A stretch of DNA of 63,992 bases, filler included, from Acidimicrobiia bacterium (GCA_046759765.1; 11 parts of 11 records of this genome joined end to end with filler, not necessarily neighbours in it); one strand, 5' to 3'; positions 1 through 63,992 are shown, numbered from the whole stretch's first letter. Translations and numbers: made by a program. The notes: generated from the sequence alone by a model not told the origin.

Positions 1-153
1 GAACACCTCATCGCCTACTGGGCGCGTCTCACCCCTCTCCCAGTTTCGAATGGTCGCCTCGGAGCGTCCGACCCGCTCCGCCAGCTCCTTGATACTGAGA
101 CGCAGAGAGAGGCGGTGCTCCTTGACGAGTTCGCCGAAGTTGCTTTCGCTCAT
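1..153 (-). CDS. XRE-family helix-turn-helix protein (N-terminal part; runs off window)
   Basis: Own translation from ATG at 153: MSESNFGELVKEHRLSLRLSIKELAERVGRSEATIRNWERGETRP, a typical HTH_3 pattern. Confidence 0.8.
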   Translation of the reverse strand, partial: MSESNFGELVKEHRLSLRLSIKELAERVGRSEATIRNWERGETRPVGDEVF

Positions 154-191
154 CGCCGGGAGGCCCAGCCTAGGGGTGCGAGGCCTCGAGC

Positions 192-659
192 TCAGTGCTT
201 CGGGCGGGCCGGCACGCTGTCCGGCTCCTTGTAGTCCGTGACCTTTAGCTCGGTCACCGACTTCACGTTCCAGCACAGCGTGGCCCCCTGCGGAACCACG
301 GCTCGGAAAGGGCCGCCTGCGCTTCTGGGCAGCACGTCGGGGCCGAGCCGATAGGCGAGCCACCCTTTGGCCTCGAGCTCCAAAAGCGGAATGGAAGCTC
401 GGTAATGGCCATCATCGCTGATGACAGTGACATGAGAGGCCCTGTCATAGGGACCAGCCTGCTTCAACAAGGGAGCGATTCGAATCGCCTTGCCGACGAA
501 GCCATCAGCAAGCTTCCCGAGATCATCGACAGCACCATGGATTCGGTCCAGGTCGTCGGCTTCCCAGGACACCTCCCGGTCGACCAGACCGGTGACACGC
601 AAACTGGCTCTATCCGGACGGCTGCGAAGGGTCACAACGCCGAGGTTACCGGCGATCAA
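192..659 (-). CDS. Molybdopterin-dependent oxidoreductase-like domain protein
   Basis: LRVTGLV...SDDGHYRASIPL...LPRSAGGPFRAVVP...NVKSV pattern of the Oxidored_molyb fold. Confidence 0.6.
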   Translation of the reverse strand: MIAGNLGVVTLRSRPDRASLRVTGLVDREVSWEADDLDRIHGAVDDLGKLADGFVGKAIRIAPLLKQAGPYDRASHVTVISDDGHYRASIPLLELEAKGWLAYRLGPDVLPRSAGGPFRAVVPQGATLCWNVKSVTELKVTDYKEPDSVPARPKH

Positions 660-1617
660 ACCACTCGTAGAGGTCCGAGACCGTCTCGCGAATGGGACGA
701 GCCTGGTAGCCCAAATCTGACGCAGCCTTGTCCGAGCGAACCTCGGGTGAGTGGCGGAGAGCGTGGAGCGACTCGCCGGTAAAGACGAGCGGGCTTCCGG
801 TGCGGCGTCCCAACCAGTTGCCGAGGGGGCCCCAGAGCCTTGCCACCGCCATCGGTACCACGAAGCGGGGTGGATCTACCCCCGTGATCGACGCCGCGAG
901 TTGCGCCAACTCCATGACCGACAGTCGCTTTCCTGAGAGCAGATAGTTCTCCCCCGTGCTGCCTAGCTCGGCGGCTCTCAGCAGTCCGTCAGCTACGTCG
1001 CGGACGTCGACCCAGTCGAACGCACCCTCGACAAGGGCTGGTAGCCGTCGTTGCCGGAGCGCGAGGAACACCCTTCCCATCCGTGACAGGCCGAAGTCCA
1101 ACGGACCGATGATCCCAGTCGGGTTGACCATCACTGCGTCTAGACCTTGAGCGATGGCTCCACGGACTGCTTGTTCTCCCGCCGCCTTCGACCGGTCATA
1201 GACGGGAAGGTGAGCTGCCTCGGCTCGCGGGGCTGTTTCGTCGAGATAGGGGCCGGCCTGCTCGAGGTCGTACGCATGAACCGAACTGCAGTGAACGAAG
1301 CGGCGCACGCCGGCTTGGAGGGCTGCACGCGCCGTCGCGGCCGTTCCTTCGACGTTGGTTCGCCAAACCTGCCCGCCTACGTCGCCCGTGACTGAAATGA
1401 TTCCGGCGAGATGGAACGCCAGTTCCACTCCGGTCAAAGCTCGGGTGATTGCGTCGTCGTCGAGCACGTCGGCAGCTGCGAAATCGACGTTGAGGCCCTC
1501 GAGGCCCGGCCCGGAGCGGAGATCCACGGCCCGAACGCGATGGCCGGCGTCGAGCGCAACCCTCACTACTGCTGCGCCGAGGTGCCCGGACGCACCCGTT
1601 ACCGCGATGAGCGGCAT
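646..1617 (-). CDS. NAD-dependent epimerase/dehydratase (dihydroflavonol reductase/HpnA-like)
   Basis: TGASGHLG Rossmann motif, FHLAG, YDRSK catalytic YxxxK, VDVRDVA. Confidence 0.85.
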   Translation of the reverse strand: MPLIAVTGASGHLGAAVVRVALDAGHRVRAVDLRSGPGLEGLNVDFAAADVLDDDAITRALTGVELAFHLAGIISVTGDVGGQVWRTNVEGTAATARAALQAGVRRFVHCSSVHAYDLEQAGPYLDETAPRAEAAHLPVYDRSKAAGEQAVRGAIAQGLDAVMVNPTGIIGPLDFGLSRMGRVFLALRQRRLPALVEGAFDWVDVRDVADGLLRAAELGSTGENYLLSGKRLSVMELAQLAASITGVDPPRFVVPMAVARLWGPLGNWLGRRTGSPLVFTGESLHALRHSPEVRSDKAASDLGYQARPIRETVSDLYEWFDRR

Positions 1618-1708
1618 GTACCCGGCTCTATGCGTGGCTCCCAACAGGACTGAGACGAAGAATACGTGTCGGCGGCGGGGGGCTCGCTACTCCTAGACTG
1701 CCCCGCCG

Positions 1709-2104
1709 ATGAGCCCGCGCCTACTCATAGTGGCCGCGACCCTCGGGGCCTTCGCTGGGTCGGCGTGCGGTGGCGGAGGCAGTGTCGAAGGGACCGCCTG
1801 GGTGCTCGAGTCGATGGGAACCGACCCCCTGCTTACGGGCTCGGTCGTGACTCTTTCGTTCAGCTCCGACACTGCCCGCGGCTCCGGCAGCTGCAACGAG
1901 TACTTCGGCGAGTTCGAGACTGAGGGCGATTCGATCATGTTCGGGCCCTTGGCCAGTACCCATAAGGCGTGCGGCGAAGCCCTCGACCAACAGGAGTTCG
2001 CATACCTCTCGGCGCTTCAGAGTGCCGAGACCTACGAAGTGTCGGAAGGCCGTCTCACCATTGACTACCCGGGCGGGGTGCTGAGTTTCGCCGCCGCCTT
2101 CTAA
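1709..2104 (+). CDS. META domain lipoprotein
   Basis: Signal peptide with lipobox-like AGSAC; GSGSCNEYFG and GPLASTHKAC META motifs. Confidence 0.85.
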   Translation: MSPRLLIVAATLGAFAGSACGGGGSVEGTAWVLESMGTDPLLTGSVVTLSFSSDTARGSGSCNEYFGEFETEGDSIMFGPLASTHKACGEALDQQEFAYLSALQSAETYEVSEGRLTIDYPGGVLSFAAAF

Positions 2105-2166
2105 CGCGACCGACACCGGCCTCGTTTCTTCGCGAGAATGATCGCCGTCGCAGGAGGAAAGCGGTC

Positions 2167-2418
2167 ATGAGCGAGCAACAGGTCGGAACGGTGTCCCACT
2201 ACTTCACCAATGCCCAGGTTGCTGCCATCGAGCTCACCGGCGACTTGAAGCTGGGCGACACAGTTCGGATAGTCGGACACACGTCGGACTTCACGCAGCA
2301 GATCGATTCGATGCAGATCGAGCGCGAGGATGTGGAAGCTGCGGGTTCGGGCGACCACATCGGCATCAAGGTGGGCAGCAAGGCTCGACAGAACGACAAG
2401 GTATTCCGAGTCGATTGA
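2167..2418 (+). CDS. Translation elongation factor-like beta-barrel protein (U32 C-terminal-like)
   Basis: VGTVSHYF...LKLGDTVRIVGHTSDFTQQIDSMQI...GIKV; AGGAGG RBS upstream. Confidence 0.75.
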   Translation: MSEQQVGTVSHYFTNAQVAAIELTGDLKLGDTVRIVGHTSDFTQQIDSMQIEREDVEAAGSGDHIGIKVGSKARQNDKVFRVD

Positions 2419-2513
2419 GGTCAGGGGAGGCAGGCAGGCTAGACGCCGGGCCTGCTGATTTCCTCCAGCTTGACGTCGGTGTCCGAAGCTTTGTTGAGTA
2501 GCCACCGGTGGGT

Positions 2514-2951
2514 CTATACGCGGTCCAGCAGGCGTCCGCTGGCAGCGATGCCGATACCCGCAACCAGCTGAATCGCGATCCAGGTTCCCGTGTGGCCGGT
2601 CAGATAGCAGAGGCTTGCCGCGGTCATCATGGTCACTCCTCCACCGATGGTGGCCAGCAACCCCCAACGGCGGCGGAGAGTGAGCCCTGCGACTGATCCG
2701 AAAAGCATCAGGGTAAATACGAGCGCCACCACCTCGGCAAGTGCAGAAACAGGCGCGGCTGGATCGACCGGAGGTTGGGCGGCCAACGAGATGGGAAGAA
2801 ACACGATCCAGGCCAGGCCGGCCAATGCTGCCACCCCGGAGCGGATCGGGTCGTCGAGGCTGCGGCCTGGGACGGCTACGGGGCGCGGTTTGGCTCCAGA
2901 CGCCGTTTTGGCCCCAGTGTCGAGCTTGTCGCGTATCGGTGTTTCGATCAC
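2514..2951 (-). CDS. Hypothetical membrane protein (about 4 TM segments)
   Basis: Four hydrophobic segments; fits between flanking genes. Confidence 0.6.
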   Translation of the reverse strand: MIETPIRDKLDTGAKTASGAKPRPVAVPGRSLDDPIRSGVAALAGLAWIVFLPISLAAQPPVDPAAPVSALAEVVALVFTLMLFGSVAGLTLRRRWGLLATIGGGVTMMTAASLCYLTGHTGTWIAIQLVAGIGIAASGRLLDRV

Positions 2952-3028
2952 TCGACACCGATTATTCCACAGGTCACGATCGAGGGGGTAGCCCTCTACC
3001 TATCGTGGTAGTCACCGAGCCTTACCCG

Positions 3029-3358
3029 ATGACGGCAACAAACCGACTGGTCAACCTCTTCCTTCGCAAGTCCTTTACAGGACGGTTCTCCCGAAAGCCC
3101 TGTTCTCATCTGGACATGATTCGGGACGTGGAACCTGCTTCCGACGTCTGCGATCAGTGTGTGGAATTGGGAGAACGGTGGCCGGCACTACGAATGTGTC
3201 TGATCTGCGGTCACGTCGGCTGCTGCGAAGACGCGAGGTACCAGCACGCCCTCCGCCACTTCGACGAAACCGGCCACCCTCTCGTCAAGCCCCATCTCGA
3301 GCGGGGAATGCGCTGGATCTGGTGCTACGTGGACGAGGCGCTCCTGGATCCGATTTGA
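3029..3358 (+). CDS. UBP-type zinc finger protein
   Basis: CSH...CDQC...LRMCLICGHVGCC...HALRHF...GHP...WCYVD; ATG at 3029. Confidence 0.9.
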   Translation: MTATNRLVNLFLRKSFTGRFSRKPCSHLDMIRDVEPASDVCDQCVELGERWPALRMCLICGHVGCCEDARYQHALRHFDETGHPLVKPHLERGMRWIWCYVDEALLDPI

Positions 3359-3391
3359 AGCGCGCTCTCAGGCGATGCTTACAGTGCGTAC

Positions 3392-3841
3392 ATGTCCGCC
3401 CTTCCGTCCGACCGTCAAGAGGCGCTTCTCGCACTTCATGACCGGCTCGCCGGCTCTGGTGTTCGCTATCAGCTGGGCGGGAGCGCCATGCTCGCGCTGC
3501 GAGGTATCCCCGTCGATATTCACGACCTTGACCTCGTGTTCCCGGTTTCGGCGCGCGACTTGGTTGCCGTCGCGCTAGCCGATTGGTGGGAAGGGTTCAC
3601 CACTATTGATCACCCGATCTTCTCGAGCGACTGGTACGCACGAGTCAAGGTCGACGACGTGCCGGTGGACCTGGTCGGCGGATTCAAGATCAAGGGCGAG
3701 GAGCCCCTGCCCTTTCGAGACGACGAGGCCGTGCGGGTCGCCGGCACCGAGATTCCTCTCGCTCCCGTCGACGTGTGGATTCGCATCTACCAGAAATACG
3801 ACCGCGCCAAAGCTGAGCTGCTCGCACAACTCCTGCGATAG
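3392..3841 (+). CDS. Nucleotidyltransferase-fold protein
   Basis: GGSAML...DIHDLDL (GS + DxD) pol-beta NTase motif. Confidence 0.65.
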   Translation: MSALPSDRQEALLALHDRLAGSGVRYQLGGSAMLALRGIPVDIHDLDLVFPVSARDLVAVALADWWEGFTTIDHPIFSSDWYARVKVDDVPVDLVGGFKIKGEEPLPFRDDEAVRVAGTEIPLAPVDVWIRIYQKYDRAKAELLAQLLR

Positions 3842-3847
3842 AGAGGC

Positions 3848-4564
3848 TCAGTGAGGCGGTTCGGCAGTGACATCGTCCAGCCTCTTCCGTCTGAGGTCGG
3901 GCACAACGCAGTCCTCCGCTGGGTAGCCAATAGGGAACAAGACGAACGGCCGCTCGTTGGGTGGGCGGTTCAGGATTCGGGACAAGAAAGCCATAGGGCT
4001 GGGAGTGTGTGTCAGTGTCGCCAAGCCCATGTGATGGAGTGCGGCGATGAAGAGACCACAGGCGATCCCGACGCTCTCCTTTACGTACCAGTTGTGGTAG
4101 CGCTCGCCGTCCTTACGGAGCCCATACCGCTGCTCGAAGACAACCACGATCCAGGGAGCTATGTCGAGATACGGCTTTCGCCAGCCGGTGCCGAGGGGAG
4201 CTACTGCCTCCCGCCAATCCGACGGCATCCGGCCGCCTTCGTAGTTCTCCCTTTCCTCTTCCTCGGCCGCGACCCGGATCTGATGTTTCGTCGCGGAGTC
4301 GCCCACCACCACGAATGTCCAGGGCTGGCGATGCGCTCCCGAGGGTGCCGTTGAGGCGGTCATGATGGCGTGGTCGATCAGCTCTCTGGGCACGGGGTCG
4401 GAGGAGAAGAACCGGACGCTGCGGCGACGGTCCATCTCCTCGTAGAAGTCACGGGCTCGTCCCAGCATCGCCGGGACGGGCAGCCTCTCCGCTGAGTACG
4501 GAATGAACCCATTTTCTGCCCCGGTCTTTTCCGATCCTTCGGCCACATCGAACCTCCGCGCCAA
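3848..4564 (-). CDS. Nitroreductase family, iodotyrosine deiodinase (IYD)-like
   Basis: RRRSVRFF, TAPSGAHRQPW, EEEERENY lid, KPYL, YVKESVGIA, LTHTP, DLRRK. Confidence 0.8.
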   Translation of the reverse strand: MARRFDVAEGSEKTGAENGFIPYSAERLPVPAMLGRARDFYEEMDRRRSVRFFSSDPVPRELIDHAIMTASTAPSGAHRQPWTFVVVGDSATKHQIRVAAEEEERENYEGGRMPSDWREAVAPLGTGWRKPYLDIAPWIVVVFEQRYGLRKDGERYHNWYVKESVGIACGLFIAALHHMGLATLTHTPSPMAFLSRILNRPPNERPFVLFPIGYPAEDCVVPDLRRKRLDDVTAEPPH

Positions 4565-4601
4565 GGCTGCCGACCCTACTGACCGATTGAGGGGCGTTTG
4601 G

Positions 4602-6059
4602 TCAGGCCGAAGTCTCCTCAGGGAGGCTTTCGGGTGGTGCCGCGACGCGCTTGCGCCAGGTTCGGAGAAGGTCCCATCCCGTGACGGCGACGCCGATCGC
4701 CATGACCGCAGCCATTGCGGCGAGGATCACTTGCAGGCCGGCCACCTGGGCTTCGGCCGGTGCGCTCGTGGCCGGACCGTCGAAGCCACCGGCTCGGGAC
4801 GTGACCATGACGGCCCATAGGCTTCCTAGGACCGCGACCCCGACAATCTGGCCAACGATTCGAGTCAGCGTGAGCATTCCGGAAGTGATGCCGAGTCGCT
4901 CACGCGGGGCCGCTCCCATGACCCCGCTGTTGTTCGGGCTCTGAAAGATCCCCATCCCCACACCGATAGGTGTCACCAACAAGACATAGCCCACCGCGCT
5001 GGTGTTGCCGTCGAGGTTCGACGCCGCCAGATAGCCCACCGTTAGCACCGCCAGGCCTACGACCGTCACCGGTCTGATTCCGATCCGGTCGGACACCCAG
5101 CCCGAAAGTGGAGCTACAACGCCGATCAGAATCGCCGTCGACGCCAAGAGGATTCCGGCCTGCTGTGAGTCGAATCCCTTGACGTTGATCAGATAGAAGG
5201 GCATCAAGATCAGCACTCCGGCGATCGCGACGAAGGTCGTGAACCCTGTACCGAGGTTGATACGCATGATGCGTTGACGGAACAGCTGCAGGTCGACCAT
5301 CGGCTCAGGGACCCGCTGTTCGACCATTAAGAAGACAACCAAACTGGCCGCCGCCGTAATCAACAGCGCTATGACCAGCCCGTCGCCAAACCCGCGGCGC
5401 TGCCCGATCGATAGGCCCAGTGACATCGTCAGCAAGCTCACGAACATGAGTCCGCCCCCCAGCCAATCGAACCGTTGTCCGCCGGGCGGCTTGATGGCCG
5501 GGACCCAGAGGACGGCAGCGATCGTGCCGAGCACTCCTACCGGCAAGTTGACCAGAAAGATCCATCGCCAGGAGAGTTGCTCGATCAGGAAGCCGCCCAG
5601 GGTCGGGCCGATGACGATCCCGATGGACACCATCGTCCCGATCACTCCGAGGGCCCGACCCCGCTCGTGGTCCGGAAAGGCCTCGGTCACTATCCCGATG
5701 CCGAGGGCTAGAACCATCGTGGCGCCGATCGCCTGAACCACTCGGCAACCGATCAGGAACGCCACCGAGGGCGACAAGCCGCACAGGACCGAAGCAACCG
5801 TGAACACCGCGAACCCGGACGCGAAGATCGCCTTCTTGCCGACTATGTCTCCTAGCCGTCCTACGCCGAGAGTAAGGGTCGCCAGAGTCAGCGCATAGGC
5901 CAACACGACCCACTGGATCACCGGAAAGGTGCTGTCCAGCTCCGTTTCCAAGGTCGGTAGCGCCACGTTGACGATGCTGATGTCGATCGTCGCCAGAAGG
6001 ATGCTGAGCCCGACCGCGGCCATCACGTACCACTTGCGCGTGTAGTCGACCTCGGTCAT
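4602..6059 (-). CDS. MFS transporter, DHA2 (EmrB/QacA-like) family
   Basis: DISIVNVALP, GRLGDIVGKK, GPTLGG, WRWIFLVNLPVG; about 14 TM segments. Confidence 0.9.
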   Translation of the reverse strand: MTEVDYTRKWYVMAAVGLSILLATIDISIVNVALPTLETELDSTFPVIQWVVLAYALTLATLTLGVGRLGDIVGKKAIFASGFAVFTVASVLCGLSPSVAFLIGCRVVQAIGATMVLALGIGIVTEAFPDHERGRALGVIGTMVSIGIVIGPTLGGFLIEQLSWRWIFLVNLPVGVLGTIAAVLWVPAIKPPGGQRFDWLGGGLMFVSLLTMSLGLSIGQRRGFGDGLVIALLITAAASLVVFLMVEQRVPEPMVDLQLFRQRIMRINLGTGFTTFVAIAGVLILMPFYLINVKGFDSQQAGILLASTAILIGVVAPLSGWVSDRIGIRPVTVVGLAVLTVGYLAASNLDGNTSAVGYVLLVTPIGVGMGIFQSPNNSGVMGAAPRERLGITSGMLTLTRIVGQIVGVAVLGSLWAVMVTSRAGGFDGPATSAPAEAQVAGLQVILAAMAAVMAIGVAVTGWDLLRTWRKRVAAPPESLPEETSA

Positions 6060-6131
6060 GTGAATTCCGTTCTCGTGACGCCTACACCGTATAGGGCAGT
6101 AAACGTCACAAGAACGAGAGAACTGCCGTAG

Positions 6132-6488
6132 TTAGGCGACTTCGGGAGCAGCTGGTGCGAGCGGATCAGGCCCATATTGGTTCGGGCCGGCTGTTCCAGG
6201 CAGGAAACCGAGCTCGACCAGGACCCAGATCACACCGACGATCGGGACGAGGATGATCAACATCCACCAGCCCGACTTATCGCGATCGTGCCACCGCTTG
6301 ATAGCAACCGCAAGAAACGGCCACAGAAGTAGCAGCGACACCAGGCCGTAGATCGCAGAGGTGAATCCGAAAATCTGGCCCACTACGGCTCCGATCACCC
6401 AGACAACTATGTACCCGAGCCATGCCTTGGCCCGGTTGATTCGGCCATCGAACTGCAAGAACAGGTGACCGAGGTCGATGTTTTCCAT
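6132..6488 (-). CDS. DUF805 (YhaH-like) membrane protein
   Basis: FDGRINR...KRWHDRDKSGW...GPNQYGPDP. Confidence 0.9.
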   Translation of the reverse strand: MENIDLGHLFLQFDGRINRAKAWLGYIVVWVIGAVVGQIFGFTSAIYGLVSLLLLWPFLAVAIKRWHDRDKSGWWMLIILVPIVGVIWVLVELGFLPGTAGPNQYGPDPLAPAAPEVA

Positions 6489-6538
6489 CCGTCCTCCCAA
6501 GACAGCGGCTTCGGGAAGGTACCGGGCCTTAGAAGTCT

Positions 6539-6638
6539 NNNNNNNNNNNNNNNNNNNNNNNNNNNNNNNNNNNNNNNNNNNNTTAATTAATTAANNNNNN
6601 NNNNNNNNNNNNNNNNNNNNNNNNNNNNNNNNNNNNNN
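6539..6638. other. Artificial contig linker (44N-TTAATTAATTAA-44N); same linker at 13121-13220, 19286-19385, 25437-25536, 31585-31684, 37687-37786, 43677-43776, 49656-49755, 55615-55714, 61559-61658
   Basis: Identical 100-nt spacer with stops in all six frames; contig lengths decrease steadily (6482, 6065, 6051, 6048, 6002, 5890, 5879, 5859, 5844). Confidence 0.98.
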
Positions 6639-7644
6639 GGGCAGCTGCCAGATCCGAGTCGCCTTCCGTTCGAAGCAGTAGAAGACCCACCTCGGGCTCG
6701 TTGAGACGCAGATGCAGCAATGCGTCGTCGAGCTCGCGTGCGAGAGCCAGCGGCCAGAAATCGGCGTCTACCGACTCGATAGCCACAGGAGCAGCCTCGG
6801 ACGGCCCCAAGAGAGTCAATGAGGCTGTCCTCAATGTCCGGTCGATGTCGATCCGAAGGTTGGGGTAGACCACCTCGTCGGCGCCGAGCTGCCGATCGAG
6901 CGGCGTCAAGACCACCCCGGCCGCGTCCGCGGGCCTGTCCGTCCTAGCGGCCAGCTCGAGCGCCTTTTCCTTCACTCGGGCACTGAATCGTGATGTCGGG
7001 GCGATCTCGTCGACCAAACCCCAATCCACCGCTCGAGTCCCCTTGATTCCCTCTTCCAGCGTGCAGAAGACATCGGCCCGATCCCTCCTGACTTTGCGCT
7101 TGTCAGTTAGCCGGGTGAGCCCACCCGTTCCAGGAAGAACTGCCAGCAGCGGCACTTCAGGCATGGCAACTGAAGAGCTCCCGTCGTCCGTCAATATCAA
7201 GTAGTCGCAAGCGAGAGCGAGCTCATAGCCTCCCCCCGCCGCGTTGCCGTTGACACCTGCGACGTAGGGCTGTCCGGAGTTCTCCGATGCGTCCTCGATC
7301 GCATTACGCGTCTCGTTGGTGAACTTGCAGAAGTTGACCTTCAAACTGTGGGCAGCCTGGCCGAGCATCTTGATGTTGGCGCCCGCGCAGAAGACCCGGT
7401 CGAGAGCGGAAGTGATCACGACGGCTCCCACCTCGGGATGCTCGAAGCGCAGGCGTTGCGTAGCGTCGTAGAGCTCGATGTCGACACCTAGGTCATAGGA
7501 ATTCAGCTTCAGCTCGTAGCCGGCATCGAGACCGCCGCTCTCATCCACGTTCATCGTCAGGAAGGCGATCGGAGGGTCGATCCTCAGCTGCCAATGCCGG
7601 TAGCGGTCGGGACTGGTTTGGAAGTCGATGTGCGGGCGATTCAC
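6639..7644 (-). CDS. boxC: Benzoyl-CoA epoxide (2,3-epoxybenzoyl-CoA) dihydrolase, 3' truncated by contig end
   Basis: YRHW...YELKLNSYDLGVDIEL...RLRFEHPEV...FCAGANI...KVNFCKFTNETRN...LPGTGGLTRLTDKRKVRRDRADVFCT. Confidence 0.9.
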
Positions 7645-7831
7645 CCCGGCGATACTAGGGAGGGCCGGGCGAGGGCTGACCTCGCCTTAGCGCGAGCGAA
7701 GCGGCGCACCTACGCAGACACGAGTCGGGCTGGGTCGAGGTCGGCGTCGACGACCCCCACGGAGGGTCTGGAGGGGTCGAGCAACCTTTGTAGAGGGTGG
7801 GAGAGCTGCCGGCAGCTAACGTGCACAGCCA

Positions 7832-9226
7832 ATGCCCGTGACCTCAGCGTCCTACTCGATCACTGCCCGCGTCGTCCTCGAGACCGACGATCCACTTGCA
7901 ATCGGCACTATCACGACCGCAGTAGGAGAGACCTCGGGAGCGATCATCGCGCTCGACATCGTCGAGTCTCACGAGGACGTTCTGATCGTCGACATCACTG
8001 CCAACGCGCGGGACGAGGCTCATGCCCGGTCGATCACCGAGGCGATCGAGGAGATTCCGTTCGCGAGCGTCCGTAATGTCTCTGACCGCACGTTCCTGCT
8101 CCACCTGCACGGCAAGCTCGAGATCAAACCGAAGATCGAGCTTCGCAACCGCGACGAGCTTTCGATGGCCTACACACCCGGAGTAGCGCGTGTATCGCAG
8201 GCACTGGCGAACGAGCCGGACGACGCCTGGAACCTCACTGTCAAGGGCAACTCCGTCGCCATCGTGACTGATGGATCGGCGATCCTCGGCCTCGGGAACC
8301 TCGGTCCGGTGGCGGCACTGCCCGTGATGGAAGGCAAAGCGATTCTGTTCAAGCGGTTCGCAGACGTCGACGCCTGGCCCATCTGCCTAGCGACTCAAGA
8401 CTCAGACGAGATCGTTCGAACCGTGGAGGCCATCGCTCCCAGCTTCGGAGGGATAAACCTCGAGGACATCGCCGCGCCGCGGTGCTTCGACATCGAGGAG
8501 CGGCTCAAAACGGCACTCGACATCCCCGTCTTTCATGACGACCAACACGGCACTGCCATTGTTGTCCTGGCCGCCCTCACCAACGCGCTGAAGCTGGTCG
8601 ACAAGAAACTGCCCGACGTCAGCGTCGCGCTGTCCGGAACGGGAGCAGCCGGCGTCGCTATCGCCAAGATCCTCAACGCGGTGGGTGTCGGTGACGTGGT
8701 CGCCTCTGACAGTCACGGCATCGTTAGTCGTGATCGCCAGGACTTGGACAAGTACAAGCGCTGGTTGGCCGAGAACACGAACAACCGGGCTCTGCGAGGC
8801 GACCTGCTGGACGCCCTCAAAGGAGCCGACGTGTTCATCGGAGTCAGCGCCCCGAACCTGTTCGAGCCGGCCGACATTCAACGGATGGCATCGGACCCGG
8901 TGATCTTCGCCCTCGCCAACCCTGACCCGGAGGTCGATCCGACCGGCGCCCGAGAGCACGCCGCAGTCGTAGCCACTGGAAGGTCGGACTTCCCTAACCA
9001 GATCAACAACGTGCTTGCGTTCCCCGGAGTCTTCCGAGGCGCTCTGGACGCCCGGGCCAGGTCGATCTCAGAGGACATGAAGATTGCCGCCTCACGGGCA
9101 ATCGCCAGCCTCGTAGGGCAGGACGAGCTCCGTGCCAATTACATCATTCCCAGCGTCTTCAATCCCCGGGTAGCGACAGAAGTGGCGCAGGCGGTGGCAT
9201 CGGCCAGCGAGAACGGACGCCGCTGA
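7832..9226 (+). CDS. NAD(P)-dependent malic enzyme with N-terminal ACT-like domain
   Basis: [61 protein letters not shown]. Confidence 0.92.
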
Positions 9227-9275
9227 TTCCCTATAGGTTTCCTGTCTGTAATCAACCCGCATAGCGGGTCCGCGA

Positions 9276-9857
9276 TTGACAGGAAACGAGAAGGTGCGCA
9301 GGCTCATCGCCCGGCTCTACCAGAAGATCGCAGGCTGGCGTGTGGTGGGGGGCCCTCCCGAGCAGTCGGCCGTGATCATCGGTGCCTTCCACACCTCCAA
9401 CTGGGACTTTCCAACGTTCCTCATGGTCAAGTGGTATACGGGGATGAGGGCCAAGTGGCTCGGTAAGGACACCCTGTTTCGGGGACCCTTCGATTTCATC
9501 TTCCGCATGATGGGCGGGATACCAGTGGATCGCAGACGACCAGGACGACTAGTCGATCAGATGCGCGAGCTGTTCGAGTCGACTGACCACGTTCTGCTGG
9601 TGATCACCCCCGAGGGAACTCGTGGCGCGACCTCGATTTGGAAGTCCGGCTTCTACCGCATCGCCCGCGGAGCCAACGTGCCCGTGGTGCTCGGATTCGT
9701 GGACTACCGAACCAAAACGGTCGGCTTCGGACCGTCGATCGAGCTGACCGGGGAAGTGTCCGCAGACATGGGCGTAGTCCGGGCCTTCTACGCGGACAAG
9801 GCCGGCCTTCGGCCGAACAAGCAGGGTCCTGTGCGGCTGGCCGAGGAGTCTGGTTAG
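9276..9857 (+). CDS. 1-acyl-sn-glycerol-3-phosphate acyltransferase family
   Basis: HTSNWD and PEGTR acyltransferase motifs. Confidence 0.9.
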   Translation: MTGNEKVRRLIARLYQKIAGWRVVGGPPEQSAVIIGAFHTSNWDFPTFLMVKWYTGMRAKWLGKDTLFRGPFDFIFRMMGGIPVDRRRPGRLVDQMRELFESTDHVLLVITPEGTRGATSIWKSGFYRIARGANVPVVLGFVDYRTKTVGFGPSIELTGEVSADMGVVRAFYADKAGLRPNKQGPVRLAEESG

Positions 9858-9935
9858 CACGAGCTTCACGCCAGCCGGGATGGCATTTGACGGAAGGCGC
9901 TCAGGCTGGAAGCCTCGGCGCCAGGAGGTGGGCCG

Positions 9936-10400
9936 ATGTATCGCTGGTGGGTCTTCATCCATCTGGTCGGTGTCGTGGGCTTCCTGGCTGCACACGGCAC
10001 CTCGATCGCGGCCACTTGGTTCGTAAGACGCATTCGGGAGCCGGCCAAGGTCGCCGGCGTACTACAGCTGAGTGCCGCCACGGTCGGCTTTTTCTACCTC
10101 TTCACATTTCTGCTCTTGCTGGGAGGAATCGCGGCCGGCATCTCGGGCAACTGGTTCGGGCAGGCCTGGATATGGGTTTCGCTGGTGCTGTTCGTCGTGA
10201 CGAGCGTGGCGATGTTTCCTTTGGCCCGCAGCTACTTCAACCGCATCCGGCAGGTCCTCGACCTCATCCGGGCGGGGACCACTGTGAGCGAGGATGAATT
10301 CGAGCGAGTGTTGCAAACGGGACAACCGGCCCTAATCGCGGGCACCGGCGTGGTCATAATCATCTTCATTGTGTATCTAATGGTGCAGAAGCCGTTCTGA
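9936..10400 (+). CDS. DUF2269-like membrane protein
   Basis: FIHLVG at N-terminus, 4 TM segments, C-terminal YLMVQKPF. Confidence 0.7.
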   Translation: MYRWWVFIHLVGVVGFLAAHGTSIAATWFVRRIREPAKVAGVLQLSAATVGFFYLFTFLLLLGGIAAGISGNWFGQAWIWVSLVLFVVTSVAMFPLARSYFNRIRQVLDLIRAGTTVSEDEFERVLQTGQPALIAGTGVVIIIFIVYLMVQKPF

Positions 10401-11431
10401 TGCCGTACCACAAGATCCTCGTGGGCACCGACGGCTCCCAGACTGCAGCCATCGCGGAGCGCGCAGCCGCCGACCTCGCGTCGGTCCTCGACGCCGAGCT
10501 GATCATCGTCACCGCATTCGATCCATCGACGACCGAAACGGGCGATGCGGAACGGATCTTGGCAGCCGCCGCCGAGCGCGCCGGCGAAGCCGGACTTGCG
10601 GCCAAGACCGAGCTTCGGACCGGCGATCCGGCCGAGGCGCTCATGGAAGCGGCCGACAAGATCCGAGCCGACCTCATCGTGGTCGGCGATCGGGGAATGG
10701 GCGGCGCCCACCGATTCACAGTAGGGGGCGTTCCCGACCGCGTTTCTCACTACACCCCGGTGGATCTCCTGCTGGTTAAGACCACCAGACCCGATCGGGA
10801 GGAGGGCCGCTACCGGAAGGTCCTTCTGGCGACTGATGGCTCCTTTACGGCGGACCAGGCAACGGGCCGTGGGTATGGCCTGGCGTCGGCGGTCGGCGCC
10901 AGCGTCAGCCTGGTCTACGTCGGTGATGAGCTTCTCGGCAACATCGTGCTTCGTGACACGTCCGAACGGCTAAGCGAGGAACCGATCGATCAGCACGTCC
11001 TGAAGGGACACCCGTCGGATCGCATCTGCGAGCTGGCGGAGTCCCAAGGTCACGACTTGGTGGTGGTCGGCAACAAAGGAATGGTCGGAGGCAAGCGGTT
11101 TCTACTGGCTGCGGTTCCCAACAAGGTTTCCCATAACGCCGTCTGCGACGTGCTCATATCGAAGACGGTGGGCCGCGAGCTGCGCGACCTGCAGCCGGGG
11201 GAGGGCGGGGTGGTAGAAGCAGATGGACAAAAGGTGGCTGCCTTCGTGGACGACGACGGAACCGCCTACACCGTGTTAGCCAAGTGTCAGCACATGGGAT
11301 GCACGGTGGGATGGAACAGCAAGGCCCGCACGTGGGACTGCCCTTGCCACGGCTCGCGTTACGACCACACGGGCGCGGTCATCAACGGCCCGACTAAGAA
11401 GCCCCTGCCACCGGTCGAGGCGGAGCAGTAA
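10400..11431 (+). CDS. Tandem universal stress protein with C-terminal Rieske [2Fe-2S] domain
   Basis: Two USP domains (ILVGTDGS...VVGDRG; VLLATDGS...VVGNKG) followed by CQHMGC...WDCPCHGSRY. Confidence 0.85.
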   Translation: MPYHKILVGTDGSQTAAIAERAAADLASVLDAELIIVTAFDPSTTETGDAERILAAAAERAGEAGLAAKTELRTGDPAEALMEAADKIRADLIVVGDRGMGGAHRFTVGGVPDRVSHYTPVDLLLVKTTRPDREEGRYRKVLLATDGSFTADQATGRGYGLASAVGASVSLVYVGDELLGNIVLRDTSERLSEEPIDQHVLKGHPSDRICELAESQGHDLVVVGNKGMVGGKRFLLAAVPNKVSHNAVCDVLISKTVGRELRDLQPGEGGVVEADGQKVAAFVDDDGTAYTVLAKCQHMGCTVGWNSKARTWDCPCHGSRYDHTGAVINGPTKKPLPPVEAEQ

Positions 11432-11454
11432 CCGAGGGTGTTTACCCTTGCTCT

Positions 11455-12351
11455 GTGAAAATTGATGCTCTCCGCACTGACGACTCCCGCTTCGACGGAC
11501 TACCGGACTGGCCCTATCGCCCGAAGTATCTAGATGATCTGCCGGGTTACGAGGGGCTGCGGATGCATTTCGTGGATGAGGGACCGGAAGACGCACAGGT
11601 ATTCCTCTGCCTTCACGGCGAGCCGACTTGGGCCTATCTCTTTCGGCGCATGATCCCGGTGTTTCTGGATGGGGACTTACGCGTTGTGGCTCCCGACTTC
11701 TACGGATTCGGTCGCTCTGACAAACCGATCGACGACGAGGTCTACACATTCGACTTTCACCGCCATTCGCTTCTGCGCTTCGTGGAGATGCTCGATCTCA
11801 CGGACATAACCCTGGTGGTACAGGACTGGGGCGGCCTCCTGGGGCTGACCTTGCCGGTTGAGTTTCCGGATCGGATTACCGGTTTGCTGATAATGAACAC
11901 GGGTTTCGGGGTTGGTACGACCCCGTCGCAGGGTTTTGTCGAGTGGCGGGACTTCATGGCCCGAACGCCGGATTTAGAAGTCGGCAGGTTGCTGGCCCGG
12001 GCGACGCGGATACTCAGCGAGGGCGAGATTGCGGCCTACGACGCCCCTTTCCCAGAGCCGGAGTACAAAGCGGGAGTACGCCGCTTTCCTGCCATAGTGC
12101 CAACCGACCCCGACATGGGCGGGGTGGACGTGTCCCGCCAGGCCCAGCAATGGTGGGCCGAGGAGTTCGAAGGCCGATCGTTCATGGCGATCGGGATGCA
12201 GGACCCGGTTCTCGGGCCGGCGGTGATGGAGCGGGTTCATCGGTACATCCGGGGCTGCCCGGAACCGATGAAGGTCGAGGAGGCGGGACATTTCGTTCAG
12301 GAGTGGGGCGAGCCTATTGCCCGTGCCGCGCTTGAAGCCTGGGACATGTGA
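11455..12351 (+). CDS. Haloalkane dehalogenase (DhlA-like)
   Basis: LHGEPTWAYLFRRMIP, GFGRSDKP, VQDWGG nucleophile Asp, AYDAPFP, QDPVLG, AGHFVQE. Confidence 0.9.
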   Translation: MKIDALRTDDSRFDGLPDWPYRPKYLDDLPGYEGLRMHFVDEGPEDAQVFLCLHGEPTWAYLFRRMIPVFLDGDLRVVAPDFYGFGRSDKPIDDEVYTFDFHRHSLLRFVEMLDLTDITLVVQDWGGLLGLTLPVEFPDRITGLLIMNTGFGVGTTPSQGFVEWRDFMARTPDLEVGRLLARATRILSEGEIAAYDAPFPEPEYKAGVRRFPAIVPTDPDMGGVDVSRQAQQWWAEEFEGRSFMAIGMQDPVLGPAVMERVHRYIRGCPEPMKVEEAGHFVQEWGEPIARAALEAWDM

Positions 12352-12400
12352 GCGATTCGGAGGAATTCGAGCTCTAGTGCGGCGGTCAAGCGTCGGGGGA

Positions 12401-12847
12401 TCAGTCCCTCGCTGCGTAGTTGGGGTCTTTGAACGGCCACGACGCCTTGATCCAATCTGATACGGCGGCCCGGACGACTCTGTCCATCTCGGATCTGCTC
12501 TCGCGTACCCACGACCTCACCTCGGCATCGTGACGGGAGCTCCGGGATGGGTAGATGTAGAGACAACCGATCACCTCGTCGCCATCGAGAATCGAGTACG
12601 TGAAACTGTCCCGGTTCTCGAAGTCGTTGGCATGCCCCCGGAGATCAGACAGGTTCGCTTCCAGGCTCATGGGCTTCGGCCATACGGACCCTTCGAAGCC
12701 CGGCGTTGATCTGATGTGATCGATGCTCGACGACCACGCCTGGTGATCCCGCTCGTTGTGCTCCGGTCCGAGCGGCTCCAGTCGGAACCCGGGCCCGTCG
12801 AACCGCAGGGGAACCTCAAAGTCAGACGGGACGAACCGTGGCGCCAT
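12401..12847 (-). CDS. GNAT/RimJ-like N-acetyltransferase
   Basis: FRLEPLGPEHNERDHQAW...FTYSIL...IGCLYIYP...VRSWVR. Confidence 0.7.
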   Translation of the reverse strand: MAPRFVPSDFEVPLRFDGPGFRLEPLGPEHNERDHQAWSSSIDHIRSTPGFEGSVWPKPMSLEANLSDLRGHANDFENRDSFTYSILDGDEVIGCLYIYPSRSSRHDAEVRSWVRESRSEMDRVVRAAVSDWIKASWPFKDPNYAARD

Positions 12848-12940
12848 CGTCCCAACCTATCTGGCTAGGGGATGGCAGCTCGACCGTTATCGGGCGGAGC
12901 GGGGCTTCTAGCTGGCTACGTCCGCCTCGGATGGCCGGGG

Positions 12941-12946
12941 TACGAT
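12941..12946 (+). promoter_or_regulatory. Putative -10 element for the tRNA-Arg(CCT) locus
   Basis: TACGAT (TANNNT) 9 nt upstream of the tRNA 5' end. Confidence 0.5.
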
Positions 12947-12955
12947 CGTTCCGCG

Positions 12956-12997
12956 GCCCTCGTAGCTCAGGGGATAGAGCACCGGTTTCCTAAACCG
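12956..12997 (+). tRNA. tRNA-Arg(CCT), 5' half only (interrupted after the anticodon arm)
   Basis: GCCCTCG-TA-GCTCAGGGGATAGAGC-A-CCGGT-TTCCTAA-ACCG; first 30 nt identical to the tRNA-Arg(CCG) at 37979; no T-arm (GGTTCGAATCC) or 3' acceptor strand follows. Confidence 0.85.
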
Positions 12998-13120
12998 TTT
13001 GGGCCGTTTTGGCTGCCAGGGCAATCGGATCGAAATGAGGTCTGACCAGGGATTTCGCCTCGCAACGTCTCGCGTTGTTTTGCACGATTTCTCTCCGGTT
13101 GCGGCCCAAATGCGGCCCAA
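12998..13120. mobile_element. Probable end (att junction) of an integrative element inserted in tRNA-Arg(CCT)
   Basis: tRNA homology stops abruptly; TTTGGGCCG (12998-13006) is inverted relative to tandem TGCGGCCCAAA/TGCGGCCCAA (13100-13120); contig breaks immediately after. Confidence 0.55.
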
Positions 13121-13220
13121 NNNNNNNNNNNNNNNNNNNNNNNNNNNNNNNNNNNNNNNNNNNNTTAATTAATTAANNNNNNNNNNNNNNNNNNNNNNNN
13201 NNNNNNNNNNNNNNNNNNNN

Positions 13221-14549
13221 CGTTCGACCCCGGGCGTGCAGCTCCGAAGCCAGGTACGGGGCCTCTCGGCCGCCGACCGCCACCGGCCCCTCGGCGGGGA
13301 GAGCGTCCCTACCGGCGACGACGAACGGGACTGTGGGTGGAGGCTCGGAGACGACCGGCAGGAGCGGGTCTCCCGGCGACCAGTACGCGAGGGAGATCAC
13401 CCGTCGGGCACGGAGCGCCCGGTCAACGAGTCCTGCGGGGAGCGCCGCCCCGGTCCGCTCGACGGCGGCATGGCTCCCGGCGACCAGCACCGGTCCGTCC
13501 GACAGATCGCAGACCTCCTTGGCTCGGGCGGAGAGGTCGTGCGTGCCGATCTGTCGCGACCACTCGATGATCTCCTGCTTGCCCATACCGGCAAGCGGCC
13601 GCAGCACCGTTCGGCTGCATGCCCGGTCGATGAGTGCCAGGTTTTCGAGCGTTTGGCTCGACACCTGACCCACCGACTCTCCAGTGACCAACGCGTGGAT
13701 GCGGCGACTGCCTGCCAGTCGGTCCGCAGCTTGGAACATGAGCCGCTTCAGGATCACTTGGCGAAACCGGGGGTCTACCTCGTCCTGCAGGGCGTCCTTG
13801 ACCTCCTGGAAATCGATGGTGTGGGCGAGGAAGCCGTTGCCGGCACCCCAGCGCTCCAGCAGCTGATAGGCGACGGCAAGGGCGTGCTCACCCTGGGCGC
13901 AGTCGAGCGTGAAATGCACGAAGTCGACGGGGCTGCCCCGCCGCATCAGCATCCACGAGGCCACCGGAGAATCGAAGCCGCCGGAGATCAAGCCCAGCAC
14001 CCGGCCCTGGGTACCCACCGGCAGTCCCTCCGGCCCGTCCCAGACTCTCTCGATCAGGTACGCCGAGTCGTCGAACACCTCGAGCCGCACGGTGACCTCC
14101 GGCCGGGTGAGGTCGACGCCCGCCGACGCCTCCCGCAGCAGATCGCCGATGATCACCTCGGCATCGCGGCTGGCCCATGGCTTGGGGCGGCGGCGCTTGA
14201 CCCGAACTGCGAAGGTTCGCCTCTCGACGGTCGGAAGGGCCCGTTCGGCAACGGCTCGAGCCATGACCTCGAGGTCGTCGGCCGGCACCTCCACCCCCAG
14301 CGCAGCCCGTTGCACCCCGAAGACCTCCGCGGCAGCCCGGCCCGCCGATTCGAGGTCTCCGCCGGAGACCCACATCCGATTCCAGTCCATCTCGAGTTCG
14401 GCGCCGGGAGCCCGCCGTGCCAGAGCGGCCTCCAGGTTGCGCTTCAGGACGCGCCAGAAGCGCCGCCGGGTCCGGGACGACTTCGTGAACAGCTCTGGAG
14501 AGGGACTCAGGAGAAGCAGGGTGCCCTCCTCCATCGGGATGGCTTTCAT
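13221..14549 (-). CDS. thiI: tRNA 4-thiouridine(8) synthase ThiI (3' end at contig edge)
   Basis: THUMP domain (TFAVRVKR, VDLTRPE), GLPVGTQG, PP-loop LISGGFDS, TGESVGQVSSQTLENL, EVC. Confidence 0.88.
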
Positions 14550-15222
14550 TGTGCCACCTGGCCGAACAGAGTTCAGCCATCAGGCTCCCTCTCCCAAGGC
14601 GGAACGGCGTCGGCGACTCATCCCGTTGCGATCACCAGCCGGGCGGCCTCGGCTGACACCCTCAGCAGGGGCGGTGAATCGGCCATGGCTGAGGACAGGT
14701 TGTGCTGTGAGGACGCTGTCGCACCTCGACATCGCCTTTAGGCGGCTGATCGAGATCCTGGTTGAGTGGCGCCGGCCCGGCTCCCACCCTGCTGCGCTGA
14801 CCGGCCTAGAGATCTCGCGGGATATGCTCCCGGTCATGGGGGTACGCCGCCTCGGGTGATGAACCTTGCGACATCGAAGATGTCGTGGGGACGAGCTTTG
14901 CCGTGGCAACCAAGTCGTGACTTGCTGGCACACGCTGCGCGATGCGATAAGGAAAGGTTTCGATGCGGGATCAGCATTCAGGACGAGAAAGGAATTCACC
15001 GCGCCGTCCCGATACTTTCAATCAGTCCACGGCGGGACGCTACGAGCCGCACTCGAGCGCCTCCTGCGTCGATCGATCTGGCCCGCGGAATCTATTGCCC
15101 ATCAGCCGCTTCTGTTGCTGAGCAGCGCCCTCGTCGTGCGTTGGGTAGCGTGCAACGTGCTCGGAAAGCGTCCCGTACGGCACGGGCGCTCGCTGTGATG
15201 AACACCTCCTAGGAGGGATTTC

Positions 15223-15948
15223 ATGAGCGCACTGGCACTGGAATCAAACGGCTACATGCTCATCGACGACTTCCTAGGTCCCGAGGATTGTCGGACGTTC
15301 TTGGAGCAGATCGGTCACTACCGAGAGCACAACGGCTTGCCCGAGATCTATCGGCCGACCAAGCGTCGCTCCCTGCGCTACTTCGTGATCGACGGAGAGG
15401 AGATCCGCGCGAACTTGCCTTCGATCTGGAAGCTGTATCGGGGAGCAGCGAACGAACTGGTCAACGAGCTCATCCGCGCGTCTATAGAGCCCCTCCAGAA
15501 CATCAAGGCGGGGGTCAATGTGAATGTCATGCCCCCCGGCCGGTCCGAATATCGGTGGCACTACGACCGAACCGCCGTGACCGCGATCCTCTACCTCAAC
15601 CAAGTGGAAGGGGGCGAGACGGAGCTCTACCCGAACTACCGAATCCTGCTGAATGGACAGCAGGATTCACGGCTGCAGCTCATGCTCGACCGGTGCCTCC
15701 AGCCCGGCGTGCTACGACGTCTGGTGGGGAGGAAGAAAGTTGTTCAGCCCCATCCGGGCCGGCTGGTCGCCATGCTCGGCAACCGATGCTGGCACAGCTT
15801 CCGAGCTGTGCGGGGCTCAGAGGACCGTATCAATATCATCCTGGCCTATGACACTCCCGAAGCTCGTTTCGGAATGGAAGAAGGTCTCGACTCCTACCTG
15901 TACACGCAAGAGAGGGCGGACTCGAAGGATCCGAACTACGCACCGTGA
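15223..15948 (+). CDS. 2OG-Fe(II) dioxygenase
   Basis: WHYD (HxD), LYLN..EGGE, distal WHS and R (EDRIN); AGGAGG RBS. Confidence 0.85.
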   Translation: MSALALESNGYMLIDDFLGPEDCRTFLEQIGHYREHNGLPEIYRPTKRRSLRYFVIDGEEIRANLPSIWKLYRGAANELVNELIRASIEPLQNIKAGVNVNVMPPGRSEYRWHYDRTAVTAILYLNQVEGGETELYPNYRILLNGQQDSRLQLMLDRCLQPGVLRRLVGRKKVVQPHPGRLVAMLGNRCWHSFRAVRGSEDRINIILAYDTPEARFGMEEGLDSYLYTQERADSKDPNYAP

Positions 15949-15990
15949 CCGACCTTTGACACCTGTGCTGGCCATACCTCGGAGTGACTT

Positions 15991-16812
15991 GTGAGCAAGC
16001 CCGCAACCAACCATTACTACGCAAAAAAGGACTGGGACGTTGACTCGTGGGTCGATGTGATCACCGTCGAATATGAGACCCTCATCCGGGCGTTTCCGTT
16101 CGATCAAGCTTTTCGGTCGTTGCCCGCCTCCGAGAGCCGCCGGCTCCTCGATGTCGGGTGCGGGACGGCGATCTTTCCGGGCTACCTCGACGTGATTCTC
16201 TCGCCGGACGTTCACCTCCGGGCCGACCTGTGGGACATTTCCGAGTCGAGCCTCGAACAAGCGCGAGATGTGTTGAACCAACTCCCACACTTCAGCGTGG
16301 GTCGAGCGTACCAAGCACTCATCGAGGATCTCCCCTCGATGCTCTCTCCGGAGGCGCATCGATATGAGGTCATCTGGGCCATCCATTCGTTTACGACGGT
16401 GAACGTCGAACGGATGGGAGCGGTCTACGCCCGTCTCCTCCAGGTGCTCCGCCCAGGTGGATACCTGTTTGTGTACCAACTCACCGCCGAGTCCTCCTAT
16501 CAAAGATTCCACGGGCTCTATCGGGCCGAACATCCTCACGGCAGGAACCGGGCGCCCTACATGAAGTTCGAAGACAGCCAGAAGATCCTTGACTCCCTAG
16601 GGGCGGAGTACGAGGTTTATCCGCAACGCTTCGCGCACGAGATCGCTGAGGACCATGCCGACCTTCTGGAGAAGTATCTCCGGAAGGTGATCCTCGACGA
16701 CACCGTCGACGTTCGGCACTTCTTCGGGCCGCTTCTCGAAACCTTCTACGACCCGGGCCGGGGCAGGTACGTAATCCCGCAGTCGGTCAACCTGATTACG
16801 GTCCACAAGTGA
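15991..16812 (+). CDS. Class I SAM-dependent methyltransferase
   Basis: LLDVGCGT motif I, WDIS, VIWAIHS, LRPGGYL. Confidence 0.88.
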   Translation: MSKPATNHYYAKKDWDVDSWVDVITVEYETLIRAFPFDQAFRSLPASESRRLLDVGCGTAIFPGYLDVILSPDVHLRADLWDISESSLEQARDVLNQLPHFSVGRAYQALIEDLPSMLSPEAHRYEVIWAIHSFTTVNVERMGAVYARLLQVLRPGGYLFVYQLTAESSYQRFHGLYRAEHPHGRNRAPYMKFEDSQKILDSLGAEYEVYPQRFAHEIAEDHADLLEKYLRKVILDDTVDVRHFFGPLLETFYDPGRGRYVIPQSVNLITVHK

Positions 16813-16885
16813 TGATGTTCGTTCGAGGCTGGCAACACCACTTGAGATCCTGCGCCGCAGCTCGTTCGCTCAGCCGGGCTAGCTG

Positions 16886-17662
16886 ATGTCGTTGCTGCCC
16901 GAACCCTATTACTCGGCCTGCAACGAGGTGTTCCGTCGTTCGACGAACCAGACCCAACTCATGTTGAGGGAGATGGAGAAATTCTGTCGGGACCGACGGC
17001 GCCTGAGGATCCTGAGTGTGGGATCAGGCGTGGGCCTGTTCGAGATCCCGATGCTGAAGATGCTGCAGGACGGTGGTGTGCAGATCAGCGAGTTCGTAGG
17101 CGTCGACGTCAGTGCCCATGCATGCGCCGTCCTCGAGGAGAACCTGCGGGCCGAAGTCGGCTCGGGCATATCGTACGACGTGGCCTGTTCGCCCTTTCAG
17201 GATTTCACCACGAACGAGGACTTCGACATCGTCCTCTACAACCACACGTTCGAATATCTGGGTGGCCGTCCGGTCACGTGGCTTCGCAAGTCACAGAGCC
17301 TCTTGACGCCCGGCGGCAGCGTGATCATTTTCAGTCCTAACCGAGGCGGAATCAACCGCATCTACGGAGAGGCGATACAGGAACTGGGCGGATGGACCCC
17401 GTTCTTCGCCGACGACATCGAGGTGACCTTGAAAAGCCATCGCATTCGCTTTCTGAAGAAGAGGCTCGTCGCAGAATGCGACATCTCTCTGCTGCAGGAG
17501 AGCGACCCTCACCCGGACAAGATCAAACTCCTGAGCTTCCTCACGCAACGAGATTGCCGAGCAGCCCCGCTCGAAGTGCGGGAGAGCTACGTCGAGTACT
17601 ACCTGTCCCTCCGGCAGAATGGGCGCACGATTCCCCATCCGACGACGATGTTCATCCTGTAG
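16886..17662 (+). CDS. Class I SAM-dependent methyltransferase, histamine N-methyltransferase-like
   Basis: LRILSVGSGVG, FDIVLYNHTFEY, LTPGGSVIIF, CDIS, LLSFLTQ. Confidence 0.75.
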   Translation: MSLLPEPYYSACNEVFRRSTNQTQLMLREMEKFCRDRRRLRILSVGSGVGLFEIPMLKMLQDGGVQISEFVGVDVSAHACAVLEENLRAEVGSGISYDVACSPFQDFTTNEDFDIVLYNHTFEYLGGRPVTWLRKSQSLLTPGGSVIIFSPNRGGINRIYGEAIQELGGWTPFFADDIEVTLKSHRIRFLKKRLVAECDISLLQESDPHPDKIKLLSFLTQRDCRAAPLEVRESYVEYYLSLRQNGRTIPHPTTMFIL

Positions 17663-17743
17663 GTCTGGATTCCCGGCGGAGATGCCTGCGCTGGACCGAT
17701 GGTGATCAAAACCTTGACGCCCTCAACTCCATAGAGAAGATCC

Positions 17744-18772
17744 ATGGCGGTGATCACGGACGAACAGACGAGATACCTCGAGCGGCTGTTGGCTGCCGAA
17801 TCTGCGAAGAACCTGCGGGTCTTCGACAGGGGGGAGATCACAGAAGGGTGGGAAACACGCATCCACGCCTTCGCGGTTGGGTACGTGGTAGACGGAGAGG
17901 AGAGGAGCCAGGAGTTCATTCTGCGGCTCTTCCCCGGCGTCCGCGGAGCCGCACAGGCGGTCAAGGAGTTCGCCGTCATGAAGCAGGTCGCCCGGTGGGG
18001 CGTGCCCGCGCCGCGGGTCGATTTCGTCGTGACGGAGGAGACACCTTTCGGAGACCCTTTCATCGTGATGGAGCGAGTAAGAGGCGAGAGCATGGCGGAT
18101 GTATTGGAAGGCGCTCCGGAGCGGGAGGTTCTGCGCCTCGTGGGGGCGATGGTCGATCCCCTGGTCCGGCTTCATGAGATGCCACCGAACGAGCTGTTCC
18201 CGGCTCGGCCCGGAGCCATAACCAACGACGAGCCGGTCACATTCGTGCCACCAGAGCTCGCCGACATGAGAGCTGCTGTCGACCGATACGAACTTCGCGA
18301 CTTCGAACTACTTCTACGGTGGCTAGAGGTGAGAAGGGAGGAGGGCGCGCCCGGCTACACCTGTGTCCTCCACAACGACTACCACCCGCTCAACATGGTG
18401 GTCAGAGAAGGCGACGGGGAATTGATCATCCTCGACTGGTCATTCGCCGACGCAGGAGATTTCCGGCTCGACCTGGCCTGGTCGGCTCTGCTGCTCGGTG
18501 TGATGGCCGGCGAGCGTTATCGCGAAGTGCTCATCGAGCGCTATGAGGACATCTCCGGACGCAACGTGGAGAACTTCTCATATTTCGAGGTGCTCAAGCT
18601 GGCCGCCCGGCTGATCACGATCGCACTGTGGCTCGACGAGTCAGCGGTGATCCCGGTCTCAAGGATCACCAAGCAGGCGATCCGGAACGAATACAAGGTC
18701 CACGTCCTCAACGTCTACGACCGCGTGAAAGAGATCACGGAGCTGCAGGTTCCGCTGTTCGAGGGCCTCTAG
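17744..18772 (+). CDS. Aminoglycoside/choline-kinase-like phosphotransferase (APH family)
   Basis: FIVMERVRG, LHNDYHPLN (Brenner motif), ILDWS, GDFRLDL. Confidence 0.85.
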   Translation: MAVITDEQTRYLERLLAAESAKNLRVFDRGEITEGWETRIHAFAVGYVVDGEERSQEFILRLFPGVRGAAQAVKEFAVMKQVARWGVPAPRVDFVVTEETPFGDPFIVMERVRGESMADVLEGAPEREVLRLVGAMVDPLVRLHEMPPNELFPARPGAITNDEPVTFVPPELADMRAAVDRYELRDFELLLRWLEVRREEGAPGYTCVLHNDYHPLNMVVREGDGELIILDWSFADAGDFRLDLAWSALLLGVMAGERYREVLIERYEDISGRNVENFSYFEVLKLAARLITIALWLDESAVIPVSRITKQAIRNEYKVHVLNVYDRVKEITELQVPLFEGL

Positions 18773-18806
18773 GCGCGTGTGCGCCTCTTTCGTTCTTGTC
18801 AGGTTT

Positions 18807-18917
18807 CTAACCGGATCCTCGTGTGGGGGGAGTGGCGTCGGTTCGGATCTGGAAGCGGGGCCATATCGGCGGCTTGACACCGTGCAACGTCACGTCGAGT
18901 TCGAAGTACTGGGGCAC
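18807..18917 (-). pseudogene. N-terminal remnant of a plasmid pRiA4b ORF-3-like protein
   Basis: Own translation VPQYFELDVTLHGVKPPIWPRFQIRTDAT, then premature stop; resembles the family's YxLxVTLxGxKPPIWRR start. Confidence 0.55.
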
Positions 18918-19077
18918 AGTCGGTTCTCGCCTTACTCGTCGGGAACGTTACGCCCTACGCCGGGCCCGCGTTGTCCGTTCGATCCAGCCCACCCGGCGTC
19001 AACGCCTCCGTGCGTGTCGTTTCTGCCGGGGTGTGCGGTCTCGAGCGTGTACTGGCCTGGTCGAATACGCTGTCGGT

Positions 19078-19285
19078 GTGACCTGGACGGTCGAGGAGCG
19101 TCGGGCGTGGGCCTTCCCACCCACGGAGGGGGTGGTGGATGGGATCGACCTCGCCTTCCTGGACCCCGCCGATCCCGACGACCGGAGTCTCCTCATCAGG
19201 TTCGAGCATCCCGAGTTTGAGGAAGCCCTCGACGCCGGGTTAGACGAGATCGTGCTCGCAGGTCAGGTCATGAACCCGCACCTCC
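19078..19285 (+). CDS. DUF1841-like protein (3' truncated)
   Basis: LDPADPDDRSLLIRFEHPE...MNPHL. Confidence 0.55.
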
Positions 19286-19385
19286 NNNNNNNNNNNNNNN
19301 NNNNNNNNNNNNNNNNNNNNNNNNNNNNNTTAATTAATTAANNNNNNNNNNNNNNNNNNNNNNNNNNNNNNNNNNNNNNNNNNNN

Positions 19386-19985
19386 GTCGACCCCAGCAAC
19401 CTCACCGTTGTGGGTCACCAGCTTCTCGACGGCCACCCCCTCAATGATCCGGGCGCCGCGCGCTTTGGCACCCTTGGCTAGCGCCAGCGTGGTATCGACG
19501 GGTGATGCCACTCCGTCGCGGGGGATGTACAGGGCACCGACCAGGTCGTCCGTATAGAGCAGGGGAAACAGCTCTCTCGCCCGATCGAGATCGATTACCT
19601 CGGTCTCGACATCGCAGGTCATAGCCATGGAGGCACCGCGCAGGATCTCTTCCCAGCGCTCGGCATCGGCGGCGACGGAGATCGAACCGGGTGTGCGATA
19701 GCCGGTTGCCTGTCCCGTCTCGTCTTCGAGCTCTTCGAACAATCGAGCCGAATACGTCGCCAGCTTGGTGAGGCTGTGTGAGGCCTTGAGCTGTGACACG
19801 AGGCCTGCCGCGTGCCAGGTGGTGCCGCCGGTCAGCTCTCCCTGTTCGACGACGATGACATCGGTAATCCCACGTCGGGTCAGGTGGTATGCGACGCTGC
19901 AGCCGACGACTCCGCCGCCGATGACCAGCACCTCAGTGCGATCAGGCAGCCCAGGATCCTGTTGAGCGTGGGCGTTATCAGGCAC
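19386..19985 (-). CDS. GcvT-family FAD-dependent amine dehydrogenase (sarcosine/dimethylglycine dehydrogenase-like), 3' truncated
   Basis: VIGGGVVGCSVAYHL, LTGGTTWHAAGLV. Confidence 0.88.
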
Positions 19986-20111
19986 GGGCCGACACTATCT
20001 CATCAGCTTTCTTCCCATCGGGCGACAGTACCGTCGCTATATCGCCTGGACGGGCCGTCGGCCAAGAGCGCCGTTGAAGCTGGGTCACCCGAGGACTAAG
20101 TGGCGAAAGGC

Positions 20112-21518
20112 TCATGAGTCGAATCCCACTCCGAACCGGTCGAGCAGGCCGAGCCATAGCCCTCGCTTTCCCCCACGGCGGTCGGCGCGCTGGATGGCCT
20201 TTCGGGTCAGCGCGACTCCGGCCCACCGCAATGGCTCTGGGGGGAAGGGAAAGGGGTGGTTTCGAACCATATCGAGATCGGTGCGTTCGGTGGCATGCCC
20301 GAAGACGAGATCCAGCGCCACCCTGGCACCGAACCGGCTAGCTCCCACGCCGAGGCCGGTGTAGCCGGCCACCCAGGCAAGCCGTCCCTGGTAGGCGGTC
20401 CCCCAGGTCGCGGCGAAGTTGGTCGTCGTTCCGATCGGCCCGCCCCAGCGATGGGTGAAGCGAAGGCCCTCGAGCTGAGGGAAGGTCTGGGAGAAGTGTC
20501 TGGCCAGCATGCCGTGGGTTCGGTCGCTTTGATCGTGCCGTGGATCGAGGCCATTGTCGTAGTGGTAGGTGGCGTCGTAGCCGCCCCAGAGAACGCGGTC
20601 ATCCTCAGTCAGGCGGTAATAGTGGAATTGGTTGGACACGTCGCCTATGCCCTCGCGTTCTTTCCATCCGATCGAGGCGAGCTGCTCGCTGTTCAATGGT
20701 TCGGTCATCAAGACATGGTCGTAAACAGGAATCACGTAACGGCGCGGGCGGCGGACCGGACCCGTATAGGCATTGGTCGCCATCACCACCCGGTCCGATC
20801 GAACGGTGCCGGAGGGCGTCTCGACTACCAAGACCCCTTCCTCGGCTTCGACCGCGGTGACAGGTGACCGTTCCATTACCGTTCCGCCGAGCTGCTCGAC
20901 TGCGGCCCGCAGCCCCCAGCACAGCCGAGCGGGATCGACCAGCGCCGTGTCGTTGTGGCGAACCAGCCCGCCGATATATGTGGGCGAACGCACCCGGGCC
21001 TGCATCCCCTCGGCATCCAGCAACTCCATGTCATCGCCGACGGACAGGTGAGCCTCCAGGCTGTCCTCCAACACGTCGATATGCCAAGGAGCAGTGGCGA
21101 CGCCGATCTCTGGGGCTCGACGAAAATCAGCGTCGATCCGATAGCGGTCGATGGCAGCTTCGATCCCGTTGAGGTTGTCACGGCCGAGGCGAACGAGCGT
21201 CTTGATGTCAGCCGGCCAGTGGGAGATGCTGTTCTCGAGCCCATGGGTCAGCGAGCTGTCGCAGAAACCGCCATTGCGAGAGCTGGCACCGAATCCGCAT
21301 CGTTCACCCTCGAGGACCACCACGTCCAACCCGGGCTGCTCCTCGAGCGCCTGAATCGCCGCCCACAGCCCCGTGAAGCCTCCCCCGATAATCGCGAGAT
21401 CGGCGGTACCGTCGCCGTTGAGGGCGGGAGCGACCGGTGGAGCATCATCTCGGTCCGACCAGAAGACCGACGGTTTGGCGTCGGCGAGGGCCTGAGCGGC
21501 CCAGCCCTCAGCTCCCAT
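20112..21518 (-). CDS. FAD-dependent oxidoreductase (PuuB/DAO family)
   Basis: IIGGGFTGLW, GASSRNGG, ATNAY, FHYYRLT, GYTGLGVG, FPPEPLR. Confidence 0.85.
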   Translation of the reverse strand: MGAEGWAAQALADAKPSVFWSDRDDAPPVAPALNGDGTADLAIIGGGFTGLWAAIQALEEQPGLDVVVLEGERCGFGASSRNGGFCDSSLTHGLENSISHWPADIKTLVRLGRDNLNGIEAAIDRYRIDADFRRAPEIGVATAPWHIDVLEDSLEAHLSVGDDMELLDAEGMQARVRSPTYIGGLVRHNDTALVDPARLCWGLRAAVEQLGGTVMERSPVTAVEAEEGVLVVETPSGTVRSDRVVMATNAYTGPVRRPRRYVIPVYDHVLMTEPLNSEQLASIGWKEREGIGDVSNQFHYYRLTEDDRVLWGGYDATYHYDNGLDPRHDQSDRTHGMLARHFSQTFPQLEGLRFTHRWGGPIGTTTNFAATWGTAYQGRLAWVAGYTGLGVGASRFGARVALDLVFGHATERTDLDMVRNHPFPFPPEPLRWAGVALTRKAIQRADRRGGKRGLWLGLLDRFGVGFDS

Positions 21519-21602
21519 TTCCCGGCCGCCGATCACCGGTCGAATCGAGCCGTGACCGGTGCCATCCCCTTGCACGAGGCTCCGCATGGATCTGAGGGGA
21601 GG

Positions 21603-24062
21603 TCACATGTGGACACGGGCGTTCTGGGGGTCGTACATCTGGCGAAGTGAGGCCTTGGCCGGGTAGCGCTCACCGGCGACCAGAATCTCGAAGTCGCCCG
21701 ACTTCACCAAGTCGACCGTCACGCCTCCAGGGTGTTCCACGTAGCCGTATCCCATGGCGGCGCCCAACGTGTGCCCATAGGCGCCGGACCGGATGTATCC
21801 CACGGTTTCGCCCTCGAGGAGGATCGGCTCCTCGCCGTAGAGGAGCGGCTCGGGATCGTCGAGGAGGAACAACAGCAGCCGCGAGGTCAACGGCTGGTTC
21901 TCGTGCTGTTTGAGGAGGGCTTCGCGGCCTACGAATCCATCCGGCTTGTCGAAGTCGACGGCGAAGCCGAGGCCGGCTTCGAGCGCGGTGTCCGAGTTCT
22001 CCATGTCGAGGCCGTAGTCCTTCCTTCCCGCTTCGGTGCGGGTGCTCTCGAGGGTCTCCATCCCGGCATGAACAAGATCGAACTCTGCGCCCACCTCGGC
22101 GATCCGGTCGTATACGGAAAGGGTGAATTCCGTCGGGATGTAGAGCTCCCACCCGAGCTCTCCGACGAAGCTGAGCCGGTACGCAAGGCCGCGGCTGTAG
22201 TGCAGGTCGATTTCCTGGGCGGTGAAGTAGGGGAAGCCCTCGTTGCTCAGATCGGCGGTCGTGATCTTGCTCAGTAGGTTGCGTGAGTCGGGCCCCTGCA
22301 CGCTGAGCAGCCCGTAGCCGGAGGTCACGTCGGTGACCGACACATGGGAATCCGACTCTATGGCCCTCCGCAGCATGGCTTCGGTACGTCGGTGGAACGA
22401 CTCGGCAACGACGACGAGGTACTGGTCGTCTCCAATGCGAGTCACGGTGAGGTCGGCCTCCACCCCTCCGTTCTGGTTCATCCACTGGGTGTAGACGCAC
22501 TGTCCGAGGGGCACGGTGACGTTGTTGCCCGAGATCCAATTCAACGTTCGCTCGGCGTCGGGGCCCTGCACCAGAAACTTCGACATTGCCGACATGTCGA
22601 AGAGGGCGACGCCATTGCGCACCGCATGGTGCTCCTGAGCGTGATAGTCGAACCAGTCCTGCCGCCTATAGCTGAGCCTGGGCTTGATCTCGGCGTCGGC
22701 CGGGGCGAACCAGGCGGTCAGTTCCCACCCGGCGGCCTCGCCGAAGTGAGCTCCCGCCGCCTCGAGCCGCTCGTGAATCGGCGACCGTCGCGCGTTACGC
22801 GCCGTCTTTGGATGCGAATGCGGCCACGACCCGGTCGAGTGAAGCCGACCGAGCAATTCCGTGCTCCGCTCGGCCAGGTAGGTGCGGTTGGTCTGCCAAG
22901 GGAACAGCCGGGCCGGGTCCAGATCGGTCACGTCGATCGGGGGAAGGCCGTCGACGATCCAGTGAGCGATGACCGACCCGGCACCGCCGCCGGTGAGGAT
23001 GCCGAGCGAGTTGAACCCTGCCGCGATGAAGAAGTTGATCAGCTCGGGCGACTCTCCGACCAAGAACCCATTGTCGGGGGTGAAGCTCTCCGGGCCCGTG
23101 AAAAGCTTGCGTACGCCGACGTGTTCCAGCGCGGGGAGCGTCTCCATGGCAACCTCGAGGAATGGTCCGAGCCGGTCCCAGTTGGACGGGATCTCCCTGA
23201 AGCTGAAGTCGTCCGGGATCTCGTCGAGCGACCACGGAGCCGAGACCGGCTCGAAGAGACCCACCATGAGGCCACCGGTCTCCTCGCGGTAATAGGCGAA
23301 TCGATCCGGGTCCTCGAAGATCGGCAGGTCCGGTGAGACTCCCTCGAACGGTTCGCTGATCAGGTAGGCGTGTTCGATCGCCTGCAGCGGCACCGCCACC
23401 CCCGCCATGGCGCCGATCCGTTTGGCCCACATGCCTCCGCAGTTGACGACGTACTCGGCTTCGATCGGGCCGTGCTGGGTGACGACGCCGGTGACGCGGC
23501 CGTCCCGCTGGGTGATGCCAGTGACCGGGGTGTCCTCAACGATACGGACACCGCCCATCCTCGCTCCTTTGGCGAGTGACATGGCAACGTTCGCCGGGTC
23601 GGCCCTTCCCTCGTTGGCGGTGTAGAAGCCGGCGGTGACGAAGCTGGTGTCGATCTGTGGCCACAGGCCGGCGACCTCAGCGGGCGAGATCTCCTCACGC
23701 TCGATCCCCATCAGCCGCAAGAAGTCGGCCTCGCGCCGCAGCTTGTGGGTACGCTCGTCCGAGCTGGAGGTCTGGAGATAGCCGACCGGGCGAAATCCGG
23801 TGGAGAGGCCGGTCTCCTCCTCGAGAACCTCATAGAGATCACGTGAGTACTTGGTCATCCACGCCAGGGTCTCGGTGGTCATGCCGCCCGAGACGATGAG
23901 ACCGGCGGCGTGCCAGGTGGTCCCCGAGGTCAGCTTGTCGCGCTCCAGCAGCACCACATCGTCCCAGCCGAGCTTGGCTAGGTGGTAGGCGACGCTGCAG
24001 CCGCTCACCCCACCGCCGATGATCACGACGCGCGCTCGGTCGGGTTGATCTTCCTTCGGCAT
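21603..24062 (-). CDS. GcvT-family FAD-dependent amine dehydrogenase/oxidase
   Basis: IIGGGVSGCSVAYHL, LTSGTTWHAAG, GPESFTPD, GELGWELY, GYIRSGAYGHTLG; DAO + GcvT architecture. Confidence 0.92.
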   Translation of the reverse strand: MPKEDQPDRARVVIIGGGVSGCSVAYHLAKLGWDDVVLLERDKLTSGTTWHAAGLIVSGGMTTETLAWMTKYSRDLYEVLEEETGLSTGFRPVGYLQTSSSDERTHKLRREADFLRLMGIEREEISPAEVAGLWPQIDTSFVTAGFYTANEGRADPANVAMSLAKGARMGGVRIVEDTPVTGITQRDGRVTGVVTQHGPIEAEYVVNCGGMWAKRIGAMAGVAVPLQAIEHAYLISEPFEGVSPDLPIFEDPDRFAYYREETGGLMVGLFEPVSAPWSLDEIPDDFSFREIPSNWDRLGPFLEVAMETLPALEHVGVRKLFTGPESFTPDNGFLVGESPELINFFIAAGFNSLGILTGGGAGSVIAHWIVDGLPPIDVTDLDPARLFPWQTNRTYLAERSTELLGRLHSTGSWPHSHPKTARNARRSPIHERLEAAGAHFGEAAGWELTAWFAPADAEIKPRLSYRRQDWFDYHAQEHHAVRNGVALFDMSAMSKFLVQGPDAERTLNWISGNNVTVPLGQCVYTQWMNQNGGVEADLTVTRIGDDQYLVVVAESFHRRTEAMLRRAIESDSHVSVTDVTSGYGLLSVQGPDSRNLLSKITTADLSNEGFPYFTAQEIDLHYSRGLAYRLSFVGELGWELYIPTEFTLSVYDRIAEVGAEFDLVHAGMETLESTRTEAGRKDYGLDMENSDTALEAGLGFAVDFDKPDGFVGREALLKQHENQPLTSRLLLFLLDDPEPLLYGEEPILLEGETVGYIRSGAYGHTLGAAMGYGYVEHPGGVTVDLVKSGDFEILVAGERYPAKASLRQMYDPQNARVHM

Positions 24063-24156
24063 CAGTCCCACGCCGCTACGAATCGCCTCGGCGCTTAGCG
24101 TCAAGTTCTCTAGCGGCGCCTCTGAGCGTAGGAACCCAACCCGCCACTGTGGGCTC

Positions 24157-24510
24157 TCACTCGGCCGTCATGTAGAACTTCCGAACGGGCTCGTAGACGA
24201 CCCAGGTCAAGCTGCTCCCCTTCGGCAGGAAGAAGCTGTCGCCGGCGCCGAAGATCTCCTCGCGGCCGTCCTCGTTGTCGATGATTCCGAGCTTCCCTGA
24301 GAGCAGGGTGACGAACTCGTCCTCAGCATGGTTCTCTTCGAGCATTCGTCCCGAAGAACATGTCCAGACACCGGTTGTGTTGCCGTCCTTCGAGTAGTAC
24401 TCGTGGGTGCTCTCTAGCGGCGTGCCCTCGATCGCACCCTCGGCAGGCTCAGGTCCGTAGTTGGGTTGCTCTATGTCCTTTTCGACCATTCGGATGATGT
24501 TGGTGCTCAT
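24157..24510 (-). CDS. Cupin (DUF861/EutQ-like)
   Basis: TGVWTCSSG, DEFVTLLSG, AGDSFFLPKG, VRKFY. Confidence 0.85.
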   Translation of the reverse strand: MSTNIIRMVEKDIEQPNYGPEPAEGAIEGTPLESTHEYYSKDGNTTGVWTCSSGRMLEENHAEDEFVTLLSGKLGIIDNEDGREEIFGAGDSFFLPKGSSLTWVVYEPVRKFYMTAE

Positions 24511-24531
24511 CGGGGATCCTCCTTCCATCGT

Positions 24532-25014
24532 CTAAAGCGGTTGGTCGCCGTCCGGGTGGCGTTGCCCGTCTGGGGGGATCCCCCAGGCATAGGTCTGCTT
24601 GGTAAGCCGGAGGTACGTGTGGGCCTCGACCGACGACACCCCGTCAAGCGACCGCAGGTCGCTCAGCACTTCCAGCAGATGATCGTTGTCCGAGCACAGT
24701 ACCTCGACGAGCATGTCGAAGCGGCCCGACGTGAGGACGACGTAGACGGCGTAGTCACGGGCGCCGATCTCGTCACTGAGCGCCTCGATATCTCCGTCAA
24801 TCGTCAGACCGACCATGGCCTGGACGGTGAAACCGATGCTGAGCGGGTCCGTGATGCCCACAATCTCCACGATCCCCGATTCCAGCAGTCGATTCACGCG
24901 GAGTCGGATAGCGGCCTGACCGAGGTCGATCTCCTCCGCCAAGTCGGCATAGCTCCTGCGCCCGTTGATCTGGAGGGCGGCGATGATCTGCAGATCCTTG
25001 TCGTCAACTGCCAC
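24532..25014 (-). CDS. Lrp/AsnC family transcriptional regulator
   Basis: DDKDLQIIAALQINGRRSYADLA HTH; YVVLTSGRFDMLVEV. Confidence 0.92.
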   Translation of the reverse strand: MAVDDKDLQIIAALQINGRRSYADLAEEIDLGQAAIRLRVNRLLESGIVEIVGITDPLSIGFTVQAMVGLTIDGDIEALSDEIGARDYAVYVVLTSGRFDMLVEVLCSDNDHLLEVLSDLRSLDGVSSVEAHTYLRLTKQTYAWGIPPDGQRHPDGDQPL

Positions 25015-25196
25015 CCTGGACTCCCGTTGGCGGGCGGCCGGAAGTTCCCTCAGCATGCCGGTCTCTCATCGCGAGACAATCCCGCTCTCCGTTGCTGATT
25101 CGATATGCGAGGCACGCTATTAGTTGCAGATCGCTCGAATGCCGTGGTAACAATAGCGTAATCTGAGGTCCCTGCCTCGTTGACTGGAGGCCCGGA

Positions 25197-25436
25197 GTGA
25201 GCAAGGTCGATCCGGACCGAGTGGCGGAACTCACCAAGTCGATGGAGGAGTCCCTCCGCCTCCGCACCCGGAAATCGGGAGAGTTCGTCCAACAGGCCAA
25301 ACAGGTGCTCCCGGGTGGCGTGGCCTCGTCCTTCCAGGCCCACGATCCTCACCCCATCTTCATAGTGGAGGGTCAGGGTTCGCGTGTCGTGGATCTCGAT
25401 GGCAATGCGTACACAGACTTTCACAACGGATTCGGA
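25197..25436 (+). CDS. Class III PLP aminotransferase (GSA-mutase-like), 3' truncated
   Basis: LPGGVASSFQ, GQGSRVVDLDGNAYTDFHNGFG. Confidence 0.8.
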
Positions 25437-25536
25437 NNNNNNNNNNNNNNNNNNNNNNNNNNNNNNNNNNNNNNNNNNNNTTAATTAATTAANNNNNNNN
25501 NNNNNNNNNNNNNNNNNNNNNNNNNNNNNNNNNNNN

Positions 25537-26843
25537 GGGACACGAACTCCGGACAGCAGCTACTGGCGCTCGAGGGTCACGCGGCATCCGTCTGCGGCGT
25601 CAACTTCGGCCCCTTGGGCCGACGGATCGCCACCGGAAGCAACGACGGCACCGCACGGCTATGGGACTCGGAGACCGGAGAGCCATTGCTGGAAGTGTCA
25701 GCAGGTCGCGGGATCAACAACGTGGTGTTCAGTCCTGACGGCTCACGAATCGCGACTACCCAACGCGACGGCACCGCCAAAATCTGGAACGTATCTGATC
25801 AAGGCGGCGGCGAACTGCTCGTGCTCTCCGGCTCGAGCCCCGTAGGAGGGGTGGCGTTTGGCCCCGACTCCCTGGCCACACGAACCCAGGATGGCCTCGT
25901 AAGCGTGTTTCGCTGGCCTTCCGGTGAGCAACTGTTCGAAGTGGAGGGTGGCAGGGGGCCTGGCCGGGTGGCTCTCAGCCCCGACGGATCTCAGCTCGGT
26001 GGCCCCGGCCCCGATAGCACCGCGCTGATCTGGGAGGCGGATTCGGGTCAGGTGGTGCACACGCTGGAAGCGCACCTCGAGCCCGTACTGAGCGTGGCGT
26101 TCAGTCATGGCGGGGAGTGGATCGCTACCAGCAGTGACGAAGGTACGGTTGCTCTTTGGCACGCCGCCACCGGTGAGGAGCGACCGGGTGAGTTCCAGGC
26201 GTATGGCTTTCTCGCGACTCGTGCGCCCCCTTTCACCCTCCACGCAAGTTTCGTGGATGTGTACACCGCCGAATTCACTCCAGATGATGAAGTCGTCCTG
26301 TCGGCGGGAGAGGATGGCGTGGCCCAGCTCTCCGAAGTCCCGACCGGAAGAGCCCTCCGTAGATTCAACAATCCCACGGCCGTTAGGTCAGCCACGGTAA
26401 GTCCTGATGGGAGGCGGCTGGCTTACGCCACTGAGGGCGGAGCGGTCGAGATTTGGAGTGTCGGGACGCCCGACGGGTCGTTGGCGGATGTGGAGACGAT
26501 ACAGCGATGGCAGATACTCGAAGTATCAGGGTCGGCCGTGAACGATGTCGCATTCTCTCCCGACGGCAATCGCCTCGCTACCGGCTCGGCGGACGGAGTC
26601 GTCCAGATCTGGGATGTCGCCAGTGGGGCAGATCTTCTGGCAATCGCGCTGCATGACGGTGCGGTGACCGACGTCGAGTTCTCCCGCGATGGTCGTTACC
26701 TGGCTACCGGCGGCTCGGATGGCTTCACCCACGTTCTGGTTCTCGAGGCGAGCGAGCTGATCGAGTTGGCCGAGTCGCGGGTGACGCGGTCGTTCACCGA
26801 TGCCGAGTGCCAGCGGTACCTGCATGTGGAGGCCTGTCCGTAA
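25537..26843 (+). CDS. WD40-repeat protein (C-terminal part; 5' truncated)
   Basis: Repeated FSPDG..IATGS.DG..RLWD units; terminal RVTRSFTDAECQRYL motif. Confidence 0.9.
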
Positions 26844-26847
26844 GCCC

Positions 26848-27426
26848 TCAGCCGGATGCCGTCCCGACGTTGAAGTCGACGTGCCATTGGGCCATTTGAA
26901 GCCGAAGGTATTCGGAGGGTTCCCGGATGCGTTCCCCGACCTCGATGCTGTAGGAGATGGCCCACGGGATGCCCGCGACCTCGAAGGCGAAGTCACACCG
27001 TTCCCCATCGATCGATCCTTGTTCGAGCTGTCCCTGTCCGAGTACGCCCCCCACTTCGTCCCTAACGACCACTGGAAGCCCTGCTCGAAGGTCACTGAAG
27101 TCGCCGGTCCCGGCGCAATCATCGGCTGTGCCAGAGAAAGAACCGAACAAGTGGACCATGCCGGTGAGGGTATTGATCGGGGAGACGGTCACTACCAAGG
27201 TGATGGTGGTCTGGCCCGGGTCAGCCTCAGCGCCTGCCTGAGGCTGCTGCCGGATCACCTGGCCTACTGGAACGCCGTCTTGATTCTGCACGGCGACGTC
27301 ATAGCCGGCTTCGGTCATCAGCTCGATAGCTTCGCTCTCGGTCTGGCCAACGCCGTCGGGAACCAGCACAGCTGATGAGCAAGCCACGGCCGCTGCCAAG
27401 AGAGGGACGCACAGCGCGACACGCAT
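26848..27426 (-). CDS. PASTA-domain lipoprotein
   Basis: Lipobox AVAC; VPDGVGQTESEAIELM...GQVIRQQPQAG. Confidence 0.7.
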   Translation of the reverse strand: MRVALCVPLLAAAVACSSAVLVPDGVGQTESEAIELMTEAGYDVAVQNQDGVPVGQVIRQQPQAGAEADPGQTTITLVVTVSPINTLTGMVHLFGSFSGTADDCAGTGDFSDLRAGLPVVVRDEVGGVLGQGQLEQGSIDGERCDFAFEVAGIPWAISYSIEVGERIREPSEYLRLQMAQWHVDFNVGTASG

Positions 27427-27444
27427 CCGGGATCCAACCTACCC

Positions 27445-28689
27445 CTACGGTGTCGGGGAGATCGGCTCGTCGGCCACCGTCAGCCCCTCAGGTGGCGGCA
27501 CTGGCTTCTCCCGCAGCCGATCGATAGATGCTGCCTCGCGGAAGGCCACCACGGCGACGGTGAGAACGGCCACTCCGGTCGCAACGAGTGTTTGCTGAAC
27601 GCCCCAAGCCGCCGCCAGGGCGGGAGCGATGGCGAGGGGGACCAGCTCAGCGGTGGTGGCGTGGACCTGCACCACGCCGGTGATCCGTCCGATCAGCGGC
27701 TCGGGCGAGTTGAGATGGATCAGCGTTCTGACGAGCGGGAACATGAAGCCGATCAGCACGCCCCAGACGATCGCCCCGAGCACAACCACAGGGACCCGAT
27801 CCGTTCCGACATACAGGAGAATCCCCAGCGCATTGAGGCCAAAGAAGAGGACCGCTCCGCGGGCGGTGTGGAACCTCTTGGGTATCCGGGGTAGCAAGAG
27901 TGACCCAGAGACCAGACCGACACCGAAGATCGTGTTGATCCATCCCAGCGCTTCGATCCCGACTCCAAGGACGTCTCGATAAAAGAGGGGCTCGAGGGCC
28001 CCGAAGGCCCCGAACGCGAACCACAGAGCCGTGCCCAGCAGGATGTAGAAGCGGAGCTGGCGGCTCCGATAGGAGTAGCGGAAGCCCTCCCTGAGCTCGC
28101 GGAGAGCGCCACGGCGTGCCTCCCGCTCGAGAGGTCGAACGGTCACGAACGCGACGAGCCCGACGGCGACAAGCGAGGTGAGAGCGTCGACGACGAAGAT
28201 CCAGTCCACGTTGGCGTAGGTGACGATCAGGGCACCGAGCGCAGGTCCGGCGACGAAGGCGGCCGTGCCGGCCGCCTCCAGTCGGGAGTTGATCCACTCC
28301 AGGCGGTCCGGTTCATCGGTCAGATAGGGCGCGAACGAGTTCACCGCGGTGAAAACCGGCGCCTGAAAGAATCCGAGCAGAGCGGCGAAGAGTGTGAGCT
28401 CGGCCATGTTGTTGGCCAGCAGCACAGAGAGCGTGGCCGGTACGAAGAGGATCTCGCCGACCATCATCACCCGTCGCGGATCGAACCGGTCGATCAGAAC
28501 TCCTGAGAGGGCCGATCCAATCAGAACCGAGATGCTCAACGCGGCCATCATCAAGGCGAGCTCACCCGCGGTGGTGTCGAACTGGAAAGCCGCCTTTCCC
28601 CACAGGCCGACGAAGAAGGCGGCCTCGCCGCCCGTTCGGGAGATGAAGCGGGCGCCGGCGACTAGGGCGACGTTGCGGTCTCTGAGCAT
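27445..28689 (-). CDS. MFS transporter
   Basis: About 12 TM segments; GVLIDRFDPRR, GPALGA, ELREGFRY. Confidence 0.88.
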   Translation of the reverse strand: MLRDRNVALVAGARFISRTGGEAAFFVGLWGKAAFQFDTTAGELALMMAALSISVLIGSALSGVLIDRFDPRRVMMVGEILFVPATLSVLLANNMAELTLFAALLGFFQAPVFTAVNSFAPYLTDEPDRLEWINSRLEAAGTAAFVAGPALGALIVTYANVDWIFVVDALTSLVAVGLVAFVTVRPLEREARRGALRELREGFRYSYRSRQLRFYILLGTALWFAFGAFGALEPLFYRDVLGVGIEALGWINTIFGVGLVSGSLLLPRIPKRFHTARGAVLFFGLNALGILLYVGTDRVPVVVLGAIVWGVLIGFMFPLVRTLIHLNSPEPLIGRITGVVQVHATTAELVPLAIAPALAAAWGVQQTLVATGVAVLTVAVVAFREAASIDRLREKPVPPPEGLTVADEPISPTP

Positions 28690-28777
28690 GATCTAAGGGC
28701 TGGGAGACGAGCCGTTATAGCCCAAACCGTCGGCCGATGAGCTGAATTCCGTTAACCGGACCAGCCGTTTTCGTCAC

Positions 28778-29821
28778 ATGAGTCGTCTGAGGGCGCTTGA
28801 ATCGTTCGCCAAGGTGACCGACTTAGAACAGTTTTGTAGGGGCCTGCCGAAAGCTGAGCTGCACGTCCATATCGAAGGGACGCTCGAGCCGGAACTGACA
28901 TTCGAGCTCGCTCGCCGCAACGATATCGCGCTCGGCTACTCGTCAGTAGATGAGGTGCGCGCCGCCTACGAGTTCACCAACCTCCAGTCGTTCTTGGACA
29001 TCTACTACCAAGGCGCGCAGGTCGTGCAGACCGAGCGCGACTTCTACGACCTGATGTTGGCCTACCTCGAGCGAGCTGCTGCCGACGGCGTCCGCCGCGC
29101 CGAGATCTTCTTCGATCCTCAGATCCATACGGAGCGTGGGTTCGGATTCGATGTGTTCATGCCGGGCTTTCACCAGGCGCAGACAGACGCGGAGGAGGAG
29201 TTTGGGATCTCTTCCGACCTGATCCTTTGCTTCCTCCGGCACCTTTCGGGCGACCAGGCCGTGGCCACGCTGCGGGAAGCCATGCCATTCCGTGACTGGT
29301 TCATCGGTGTGGGACTCGACTCCTCTGAGATCGGCAACCCGCCCGAAAAGTTCGAGGAAGCCTTTCGTCTTGCTCTCCAGGAGGGTCTGCGGGCGGTGGC
29401 ACATGCCGGCGAGGAGGGTCCTCCGTCTTATGTCGCCGGAGCCCTTGACACCCTCGGGGCTGAGCGAATTGATCATGGAGTCCGGGCGGCCGAGGACGAA
29501 GTTCTGTTGCAGCGCCTCGTCGCCGACGAGATCCCTTTGACAATGTGTCCGATCTCGAATGTCCGGCTGAGAGCCTTCGACCGGCTCGAGGATCACATCC
29601 TCGCGGACCTTCTCAGACAGGCTGCGAAGGTCTCGATCAACTCGGACGACCCTTCCTATTTCGGCGGCTACGTGGGTGACAACTACGTGAAGACGGCGGA
29701 GGCTCTCGGCCTCAGCCGGGAGGAGTTGGCTACCGTCGCCCGCAACTCTTTCGAGGCGGCTTTCGTGAGCGATGAGGCTAGGGCCGGGTATTTGGCAGAG
29801 GTCGATGAGCACGTGAGTTGA
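28778..29821 (+). CDS. add: Adenosine/adenine deaminase
   Basis: LPKAELHVHIEG, AHAGEE, RIDHG, INSDDPSYFGG. Confidence 0.9.
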   Translation: MSRLRALESFAKVTDLEQFCRGLPKAELHVHIEGTLEPELTFELARRNDIALGYSSVDEVRAAYEFTNLQSFLDIYYQGAQVVQTERDFYDLMLAYLERAAADGVRRAEIFFDPQIHTERGFGFDVFMPGFHQAQTDAEEEFGISSDLILCFLRHLSGDQAVATLREAMPFRDWFIGVGLDSSEIGNPPEKFEEAFRLALQEGLRAVAHAGEEGPPSYVAGALDTLGAERIDHGVRAAEDEVLLQRLVADEIPLTMCPISNVRLRAFDRLEDHILADLLRQAAKVSINSDDPSYFGGYVGDNYVKTAEALGLSREELATVARNSFEAAFVSDEARAGYLAEVDEHVS

Positions 29822-29908
29822 CCGTTCGCGTCAATGGACGCGTCGCTATCCGACGCCCCGATTGACAGGAACGAGCTATCTCGGCTCGGAGACCGTTCCC
29901 AGAGCCGG

Positions 29909-29935
29909 GGGGCGCCACCTGCGAGGCGGCGCCCC
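29909..29935. terminator. GC-rich hairpin between convergent genes
   Basis: GGGGCGCC-ACCTGCGAGGC-GGCGCCCC. Confidence 0.45.
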
Positions 29936-29943
29936 ACTTGGCA

Positions 29944-31320
29944 TCAGGCTGAGATGGCTTGTCCGAGCAGTGCCTGGGCAAAGTAAACGACGAAAGCCAA
30001 CGCCACTACCCACATGAGCACATGTATCTGGCGCGCCTTACCCTTGACCACCTTGATCAGGACATGGGTGACGAAGCCGGCACCGATGCCAACTGTGATG
30101 CTGAAAGTCAGTGGCATGAGGACGATCGTGAGCAGCGCCGGTAATCCCTCCTCCACGTCCCTGAAGTCGATGTCCCTCATTTGGGCAGCCAGCAGGAAAC
30201 CAACCAGGATCAGCACCGGCGCCGTTGCCGCGAACGGAATTATGGCGGCCAGCGGGGAGACGAAGATTCCAATCAGGAAAAGGACTCCGACGACCACCGC
30301 GGTCAGGCCGCTTCTTCCTCCTTCCGCCACCCCGGCGGCGCTCTCGATGTAACTGGTGTTCGAGCTGACTCCGACGGCGCCCCCCGCGGCGGCGCCGAGC
30401 GAGTCCACAAACAGAAGCCTTCCCACACCGGGGATGCGTCCCTTTTCGTCTGTCAACCCAGCTTGCTCCACTATGCCCGTCGCGGTTCCCATGGTGTCGA
30501 AGAAGTCGGTCAGCAGGAAGCTGAAGATCGTCAACAGCGCTGCCAATCCACCCAAGATGCTGAAGACGTTCCCCAGGTCAAACCCGGGCAACCCTGCAAA
30601 TGTGGGTGTCACTGCCACGTTGTCGGGGATAGTCGTCACCCCCATGATGAGGCCGATCGCGGCGGTGAGCAGGATGCTGATCACCAGGGCGCCGGGCACT
30701 TTTCGTGTATAGAGCACGATCGTGATCAAAAGCCCAATCAGCGTCAGCGCCGCAAACGACGTGTTGGGGAAGACGAACTCGACCGGTACCGGACCCTCGC
30801 CCTCCGGCTGACGAATCAGGCCGCCGTTGACGAAGCCGATGAACAGGATGAAGAGCCCGATCCCGACAGCAATAGCCCGCTTCAGGCTCAACGGCACTGC
30901 CTGCATCACCGCCTCGCGCAGGCCCACCACGACCAGTACGGTGACGATCACGCCCTCCCAGACGATCACGCCCATCGCTCCGGCGGGTGTCAATCCGTCA
31001 CCGAGCACCAACCCGAAGGCCACTGCCCCGTTGAGACCCAGCCCCGCCGCCAACGCCAATGGATAATTGGCTACCACGCCCATGGCGATGCTCAGCGCGC
31101 CTGCCACCAGCGCGGTGCCCGCGGCGACCGAGGCCGGGTCGAGACCGGCGGCCGCAAGGATGCTCGGATTGACGAAGATGATGTAGGCCATCACCAGGAA
31201 CGTGGTGACCCCGGCTCGGATCTCCGTTCCTACCGAAGTTCCTCGCTCGCTGAGCTTAAAGAAAGAGTCGAGACCAGTTTGGGCTCGCCCCGGTTCTGCG
31301 CGTTCCACCGTTTCCGCCAT
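29944..31320 (-). CDS. NCS2/AzgA-family purine permease
   Basis: EIRAGVTTFLVMAYIIFVNP, DFFDTMGT, YIESAAGVAEGGRSGL. Confidence 0.92.
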   Translation of the reverse strand: MAETVERAEPGRAQTGLDSFFKLSERGTSVGTEIRAGVTTFLVMAYIIFVNPSILAAAGLDPASVAAGTALVAGALSIAMGVVANYPLALAAGLGLNGAVAFGLVLGDGLTPAGAMGVIVWEGVIVTVLVVVGLREAVMQAVPLSLKRAIAVGIGLFILFIGFVNGGLIRQPEGEGPVPVEFVFPNTSFAALTLIGLLITIVLYTRKVPGALVISILLTAAIGLIMGVTTIPDNVAVTPTFAGLPGFDLGNVFSILGGLAALLTIFSFLLTDFFDTMGTATGIVEQAGLTDEKGRIPGVGRLLFVDSLGAAAGGAVGVSSNTSYIESAAGVAEGGRSGLTAVVVGVLFLIGIFVSPLAAIIPFAATAPVLILVGFLLAAQMRDIDFRDVEEGLPALLTIVLMPLTFSITVGIGAGFVTHVLIKVVKGKARQIHVLMWVVALAFVVYFAQALLGQAISA

Positions 31321-31684
31321 GACACCTCCCACTGCCCGCGCCTTGACGAGATGCCAGGGTAACGGTGCGCCGCTAAGCGCGTCGGATGGGTCCGATAGGC
31401 AAACTTCGCGGTCTCACGGAGCCAGGTGGTGGCCTCGGATCTGGATGGGGGCGTCCTGGGTTGTTCGACAGAGAGTGTTGGCTTTACCACTTTCCGTGAC
31501 GGCCGGAGACCGTTAGCCTGATAGCGGGCGAATGCGGGCTTTGAGGATCCTTGGCTGGACCATGGTCTGGAGCGGCACCCTTATNNNNNNNNNNNNNNNN
31601 NNNNNNNNNNNNNNNNNNNNNNNNNNNNTTAATTAATTAANNNNNNNNNNNNNNNNNNNNNNNNNNNNNNNNNNNNNNNNNNNN

Positions 31685-32360
31685 AGCCAAGCGGAATCTC
31701 GATCCCGTAGTAATAGCCGCGTGATCGGTACTCGTTGTTCGAGGTCCCACCCGAGCCGCAGTTGTTGTCATTGAAGGAAAGCACGCACCGGGTGGCAAAC
31801 GGGTCGCCGTGCTCCTTCTTGGTATAGGGACCCTGGATCGCCGCCCAGAACTCGTCCCCTCCCGGGAGGTAGCCGAGCCCGAACGAGTTGTCAGGGCTCC
31901 CTAGCTGCAGAGGAAGCACGTATTCAGCAACCGATTCGCGGGCGATCGTCACGTTGTCCATGCCGAAGACCCGCAGGAAGAAGGTGCCGACGTTGTCAAC
32001 CACTCGGACGTGAAGCTGATGAGGTTCGCCGGTAACCGCCGTGACGGTCACACCGCTCGGGTATCCGTTGTCGCCCGCTATGTCCCACGCGGTCTGTTCC
32101 GCCACAGTGAAGAAGCTGGGCATGTGTATGACGCCGGCGAGAGCGGCTGCATCGGCGGTTCGCTGGATCCGGAGCGAGTTCACATACAGCCAGCCCAGGT
32201 CGACACCAAAAGCTGCTACTCCAAGGAGAAAGAACATGGCGCCGGCGATCAGAGGAAGGGCAGCTCCGCGGTCATCCGCAAGGCGAGGGCGCTCAGTCGA
32301 TGTTTCGTGAGGTTGGTCTGGCGCCCTGGCGAGTAGGGCGGGCCAGCGGTCCGTCATCAC
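31685..32360 (-). CDS. TadG-like Flp pilus assembly protein (3' truncated)
   Basis: DDRGAALPL prepilin-like motif, VDLG, QRTADAAALAG. Confidence 0.85.
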
Positions 32361-32914
32361 GGCCCAAAGACCTGGGGCTCTAGGCGCATGATTGCGTCAT
32401 CCGTCCAGACCTCACTTCCGACCCACTGACCGAACTGAGTGATCCAGTTGTGCCGGAAAGTAACCCGAACTCCCATGATGTCCAGGTTCCCGGTCTGGAC
32501 GTTGCGGTTCACGGATGGCCAGTTGTTCGAGACCGAGTACCAGCCGCCGTTGCACTGCAGCAGCGCCGGCGGATCCGAAGGATTGGCCGGCCGATAGATG
32601 TTGCGCTGACCGGTGGGGTTGCCGTTGGAGTCAGCCTTGAAAATCCAGAGCTCCTGGATGTTGCCAACGGGCACCGAAACAAGCGCGCCGCCGGCCGCCT
32701 CGAGGATGAGGCAGTCGGCATTGATGTCGTTACCCGCCGCCGAGCCGACACGTATGCCCTCTCGGGTGGCGGTGGTGATTGAAAGCCAGTCCCGGAAGGC
32801 GACTCCGAACTCCGCCATACCCACCAGGACCAATACCAATAGCGGCAACGCGAGCGCCATCTCGATGAGCGCCGCGCCCCGTTCTTCGTCGCCGGATTGC
32901 CTCAGCTTCCGCAC
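32357..32914 (-). CDS. TadE-family pseudopilin
   Basis: ERGAALIEMALALPLL...AEFG...ATREGIR. Confidence 0.9.
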   Translation of the reverse strand: MRKLRQSGDEERGAALIEMALALPLLVLVLVGMAEFGVAFRDWLSITTATREGIRVGSAAGNDINADCLILEAAGGALVSVPVGNIQELWIFKADSNGNPTGQRNIYRPANPSDPPALLQCNGGWYSVSNNWPSVNRNVQTGNLDIMGVRVTFRHNWITQFGQWVGSEVWTDDAIMRLEPQVFGP

Positions 32915-33078
32915 TCCTCTAACCCCTCACCGCCCCCCTACCGCGGTCTGCAGCTACTTAGAGTGAGAATCTACCCACTCAGAGCGCGAGATCCGAGGCC
33001 TATAACCCCGGTGAGCGCGGTGACTAGTTACTTATGGTGGAGCGAGGTAGGGAAAGGGGAAAGGGCGAGCGGGGGTGT

Positions 33079-33675
33079 CTAGCGAATGATACCGACGACT
33101 AGGCCGACCACCATCAGCGTGAGTCCCGCAATCAGAACGCGCTGGGGGGGCCACTGCGTCGGTAGGCGGGCCGCCACGGTGGGCTCCATAATCGCGGTGA
33201 TGCCAAGCAGGACCCCCACCGTTCCCACCAACGCGAGCAGCGTCATAAGAAGGGTGGGAAGGAAGACGAACGTAAGAAGCAGCACAAGCCCACCGCCGAC
33301 CACGATTCGAGTCTTGAACGGGACGTCCGAAAGGTTGAACCTCGGCTCCCGCTTCACCTTCTCCGGTTTAGGGGCCGGCGCCTCGCCCTTCTTGCGGTCC
33401 CTTTTGCTGCGACGGGCTTTCTGCTTGGGCGCAGCCAGGCCCACCGCCTCGGTCAGGCGGTCGGCGTAGTTGGTGGTGAAGACCACTGCCTGGTCTTCCA
33501 CCTCGATCCGAATATCGTCGCCCTCCCGCGTGAAGGAGAGGTCCTCGACACTCCATGCGCCGAGTTCCTGCCCGCTGGCGGCCAGGATCAGACGGTCCTC
33601 GTCAAGGGTGAGGAGCGATTGGAGTCGTGCGTCCGGATCGTTCTCCAAACGCATTGTCCCTTGAAAAACAGGCAT
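33079..33675 (-). CDS. Hypothetical membrane protein
   Basis: GGAGG RBS, soluble N-terminal domain, 3 C-terminal TM segments. Confidence 0.65.
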   Translation of the reverse strand: MPVFQGTMRLENDPDARLQSLLTLDEDRLILAASGQELGAWSVEDLSFTREGDDIRIEVEDQAVVFTTNYADRLTEAVGLAAPKQKARRSKRDRKKGEAPAPKPEKVKREPRFNLSDVPFKTRIVVGGGLVLLLTFVFLPTLLMTLLALVGTVGVLLGITAIMEPTVAARLPTQWPPQRVLIAGLTLMVVGLVVGIIR

Positions 33676-33897
33676 TTAGGCCTCCCTGGAGTCCCATGCC
33701 TTCCGCAGACACCCTACCGACAGGCGGCATCTTGTCCATAGGTAATTCGACTCACGCCCGAGATGACTAAACCGCTCATCCTGCCTCCTCCGACGGCAGC
33801 TACACAGACGTTTACGGCCCCGGTGCCAAACGTCGATCACGCCGAGCCCAGAGCGTCGGGTTAGTGCGTAAGTAACCTCGAGTGAAAGGAGCCCGAA

Positions 33898-34260
33898 ATG
33901 CGTTATGTCATGTTCACCTACGTCGATCCGGACCGAGCGGCCGAGTGGGAGGCGATGAGCGACGAACAGCAGAAGGCGTTCATAGCCGAGCACGAGAAGT
34001 GGTTCGCGGAGCTCGCCCCCCGTGGTGTGCTCGCCGGCGGCGAGGAGCTGTCTTGGCCACGCAAGGCCGCCACGATCGAGAACCGCCGGGGAGAACGAAT
34101 GATCACAGACGGCCCGTACGCGGAGACGAAAGACCTTCTGGGCGGTTTCATCGTCCTCGAGACCGATTCCTGGGACGAGGCACTCGGCATTGCGGGGACA
34201 TGGCCTTCTCTCCAAAACGAGGGCAACAAGGTGGAGCTGGTAGCCGGCTTGGAGCGATAA
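33898..34260 (+). CDS. YciI/DGPF family protein
   Basis: TDGPYAETKDLLGGF. Confidence 0.9.
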   Translation: MRYVMFTYVDPDRAAEWEAMSDEQQKAFIAEHEKWFAELAPRGVLAGGEELSWPRKAATIENRRGERMITDGPYAETKDLLGGFIVLETDSWDEALGIAGTWPSLQNEGNKVELVAGLER

Positions 34261-34337
34261 AGAGCCTGTCGAGAGGGCGCCTTCTCCAGCGTCGATATGG
34301 TAGGGCGGCGAGAGTCGCTGCCAGGAAGGATGCAGTT

Positions 34338-34688
34338 ATGAAGTACGCACTTCTGATCTACACGCAGGAGGCCAACGAGCCGCAGCCGGGAACGCCTGAA
34401 GCCGACCAGGTGTTCAAGGACTACTTCGAGTACACCAACCGAATCACCTCCCAGGGCATCAACGCGGGCGGCGAAGCCTTGATGCCGACTGCCACTGCCA
34501 CCACTGTCCGGGTCCGCGAAGACGAGGTCCTCACCACTGACGGGCCCTTTGCGGAGACGAAGGAGCAGCTGGGCGGCTTCTATCTGATCGAGGCCCAAGA
34601 TCTCGACACGGCGCTCGTGGCCGCGGCAGGTATTCCCGGCGCCAGGCACGGTTCGATCGAGGTGCGCCCGATCATCGAGTTCGAGTAG
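34338..34688 (+). CDS. YciI/DGPF family protein
   Basis: MKYALLIY...TDGPFAETKEQLGGFY...IEVRP. Confidence 0.92.
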   Translation: MKYALLIYTQEANEPQPGTPEADQVFKDYFEYTNRITSQGINAGGEALMPTATATTVRVREDEVLTTDGPFAETKEQLGGFYLIEAQDLDTALVAAAGIPGARHGSIEVRPIIEFE

Positions 34689-35930
34689 GTGTCAGAGGAC
34701 CGCGCCGACATCGAAGCGGTCGTCCGCAGCGAGTCGGCCGCGGTCCTTGCCAGCCTGGTCCATACCACCCGTGACTTCGACCTGGCCGAAGACGCGCTCC
34801 AGGATGCGTACGAAGCCGCGCTGAAGACATGGCCCAAGAAAGGCATGCCCGACCGGCCGGGCGCCTGGCTGACTACCACGGCTCGCCGCAAGGCAATCGA
34901 TCGCCTCCGCAGGGCTCAGCGCTCGGCGCGACGAGAGGCGGAGGCGGCGGAACTGGCTTCACTCCAGCAGGCCGTCGAGGCAGAGGAGCACGATACGTTT
35001 CCCGACGAGCGACTGCAGCTCATGTTCATGTGTTGCCACCCGGCCCTTTCCACCGAGGCCCAGGTGGCACTCACTCTGCGCTCCCTGGGGGGTCTCACGA
35101 CGCCGGAGATCGCGTCGGCCTTTCTGGTTCCGGAGCCGACAATGGCGCAGCGTCTCGTCCGAGCCAAGCGGAAAATACGAGCTGCCGGAATTCCTTTCCG
35201 AATGCCTCCCGACCACCAGCTTCCTGATCGCAAGCGAGCGGTGCTGGCGGTTGTGTATCTGATCTTCAACGAGGGCTACGAAGCTCATCGTGGCGCGGAT
35301 CTCACACGACCTGACCTGGCTGAGGAGGCCATTCGGCTGGGGAGAGTTCTGGCCTTGCTGATGCCGGACGACCCTGATGTTCTGGGGCTTCTCGGCCTGA
35401 TGCTGCTGCACGACTCCCGACGGCCAGCTCGCCTCGGTGAACATGGCGAGCTGATACTGCTCGAGGCCCAGGACCGCTCCCTGTGGGATCGGGAGATGAT
35501 CGCGGAGGGAACCGCGCTGGTTGAAGAAGCGCTGCGTCGAGATCCCGCCTCCCGCTATGCCCTAGAAGGAGCGATAGCAGCTCTCCACTGCCAGGCTGCT
35601 ACATCCGACGACACAGACTGGTCTCAGATCGCGCTGGTATATGGGCGTCTCGTAGAGCTAACCGGGTCGCCGGTAGTAGAGCTCAACAGAGCGGTGGCTG
35701 TTGCCATGGCCGATGGTCCTGCCGTCGGGTTGGCCCTACTGGATCCCCTCTCTGACACTCTCGACGCTTACCACGCCTATCACGCCGCCGTGGCCGATCT
35801 CCATCGGCGGGCAGGGCACCCGTCCGAGGCCTACCAGGCGTATCTGCGTGCGTTGGATCTGGTACCCAACGAGGTCGAGCGCGCTTACCTCGAGTCTCGA
35901 GCGGCCGAGGTCGGAGCGTCCTCCGACTGA
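34689..35930 (+). CDS. ECF sigma factor with C-terminal TPR extension (ECF42-like)
   Basis: [46 protein letters not shown]; next to DGPF genes. Confidence 0.9.
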
Positions 35931-35978
35931 TCGGTGTTTGCTCCTCACGGTGCGTGGTAAGGTCTTTAGGCAATACGC

Positions 35979-36064
35979 GCTCATCAAGAGCGGTGGAGGG
36001 ACAGGCCCTACGAAGCCGCGGCAACCTCTCGAAGGAGAAAGGTGCCAAAGCCTGATCGATGAGT
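35979..36064 (+). ncRNA. SAM-I (S-box) riboswitch
   Basis: CTCATCAAGAG-CGGTGGAGGGACAGGCCCTACGAAGCCGC-GGCAACC...GGTGCCAA...GATGAG; P1 CTCATC/GATGAG; directly upstream of metE. Confidence 0.92.
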
Positions 36065-36128
36065 AGCCGTCGAGCGGAGCTCCCGCTCGGGGCGCTCATC
36101 AGCGCGTCGAGACAGAGGGAGCAATGCC

Positions 36129-37686
36129 ATGGCGAAGCCAACTTTCCTGCCGCATCTCGTCGGATACCCGCGCATTGGCCCGAACCGTGAGCTCAAGCGA
36201 GCGCTCGAGGGTCGCTGGTCAAGGCGGATAACCGCGGACGAGTTTCAAACCACAGTTGCCGCGCTGCGCGCCGATCACCTTGCCGAGCAGAGGGACTTGG
36301 TGGGGGCGGCCACCGACGACTTCTTCTTGTACGACCAGACGCTCGAGACGACGCTGATGCTGGGGCTGGTTCCGGAATGGGCTCAGACCGAGGATGCGTT
36401 CGACACTCTCAGCGGCCTCGCTCGGGGTACCCCGGAGCACGAGGCCTGGGAAATGACAAAGTGGTTTGACACCAACTACCACTTCGTGGTTCCCGAGCTC
36501 GATCACGGACCGCCTCAGTTCGAGGTTCTTGCGTGGCGAGAACCGGTCGACGGTACGACTTGGGTCGTCCTGGGACCGTATTCGCTGGCCAAGCTGGCCC
36601 GGGTAAACGGAGCTCTTCACCTGACGGCGGCTCAGGCTGCTCAGGCGCTCTGGGAGTGGCTCACGAACCGCGGCGCCGGGTCACGCTTCGAGGTACAACT
36701 CGACGAGCCCTGTCTCGGGCTGACCGGCGACTTTGACCCGGCCCTTTTCCACTCCGCCTACCGGGACGTGCCTTCCGACCTCAACGCATTGGTCTCGGTT
36801 CAGTTCGGTCGGGCCACCCCAAAGGTCGCCCGCTGGCTGGCAGACCACGGACTGACCGTGCAGATTCCTGGCGACCATCTGGAGGATTACGAAGAGGCGA
36901 TACGGGGACGGGAGCGATCTCTCATCTCTGTCATGGACGGGCGGTCGGTGTGGCCCGACGATCCGGATGCCGTGGCCGAAGAGGTATTGAACAAGCCGGC
37001 TTTGGACGGCCAGACGGTCTTCCTCGCTCCTTCGACCTCGTTGATGTTTCTGCCCTACACAGTCGAGGGTGAGGAGCTACCGGCGGGGTTCCAGTTCGCC
37101 CGGGAGAAAGCAGCCAAGCTGCGCGCCTGGGCCGATGCCTTCGGGCGGGGCAAAAAGCCGTCCTTCACGCCGGTCCAAGTGCCGGAGTTCCCAACTCCGG
37201 GGGAGCAATACCACCGTGCCAACCGGCACGTCCGCCGAGAAGCTCAGTCCGACCTGAATCTTCCCAGGCTGCCGACGACCACCACCGGAAGCCTGCCGCA
37301 GACGGCGGCCGTGCGGAGACTCCGCGGCCGCTACCAGCGCGGCGAGCTCGACCAGGCGGGATATGAGGCCGAGATCGATGAGCTAATCAAACAGGCCATC
37401 GAGTGGCAGGAGAACATCGGTCTGGATGTCCTCGTCCACGGCGAGTTCGAGCGCAGCGACATGGTGGAATACTTCGCCGAGCATATGGATGGGTTTCTGC
37501 GAACCCGCCACGGCTGGGTGGTCTCTTACGGCAGCCGCTGCACCCGACCCCCCATCTTGGCAGCACCTCCGACCATCACCTTCCCGATGACCGTGCGGGC
37601 CTGGAAGGTCGCCCAGGAGGCGAGTTCCAAACCGGTGAAAGGCATGCTGACCGGACCGGTCACGATCGTGAACTGGAGCTATCGGC
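36129..37686 (+). CDS. metE: Cobalamin-independent methionine synthase (3' truncated)
   Basis: GYPRIGPNRELKRALE, EMTKWFDTNYHF, PTTTTGSLPQT, LDVLVHGEFERSDMVEYF, SYGSRC, KGMLTGPVT. Confidence 0.93.
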
Positions 37687-37786
37687 NNNNNNNNNNNNNN
37701 NNNNNNNNNNNNNNNNNNNNNNNNNNNNNNTTAATTAATTAANNNNNNNNNNNNNNNNNNNNNNNNNNNNNNNNNNNNNNNNNNNN

Positions 37787-37885
37787 GACCTCAATGTCGA
37801 TCCCGGCCAGATCCGGGAGATCGTCGGCAGCGGCGGCAGACAGCAGGGCCGCGCGGAGCGCGTCGACGATGGCCTGAGGAAACAA
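37787..37885 (-). CDS. argS: Probable N-terminus of arginyl-tRNA synthetase (runs off contig)
   Basis: MFPQAIVDALRAALLSAAAADDLPDLAGIDIEV; divergent from tRNA-Arg(CCG), the usual actinobacterial arrangement; only 33 codons visible. Confidence 0.45.
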
Positions 37886-37978
37886 TCCGCCTCACTCGAG
37901 TGGTCGGACGATGGTACCGAAAGGCGCCATCGTCGCCGGGAGGGCCGAAGACCCCCGCTGGTACACTGCTCCCTCCCT

Positions 37979-38053
37979 GCCCTCGTAGCTCAGGGGATAG
38001 AGCACCGGCCTCCGGAGCCGGGAGCGCAGGTTCGAATCCTGCCGAGGGCGCCA
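37979..38053 (+). tRNA. tRNA-Arg(CCG)
   Basis: Full cloverleaf GCCCTCG...CCGGC-CTCCGGA-GCCGG...GGTTCGAATCC...CGAGGGC-GCCA; TACACT -10 at 37962-37967. Confidence 0.97.
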
Positions 38054-38087
38054 TAGGGCCCGGGGAATTCCCTTAGAATTCGCGACC

Positions 38088-38873
38088 ATGAGACCTATAT
38101 GGAAGGGCGCCGTCAGCTTTGGCCTGGTCACGATCCCGGTTGCCCTGTACACCGCCACCGAGGACCGCAAGCCCAAATTCCGCCTGCTTAGGGGCTCTGA
38201 CCACACCCCCGTTCGCTACAAGCGGGTCAGCGAGGCGGACGGTGAGGAGGTGGCCTGGGAGGACATGGTCCGCGGCTACGAGTTCGAGAAAGGCCGGTAT
38301 GTGGTGTTCACGGATGACGAGCTGAGCGCCGCCAACGCCAAGGGGACGGCCAAGCTGGTCGACGTCGTGCAGTTCGTCGATGAGTCGGAGATAGACCCTC
38401 TCTACTACCGCAAGTCCTACTACCTGGCCCCGGAGAAGACCGGGGTCAAGGCCTACCGGATCCTGTCCGAGGCGCTCAAGGACAAGGGACGGGTCGGCAT
38501 CGCCCGGGTGGCGCTGCGCGAAAGACAGCACCTGGCCACCCTGCGGACCGCCGACGGGCTCCTGGTCCTCGAGACGATGCATTGGCCGGACGAGCTCCGG
38601 GAAGCCTCGTTTGAGGAGCTCGACGAGGAGATCGAGGTACGAGACGAGGAAGTCGAGATGGCCGAGATGATCATCGACAACCTCACCTCGCCTTTCGACG
38701 CAGACGAGTGGCACGACGAGACCCGAGAGAACATCGAGGAGCTGGCTCGCAAGAAGATCGACGGCGAGGAGATCGTGGCGCCGGAGATGCCTGAGCCGAC
38801 CAAGGTGGTCGACCTGCTCGAGGCTCTCAAGGCCTCCGTGGAAGCCACCAAGGCCAAGCGCGAGGCGAGCTAA
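38088..38873 (+). CDS. ku: Non-homologous end-joining protein Ku
   Basis: MRPIWKGAVSFGLVTIPVALY, VRGYE, YYLAP, TMHWPDELR, VVDLLEALKAS. Confidence 0.95.
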   Translation: MRPIWKGAVSFGLVTIPVALYTATEDRKPKFRLLRGSDHTPVRYKRVSEADGEEVAWEDMVRGYEFEKGRYVVFTDDELSAANAKGTAKLVDVVQFVDESEIDPLYYRKSYYLAPEKTGVKAYRILSEALKDKGRVGIARVALRERQHLATLRTADGLLVLETMHWPDELREASFEELDEEIEVRDEEVEMAEMIIDNLTSPFDADEWHDETRENIEELARKKIDGEEIVAPEMPEPTKVVDLLEALKASVEATKAKREAS

Positions 38874-38874
38874 C

Positions 38875-39237
38875 TCAGCTGGGCCGCGGTGGCGGCGGCG
38901 CCGGCGGACCCGCCCGAGGCCGAGGCGCCGGAGGCGCCTCCTCCCCCGTTAGCAGTCCGTAGAGCGAGTCGAGCGCGTTCGTAATCCGGGGATCGGGCAC
39001 CTCGTAGTAAGCCCTGGTCCCGCTTCGCCGCACCGTGACCATCCTCTTGGACCGCAACACGCCGAGATGGTGCGACACGCTGGGCTGGGTAGCACCGATC
39101 AGCTCAGCAAGGTCTCCGACCGAGTGTTCGCCCTCCCGTAGCGCGGCCAGCAGCCTCACCCGCTTGGGATCGGCCAGGCCACCGCAGATCGCAGCCAGCT
39201 CTTCGGCATGCGCAGAGCCAGCGAGAGTCCACGTCAT
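38875..39237 (-). CDS. ArsR/SmtB family transcriptional regulator
   Basis: LADPKRVRLL...SVGDLA...QPSVSHHLGVLR. Confidence 0.9.
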   Translation of the reverse strand: MTWTLAGSAHAEELAAICGGLADPKRVRLLAALREGEHSVGDLAELIGATQPSVSHHLGVLRSKRMVTVRRSGTRAYYEVPDPRITNALDSLYGLLTGEEAPPAPRPRAGPPAPPPPRPS

Positions 39238-39252
39238 TCCCTCAGTCTATAT

Positions 39253-40227
39253 CTACGTAGCTAGATGTTCCTGTTCCTCGTCCGGGCCCTCTGCCGCCCA
39301 GGTGACGTCTTCGAGCGGGTCCAGCGTGAAGCCCTTGAATGACGGCGCCCGCAGCCTCCCCGCTTTTGTCCACTGCTTGAACTCGACATCGGCGACGAGG
39401 CTCGGTGTCACCCAGGTCGCCTGGGGCGGAAGCTCCTCAGGAGCTAGAAATGGCGACGTGGCTGTCTCCAGCTGATCGAGCGTCTGGCGGATCGCTCGCA
39501 GCGAGGCGTTGTCGAAGCCGGTGCCCACCGATCCGATCCAGCGCAGCGTGTCTCCCACCCAGAGGCCAAGCAGGAGCGAGCTGAACGTCGTCGTCCGGCC
39601 CCCTTCGCCGGGGAGGAATCCGCCCACCACCGCCTTGACCCGCTGGACGGCGGCGACCTTGCGCCAATCCGAGGATCTCACGCCTGGCCGATAGGCCGAG
39701 CCGAGGCGCTTTCCGACCATGCCCTCCAGCCGGCGTTCCTTTACCGCGTCGAAAAGGGCTTCTCCGTCAGTCGCGACGCGGTCGGATCGGATCAGCGTTT
39801 CGGGCAGGTCCAGCGAGTCGAGCCGCTCGAGGCGAGTCTCCAATGGCTTTCTCGTCAAGTCCTCGTCGTCGAAGAGCAGGTCGAAAGCGACCATCGACAC
39901 CGAGACCGAGCGGGCGGCGTCGGCCACTCGACGCTCGCCGGTGAGGTTCATCCGGGACTGGAGCAGCTCGAAGGAGGGCCGACCTTCCGGATCGAAGGCC
40001 ACGATCTCGCCGTCGAGAATCGCAGGCCGCGCCAACCTGACCAAGCTGACCTCCGGATAGACCTCGGTCACATCCCGGCCTCGCCGACTGCGCAGCTCGA
40101 CCTCGGATCCATCCCAGAACAGCAGAACACGGACGCCGTCCCATTTGACCTCGAACCACCACTCGGGATCGGTGAAGGGACGCGGCCAGCGGGTGGCCAG
40201 CATTGGCTCGTAGCGAGGTAGCTTCAC
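39253..40227 (-). CDS. ligD: ATP-dependent DNA ligase (stand-alone LigD-type ligase domain)
   Basis: PMLA, EVKWDG (adenylation Lys), LDGEIV, FDLL, EGMVGK, GSVGTGF, LRAPSFKG. Confidence 0.85.
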   Translation of the reverse strand: MKLPRYEPMLATRWPRPFTDPEWWFEVKWDGVRVLLFWDGSEVELRSRRGRDVTEVYPEVSLVRLARPAILDGEIVAFDPEGRPSFELLQSRMNLTGERRVADAARSVSVSMVAFDLLFDDEDLTRKPLETRLERLDSLDLPETLIRSDRVATDGEALFDAVKERRLEGMVGKRLGSAYRPGVRSSDWRKVAAVQRVKAVVGGFLPGEGGRTTTFSSLLLGLWVGDTLRWIGSVGTGFDNASLRAIRQTLDQLETATSPFLAPEELPPQATWVTPSLVADVEFKQWTKAGRLRAPSFKGFTLDPLEDVTWAAEGPDEEQEHLAT

Positions 40228-40685
40228 TCGCCAGCCAGCTCCTCTCGCACCAAGCGATTCACGAGGCCGCCGTCCAGCTCTCCCGGATGTGCCTTCATGA
40301 GGTGCCCGATGACCCGTCCGGCCTGTTTCGGATCCTCGACTCCTAGCTCGGAGATGGCTCCGCGCACCAAGGCGCGGGTCTCTTCCTCATCTTGCATTTG
40401 GGGGAGCCAACGATCCAAGTAAGACACCTCGAAGGCGAGCTTCTCGGCCATCTCCGCGCCTGCTTCTCCGAGCGCCTCGTACTCCGCGCGGGCCTTGCTC
40501 ATCTTCTTGACATAAGAGGAGATGACCTCTTGGTAGAGATCGTCGTCAACTTCCCCGAAGAATCCCGGAGCCGAAGCACGGATAGACGCCTCGGTCCGGA
40601 CCTGGCGAATTACATCGAGCCGAGCCCGGTCCTTGGCCCGCATGGCGTCCTCGAGCTCGGCCTGGAGTTCATCGGCGATCGTCAC
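40224..40685 (-). CDS. GatB/YqeY domain protein
   Basis: AMRAKDRARLDVIR...YLDRWLP...GRVIGHLM...DGGLVNRLVREEL. Confidence 0.88.
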   Translation of the reverse strand: MTIADELQAELEDAMRAKDRARLDVIRQVRTEASIRASAPGFFGEVDDDLYQEVISSYVKKMSKARAEYEALGEAGAEMAEKLAFEVSYLDRWLPQMQDEEETRALVRGAISELGVEDPKQAGRVIGHLMKAHPGELDGGLVNRLVREELAGE

Positions 40686-40749
40686 GGCGCCTCCTCTGTC
40701 AGATCAGCGCATTCTCGTTCTATCAAAGCGAGAACGGGAAAAGAAACGC

Positions 40750-40805
40750 TTGCATAAACGCCCGACCAGCGTTATGTTTTGTCGACCTTTGTGAACGAAA
40801 TCACA
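40750..40805 (+). promoter_or_regulatory. whiB promoter (-35/-10) with a CRP/GlxR-type box
   Basis: TTGCAT(40750)-N17-TATGTT(40773); perfect TGTGA-N6-TCACA at 40790-40805. Confidence 0.7.
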
Positions 40806-40830
40806 ACCTGAAACGTCCGGAGAAGCCGCT

Positions 40831-41100
40831 TTGTTGACCGTAACCACTGACTGGCGCGAGGTCGCGGCCTGCCGCGATTCGGAGCCGGAGCTGTTCTTTC
40901 CCATTGGCACAACGGGTCTGGCGCTGCGACACATCGCAGAAGCCAAGGCCATCTGTGCCGAATGCACAGTGCGCGAGGAGTGCCTGCAGTATGCCTTCGA
41001 GGCCAACCAGGAGGCCGGTGTCTGGGGCGGATATGCCGAAGATGAACGCCGGCGACTGCGCAAGCGCTGGCTGGCCGAACGACGGCGCCGCGCCAGCTAG
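40831..41100 (+). CDS. whiB: WhiB family Fe-S transcriptional regulator (WhiB1-like)
   Basis: DWREVAACRDSEPELFFPIG...ICAECTVREECL...GVWGG. Confidence 0.93.
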   Translation: MLTVTTDWREVAACRDSEPELFFPIGTTGLALRHIAEAKAICAECTVREECLQYAFEANQEAGVWGGYAEDERRRLRKRWLAERRRRAS

Positions 41101-41318
41101 CCGAAACCGACGCTGACCTCGCTCTCCTGCACTTCAATCGCCACGTAGGCGATTGAACGCACGGGTATCCCTACCTTTCGGCCTTTGATGTCCTTGTACC
41201 AGAGGATGGTCGCGTCTCCGGCTAGCGCGGCCTCGAGTCCCTGCGAGAAGGCGCCCTCGTCGTCGATCTCGATCTCCAATTCACGCTCAACGTCGCAGAC
41301 GCCGATCTGAACCAGCAC
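41097..41318 (-). CDS. DUF3107 family protein
   Basis: VQIGVCDVERELEIE...DIKGRKVGIP...IAYV...VGFG. Confidence 0.85.
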   Translation of the reverse strand: MLVQIGVCDVERELEIEIDDEGAFSQGLEAALAGDATILWYKDIKGRKVGIPVRSIAYVAIEVQESEVSVGFG

Positions 41319-41438
41319 GCCTCAAACTCCTCTTCGGGACCGCCATCGTACCGGACTCGACCGTCGCGCCGACGCGGGCCGTCTATCGTAAGTTTGTGCT
41401 AGATAGCGATAGACAGTGTTGGTCTAGGTGGCTAACGT

Positions 41439-42125
41439 ATGGGGGTGGGACTCTTTGGCATAGCCGCGGCGAATCTCGTCGCGTTGTTAGTTCTTCATCG
41501 CCTTGGCCCTTCGCCGCGTTTGAGCGACGTTGCCGGTTGGCTGGCCACCGCCCGCATTGAGGAGGTGCTGATGCTGGGGTTGCGGTGGACCGGCCTGGCG
41601 CTCGCCTACTGGATCGCACTGTCGGTATTGGTAGCCGGGCTGGCGTCGATACGGCGGGGAACCCGGTTCGGGCTGGTGGCTCGCAGGCTGATGGTTCCGT
41701 TCGTGCGTCACCTCCTGGATCGGACGCTGGTGCTGGCGATTGCGATAGCGCCGGTGGCGCCGTCGGTGCCGGCTTGGGCATCACCGCCGGCAGCTTTGCC
41801 GATTGAGATTCTCCCTCCTTATGTGCCGGTCCCGGCGGGTCCGGAGAAGGACGAAACGGAGACGCGGGAGCCGCCTGACAATCCGGCGATTATCCCTGCA
41901 TTGCCAGGTGTGACCTCTCCCGCTCCGGGTGACACTTACGTGGTCGTCAAGGGCGACAACCTGTGGCGGATCGCCTGCCGGCAGGTCCGGGCGGAGACAG
42001 GAGGCAAGCCGACGAGCAGCCAAATCGTCCCTTACTGGTTGGAGCTGATCGAGCTGAACCGGGACCGCCTCCGCTCGGGCGACCCGGACTTGATCTACCC
42101 AGGCGAGGAGCTCTTGCTGCCGTAA
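41439..42125 (+). CDS. Membrane-anchored LysM protein
   Basis: N-terminal TM segments; YVVVKGDNLWRIA...LN...DPDLIYPGEELLLP. Confidence 0.85.
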   Translation: MGVGLFGIAAANLVALLVLHRLGPSPRLSDVAGWLATARIEEVLMLGLRWTGLALAYWIALSVLVAGLASIRRGTRFGLVARRLMVPFVRHLLDRTLVLAIAIAPVAPSVPAWASPPAALPIEILPPYVPVPAGPEKDETETREPPDNPAIIPALPGVTSPAPGDTYVVVKGDNLWRIACRQVRAETGGKPTSSQIVPYWLELIELNRDRLRSGDPDLIYPGEELLLP

Positions 42126-42213
42126 CCCAGCCTGGAATCGTTTCCAGATGCGTTCCTGACAATGGACGCGTCGGAAAGCGACGCGTGGATTGACACGAAA
42201 CCCACGGACCGCC

Positions 42214-42618
42214 TCAGCCTGGCAGGAACGAGAGCCGCACCGAGCGGCGAGGGTTGTCGACGTTGGTGTCGACCAGCACGACCGACTGCCAGGTGCCCAG
42301 CGTCATGCGTCCGTCCACAACGGGGATAGTCAGGCTCGAGCTCAGCAGGGCCGGCACCAGGTGGTCCGCCCCGTGGCCCTCGGAGCCGTGGCTATGCCGC
42401 CAGCGGTCGTCGCGAGGAAGCACACTATCGACGGCATCGAGGAAGTCGCTCTCGCTTCCCGCGCCGGTCTCCATCAGGACCAGGGCCGCGGTGGCGTGAG
42501 GGACAAACACAGACAGCAGGCCGTCCCCCTTACCCGCCACGAAACCAGCTACCTCATCGGTGAGATCGACTAATGCACGCCGACCACCGGTTGCGATCGA
42601 GAGTACCTCAGAGTCCAC
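42214..42618 (-). CDS. YjbQ/UPF0047 family protein
   Basis: HATAAL..E, H.HG..GHGADH, LGTWQ. Confidence 0.9.
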   Translation of the reverse strand: MDSEVLSIATGGRRALVDLTDEVAGFVAGKGDGLLSVFVPHATAALVLMETGAGSESDFLDAVDSVLPRDDRWRHSHGSEGHGADHLVPALLSSSLTIPVVDGRMTLGTWQSVVLVDTNVDNPRRSVRLSFLPG

Positions 42619-42627
42619 GCTCGGACC

Positions 42628-43676
42628 CTAACTCGGAGGGAGGATCTCGACCTGGGTGATCCGGCGCCGGCGGGCGGCCGCCACTACCAGCCGTCTCCCG
42701 CAGACGTGGACGGCGTCGCCGATCTGAAGCACCTCGCCGGCTTCACTCATCATCAGGCCCGCCACCGTCATGTAGTCGCCCTCGGGCAGCTCCGCGCCGA
42801 TCAAGTCAGCAAAGTCGGAGGCGGGCAGGGCGGCGCTGATGATCCAGTGGTTCTCCCCTACCGGGATCACCTGCGGCGCCTCTCCTTCCTCGCTGATGGT
42901 CCCCAACAACTCCTCCGCCACATCCTCGACGGTGACCAGCCCGGCCGTGCCTCCGTACTCGTCGACGACCACGGCCATGTGCTTGCCCGACCGTTGCATA
43001 TCCTCCAGCAGATCGATGACCCGCTTCGACTCCGGCACGACCAGGGGCGGGTCGGCGATCTCGTCCACGGACTCCACTCCCTCGTCACGGGCTCGGACCA
43101 ACTCCCTCAGCTTGATCACCCCGGTGATGTTCTCGATCGTCCCTTCAAAGACGGGCAGTCTGCGATGGCCGGTAGCCACCGCCACGTCGAGGGCCTCGTC
43201 CGTCGAGGTACCGGCAGCCACAGCCACTATGTCGGGTCGCGGCACCATGATGTCGTCGGCGCGCTGGTCGCCGAACCGGAACGCCCGCTCGATAAGAGTG
43301 CGGTCGTCCTCGGTGATCTCGCCTTCGACCGCGGCATGCGAAGCCAGCCGCCGCAGCTCGTCCTCCGTCACTGTCGGTGTCGTAATCCCTTTGCCCGGAA
43401 GCTGAAGATCGGCGATCCACACCAAGCCGGACACGATCGGTCGCAGGAGCCGCTCCAGCACCCCGATGGGTCTGCCCATCCTCAGCGCTACCCGATCCGG
43501 ATGCTGGACGGCGTAGGTCTTGGGAATCGCCTCTCCATAGACGAAGAGCAACAGAGTCAGCGCGATCGACGCCAGGGTGATGCCGAGGTTGCCGAACCAT
43601 CGCTGTGCCAGCACCCCGACGACGGTGGCTGCGCCGATCTGGGCCAAGAGGGCCGCGAGAAGAATCGCGTTCAGCA
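42628..43676 (-). CDS. CNNM/hemolysin family CBS-domain protein (5' truncated)
   Basis: GEAIPKTYA, IMVPRPDI, AVVVDEYGGTAGLVTVED, CorC-type tail. Confidence 0.92.
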
Positions 43677-43776
43677 NNNNNNNNNNNNNNNNNNNNNNNN
43701 NNNNNNNNNNNNNNNNNNNNTTAATTAATTAANNNNNNNNNNNNNNNNNNNNNNNNNNNNNNNNNNNNNNNNNNNN

Positions 43777-44544
43777 GACCGGCTCGGCGGCCTCGGCGAT
43801 GGGTTCTTCGACTGGCTCGGGGGTCTCCTCGGCTGGTTCTTGGGCCGGCTCGGGGGCCTCGGCGGCAGGCTCTGCGGCCGCCTGCCTGGCTGCTGGGGCC
43901 CAAGGATCCAGTTCAGGTTCCGCTGGAGCCACTTCGCTCACCGAAGCTGCGTCCTCGATCATCCAGGGCGGATTCTCATCGAGCACGTCTTCTCCGGCGG
44001 CCTCGGCGACCCCCGTGGTCGGCTCCTGAGTCGGCCTTTCGCCCTCCTCGGCTGGCTCTTCGCGCCGAATCGACGAGAGAGCCGCGGCGAGCATTTGCGA
44101 GAAGCCCCGGGCCTTGGTCTCGGGAGGAACCTCGTCCGGCTCCCAAGCCGGAGGTTCGTCGGCGCCGGGCTCGTCTTCGTCGGCCACAGAGGTCACTTCG
44201 GGTATTGACAGGGCCTTGAGCTCGCTCTCGGCGACCGGGGCTTCGCCTTCGTCGGCGGAGATCGTCTCGTCCCGCTCCACCTCGGTCTTCGCCTCGGCGG
44301 CCGGAGGCTCGGGCTCAAAGTCGGGTTCGGTTTCAACCGTCTCAGAGGGAGCCTCTTCTACGGCATTCTCAGAGGCATCGGCCGCGGTCGCTTCGTCCGC
44401 AGGAGTGATTGGCTCCACCTCCTCGACCGCGGCGATCTCCTCGGCCTCCGCCGGCTCAGTTGTTGTCTCTTCTGGCGCCTCGAGCTCTACTTCCTCGACG
44501 GGTATCCCCCAAGGGTCGGCGCTGCTGAAATCTGTATCCCCCAC
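43777..44544 (-). CDS. Acidic Glu/Pro/Ala-rich low-complexity protein (3' truncated)
   Basis: Long open frame, strongly EPA-biased; divergent from trmD. Confidence 0.6.
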
Positions 44545-44603
44545 GACAGCCTCTCGACCGCGCGGCGAGGATACCCTAAAGGCGTCCCAGACCCCACGAC
44601 CCA

Positions 44604-45281
44604 GTGAGATTCACAGTCATAACCGCATTTCCGGCATTCTTCGAGTCGCCCCTGCGGGTCTCGATCGTTCGCCGTGCTATAGAGGACGGGAGCATCGATG
44701 TGACGGTGGTCGATCTGAGGTCATACGGCCTCGGTGCCTACCGCCAGCTGGACGACGCGCCCTTTGGCGGAGGAGCAGGAATGGTGATGATGGTTGAGCC
44801 TCTGGCTCGGGCCCTCGATCCACTGCGAGACAGCCACCGAATCCTCTTTGGTCCTGCGGGTCATCCCATGAAGCAAGAGGACCTCGAGCGATGGTCCGTC
44901 CTCGACCGCGTGACGCTCGTTTGTGGTCGCTACGAGGGCGTCGATCAGCGAGTCTCGGACCACCTTGTCGACGAGGAGGTCTCGCTGGGGGACTACGTGG
45001 TTGCCGGCGGGGAGGTGGCCGCGCTGGTGGTTATCGAAGGGGTGGCGCGTCTGAGGCCTGGTGTCCTGGGAAACCCTGACTCGCTTCGGTTCGAGTCTTT
45101 CCGCGGAGGACTCCTCGAGGAGCCGCAATACACGCGGCCCGCCGAGTTCCGGGGCTGGAAAGTCCCGGAGGTGCTGCTGTCCGGCGACCACGCCACGATC
45201 GATGCTTGGCGTCGCGAGCAGCGGATCGAGCGAACTCGCCGCCTTCGGCCAGATCTTGGAGGCCGTGAAGACTCGCAGTAG
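44604..45281 (+). CDS. trmD: tRNA (guanine37-N1)-methyltransferase
   Basis: DDAPFGGGAGMVM, CGRYEGVDQR, SLGDYVVAGGE, PQYTRP, VPEVLLSGDH. Confidence 0.97.
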   Translation: MRFTVITAFPAFFESPLRVSIVRRAIEDGSIDVTVVDLRSYGLGAYRQLDDAPFGGGAGMVMMVEPLARALDPLRDSHRILFGPAGHPMKQEDLERWSVLDRVTLVCGRYEGVDQRVSDHLVDEEVSLGDYVVAGGEVAALVVIEGVARLRPGVLGNPDSLRFESFRGGLLEEPQYTRPAEFRGWKVPEVLLSGDHATIDAWRREQRIERTRRLRPDLGGREDSQ

Positions 45282-45346
45282 CGGGCGTGCCGGGATAGGA
45301 TGAATGAGCCGGCCTCTTCGGGCCGGCGCACCTTCGAGGAGCTTCT

Positions 45347-45694
45347 ATGAACAAGCTCGACGACGTCGAGAGTGCCTATCTGAGAGATGACCTTCCCTCC
45401 TTCAGCCCGGGCGACACGGTCCGTGTCCATGTGCGGGTGGCGGAGGCAGGGCGCGAACGAATTCAAATCTTCGACGGGATCGTGATAGCTCGAGCCGGTG
45501 CCGGTCTCTCTGAGACGTTCACGGTCCGCAAGATCAGCTTTGGGGTCGGCGTCGAGCGCATCTTTCCCGTCCACTCACCTGTCATTTCAAAGCTCGAGAT
45601 CCTCCGCAAGGGCGACGTCCGAAGGGCCAAGCTTTATTACCTGCGCGATCGCGTCGGTCGAGCCGCACGTATCAAAGAGCTCAGGGAGAGCTAG
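45347..45694 (+). CDS. rplS: 50S ribosomal protein L19
   Basis: [37 protein letters not shown]. Confidence 0.98.
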
Positions 45695-45699
45695 CCACC

Positions 45700-46359
45700 G
45701 TGGCTAGCGTGCCCCGGCATATGAGCCAGGACCCGGTTGAGCCTCGCGACGAGTCTCCGGAGCCCGAACCACGCAAGAAACGCTCCTTCTGGGCGGAGCT
45801 CCCGATACTGGTCCTGGTCGCGCTTGCAGTTGCAATTCTCATCAAGACCTTCCTGGTGCAGGCCTTCTACATTCCTTCCCTGTCGATGATCCCGACGCTG
45901 GAAGTCGGGGACCGAGTGCTGGTGAGCAAGATCTCATACGAGCTGGGTGAGGTCGAACGGGGAGATGTCGTGGTCTTTGACTCCCCGTTCTCGAGCAACG
46001 ATGAACGCGAGTCGTTCCTGGAGCTAGCCCGGCGAACCATCATGGAGTCTCTCGGCCTGAAGCTGGCGGCCACGCAGGACTTCATCAAGCGCGTCATCGC
46101 GGTCGAAGGGGACGTCATCGAGATCCGCAGCGGCAACTTATACGTGAACGGGCAGCCCCTCGCGGAGCCATACCTGGCTGACGGCGCGGACATGGCCGAC
46201 TTCGGACCGGAGACCGTTCCCGTCGGGACAGTCTTCGTGATGGGGGACAACCGAGCGCGCAGTCAGGACAGTCGAAGGTTCGGACCCATCGAGGTTTCGT
46301 CGATCATCGGGCGGGCTTTCGCCCGAGTTTGGCCAATCGATCGTATCGGCGGGCTGTGA
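45700..46359 (+). CDS. lepB: Signal peptidase I
   Basis: IPSLSMIPTL (catalytic Ser), FIKRVI (Lys), GDNRARSQDSR. Confidence 0.95.
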   Translation: MASVPRHMSQDPVEPRDESPEPEPRKKRSFWAELPILVLVALAVAILIKTFLVQAFYIPSLSMIPTLEVGDRVLVSKISYELGEVERGDVVVFDSPFSSNDERESFLELARRTIMESLGLKLAATQDFIKRVIAVEGDVIEIRSGNLYVNGQPLAEPYLADGADMADFGPETVPVGTVFVMGDNRARSQDSRRFGPIEVSSIIGRAFARVWPIDRIGGL

Positions 46360-46449
46360 TGTCACAGGCGGCTGGCAGGATCTAATGAAACCGACCCGTG
46401 ACCGGAGCCCGGTCGGCGGGTAGCATCGCTAAGCCGTCAGGAGAGGTGG

Positions 46450-46746
46450 ATGAACGAAGAAGATCTCGAGCGGTTCGAGTCCGAAGTCGAACTGCGGATC
46501 TATCAGGAATACCGGGATGTGCTCCCAATGTTCCGCTACGTCGTCGAAACCGAGCGCCGCTTCTACTTGGCCAACGATGTCGAAGTCGACAGACGATCCG
46601 AGGACGGGTCCGTGTACTTCGAGCTCAAGCTGGAGGATGCATGGGTCTGGGATATGTACCGACCGGCTCGGTTTCTACAGAACGTGACCGTTCTGACCTT
46701 CCGGGACGTCAATATCGAGGAGCTGGAGCCGGGCGTCACGATCTGA
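46450..46746 (+). CDS. DUF2469 family protein
   Basis: EDLERFE...EYRDV...YVVETERRFYLAN...DAWVWDMYRPARF. Confidence 0.93.
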   Translation: MNEEDLERFESEVELRIYQEYRDVLPMFRYVVETERRFYLANDVEVDRRSEDGSVYFELKLEDAWVWDMYRPARFLQNVTVLTFRDVNIEELEPGVTI

Positions 46747-47054
46747 AGGCCCTTGGCCGCGCCGGAGAATGGATCGCGGCGCGATTCCTCGAGCACCAGG
46801 GAGCGCGAATTCTCGCCAGAAACCTCACGCTTCCCGCCGGTGAGATCGATCTCCTAGTTGCTTTCGGTTGGGAACGGGCCGCCGTGGAAGTCAAGTCGGG
46901 GACGCAGGATCCCTCGGACGCCTTCACCGATCGGAAGGTTCATCATGTCTGGGACCTGGCCGCCTCGCTCGAGCCCCCCGTCCTGCGGGTCGATCTCGTG
47001 GCCGTAACGATCGGCGCGGCAGTGACGGTGCGTTGGATCCCACGCGCCGGCTAA
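46743..47054 (+). CDS. YraN family PD-(D/E)XK protein (start uncertain)
   Basis: LGRAGEWIAARFL...ILARN...GEIDL...VEVK...RVDLVAV. Confidence 0.8.
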   Translation: MKALGRAGEWIAARFLEHQGARILARNLTLPAGEIDLLVAFGWERAAVEVKSGTQDPSDAFTDRKVHHVWDLAASLEPPVLRVDLVAVTIGAAVTVRWIPRAG

Positions 47055-47248
47055 CGCGTCCGGACCTCCTTGAACCAGCAGCCACGGTGCCAGTGGCGGC
47101 GGAGGTCGGGTTCCTCTTCCGGTATGACCACCAGATGGTAGGTACCCGGCTCGATCGGTCCCTCGCAGCCAGGACATATGTACCTCTTGCGGGCCGCGTA
47201 GGGCTGGACGGGGATGACGGAGTTCCCTAGCTCGGGAGGAGTGCCCAA
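47051..47248 (-). CDS. Small putative Zn-binding protein
   Basis: YICPGC...HLVV...RRHWHRGCW. Confidence 0.7.
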   Translation of the reverse strand: MGTPPELGNSVIPVQPYAARKRYICPGCEGPIEPGTYHLVVIPEEEPDLRRHWHRGCWFKEVRTR

Positions 47249-47340
47249 ACGACCACCGCCACTGCCGCCACGATGGCAACCGCGACGACGATGAGGTCGA
47301 CAACGCCTCGGCGGGATCTCCGAAAGGGATCAAAGCCCAT
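47227..47340 (-). CDS. Small single-TM protein (37 aa), absent from the ORF track
   Basis: MGFDPFRRSRRGVVDLIVVAVAIVAAVAVVVWALLPS; GGAG upstream. Confidence 0.6.
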   Translation of the reverse strand: MGFDPFRRSRRGVVDLIVVAVAIVAAVAVVVWALLPS

Positions 47341-47433
47341 GACCTGCGCTCCCAGGTTTCAGTGTGCCCCATGGTAGGTAAACCGCCTGGCGCCCAAACG
47401 TGTTGTCCCCTCGGCCTCCTGTAGTGATCATTT

Positions 47434-47790
47434 CTACGCGGTTGCCGCGTATGGGCTCCAAGCCATCCAGCGCGGGAACTCACGCGCAAGGGACCTGCTT
47501 CCACGAATTGCCGCTTTTTCGCTTCGGATGGCGGTGAGCAAGTCCTGCCGGCGGACGAAGACTTCGTAGAGGGCCGCCGCGTCTGCCGTGACCTGAAGGT
47601 CCACGTCGATGCTGGGATCCTCGAGACAGAGCGAGACATCGTCGGGTTCCATCACCAACTAACCGCGACCCGCAGGGCCACGAAGGTTGAACTCAACGAC
47701 TACGCGTCTCGACGGAAGCTGGCTCGTGTCGGTGCGCCGGCTGATCCACAACATCAGAAGTCGGGGATCCAGTTCGTCTGGGGTCGGGTC
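47434..47790 (-). pseudogene. C-terminal remnant of an HxlR-type regulator with SCP2-like domain
   Basis: DELDPRLLMLWISRR...RRVVVEF...G*LVMEPDDVSLCLEDP...FPRWMAWSPYA; in-frame TAG at 47659-47661; no N-terminal HTH. Confidence 0.7.
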
Positions 47791-47791
47791 C

Positions 47792-48230
47792 GACATCTTC
47801 TCGGCATTCGACCAGCTAACCGACGAGCTGGACCTCGAGAAGCTGAAGACCGTGGGGGACGGATACCTGGCGGTTGGAGGATTGGCCGGTTCCAACCCGG
47901 ATGATGTGGCCGCGGTCGCCGACCTGGCTCTCGCGATGCGAAAGGAAGCAGCGAACTATGGCTCGCGCTATGGGCCTCCGGCTCCGGATCGGCATCGACA
48001 CCGGCCCCGCGATAGCGGGCGTCACCGGCCGGCGAAAGTTCAGCTGCGACGTCTGGGGTGACACGATCAATACGGTCAGCCGCATGGAGTCGTACGGCAT
48101 CCCGGACCGTATTCAGGTGACAGAACGGGTCTATGTGGAGTTGCGAGATCGATACGATTTCCAGCCGCGCGGGCTGGTCGACGTCAAGGGAAAAGGCGCC
48201 ATCCGAACCTACTTCCTCGAAGAACGTCTG
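47792..48230 (+). pseudogene. Class III adenylate cyclase catalytic-domain remnant (5' truncated, frameshifted)
   Basis: IFSAFDQL...EKLKTVGDGYL in one frame; RIGIDTGP...DVWGDTINTVSRMES...VKGKG in the next; shift near 47970. Confidence 0.8.
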
Positions 48231-48231
48231 C

Positions 48232-49221
48232 CTAGTCTGGCTGTTCCGCCAGCAGCTCTACGAGCTGATCGATGCGGCGCGTGTTCTTCTGGACTATCTG
48301 AGCTCCGAGCTCTTTGAGCGCTCGCAGGTTCTTCGGCGAGGCGTCGTCCATGTCGTCGTTGGCCCCCGCGAGCGGGGTCTGGAGGCGCAAATAGAAGCTG
48401 TCCGGCAGAGGGCTGCGCTCACGGCCGATGAGCTGGCTGATCTGAAAGTCGACCGTGTCCGTGATCCCATCGAAGGCCACGCTCAGTATCGGCCGAACCC
48501 AGCCGATTTCCCCCCATCCTTTGGCCTGCTTGTGATGGATTGGCTCGATTTGCTCACCCGTACCGAGCGACAGCACCACGAACCTGGTTGCGTCCGGGTG
48601 CAGGACGCGGGCCTCGACGAAGGCGCACATGGTCGGGTTCCCGGCGTAGACGCCGCCGTCCACCAACGAATAGACCTGGGTGTCACCCCCGATCCCCGCT
48701 AATTGGAGAGGCTCAAAGTAGGTAGGAGCCGCGGCGGTGGCTCGCGCCGCGGCTGTCATCGGGAAGTCGTATTGGGGATCGTTCTTCGCTCTGGAGCTGC
48801 GGAAGAAGAAGGCCTGGCGCGACTCGAGGTCGTAGGCCGTTATGAAGACATCGGTCAACGCCTCGCTGAGCTTCGTCTCCCCGACATATCTGTGGAGCGT
48901 TCGCTCGAGTCCGTCGGCGGGGTACTTCTCTTCCAGGAGATTCCCGAGAGCTGCCAGCCGGTGGAGCAGCGAGCGTTTGAAGATGCCGGGGCCGTCTTGG
49001 GTATACAGCTGAGCGAGTTCGGCCGCGCGGTGCGGGAGGCCATTAGTACCGGGCCGCGTCAGCCCGAGGGTGAGCAGGCCCCCGGTAGACGTCCCTGCCA
49101 TGAGGTCGAAGAGCTCGTGGATACGCTTTCCAGATCGTTGCTCGATCTCGGCCAGCACCACCGCAGGGATGATTCCCCTGATGCCGCCTCCGTCGATAGA
49201 AAGCACCCGTACAGCTCTCAT
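48232..49221 (-). CDS. Patatin-like phospholipase
   Basis: DGGGIRG, GTSTG nucleophile, AAPTYF, DGG. Confidence 0.93.
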   Translation of the reverse strand: MRAVRVLSIDGGGIRGIIPAVVLAEIEQRSGKRIHELFDLMAGTSTGGLLTLGLTRPGTNGLPHRAAELAQLYTQDGPGIFKRSLLHRLAALGNLLEEKYPADGLERTLHRYVGETKLSEALTDVFITAYDLESRQAFFFRSSRAKNDPQYDFPMTAAARATAAAPTYFEPLQLAGIGGDTQVYSLVDGGVYAGNPTMCAFVEARVLHPDATRFVVLSLGTGEQIEPIHHKQAKGWGEIGWVRPILSVAFDGITDTVDFQISQLIGRERSPLPDSFYLRLQTPLAGANDDMDDASPKNLRALKELGAQIVQKNTRRIDQLVELLAEQPD

Positions 49222-49304
49222 TCTTCCCTCCTAGGCCAGTTCAAAGACCCACTATGAGCGCTCGCTGTCTTCGGACTGTCTCGCTCGCCGCTCCGAGGAT
49301 GGGC

Positions 49305-49655
49305 CTACCCGTCAGGATCTAGCTCGTCGAAGGCCTCCTGACCTGTGAGCCGGACGAAGTAGGCCGGTACGACGGCCCTAACGCGGTTGAGACGCCCCTC
49401 AGTCCTGCGATAGAGAGTGACCATCTCGTTGCCGCCCGGCCCGATGGGTTGCACCAGCCTCCCGCCATCACGCAGTTGTCTGGCAAGTGGTACGGGAACC
49501 TCGGGGAAAGCCGCTGAGACCAGGACCGCATCAAACGGTGCCACCTCCGAGAGCCCCAGCGAGCCGTCCCCGACGTGGATGTCAACATTGGTAATCCCAT
49601 GCCGTGAGAGATGTGTTCGTGCCTGGCTGGCAAGGTCCGACCATCGCTCGATGCT
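49305..49655 (-). CDS. pcm: Protein-L-isoaspartate O-methyltransferase (5' truncated)
   Basis: VGDGSLG, APFDAVLVSAAF, QLRDGGRLVQPIG, FVRL. Confidence 0.85.
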   Translation of the reverse strand, partial: SIERWSDLASQARTHLSRHGITNVDIHVGDGSLGLSEVAPFDAVLVSAAFPEVPVPLARQLRDGGRLVQPIGPGGNEMVTLYRRTEGRLNRVRAVVPAYFVRLTGQEAFDELDPDG

Positions 49656-49755
49656 NNNNNNNNNNNNNNNNNNNNNNNNNNNNNNNNNNNNNNNNNNNNT
49701 TAATTAATTAANNNNNNNNNNNNNNNNNNNNNNNNNNNNNNNNNNNNNNNNNNNN

Positions 49756-49958
49756 CACCGGCTCAATGCTGCGCCGCTCGTCTGCTTTCGCCGTCGCCAG
49801 GACAGGTCGGCGCCGATGGCGCCCGCGGCCGCCATGCCGACGAGGAAGGTGCGGTTGAAGCGATCGGGCAGAGCACCGGCGACGGCAGCGGCCACCGATC
49901 CGATGAGAATCGCCAACGCCGTTATCCGGGCCCACCCTGCCTTGGTGATGTCGCTCAC
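49756..49958 (-). CDS. Membrane protein downstream of DUF58 (3' truncated)
   Basis: GTG start overlapping the DUF58 stop; hydrophobic segments. Confidence 0.5.
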
Positions 49959-51130
49959 ACGGACTCCAGGTCTCGCTCGTACCGGACGTGGCGTACTACG
50001 CCCCGCAGTGCCATGTCGAACGTCTCTGCCTCGGTCTCGGCGTCGTGCTGGATCAAGAGCAGGCACACCATGAACCCTTGGGCCCGCAGGTTGGCCATCG
50101 TGTTGGCCAGCTCGGACGTGAGGGCGCCGGTGATCACACCCAAGGTTGCTCCCCACGGAAGCTGGTGCTCGCTTCGACGAATCAGCTCGGAGAAGCCGGG
50201 CTCACGGGTCGACTGAATCCGGGCGAGGATCTCGAGGACCCGCATGAGATGCGACGACCCCGACCGAGGCGGTATCACCACCTCGACCTGGCCCTCGTCC
50301 AACGGATCGAATCCGGTGCACACGAGACCAACGGCCAGTCCTTCGCGATTCACGATGTGGGTTGCCAGCGAGGCCGCCGTGGTGATCCCCAGCTCTGGAC
50401 CGCTCCAGTGCCGCGTGTGGGCGTAGTTGTCGCGGTCGAGGTCTAAAAAGAGCGTCGTGTCCCGCGCCGTCGCCGGTTCGAGCTGCTTGACCACGAGGTC
50501 ACTCAGGTGCGCCGTGGCCTTCCAGTGGATCTTTCGCCGCGGGTCTCCGGCAAGGTAGGCGCGAACTCCGCGAAGTCGGGCCGGGTCCTCGAGCAGCGCC
50601 GTGGGCTCCTCCAGCAGGGCAAAAGGGGACCGAGTCGGCAGGCCGAGACGCTCGATGGGAACGATCCTTGGATACACGATCAGGTGGTCTGGCTGGTAGG
50701 TGGAGCTGCTATCGCCGGCGAGCCCAAGTACGCCACCGGTCGTGACGGTGAGGGGGCCCAACAGGTAATAGCCACGCCGACGGGCGCGGGCCTCATACCC
50801 CAGGTGCACTTCCTGACGGGAGCCCAGGCTCAGCCCCCAGCGTGGCGACTCCCCGCCCAGTTCGAACGAGACCGGCTCGTGGACCTCCAACCAGGGTACG
50901 GGGAGCCTGCTGTGGTTTCTGATCCGAAGGTCAACGTCGACGTGCTCGCCCAGGAACGCTCGGGGGGTGAAGCGACGCTCCACAGAGATTCGCCGGAGAG
51001 CCCGCCGCGGTAGGAGCAGGTCGGCGACGAGAACGACCGCCATGAGGATGAAGACGGCAAGCAGAGCCGCGACACGAAAGAGCAGGGCCAGGGCTAGTAC
51101 GGCCAGGGAGATTTGGACGAAGCGACGTAT
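49955..51130 (-). CDS. DUF58 (vWA-like) MoxR-associated protein
   Basis: RRGYY, GVRAYLAGDPRRKIHWKATA, LFLDL; frame open upstream of ATG 51043 to an ATA at 51130. Confidence 0.88.
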   Translation of the reverse strand: MRRFVQISLAVLALALLFRVAALLAVFILMAVVLVADLLLPRRALRRISVERRFTPRAFLGEHVDVDLRIRNHSRLPVPWLEVHEPVSFELGGESPRWGLSLGSRQEVHLGYEARARRRGYYLLGPLTVTTGGVLGLAGDSSSTYQPDHLIVYPRIVPIERLGLPTRSPFALLEEPTALLEDPARLRGVRAYLAGDPRRKIHWKATAHLSDLVVKQLEPATARDTTLFLDLDRDNYAHTRHWSGPELGITTAASLATHIVNREGLAVGLVCTGFDPLDEGQVEVVIPPRSGSSHLMRVLEILARIQSTREPGFSELIRRSEHQLPWGATLGVITGALTSELANTMANLRAQGFMVCLLLIQHDAETEAETFDMALRGVVRHVRYERDLESV

Positions 51131-51135
51131 GGGGC

Positions 51136-52083
51136 CTACTCCTGAACTCCGATCTCGAGTTCGCTCTGCTCGATGATCTCGGCGACGATGGCCTCGGCGG
51201 TCTTGCCCCGCAGCCGGCTCTCGGGCTGGACGATCGTCCGGTGGGCAAGGGCCATCGGTGCCATCTCCTTGATGTCGTCCGGTATCACGTAATCACGTCC
51301 GCGCAGGCCAGCGAACGCCTGAGCGGTCTTGTAGAGGGCCAGTGAACCGCGGGGACTGGCCCCGAGGGCGAGGTCGCGATGGGTTCGGGTGGCCCCGACC
51401 AGGTCAACGATGTACTCCTCGAGTGACGGCTCGACGAACTGGTCGGCAATAGCGCCCCGCAGCTTCACCAGCTCAGTGCCGTCGACGACGAACTGGAGGT
51501 CGTCGATGGGGTGGTCCCGGTTGAGCCGTCGCAACATCTCGGCTTCCTGGTCCGGAGCCGGATAGCCCACCGAGAGCCTGAGCAGGAACCGATCCAGTTG
51601 AGCTTCGGGCAGTGGAAAGGTGCCCTCGAACTCCACCGGGTTCTGCGTGGCGATCACCATGAAAGGCTGAGGTAGGGCATGGGTTTGTCCGTCCACGGTC
51701 ACCTGGCGCTCCTGCATTGACTCGAGGAGTGCCGCCTGGGTCCGAGGAGTAGCCCGGTTGATCTCATCGGCCAGCAGGATGCCCGAAAACACAGGACCGG
51801 GTCGAAACTCGAACTCCCCGTTCTTCTGGTTGAAAACACTGACTCCGGTCACGTCGCTCGGCAGCAAGTCCGGAGTGCACTGCAGCCGGCCGAAACGGAT
51901 CCTGAGGCTGCGGGCCATGGCCCGACCCAGCATCGTCTTTCCGGTTCCCGGCACATCGTCGAGCAGCACGTGCCCATGGCACAGCAGAGCCACCATCAGG
52001 TACTCGATCTCTCGCCGCTTGCCGACGATGACCCGCTCGACGTTGTCGACGACCGGCGCTACGAATTCGGCGATTCTCATCAC
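51136..52083 (-). CDS. MoxR family AAA+ ATPase
   Basis: DVPGTGKT, QCTPDLLPSD, LADEINR, ATQNPVE, PLPEAQLDRF. Confidence 0.95.
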   Translation of the reverse strand: MMRIAEFVAPVVDNVERVIVGKRREIEYLMVALLCHGHVLLDDVPGTGKTMLGRAMARSLRIRFGRLQCTPDLLPSDVTGVSVFNQKNGEFEFRPGPVFSGILLADEINRATPRTQAALLESMQERQVTVDGQTHALPQPFMVIATQNPVEFEGTFPLPEAQLDRFLLRLSVGYPAPDQEAEMLRRLNRDHPIDDLQFVVDGTELVKLRGAIADQFVEPSLEEYIVDLVGATRTHRDLALGASPRGSLALYKTAQAFAGLRGRDYVIPDDIKEMAPMALAHRTIVQPESRLRGKTAEAIVAEIIEQSELEIGVQE

Positions 52084-52319
52084 CCGACATCCTTCATGAG
52101 CGAGCCCGCCGCTGTTGTGGGCCGTGCCAAGACAATACCGACGAGATCAGCCCCCAATGTCTGGGAGCCCCTCCTTCGTACTCTCGTCGCCGGAACCGGA
52201 TGAATCCGGTTCCATCTAGTCAGTGTCCGCCTCAGCGTCTCAATGACGGAAGTTGCAAAGGTTGTCATCAAGCGCCCGAACCGGACATCAACCATGATGG
52301 AGGACGTCGAGGGAGCGGA

Positions 52320-52883
52320 TTGACCTTGACTCAACCCGCCAGCGTCGAAACGAAGTTCGAGCGGCTGTACGAGCAGTACCGCAAGCCGATCCTCGCCTAC
52401 TGTCAACGTCGAACCAACCGAGACGATGCGTATGACGCGGCGTCCCAGACGTTCGCCATAGCATGGCGCCGTATCGACAACGTACCCGAAGGCGATGCGG
52501 CCCTCAGATGGCTGTACGGGGTCGCCTATCGAACACTGGCGAACCAGCGCCGAAGCCTGAGCAGGTTCCGGAAGCTGATCGACCGACTCGGATCACTGCG
52601 CCAGGAGGACCCGCAGCCTCCTGACGTCCAGGTGGTGCGCGGTGTTCAGGTGAAGCTGGTCCTCGACGTCATGGCTCGTCTACGACCACGAGACCAAGAG
52701 CTCCTCAGACTCGTCGCTTGGGAGGAGCTCCCCAGGGAGGAGATCGCCGAGATCCTCGGCTGTTCACGCGGCACCGTGAATCAGCGATATCACCGTGCCT
52801 TGAAACGAATGGCGAAAGAACTCGGCAACTCGGGTTACCAACCCACGCCCCCCCAGCGTGTCGACGAAGGAGGTGTCGCGTGA
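52320..52883 (+). CDS. ECF RNA polymerase sigma factor
   Basis: FERLYEQY, WLYGVAYRTLANQRR, LRLVAWEEL..EEIAEILG....TV...YHRA. Confidence 0.9.
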   Translation: MTLTQPASVETKFERLYEQYRKPILAYCQRRTNRDDAYDAASQTFAIAWRRIDNVPEGDAALRWLYGVAYRTLANQRRSLSRFRKLIDRLGSLRQEDPQPPDVQVVRGVQVKLVLDVMARLRPRDQELLRLVAWEELPREEIAEILGCSRGTVNQRYHRALKRMAKELGNSGYQPTPPQRVDEGGVA

Positions 52884-53731
52884 AGATCGACGAACGGGAG
52901 CTCGTGGCCTTGATCCGAAGCGCCAACCCTGTCCTGACAGAGGACGCGTTGCTCGATAGCGCCGAGGAGTCCCGCTCCTTCCTTCACGCGGTCGAGCTGA
53001 AGAGGGACGCCATGCCCGAAGCACCAGTTGCCGGGCTGGAACGGCCGCCCGAGCGACCAAAGCGGGCGCGAGTCTTGAGGCCCGCGATCGCGATCGCCAC
53101 GATCGCGGCGGCCGTCGTCCTGGGACTCGCCCTGTGGCTGGCGTCGAGCAGCGAGGACACCGCGCCCGTCGACCAGCCGCCGCCCGATCCGATCTCGGTC
53201 GTTGAGGATCTGTTCGCAGCCTGGAATGCCGGCGACGTGGAGACCTTCATCGCCCTGCAGTCCGAAGAGGCCATCGGCTTTGCCCCAGGCCAACAGGTGC
53301 AAGAGGAAACAGCCAGAGACGCCTTCCTGTTCCAATACATGTTGGGGGCCGAGTGGGTCCTCACCGACTGCGAATCTCCGCCCGCGACCGGATATCAGGG
53401 TGACGTCGTGTTCTGCCGGCTGACCGTAAGCACCGACTTGACGAGGACCTACGGGCTCGAACACCCGGGGCTCTCTCGGGTCCGATTCGTCGTTGACGAC
53501 GGGATCATCAACTTTCAGTCCTTCAATCCCTTCCTGGTTAGCCCGAGCAACCACTCCCTATTTCTGGCCGCCACTTGGCTTTTCGACAACTACGAAGCTG
53601 AAGCGACCGAAGCGTGTGGTGGGTTGAGCGAAGAATGGCCTGACTACGCGACGCCGCGCTGCGCCGAGTTCGTCCAGCTGCACCTGGACGAGTGGAAGGC
53701 CTACCTGGAGGCCGAGGGCGCGCAGCCATGA
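52880..53731 (+). CDS. Putative anti-sigma membrane protein with extracytoplasmic SnoaL/NTF2-like domain
   Basis: GTGA overlap with sigma stop, AGGAGG RBS, single TM, VVEDLFAAWNAGDVETFIAL. Confidence 0.65.
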   Translation: MKIDERELVALIRSANPVLTEDALLDSAEESRSFLHAVELKRDAMPEAPVAGLERPPERPKRARVLRPAIAIATIAAAVVLGLALWLASSSEDTAPVDQPPPDPISVVEDLFAAWNAGDVETFIALQSEEAIGFAPGQQVQEETARDAFLFQYMLGAEWVLTDCESPPATGYQGDVVFCRLTVSTDLTRTYGLEHPGLSRVRFVVDDGIINFQSFNPFLVSPSNHSLFLAATWLFDNYEAEATEACGGLSEEWPDYATPRCAEFVQLHLDEWKAYLEAEGAQP

Positions 53732-53756
53732 GGATGAAGGCTCAAGGGAGGCAGCC

Positions 53757-54017
53757 ATGAGGAAACTTGGACTTCTAGTGACGGTTCTGGCGTGGGTGAT
53801 GGCGATTGGCGCACCCGCGGCCGCGGATCCGCCTGCGGCTTCAGGCCCGAACGTCCTTCGCTCCGAAGACAACCGTCATTGGCGCCCTCGGTTCCAGCGA
53901 CCGCGTCGGCGAGCCCGGGGTCGACTCCGCCGGGCAGGGGCCCCCTGCGGTCGCAAGGTCGCCGAGGCTTCTCTCACGCACCGTGTCCGCCCAGCACGCT
54001 TCGCGGCTGTCATCTAG
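53757..54017 (+). pseudogene. Secreted-protein 5' fragment, probably truncated
   Basis: GGAGG RBS and clean signal peptide MRKLGLLVTVLAWVMAIGAPAAA-DPPA; the rest reads like Arg-rich shadow frame. Confidence 0.4.
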
Positions 54018-54056
54018 CTTCGACGGCGCTGGCTGGCCGCCAGAAAGGGAGGAATC

Positions 54057-55181
54057 ATGCGCTCATTTGGCATTTTCAGAAACAGGCTGGCAATCGCCGT
54101 GGTCAGCGCCATGGTGGGAGCCGTCGTCGCGGGCGGGGTGGTGTTGGCCACCGACGATGGCAACACCATCCACGCGTGTGTCATCACGGATGACGACGAT
54201 GACGACGATGACGGCGATGCGAACGTGCGGATCGTGGATTCGCCTGTCGAGTGCGGCCCGTCCGAGACCGCTATTTCGTGGGGCATCGTAGGACCCGAAG
54301 GGCCAGCCGGGCCTCCAGGAGCCGACGGCCAGGACGGCGCTCAGGGACCCCCGGGACCACCTGGACCTGCTGGAGGTGACCTGGCCGATCAGAGTTGTCC
54401 CGCGGGCCAGTTCGTCTCGGGCTTCGACGCGAACGGTGACATCATCTGCTCGCAGGTCGTTGGCAGCAGCACGTGGTATCAGGACGCCGATGGTGATCTC
54501 TTCGGTGATCCGAACGTCGCGCTGTTCGCCATCAACCAGCCTGCCGGATTCGTGGCGGATAACACTGACTGCGATGACACCGATGCCGGCATCAACCCGG
54601 GCGCCTCAGAGATCCTTAACGATGGGATCGATCAGGACTGCGACGGGTTGGCCGACGACATCGACACGGACTTCGACGGGCTCTCGGACGTAGATGAAGC
54701 TGCAGCGGGTACCGACCCGACCAACCCCGACACCGACTTCGACTTTCTGTTTGACGGCGACGAAGTGCTGATATTCCTCACCGATCCGCTCAACCCCGAC
54801 ACGGACTTCGACGGGCTGCTGGACGGAGACGAGGTGGTGGGCGCGGCTGGATTCGGGATCACCGATCCGCTCAACCCCGACACGGACTTCGACGGGCTGT
54901 TGGACGGAGACGAAGTGGTGGGTGCGGCCGGAGTCGTCACCGATCCGACCAACCCCGACACCGACGGCGACGGGCTGTTGGACGGAGACGAAATTGTGGG
55001 CGTGGCCGGATTCATCACCGATCCGACCAACCCCGACACTGACGGCGACGGGCTGTCGGACGGCGACGAAGCGCTCCTTGGGACCAACCCGCTCGACCTG
55101 AATGACCCAGGTCCTGAGATCTGCGGGGATGGCATCGACAACGACTTCGACGGGTTTGTCGACGAGCCCGGCTGTGTCTAG
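54057..55181 (+). CDS. Secreted protein with collagen-like segment and Ca-binding TSP3-like DxDxDG repeats
   Basis: Signal peptide, poly-Asp, G-X-Y repeats, [27 protein letters not shown] motif, repeated TDPxNPDTDxDGLxDGDE. Confidence 0.85.
54780..55070 (+). repeat. Intragenic tandem repeats (78-81 bp units)
   Basis: ACCGATCCG..CAACCCCGACAC units start at 54780, 54861, 54939 and 55017. Confidence 0.9.
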
Positions 55182-55228
55182 CCCTGCCAGCCTCAGCTAG
55201 ACGGGTTGATCGGATGCCGGGTTAGGCA

Positions 55229-55258
55229 GCCCCCGCCGGCTGGCAGGTCGGCGGGGGT
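55229..55258 (+). terminator. GC-rich hairpin downstream of the TSP3-repeat gene
   Basis: GCCCCCGCCGGC...GTCGGCGGGGGT. Confidence 0.5.
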
Positions 55259-55410
55259 TCCCCTCAATCCCGCATCTCGGCAAGCCGCTCGACGACGGCT
55301 GGTCGATTCCCCCGCACCTTGTTCTTGTTGATTGAGATGCTATGCCGCCCCTCTCCCAGGCGCGCCCGTGGAATCTACGGCGCCGAAGGTCACCGACCGG
55401 CCTGGACTCT

Positions 55411-55482
55411 CGCTGCGCCGAGCTCGTCCAGCAGCATCTGGACGAGTGGAAGGCCTACCTCGAGGCGGAGCGCGCGACATAA
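55411..55482 (+). pseudogene. 3'-end remnant paralogous to 53657-53722
   Basis: 60/66 nt identical; encodes RCAELVQQHLDEWKAYLEAERAT*. Confidence 0.85.
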
Positions 55483-55714
55483 ACGTCCGGACTGATTGAG
55501 ACTCTCCGAGGACGTACCCAGGAGCTCGGGATCGGTGCCTGCACTCCAAGTGACCCGACCGGTCGTTTGATTCCGTGCGCCCTCTGACCGCGTCTGTCCC
55601 ACCAAAGCTCCGGCNNNNNNNNNNNNNNNNNNNNNNNNNNNNNNNNNNNNNNNNNNNNTTAATTAATTAANNNNNNNNNNNNNNNNNNNNNNNNNNNNNN
55701 NNNNNNNNNNNNNN

Positions 55715-56357
55715 AAGCCCGCACCGAGCCGTCCGAGCTGCGCTGGAGTCCGACCACCGTCTTGGTCACCAGCTCGGCCAAGTCGTCGAGGTCGCTTGTC
55801 GTTCCGGCCTGTGCGGATGGCTCTGCTTCCTCCGCCGGCTGGGAGTCACGGCTACCCGCTGACCTTGCGGCCACCTCAACGCCCTCCAGCCGCTCGTAGA
55901 AGAGGAACTCGTCGCAGGCCGGCGGCAGCAGCGGCGAAGTCGACTCCTTGATGCCCACTCCGATGACTCGCTTGTTCAGCTCGCGGAGCTTGTGCACCAG
56001 CGGGGTGAAGTCGCTGTCACCGCTACAGATGACGAACGTCGTCACGTAGTCGCGCTCGAATGCCAGCTCGAGGGCATCAACCGCCAGCTTGATATCGGCG
56101 GCGTTCTTACGTGAGGTCCCCATCCGCTGAGGGATCTCGATCAGCTCGACGTGACCGCGGGTGAGCATGCGGCGGTCGTCCTCGAACAACGACCAGTCCG
56201 CGTAAGCCCGCCGAGCGACCACCCGACCTCGCTCTGCCAAGGCGTCGCTGATCGGCTGGAGGTCGAACTTGGCTCCCCCCAAGCTTTCCCTGGCTCCTAT
56301 TGCGAGGTTCTCGTAGTCGAGAAAGACGGCGATCCGGTCTTCCTGCCCCGTGGTCAT
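55715..56357 (-). CDS. NYN (LabA/DUF88 PIN-like) domain protein (3' truncated)
   Basis: IAVFLDYEN, RAYADW, KNAADIKLAVD, SGDSDFTPL, ACDEF. Confidence 0.92.
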
Positions 56358-56454
56358 CTGGTCAGCGTAACCAGAGCCGGACCGATCCATTCCGGGGACG
56401 CGTTCGTGTCTCCCCAGAAGAAGAGCAGGCACCAAGCCCACCCCAACCGAGTGG

Positions 56455-56505
56455 GCGACACCCCGCTGCGCCAAATTCCTGAACCTGCACCTGGACGAAG
56501 GAAGG
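56455..56505 (+). pseudogene. Degenerate remnant of the same anti-sigma-like gene 3' end
   Basis: Encodes ATPRCAKFLNLHLDE vs ATPRCAEFVQLHLDE at about 53648; 1-nt deletion at the Trp codon. Confidence 0.65.
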
Positions 56506-56560
56506 TCCTCACGCTAGGCGCAGGGCCCTTCGCCAAGAAACACTTGTGGCTCATGAACTG

Positions 56561-56588
56561 GTAGCGGATATGTGCCGATATGGGCGGC
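56561..56588 (+). repeat. dif-like 11-6-11 site, copy 1
   Basis: GTAGCGGATAT-GTGCCG-ATATGGGCGGC. Confidence 0.8.
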
Positions 56589-56852
56589 CTGGATGACAGT
56601 GCGCGGATCATCCTTCGCAAGGTCCAATATCCGGTGTTCCGCGTTCAGCGGCTCGAACGGATAGTCAGCGGGATCCGATAAAGTGGGTGTCGAAACAGGA
56701 ACCACAGCCTCCAACCTGAGACGGGGCTGGGTTCCTCTTTCAAGTCTCTGGGTGGTGTCATTCTCATGTCCTCTGGGGGAGCGCATTTCGATGACCCTGG
56801 TCAATGACGCGCATCGCGAGCCAGGCCAACCCGTCAGCCTCATCAGGCCGAC

Positions 56853-57779
56853 GTGCTGACCGACGACCGCGGTCGCCTTACGACCGACCTCGTGTCGCAA
56901 TACCTCGCGGCGATCGGTGATTACGACCTTCTGACAGCCGAGCAGGAGGTCGAGTTAGCTCAGAAGATCGAGGCGGGGGAGGCGGGGGCGGCGCGACTCG
57001 AGGCGGGCGACTTCAAGGGTAAGAGTTCGGAGATCGAGCTGCGGCGGCGGGTGCGGCAGGGTCTCGAAGCGAAAGACGCCTTCCTCACCGCCAATCTGCG
57101 GCTGGTTGTGTCCAACGCCCGCCGCTATACGAATGCGCCCGGCATCGACTTCCTCGATTTGATCCAAGAAGGCAACGTGGGTCTGATCCGCGCCGTGGAG
57201 AAGTTCGACTGGCGGAAGGGCTTCAAGTTCTCCACCTACGCGACCTGGTGGATCAAGCAGGCGATCACCCGGGCGATCGCTGACAAATCGCGCACGGTCC
57301 GTATACCGGTCCATCTGCACGACACGCTCGCCGCGGTCCGAGCCGCCCAGGCGAGCCTGAAGGCGGAGCTGGGCCGCGACCCCAGGCCATACGAGATAGC
57401 CGATGAGGCCGGTGTCACCGTCGACAAGGTCGAGCTGGCCCTCGGCGTCGTCGACACGATCTCCCTCGAGCATCCCGTTGGCGATGACGGCACACAGCTC
57501 GGTGACTTCATCGAGGACGAGAACGCCACCGACCCGGCACAGATCACGCAGAGGCTGGACATCGCCAATATGCTGCGCGTGTCGATCGAGCGCCTCCCCC
57601 ACCGGGAGGGGAGAATCCTTGCCCTCCGCTACGGCTTCTACGACGGAGTACCCCGGACGCTCGAGGAGATCGGGGAGGAGTACAACCTGACCCGCGAGCG
57701 GATCCGGCAGCTCCAGAAGCTGGCACTGTGCCGGCTCCGGCACCCCTCCTTCGGCATCCGCGAGCAGGACCTCGTCTGA
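56853..57779 (+). CDS. Sigma-70 factor, RpoD/SigB-like without region 1.1 (group 2-like)
   Basis: [56 protein letters not shown]. Confidence 0.93.
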
Positions 57780-57857
57780 CAGAAAGGCCGCACCCGGACG
57801 GGACGAAGCCCGACACAGGTGGTCGGGAGCAGGTCTGCGAACCTGCCTCTCGGCGGT

Positions 57858-58364
57858 CTAGACCGGAGTTCCGCACCACAGAACAAGACTTTGTGCGCTG
57901 GCTTCGTGTGTCGGGTGACCCGCCCGTATCCGGCCAAGATGAGTGTGCCTCCGCGGTTGCGTGAAGCGTCCGAGACGGCGTTCAGACCGCGTCAGGAAGG
58001 CTGACGGAGGAACCACTACAAGTCCTGGTCGGTCGAGCATGTCAGCGCAAGGAGGCCGGTAGTCAGACCAGACGCGGTGGACCACAACAGCGTCTGGCAC
58101 CTCGGTTACCAGGCAAGGCGCTCCATATGTGGACGGACAATCGGCCATGGTCATTGCAGGGCAGGACCCGACCGTGAATCCTGCCTCATCCAGAGATCGG
58201 CGCATCCGGTCGAGGATGACATCGGGAGACGGTCCTACTAACAGAACGGTGCTCTCAGGTCCCTCGCAGCAGGGAATCAGCGTCTCACTCTTGGGTATGG
58301 CACCGCTGCTTGCCAGGGCCAAAGGTCCTCGAGTCAATGCCAGCGGTACACGCCGATGATCCAT
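57858..58364 (-). CDS. Possible small Cys-rich hypothetical protein (boundaries uncertain)
   Basis: VLLVGP...SLDEAGFTVGSCP....CP......CLV...DAVVV; fills the gap between sigma and tnaA. Confidence 0.3.
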   Translation of the reverse strand: MDHRRVPLALTRGPLALASSGAIPKSETLIPCCEGPESTVLLVGPSPDVILDRMRRSLDEAGFTVGSCPAMTMADCPSTYGAPCLVTEVPDAVVVHRVWSDYRPPCADMLDRPGLVVVPPSAFLTRSERRLGRFTQPRRHTHLGRIRAGHPTHEASAQSLVLWCGTPV

Positions 58365-58476
58365 TCAGCCAACAATCCGGTATGCGCGGGCGCTTCTGTT
58401 CCGAAACGGGCGTTGGTCCCTGGTCCGAGTGCGGGTGGCGGGGCACCCTGGTCTCCACCGACGAAGGACGTAATCC

Positions 58477-59859
58477 ATGCAGTTCCAGACCATCATTGAG
58501 CCTTTCCGTATCCACAGCGTTCAGGCCATCAGGTTCCCAAGCGAGGCCAAGCGGGAGGCAGCCCTCGTTCGCGTCGGATACAACCTCTTTGGGCTTCACA
58601 GTGACGAGGTGATCATCGACCTCCTCACCGACTCCGGTACGGGAGCAATGTCATCTCGGCAGTGGGCGGGGATGATGGACGGGGATGAGTCCTACGCCGG
58701 TAGTCGGTCCTTCTACCGGTTCGAGTCTGCGGTAAGGGAGCTGACCGGTCTCCCGGAAGTCATACCGACGCATCAAGGCCGGGCTGCTGAGCGCATTCTC
58801 TTCTCGGAGTCGGTAAGGGACGGAGACGTGGTTCCCAACAACACGCATTTCGACACCACCCGAGCCAACGTGGAGTACCAAGGCGCAGAAGCGCGGGACG
58901 TCCTGATTGCCGAAGGCCTAGAGCCCGCATCTGGGCATCCCTTCAAAGGAAATGTCGACATCGCAGCCCTGGAGGCACTCATCAGCGAAGTCGGTTCGGA
59001 GAGAATTCCAATGATGATGGTCACGGTCACCAACAACTCCGGAGGTGGTCAGCCCGTATCGATGGCCAATCTGCGAGCAGTCCGCGCGGTCTGTGACCGC
59101 TACGGTGTCCCGCTGTTCCTAGACGCGTGCCGATTTGCCGAGAATGCCTACTTCGTCAAGCTCCGCGAGGACGGTTACTCCGATCGCTCTCCGGCGCAGA
59201 TCGCCGGTGAGATGTTCTCACTCGCTGACGGGTGCACCTTCTCGGCCAAGAAGGACGGTCTGGCCAACATCGGCGGGTTCCTGGCGATGAGAGACCCAGA
59301 CCTGGCGGGTCGATGCCGCAACCTTCTCATCCTCACTGAGGGTTTTCCGACCTACGGCGGCCTCGCCGGCTACGACCTGGAGGCAATCGCCGTCGGCCTG
59401 GAGGAGGTACTTGACGAGGATTACCTGCGGTATCGAATACGCTCCACTGCCTACCTCGTCGAGAAGGTCAACGCCGCTGGTGTGCCCACCGTGCAGCCTC
59501 CAGGCGGCCACGCCGTCTACATCGACGCCAAGGCTCTGCTACCCCATATCCCCCCCCAGCACTACCCAGCCCACTCACTTGCCGTGGAGCTGTACCGGCT
59601 GGGCGGAGTCCGGGCTGTTGAGATCGGATCAGTCATGTTCGGTAAACCACAACCCGACGGCACTGAAATACCCGCGGCCATGGAGCTAGTCCGGCTTGCC
59701 ATACCTCGCCGCACCTACACCCAGAGCCACATCGACTTTGTCGCTGACGTGGTGGCCGAAGCTGCCAAACAGGCCGACACCATCGGCGGTTACAGGATCG
59801 TTGAACAGGCACCCTGGCTCAGGCACTTCACCGCAAGATTCGCGCCAGCTTCTACATGA
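58477..59859 (+). CDS. tnaA: Tryptophanase (tryptophan indole-lyase)
   Basis: EPFRI, DLLTDSGT, GDESYAGS, THQGRAAE, SAKKDG (PLP Lys); GVRAVEIG and LRHFTARF favour tryptophanase over tyrosine phenol-lyase. Confidence 0.88.
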   Translation: MQFQTIIEPFRIHSVQAIRFPSEAKREAALVRVGYNLFGLHSDEVIIDLLTDSGTGAMSSRQWAGMMDGDESYAGSRSFYRFESAVRELTGLPEVIPTHQGRAAERILFSESVRDGDVVPNNTHFDTTRANVEYQGAEARDVLIAEGLEPASGHPFKGNVDIAALEALISEVGSERIPMMMVTVTNNSGGGQPVSMANLRAVRAVCDRYGVPLFLDACRFAENAYFVKLREDGYSDRSPAQIAGEMFSLADGCTFSAKKDGLANIGGFLAMRDPDLAGRCRNLLILTEGFPTYGGLAGYDLEAIAVGLEEVLDEDYLRYRIRSTAYLVEKVNAAGVPTVQPPGGHAVYIDAKALLPHIPPQHYPAHSLAVELYRLGGVRAVEIGSVMFGKPQPDGTEIPAAMELVRLAIPRRTYTQSHIDFVADVVAEAAKQADTIGGYRIVEQAPWLRHFTARFAPAST

Positions 59860-59876
59860 CCGTCCACTCCGGGTGG

Positions 59877-59904
59877 CTAGCGCATATGTGCCGATATGGG
59901 CGGG
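59877..59904 (+). repeat. dif-like 11-6-11 site, copy 2
   Basis: CTAGCGCATAT-GTGCCG-ATATGGGCGGG, 17 nt after the tnaA stop. Confidence 0.8.
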
Positions 59905-60030
59905 TGGGCATTAGCCGACCGACCATGTCAGGTCAGCGGTCTATCGCCCAGCCGGTCGGCTCTCAGCCCCGAGAGACGTATGAGCAGCGAATGGCCAGCT
60001 CAAGGTAGGAGGGACAGAAACGACCGACCG

Positions 60031-60396
60031 TCAGTCGCTGGTCTCGTCGGACTCTGATTCGCTCCCGGCATCCGAACCTGATTCGCTGGCGGCGTCTAGA
60101 TGATCTGTGTCACTAACAGCGGTATCAGGGAATGAACGGGTCTCAGCCGGCGCGCTGGCTTCGGTCGTCTTGTCTCGGAGATCGTGAGCCACCGTGCGAT
60201 CCGTTCCGGCTTCCGGCATGACAATCCAGAGAACGATGTAGACGATCACACCGAGGCCGCCGAAGAAGATGGACAGCGCCCATATGACCCTCACGATCGT
60301 GCGGTTGATACCGAAGAAATCGGCAACTCCCGACGCGACACCAGCGATGACCTTGTCGTTAGGGTTACGTTCGAGCCGGCGGGCTTGCTCGCTCAT
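60031..60396 (-). CDS. PspC domain protein
   Basis: RLERNPNDKVIAGVASGVADFFGI...VYIVLWIVMP; acidic tail. Confidence 0.92.
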   Translation of the reverse strand: MSEQARRLERNPNDKVIAGVASGVADFFGINRTIVRVIWALSIFFGGLGVIVYIVLWIVMPEAGTDRTVAHDLRDKTTEASAPAETRSFPDTAVSDTDHLDAASESGSDAGSESESDETSD

Positions 60397-60549
60397 GGGC
60401 TACCCCCCTCTCTGCGGCCAGTGGACACAGATTGCGTCCGGAACGACCCTAACCATCACTACACCCGCTCGCCTTTCGTTCGGGGTCCAAATAGGCGTGG
60501 GTCCTGGTCCCGCTCCTTCGTTCGGCGATCCGCATGTGGCGCACCACAG

Positions 60550-60577
60550 GTCGCGCATATGTGCCGATATGGGCGGG
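60550..60577 (+). repeat. dif-like 11-6-11 site, copy 3
   Basis: GTCGCGCATAT-GTGCCG-ATATGGGCGGG. Confidence 0.8.
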
Positions 60578-60696
60578 TACGAGCAGCCGGAATTCTGGAA
60601 TCGGTGAGCCGCTGAGGCTGGCACTGCTTTCTTTCTGTGGGTTCAGGTGTCGTTGCTCACTCTCGTGCGATTTGTACGTGCGATGATGGCCTCACT

Positions 60697-61558
60697 GTGA
60701 CAGCGGCGATTCCGGAGCGAGAAACCCGCTACGTCAAGACCGACGGGGGGTATGTCGGCTATCAGGTATTTGGTTCCGGCCCGCTGGATCTGCTCTTCAT
60801 CCAGAACTGGTCACAGAACCTCGACGTGATGTGGCAGGAGCCTTCTCTCGCTCGCTACTTGGAGCGACTGGCCTGGTTTGCCCGCGTCATCTGTTTTAAC
60901 AACCGCGGTTCTGGTGTTTCGGACCCGCTGCCGATGTCGGCAGCGGCCATTCCCAGTCTGGACGCTTGGATGGACGACGTTCGAGCCGTGTTGGATGCTG
61001 CTGGTGCGGGCCATGCTGCGATCCTGGGAGATACCGAGGGCGGGCCGGTGGCCGTTCTCTTTGCTGCCACTTTCCCCGAGCGTGTCTCGTCGCTCGTGCT
61101 GGTGAACTCGTTCGCACGCTGGAAACCGGATGACTATTCGATCGGGATGCCACCCGATGCGTACACCAAGCTGATCGACCTCTATGAGGGTTATTGGGGC
61201 CAGGACGCCGACATGCTGGCGCTCACTGCCCCGAGCGTGATGGCGGATGCACGATTTCGCTCCTGGTTCACGACATATCAGCGTCTCTCCATACCTCCGG
61301 GATACGCCACCGCTTTCTACCGATGGGTCACGGGTCTCGACGTGCGACACGTGCCGGCCAGCGTCAGAACGCCGACCCTTGTGATCCACCGCTCAGGGAA
61401 CCTCCACCATCGGGTGGCGTTCGGTCGCTACCTGGCGGAACAGATCGCAAGCTCCCAATATGTGGAACTCGACGGTGCCGACTCCTATCCGTTCCATGCG
61501 GGTGACTTCTCGGAACTGCTCGACAAGGTCGAAGAGTTCCTCACCGGCGAACCCCAGC
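60697..61558 (+). CDS. Alpha/beta hydrolase fold protein (LipJ-like N-terminal domain; 3' truncated)
   Basis: ETRYV...GYQVFGSGPLDL, RGSGVSDP, GDTEGG, FAATFPERV, PTLVIHR, EEFLTG. Confidence 0.85.
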
Positions 61559-61658
61559 NNNNNNNNNNNNNNNNNNNNNNNNNNNNNNNNNNNNNNNNNN
61601 NNTTAATTAATTAANNNNNNNNNNNNNNNNNNNNNNNNNNNNNNNNNNNNNNNNNNNN

Positions 61659-62200
61659 TCGACGATTGCGTCAACGGAGCCCGGTATCTCGCAGGGCGGG
61701 AGTTGGTGGACGGCGGCCGCATGGCCATCCGGGGGGGGAGCGCCGGCGGGTACATCGCGCTGTGTGCTCTGACCTTCCGCAATGTCTTCGCCGCCGCTGC
61801 CAGCTACTACGGACTCAGCAATCTAGAGGCCTTTGTCGATGAGACCCACAAGTTCGAGTCTCGATACCTAGAGCGGCTGGTTGGTCCCTATCCCGAGAAG
61901 AGGGACCTCTACCGAGAGCGCTCGCCACTCCACTTTGCCCACCGCATCTCCCGACCCGCGATCTTCTTTCAGGGGTTGGATGACGAGATCGTGCCGCCCA
62001 GCCAAGCCGAGCAAATGGTCGAGGCGCTTCGCCATAAGGGACTGCCCGTGGCTTACATCGCCTTCGAGGGAGAGGGACACGGTTTCCGCCGCGGCGAGAA
62101 CCGCCAGCGTGCCCGGGAGGCCGAGCTGTATTTCTACTCCAGGGTCTTCCGTTTCGAGCCGGCAGATCCGGTGGAGCCCGTCGCCATCGAGAATCTTTGA
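61659..62200 (+). CDS. S9 family (prolyl oligopeptidase-like) peptidase, C-terminal part
   Basis: GGSAGG, THKFES, QGLDD, GEGHGFR catalytic triad. Confidence 0.92.
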
Positions 62201-62297
62201 ACAAGCGCCGCACCGACCGGATCCCGTACTTCGCACCCGCGCTACCCCCCAGATCCCGGCCCCGACAGATTCCAAGATACCGAGTGGAGGTCCCACC

Positions 62298-63401
62298 ATG
62301 CCGAGAGCACGAGATCTAGGAATCCCCCTCGAGGGCACGCCGGGACCGCTGAACGCCATCGTCGATGTCCAGGGTGTGGAGGTGGGTCATACGACTCTTC
62401 TCTCCGGCGAAGGCGCGTTGCAGGTAGGGAAGGGTCCCGTGAGAACTGGCGTCTCGGCCATCCTCCCACGAGGAAAAGCGAACGATCCTGTCTTCGCCGG
62501 CTGGTACTCTCTGAACGGCAATGGAGAGATGACGGGCACGACGTGGGTCGAGGAATCAGGCTTCTTGGAAGGCCCGGTCATGATCACGAACACGCACAGC
62601 GTGGGCGTTGTCCGAGACGCAGTGGTCACCTGGATGCACCATAGACGGCTCGACCACCCGAACTCTGCCGGCCCGTCTTGGAGCCTCCCCGTAGTCGCCG
62701 AAACCTACGATGGCAGATTGAACGACATCAACGGCTTTCATGTGAGAAAGGAGCATGTTTTCGAAGCTCTCAGCACCGCCTCGCCCGAGACTGTGGCAGA
62801 AGGGAATGTGGGCGGAGGCACCGGCATGGTGTGCCACGCCTTCAAGGGTGGCATCGGCACCGCGTCTAGAACCCTCGAGATCGAAGGCGATTCCTACACC
62901 GCAGGGACCTTGGTTCAAGCCAATTACGGAGCGAGGAGGAATCTGACGGTTGCTGGAGTGCCCGTGGGGCCAGAGATAACGGACCTGGAGCCTCTCTACC
63001 ATTCTGGCGATCCCAGTTCTGGGGGCGGATCCATCATCGTGGTGGTAGCCACCGATGCTCCCCTTCTGCCTCACCAGCTCAAACGACAGGCCAAGCGTGT
63101 GCCGCTAGGCATCGCCAGAGTCGGCGGATTGGGGGCAGACAGCTCTGGAGACATCTTTGTCGCCTTCGCCACGGCGAACCCGGGTGCGGCACAGGCTAGG
63201 GGACCCGCCAAGCTTCAGATGCTTCCCAACCACCAATTGACGTCGCTCTTCGAGGCCACCGTCCAGGCCACGGAGGAAGCGATCGTCAATGCCTTGGTCG
63301 CCGCGGAAACGATGACCGGCATCGACGGAAATACGGTCCACGCGCTTCCACACGACCGCTTGAGAGAAGTCTTGAAGAAGTACAATCGGTTGGAGACATG
63401 A
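62298..63401 (+). CDS. P1 family (DmpA-like) aminopeptidase
   Basis: RARDLGI, NAIVDVQGVEVGH, NGNGEMTG, EGNVGGGTGM, FKGGIGTASR, GSIIVVVATDAP. Confidence 0.93.
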   Translation: MPRARDLGIPLEGTPGPLNAIVDVQGVEVGHTTLLSGEGALQVGKGPVRTGVSAILPRGKANDPVFAGWYSLNGNGEMTGTTWVEESGFLEGPVMITNTHSVGVVRDAVVTWMHHRRLDHPNSAGPSWSLPVVAETYDGRLNDINGFHVRKEHVFEALSTASPETVAEGNVGGGTGMVCHAFKGGIGTASRTLEIEGDSYTAGTLVQANYGARRNLTVAGVPVGPEITDLEPLYHSGDPSSGGGSIIVVVATDAPLLPHQLKRQAKRVPLGIARVGGLGADSSGDIFVAFATANPGAAQARGPAKLQMLPNHQLTSLFEATVQATEEAIVNALVAAETMTGIDGNTVHALPHDRLREVLKKYNRLET

Positions 63402-63586
63402 CCTTCTACTCAGCCGATGCGACTCGCCGCCGACTCACCCGCCGCTCGGAGAGGGAGCCCCCATTCATCGCCCAAATGCCCCTCTTATCGTCGCTTTTGC
63501 TCCTCTCGTAGCCGGTTTGCCCCTCTCGTGGAGCCCAACTACCCTTTGGCACCCCAGCCTGCGGAGCGGCACAGCTGGAGGCGACG

Positions 63587-63992
63587 GTGAGCGCGGATCC
63601 AGCGCAGGAGGTGAGGAGTTCCGGCGGCTACGACGAATTCGGGTTCGTGGCCGAGTTCTACGACCACGTTGTCCCCTATCGAGAGCGCGACGATATCGCC
63701 TTCTGGGTCCAGATGGCCCACGACGCAGGCGGCCCCGTTCTCGAGGTGGGATGCGGCACAGGACGAGTCCTCATCCCCACAGCACGGGCTGGCATCCAGA
63801 TCACAGGCTTGGACCTGTCCTCGTCCATGCTGGCGGTCTGCCGCCATAAGCTCGCACACGAACCCGACGAAGTCCGAGCCCGCGTGAAGCTGCTAGAGGC
63901 CGACATGCGAGATTTCCACATCGAGCCTGAGTTCCGCCTGGCGACCACGCCCTTTCGCCCCTTCCAGCACCTGATCACCGTCGAGGACCAAC
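63587..63992 (+). CDS. Class I SAM-dependent methyltransferase (runs off window)
   Basis: GGAGG RBS; AEFYD...DDIAFW...VLEVGCGTGRV...GLDLSSSML...ADMRDF. Confidence 0.88.
   Translation, partial: MSADPAQEVRSSGGYDEFGFVAEFYDHVVPYRERDDIAFWVQMAHDAGGPVLEVGCGTGRVLIPTARAGIQITGLDLSSSMLAVCRHKLAHEPDEVRARVKLLEADMRDFHIEPEFRLATTPFRPFQHLITVEDQ

Follow-up and report, generated by a model that had tools for sequence, protein, structure and literature searches.

Co-oriented candidate recombination sites separating gene modules in genomes of Acidimicrobiia-like Actinomycetota

Three short sites lying in the same orientation were found in the DNA analysed here (hereafter the window, i.e., a stretch of 63,992 nucleotides made up of 11 contigs of an Acidimicrobiia bacterium, GCA_046759765.1, joined by N spacers). 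Comparison with related sequences suggests that they are probably the core sites of a predicted site-specific recombinase, encoded elsewhere in the genome, that would shuffle gene modules. The sites belong to a large and apparently undescribed family in environmental actinobacterial genomes.

The window has exactly three exact copies of ATATGTGCCGATATGGGCGG (56568, 59884 and 60557). They share the + strand and are spaced, from site to site, by 3316 and 673 bp. This is in agreement with a preliminary description of this DNA, which had reported three co-oriented sites with an invariant 20-bp core and whose 28-bp frames (starting at 56561, 59877 and 60550) enclose the 20-bp cores. None of 100 dinucleotide-preserving shuffles matched ATATGTGCCGATATGGGCGG, even when up to three mismatches were allowed. 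All three sites are located on a single 5.8-kb contig (55715-61558). As previously stated, the other ten contigs (58 kb) harbor no further copy, according both to a search with up to three mismatches and to a profile based on 175 copies of the family, whose next best match had E = 2.3. By our own arithmetic, the chance that three random sites share one of 11 similar contigs is about 1/121.

The three sites are simple ones, referred to as A-type, and they delimit two modules. Site 1 (56561..56588, +; GGTAGCGG followed by ATATGTGCCGATATGGGCGG; profile match E = 3.5e-9) is located in the divergent intergenic region between a NYN-domain gene (55716..56474, −; PF01936, E = 8.9e-34), which is the left neighbour of the array and runs off the contig end, and a sigma-70 family gene. 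Its base at position −1 is a G, where C is found in 120 of 128 distinct family contexts (among the matches listed). Module 1 (56589..59876; 3316 bp site to site) contains this sigma-70 family gene (56853-57779, +; Pfam Sigma70_r1_2/r2/r3/r4) and a gene for a beta-eliminating lyase or tryptophanase-like protein (58477-59859, +; Pfam Beta_elim_lyase). The stretch of about 700 bp between them (57780-58476) holds no supported gene; a 168-aa ORF (57858-58364, −) has no Pfam match and fails the third-position GC filter. Site 2 (59877..59904, +; E = 6.5e-11), with the left arm of the majority (CTAGCGC) and GGGT as right extension, begins 18 bp past the lyase stop codon and does lie between convergent gene ends, as noted before (lyase stop at 59859, PspC gene stop at 60031). 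It is followed by Module 2 (59905..60549; 673 bp site to site), whose single gene encodes a PspC-domain protein (60031-60396, −; PF04024, E = 2.3e-23). Site 3 (60550..60577, +; left arm GTCGCGC; E = 1.6e-11) is again placed in a divergent intergenic region, 154 bp upstream of the start of the PspC gene and 60 bp upstream of that of an alpha/beta-hydrolase gene (60637..61557, +; PF00561, E = 2e-12), the right neighbour of the array, which also runs off the contig end. The six genes of the window have no relative among the site-bearing loci fetched from other genomes, and the sigma factor and the lyase of Module 1 could be ordinary chromosomal genes. Neither a circle nor an empty site nor a second form of the junctions turned up at the three sites of the window; from their membership in the family, we infer that the two modules of the window may be mobile.

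The family was disclosed by one exact-match scan of public genomes with the 18-nt core, which retrieved at least 146 exact sites. At least 133 of them, in at least 98 contigs of at least 27 MAGs with a GC content of about 60-63% (all within about 0.57-0.65), are family members, beside which at least 48 near-exact copies exist; the other 13 are single matches from unrelated taxa and lack the flanking consensus. The MAGs are mostly labelled as Acidimicrobiia or Actinomycetota. Nine of the 27 (among the matches listed) carry labels of other phyla, probably as a result of mis-binning, since segments 99-100% identical to each other sit in differently labelled bins. In a long-read contig of 423 kb (L029), five co-oriented sites are embedded within 4.9 kb. 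Four k141 contigs stop exactly 117 nt past the core, which matches the assembly-graph branch expected at the left edge of the site. The loci examined were selected for containing the site.

The minimal site can be written as GCSCATAT-GTGCCG-ATATGSGC, where, family-wide, a symmetric part (GCSCATAT / ATATGSGC) flanks the invariant asymmetric spacer GTGCCG. Read from the sequence and the family consensus, the parse into 11-6-11 with imperfect dyad symmetry that had been put forward earlier is correct. Among the matches listed, conservation is confined to positions −10 to +21 in 128 distinct contexts, of which 64% have T at −6, 65% A at −5 and 86% G at −4. No relationship is seen between the flanks: of 8911 site pairs (among the matches listed), 8901 have neither flank in common. 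The arms differ from each other only at −2, −5 and −6 and are found in the combinations L/R, R'/R and L/L', some of them mixed and others homotypic (CCGCCC.../...GGGCGG and TAGCGC.../...GCGCTA).

A subset of the sites is more complex. A second box, referred to as the B box, has the same arms and the spacer CCGGCA, roughly inverted and shifted by one base relative to GTGCCG. A variable C/T-rich linker separates it from an A site 46 nt farther downstream, giving an attC-like composite of about 75 nt. Among the matches listed, 40 of 55 B boxes precede an A site as an inverted doublet, 26 of them at an offset of 46 nt. In its top strand the composite folds into a hairpin, from which one G bulges (−18.4 kcal/mol, z = −3.8). 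The linker has one variant that keeps recurring, slightly modified, and the B box travels with the left-hand module. Most A sites, including all three of the window, have no B box; one was looked for upstream of Site 1 and none was found. The B box may be an accessory or heterospecific site, or the composite of about 75 nt may fold like an integron attC.

The orientation of the sites follows a strict scheme. Among the matches listed, adjacent sites, 0.36-4.4 kb apart, are co-oriented in 33 of 35 pairs, and all the sites point the same way in 23 of the 25 contigs with more than one. Their orientation tracks neither GC skew, which is positive in 21 contig segments out of 40, nor the strand of the coding sequences (23,246 aa lie on the strand of the site and 25,768 on the opposite one), both being weak tests against replichore polarity on contigs of 2-10 kb. 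As many as 72 of 80 sites (among the matches listed) are intergenic. Where genes could be called on both sides (n = 42), 11 sites lie between convergent, 11 between divergent and 20 between tandem genes, i.e., the 1:1:2 ratio of a random distribution; in the same set, neither an enrichment upstream of gene starts nor a fixed distance to them was observed. The cargo consists of diverse accessory genes: of 243 ORFs (among the matches listed), 123 remain without a Pfam match at 1e-5, and the recurrent domains comprise eight class III cyclase domains, methyltransferases, glyoxalases, SRPBCC and DUF998. The preliminary description had named a random, REP-like orientation, a fixed position at promoters and an invariant gene content as observations that would speak against it; none of the three is borne out by the co-orientation, the position and the homology breakpoints of the sites (among the matches listed).

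The comparison of related contigs witnesses rearrangement at the sites. Of the 18 informative BLAST ends among the matches listed, 16 fall at a site (12 in both sequences and four in one, the remaining two in neither), even though bases within 15 nt of a site make up only 4.4% of the total. Ten site pairs (among the matches listed) share a flank, and five of these share just one, the identity ending at −6/−7 or +20. One right flank is joined, across the site, to three different left partners, and an 855-bp module (95% identity) is located between different neighbours in two contigs. In two comparisons (CAXMPS010000081 versus ...283, and CAXMOL010000204 versus CAXMPS010000347) the junction breaks inside the site, at the spacer or at the edge of the right arm, and one partner retains only half a site. 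These alignments indicate that neighbouring genes are exchanged exactly at the sites, as in a gene-cassette system other than an integron. Among the matches listed, neither a circular module junction nor an empty site was encountered. Since one-sided homology could arise by deletions alone, integration is put forward here as a presumable step.

Neither the approximately 254 kb surrounding the sites nor the 64-kb window yielded a recombinase gene of any class. In detail, no Phage_integrase domain was detected in the eight ORFs of the site-bearing contig, in 66 further ORFs of the window or in 281 ORFs around the 98 site-bearing contigs. The earlier statements that no recombinase gene is present on this contig and that the enzyme would be encoded elsewhere are in keeping with this result, both at the window contig, where no recombinase domain was found, and at the loci listed; for the same reason the recombinase itself is hypothetical. 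It would most likely be a tyrosine recombinase, because a 10-6-10 geometry with a polar spacer is the hallmark of that family. Each site consists of two inverted arms of 8-10 bp (GCSCATAT) around the invariant 6-bp spacer GTGCCG, whose asymmetry sets the polarity of the site. A circular module inserted at a resident site would be bordered by two co-oriented sites, and recombination between them would remove it again. Repeated rounds would give rise to arrays of co-oriented sites separating accessory modules of one to three genes, and to sites where the gene on one side differs between strains. We infer the enzyme class, the circular intermediates, the integration (as opposed to deletion only) and the role of the B box.

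The arrays share several features with integrons, i.e., short co-oriented sites that separate small modules of diverse and often unannotatable accessory genes, with a neighbour across the site that varies between strains. An attC site is composed of two simple sites of inverse polarity, with one extra base on one side, and acts as a bulged single-strand hairpin. The composite resembles it in being made up of a B box, a variable linker of about 20 nt and an A box, for a total of about 75 nt, and the crossover would take place in the 3' simple site. However, no integrase gene lies beside any examined array, and the sites are conserved in sequence, and not only in structure as attC sites are. The canonical core motifs are absent; in the column counts from −40 to +57 of 128 contexts, the inverse-core and core heptamers do not appear at the site edges. 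Moreover, most sites, including the three of the window, are single simple sites that would need no folding, the cargo genes point either way and a module may hold several of them. In the window, Module 1 has two genes and the gene of Module 2 lies on the strand opposite to the site, unlike most integron cassettes, with their single promoterless ORFs in the same orientation. Complete integrons are reported as absent from the host phylum (PMC4889954, PMC9024848). The label "integron-like" given previously holds as a functional analogy and does not extend to a linked integrase, unidirectional cargo or single-gene modules.

Modules flanked by 28-bp two-arm sites with a 6-bp spacer, with the recombinase not encoded alongside, are also a feature of pdif modules and other Xer-exploiting elements, and their shuffling between contexts has been described. 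The pdif sites of Acinetobacter typically alternate in orientation, whereas the sites described here are chromosomal and co-oriented. Their arms are nearly identical and homotypic combinations occur, unlike the fixed pair of a XerC arm and a XerD arm. In the inverted near-identical arms and in the short asymmetric spacer that alone sets the polarity, they recall lox and FRT sites, which have such arms around an asymmetric spacer of 6-8 bp, and the B box may be compared with variant lox sites, as a second spacer variant that would be heterospecific. Sites of the lox/FRT type are found once or twice per replicon, beside their own recombinase gene; those of the present family, in contrast, occur in hundreds of copies, in arrays and without a linked gene. 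By our count, only about 11 of 28 positions match the dif proposed for Frankia alni, and the dif predicted for Acidimicrobium ferrooxidans is also unlike the site (PMC3025954), though the dif of the hosts may differ from both. The previous term "dif-like" is hence appropriate for the 11-6-11 geometry, while the arms are alike as in lox/FRT and the match to the Frankia alni dif is low.

A different origin has to be considered, namely a selfish palindromic repeat of the REP/REPIN kind, whose spread would depend on a HUH (RAYT-type) transposase, or a similar one, encoded in single copy. A would then be a REP singlet and B-A a REPIN-like inverted doublet, and the rearrangements would arise incidentally, when copies are cleaved or recombine with one another. 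REPs are extragenic palindromes of 20-40 bp in high copy, with an unpaired GTAG (or CGTC) tag at one end and a cognate RAYT (Y1 HUH transposase) gene that the repeats flank. The sites are indeed short, imperfect, extragenic palindromes in many copies; the 40 B boxes that lie at a fixed distance from an A site form folding inverted doublets, the recurring linker variant resembles a master sequence, and the lack of a linked recombinase would fit a single-copy enzyme acting in trans. The majority arm class (64% of sites among the matches listed) also has GTAG at −7 to −4, a tag that the relevant passages of PMC3733652 give as characteristic of REPs; however, CCGCCC arms do not have it, and L/L' sites have it base-paired within the arm. 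According to the same passages, in many REP families the majority of units sit near one another in opposite orientation and REPs lie predominantly downstream of genes (PMC3733652), unlike the 33 of 35 co-oriented neighbours and the equal numbers at divergent starts and convergent ends found here. Single sites are no more stably folded than shuffled sequences (z = −0.25 to −1.3), no Y1 transposase domain was found in the 281 locus ORFs, and the three copies of the window are confined to 5.8 kb, the remaining 58 kb having none. Furthermore, contigs differ by replacement of whole flanks and not by presence or absence of the repeat, bearing in mind that a scan keyed on the site cannot reveal empty sites. 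On the whole, we regard this origin as unlikely.

It might also be supposed that the sites are passive short repeats of any origin, i.e., substrates for homologous or microhomology-mediated deletion only, so that modules would be lost and never inserted and no dedicated enzyme would exist. Nested deletions between direct repeats can yield all five one-sided pairs and the three left partners of one flank, and the composite repeats reach about 75 bp. This supposition, which we consider very improbable, leaves unexplained the invariance of a 22-32-bp sequence across the 27 listed MAGs with different arm classes, the co-orientation of the copies, the 855-bp module in two neighbourhoods and the two junctions with half a site, given that homologous exchange requires identity on both sides. 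Moreover, simple sites are identical over only about 26 bp, a short length for RecA-dependent exchange. Lastly, an operator or architectural site for a transcription factor or a nucleoid-associated protein, having no role in rearrangement, would account for a palindromic 8-6-8 motif and for the position of Sites 1 and 3 in divergent promoter regions by stress-type genes (sigma factor and PspC). Yet Site 2 has convergent gene ends on its two sides, as have 11 of the 42 sites with a gene called on either side, no enrichment at starts or fixed distance is seen, neighbours are strictly co-oriented whatever the gene direction, the flanking genes are functionally unrelated and homology breakpoints coincide with the sites. 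A 20-26-bp core invariant in over a hundred copies would also be unusual for an operator, and it is highly improbable that the sites are of this kind.

The reading of the sites as recombination sites thus retains the essentials of the preliminary description, i.e., directly repeated recombination sites delimiting modules, an unlinked recombinase and an undescribed actinobacterial cassette system (33 of 35 co-oriented pairs, 16 of 18 breakpoints), and departs from it where the likeness to dif would go beyond geometry and that to integrons beyond analogy. The chances appear evenly balanced that Acidimicrobiia-like Actinomycetota own a cassette system of this kind, analogous to integrons, with an unrelated site sequence and no linked integrase, where a trans-acting chromosomal recombinase would insert, excise and exchange modules of one to three genes at a 28-bp lox-like core, and where the composites of about 75 nt, made up of two heterospecific boxes and carried by many modules, could allow cassette exchange or single-strand folding. 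If so, short contigs ending at the sites and their placement in wrong bins would be explained, and a large share of the flexible genome of these lineages, abundant in sediments and the sea, would be due to the cassette system.

The 20-mer ATATGTGCCGATATGGGCGG is present in three copies in the window, at positions 56568, 59884, and 60557, all on the + strand and all within the contig spanning positions 55715-61558; no match was retrieved in 100 shuffles, even allowing up to three mismatches. The three copies are embedded in 28-bp sites, consisting of two arms around the spacer GTGCCG (hereinafter A sites), located at 56561-56588 (site 1), 59877-59904 (site 2), and 60550-60577 (site 3), all on the + strand. 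The other 58 kb of the window contain no further A site, according to both a 3-mismatch search and a search with a profile obtained from 175 relatives. Hence, the preliminary description of three equally oriented sites on one contig, with no copy in the other ten, is confirmed. Site 1 is preceded by an NYN-domain gene truncated by the contig end (55716-56474, - strand). Module 1, i.e., the DNA between sites 1 and 2, harbors a sigma-70 family gene (56853-57779, +) and a beta-eliminating lyase gene (58477-59859, +), module 2 (between sites 2 and 3) a PspC-domain gene (60031-60396, -), and site 3 is followed by an alpha/beta hydrolase gene, also truncated by the contig end (60637-61557, +). Given this gene order, the genes flanking sites 1 and 3 diverge and those flanking site 2 (lyase and PspC) converge, the latter as previously described. 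A stretch of about 700 bp in module 1 (57780-58476) lacks a supported gene; its only long ORF (57858-58364, -, 168 aa) matches no Pfam family and does not pass the third-position GC test. The stretch may be a decayed gene, non-coding DNA, or a small gene missing from the annotation. On the same contig, no Rfam family was retrieved at E ≤ 1, the promoter consensus scan returned no promoter-like site, and the terminator consensus scan returned a single terminator-like site, unrelated to sites 1-3 and below the shuffle mean.

The window as a whole is composed of 11 separate contigs of about 6 kb each, and the joins between them (6539-6638 and nine more, e.g., 55615-55714 and 61559-61658) consist of two runs of 44 N around the linker TTAATTAATTAA; distances and synteny across the joins are meaningless. 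Outside the site-bearing contig, WhiB, DUF3107, DUF2469, and Ku plus ATP-dependent ligase genes were found, all of which fit an actinobacterium. In the region 38088-40227 and 40831-41097, the Ku and ATP-dependent DNA ligase genes (non-homologous end joining) are arranged around an ArsR-type regulator, followed by WhiB. WhiB and Ku/ligase are typical actinobacterial markers and support the taxonomic assignment of the window.

The exact 18-nt core of the site was searched in a species-representative genome collection, which yielded at least 143 site-bearing stretches (referred to as loci) and, after duplicate removal, at least 146 exact sites in at least 111 contigs. Thirteen of these are single matches in unrelated, mostly low-GC taxa, lacking the flanking consensus, which we estimate to be about what chance alone would yield with an 18-mer over so large a collection. 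The others (at least 133 sites in at least 98 contigs and at least 27 MAGs) have a GC content of about 0.57-0.65 throughout. Among the matches listed, 18 of the 27 MAGs are labelled as Acidimicrobiia, Actinomycetota, or Actinomycetes, and the other nine as Gammaproteobacteria, Kiloniellales, Gemmatimonadota, or Boseongicola. Segments sharing 99-100% identity occur in differently labelled bins, so some MAG labels must be wrong, likely owing to the mis-binning of short contigs. As an example, CAXMOL010000093.1 and CAXMPS010000300.1 share a site-bearing segment of 4071 bp (99.9% identity), and CAXMPK010000024.1 and CAXMPS010000325.1 one of 1106 bp (99.4%). Near-identical site-bearing segments were found in bins labelled Kiloniellaceae, Gammaproteobacteria, and Acidimicrobiia, all with a GC content of about 61%.

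Conservation is limited to positions -10 to +21 (CAG[G/C]TAGCGC-ATATGTGCCGATATGGGC-GGGT) and the flanks beyond are unrelated: among the matches listed, neither flank is common in 8901 of 8911 site pairs. At least 48 more copies with one to three mismatches are embedded in the same loci, the estimated chance expectation being about 0.2. Two arm types, cAGGTAGCGCATAT and CCGCCCATAT, were found, both mixed and in either homotypic pairing. Their shared minimum, GCSCATAT-GTGCCG-ATATGSGC, places two inverted, nearly identical arms on either side of a 6-bp spacer that is asymmetric and invariant; such symmetric arms with a polar spacer suggest, as a candidate enzyme, a tyrosine recombinase whose sites have lox/FRT or Xer geometry.

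A second box, referred to as the B box (GCGCATA[A/T]-CCGGCA-ATATG[C/G]GC), has the same arms as the A site and a spacer that is roughly the inverted A spacer with a one-base shift. It is present in 55 copies in the loci listed, 40 of which are located just upstream of an A site, forming a B-A composite of about 75 nt; 26 of them have an offset of exactly 46 nt, 32 one of 44-47 nt, and 7 one of 34-36 nt. The orientation of the B box is that of the nearest A site in 54 of the 55 copies. Fourteen solitary B boxes lie far from A sites and are oriented as the nearest one. The linker of the composite (about 20 nt) is C/T-rich, with a fixed length and a variable sequence. The left flank keeps both the B box and the linker in recombinant pairs, which places the crossover in the A site. 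The top strand of the 77-nt unit (L078:470-546, - strand, with 39 other places in the loci) forms a long hairpin through pairing of B with A, interrupted by a single bulged G (-18.4 kcal/mol, z = -3.8, equalled in none of 200 shuffles); the fold of the bottom strand is weaker (z = -1.65). No B box was found in the window, so that sites 1-3 have none, and the folding of these simple sites does not exceed that of shuffles (z from -0.25 to -1.3). An 83-nt composite element matched the plasmid collection only weakly and partially, inside a parB gene (E = 0.2), and gave no match in the phage collection.

The analysis of the arrays revealed that, among the matches listed, 23 of the 25 contigs bearing at least two exact sites have them all in a single orientation. 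The preliminary description had proposed a survey of clustering and orientation in related MAGs, where adjacent sites turned out to be co-oriented in 33 of 35 pairs (among the matches listed; one pair is counted twice, being the same region in two bins) and 358-4367 bp apart (median 1408 bp). Replichore polarity and transcription polarity were considered as sources of the co-orientation and discarded: GC skew is positive in 21 of 40 contig segments, and coding sequence amounts to 23,246 aa on the same strand vs. 25,768 aa on the opposite one, both tests being weak on such short contigs. Genes at the loci were called with a simple third-position-GC caller, which recovers the genes of the window. 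Among the matches listed, 72 of 80 sites are intergenic, and the 42 of these with a called gene on both sides lie between convergent (11), divergent (11), or tandem (20) genes; this is the random 1:1:2 proportion and shows no preference for promoters or gene ends. Five co-oriented sites are clustered within 4.9 kb in the long-read, 423-kb contig of locus L029, so the arrays cannot be attributed to short-read assembly.

Exchange at the sites can be followed where flanks are shared. Ten pairs, among all pairs of the matches listed, have a common flank at ≥85% identity. In five of them both flanks are common, corresponding to the same locus in two bins; in the other five, only one flank is shared, and the identity crosses the core and stops at -6/-7 or +20. 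A sixth one-flank pair contains an indel. In one instance, three different left flanks are joined to the same right flank. Of an all-against-all BLAST of the loci, 38 alignment ends were examined, 20 of which are uninformative, since one of the two sequences ends there; 12 fall at a site in both sequences, 4 at a site in one sequence, and 2 at no site (one of them 22 nt from a site). Thus, 16 of the 18 informative ends are at a site, even though only 4.4% of the bases lie within 15 nt of one. At two junctions, the break falls inside the site. The homology between CAXMPS010000081 and CAXMPS010000283 begins at GCCG-ATATGGGCGG, the first contig being devoid of the left arm, and that between CAXMOL010000204 and CAXMPS010000347 begins exactly at the right arm, with the spacer inverted in one partner. 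In-site breaks with a half site on one side are the expected residue of spacer strand exchange at a secondary site and are not expected from homologous recombination between repeats. At about 1125-1165 of CAXMOL010000204.1 (region of L033), the right arm and its flank are attached to a spacer in exact inverse orientation and to a degenerate arm, a junction that is not predicted by simple excision or inversion between intact sites.

Two more observations agree with exchange at the sites. An 855-bp module (95% identity) has different neighbours in the two contigs compared. In addition, four contigs from a k = 141 assembly stop exactly 117 nt past the core and three more stop at 113-120 nt, which is where the assembly graph would be expected to branch if different left flanks converge on a common site and right flank. 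Locus L056 (CAXMOP010000115.1, 35341-45927) harbors, between two sites, a single 569-bp module with a YjgF/RidA-family gene, amid housekeeping genes (transketolase, lipoyl synthase) of a 119-kb contig; in another MAG (JAUXLW010000205.1), its right flank stands beside another left flank, and the nearest site upstream on that contig is about 2.9 kb away.

Regarding the cargo, 123 of the 243 ORFs around the sites (68/125 and 55/118) have no Pfam match at 1e-5. The others cover assorted accessory functions: class III nucleotide cyclases, methyltransferases, glyoxalases, SRPBCC, DUF998, and ABM, then AhpC, serine beta-lactamase fold, PLP decarboxylases, MFS/TetR, PIN, and TelA, and finally small numbers of IS3/IS481 transposases and of terminase fragments. 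The class III adenylate/guanylate cyclase domains recur, being present in 8 of 281 ORFs (L026, L032, L046, L053, L058, L006, L028, and L033), some of these genes being paralogous copies in different modules. Some single sites are embedded amid housekeeping genes (purE/purK, metK, transketolase). The six proteins of the window, compared with all loci by tblastn, gave nothing beyond one marginal match, and the mobility of the window's own modules is presumed from their membership in the site family. The Pfam search retrieved neither a tyrosine nor a serine recombinase, nor any Y1 transposase, in the 243 locus ORFs, in 38 additional ones skipped by the gene caller, or in 8 + 66 ORFs of the window; the 8 ORFs are those of the site-bearing contig, on which no recombinase gene had been reported either. 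DDE transposases (IS3/IS481) and terminase fragments were the only such domains met. An IS3-family element with HTH_Tnp_1 and rve domains lies within the array of L040 (4141-4257, -; ORFs 3241-4535, -), and its ALIL frameshift pseudoknot (96 bits) was the sole Rfam match on ten loci, no family being retrieved at the sites. An IS481-type transposase is located beside a site in L055.

Overall, the sites are probably the core sites of a site-specific recombinase acting in trans. The enzyme, its circular intermediates, and integration (rather than deletion) are inferred: a circular module would insert at a site, giving rise to a co-oriented site pair, excision between co-oriented sites would lead to the loss of a module, and both events would generate one-sided homologies like those observed. 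The circles predicted for the window would measure 3316, 673, and 3989 bp. The main rival is a REP/REPIN-like repeat, with which the GTAG edge of most copies and the inverted doublet able to fold would agree, on the basis of the abstract and passages of PMC3733652; however, the sites are co-oriented and without gene-end bias, single units fold weakly, and whole flanks are replaced at the sites, which makes this explanation unlikely. Passive repeats undergoing deletions only fit the data less well and appear quite improbable, and an operator, also a poorer fit, is very hard to credit.

If the sites are recombinase core sites, the system can be classed as recombination-site-delimited gene modules, with a substantial chance that it is a distinct cassette system of its own. 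Integron arrays are functionally the closest, and the composite site, present in a subset of the copies, mimics the attC layout. The term integron-like, used in the preliminary description, holds for the co-oriented sites and the diverse cargo; unlike in integrons, no integrase was found in the ORFs around the sites or in those of the window, canonical core motifs are lacking, gene orientation is mixed, and most sites are simple. Passages of two papers report complete integrons as absent from Actinobacteria (PMC4889954, PMC9024848). The dif modules, which published abstracts describe for Acinetobacter, resemble this system in the 28-bp geometry and in having an enzyme that is not linked, but here the sites are co-oriented and the two arms alike. 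The label dif-like is thus appropriate for the geometry and not for the sequence: a close dif mimic was discarded, the match being about 11/28 to the actinobacterial dif proposed in passages of PMC3025954 (that of Frankia alni, which may not be the host's). The literature search retrieved neither the site strings nor an account of such arrays, and the passages of a 2026 Actinomarina preprint do not describe them.

If true, this would be a third cassette/module system, sequence-independent from the others and in a different phylum, and gene accretion at short recombination sites would have arisen more than once. It would also provide a new recombinase/site pair, with a compact polar core and a natural heterospecific partner box. 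The sites would flag MAG regions prone to fragmentation and mis-binning, and would offer a handle on the acquisition of accessory genes by uncultured Acidimicrobiia.
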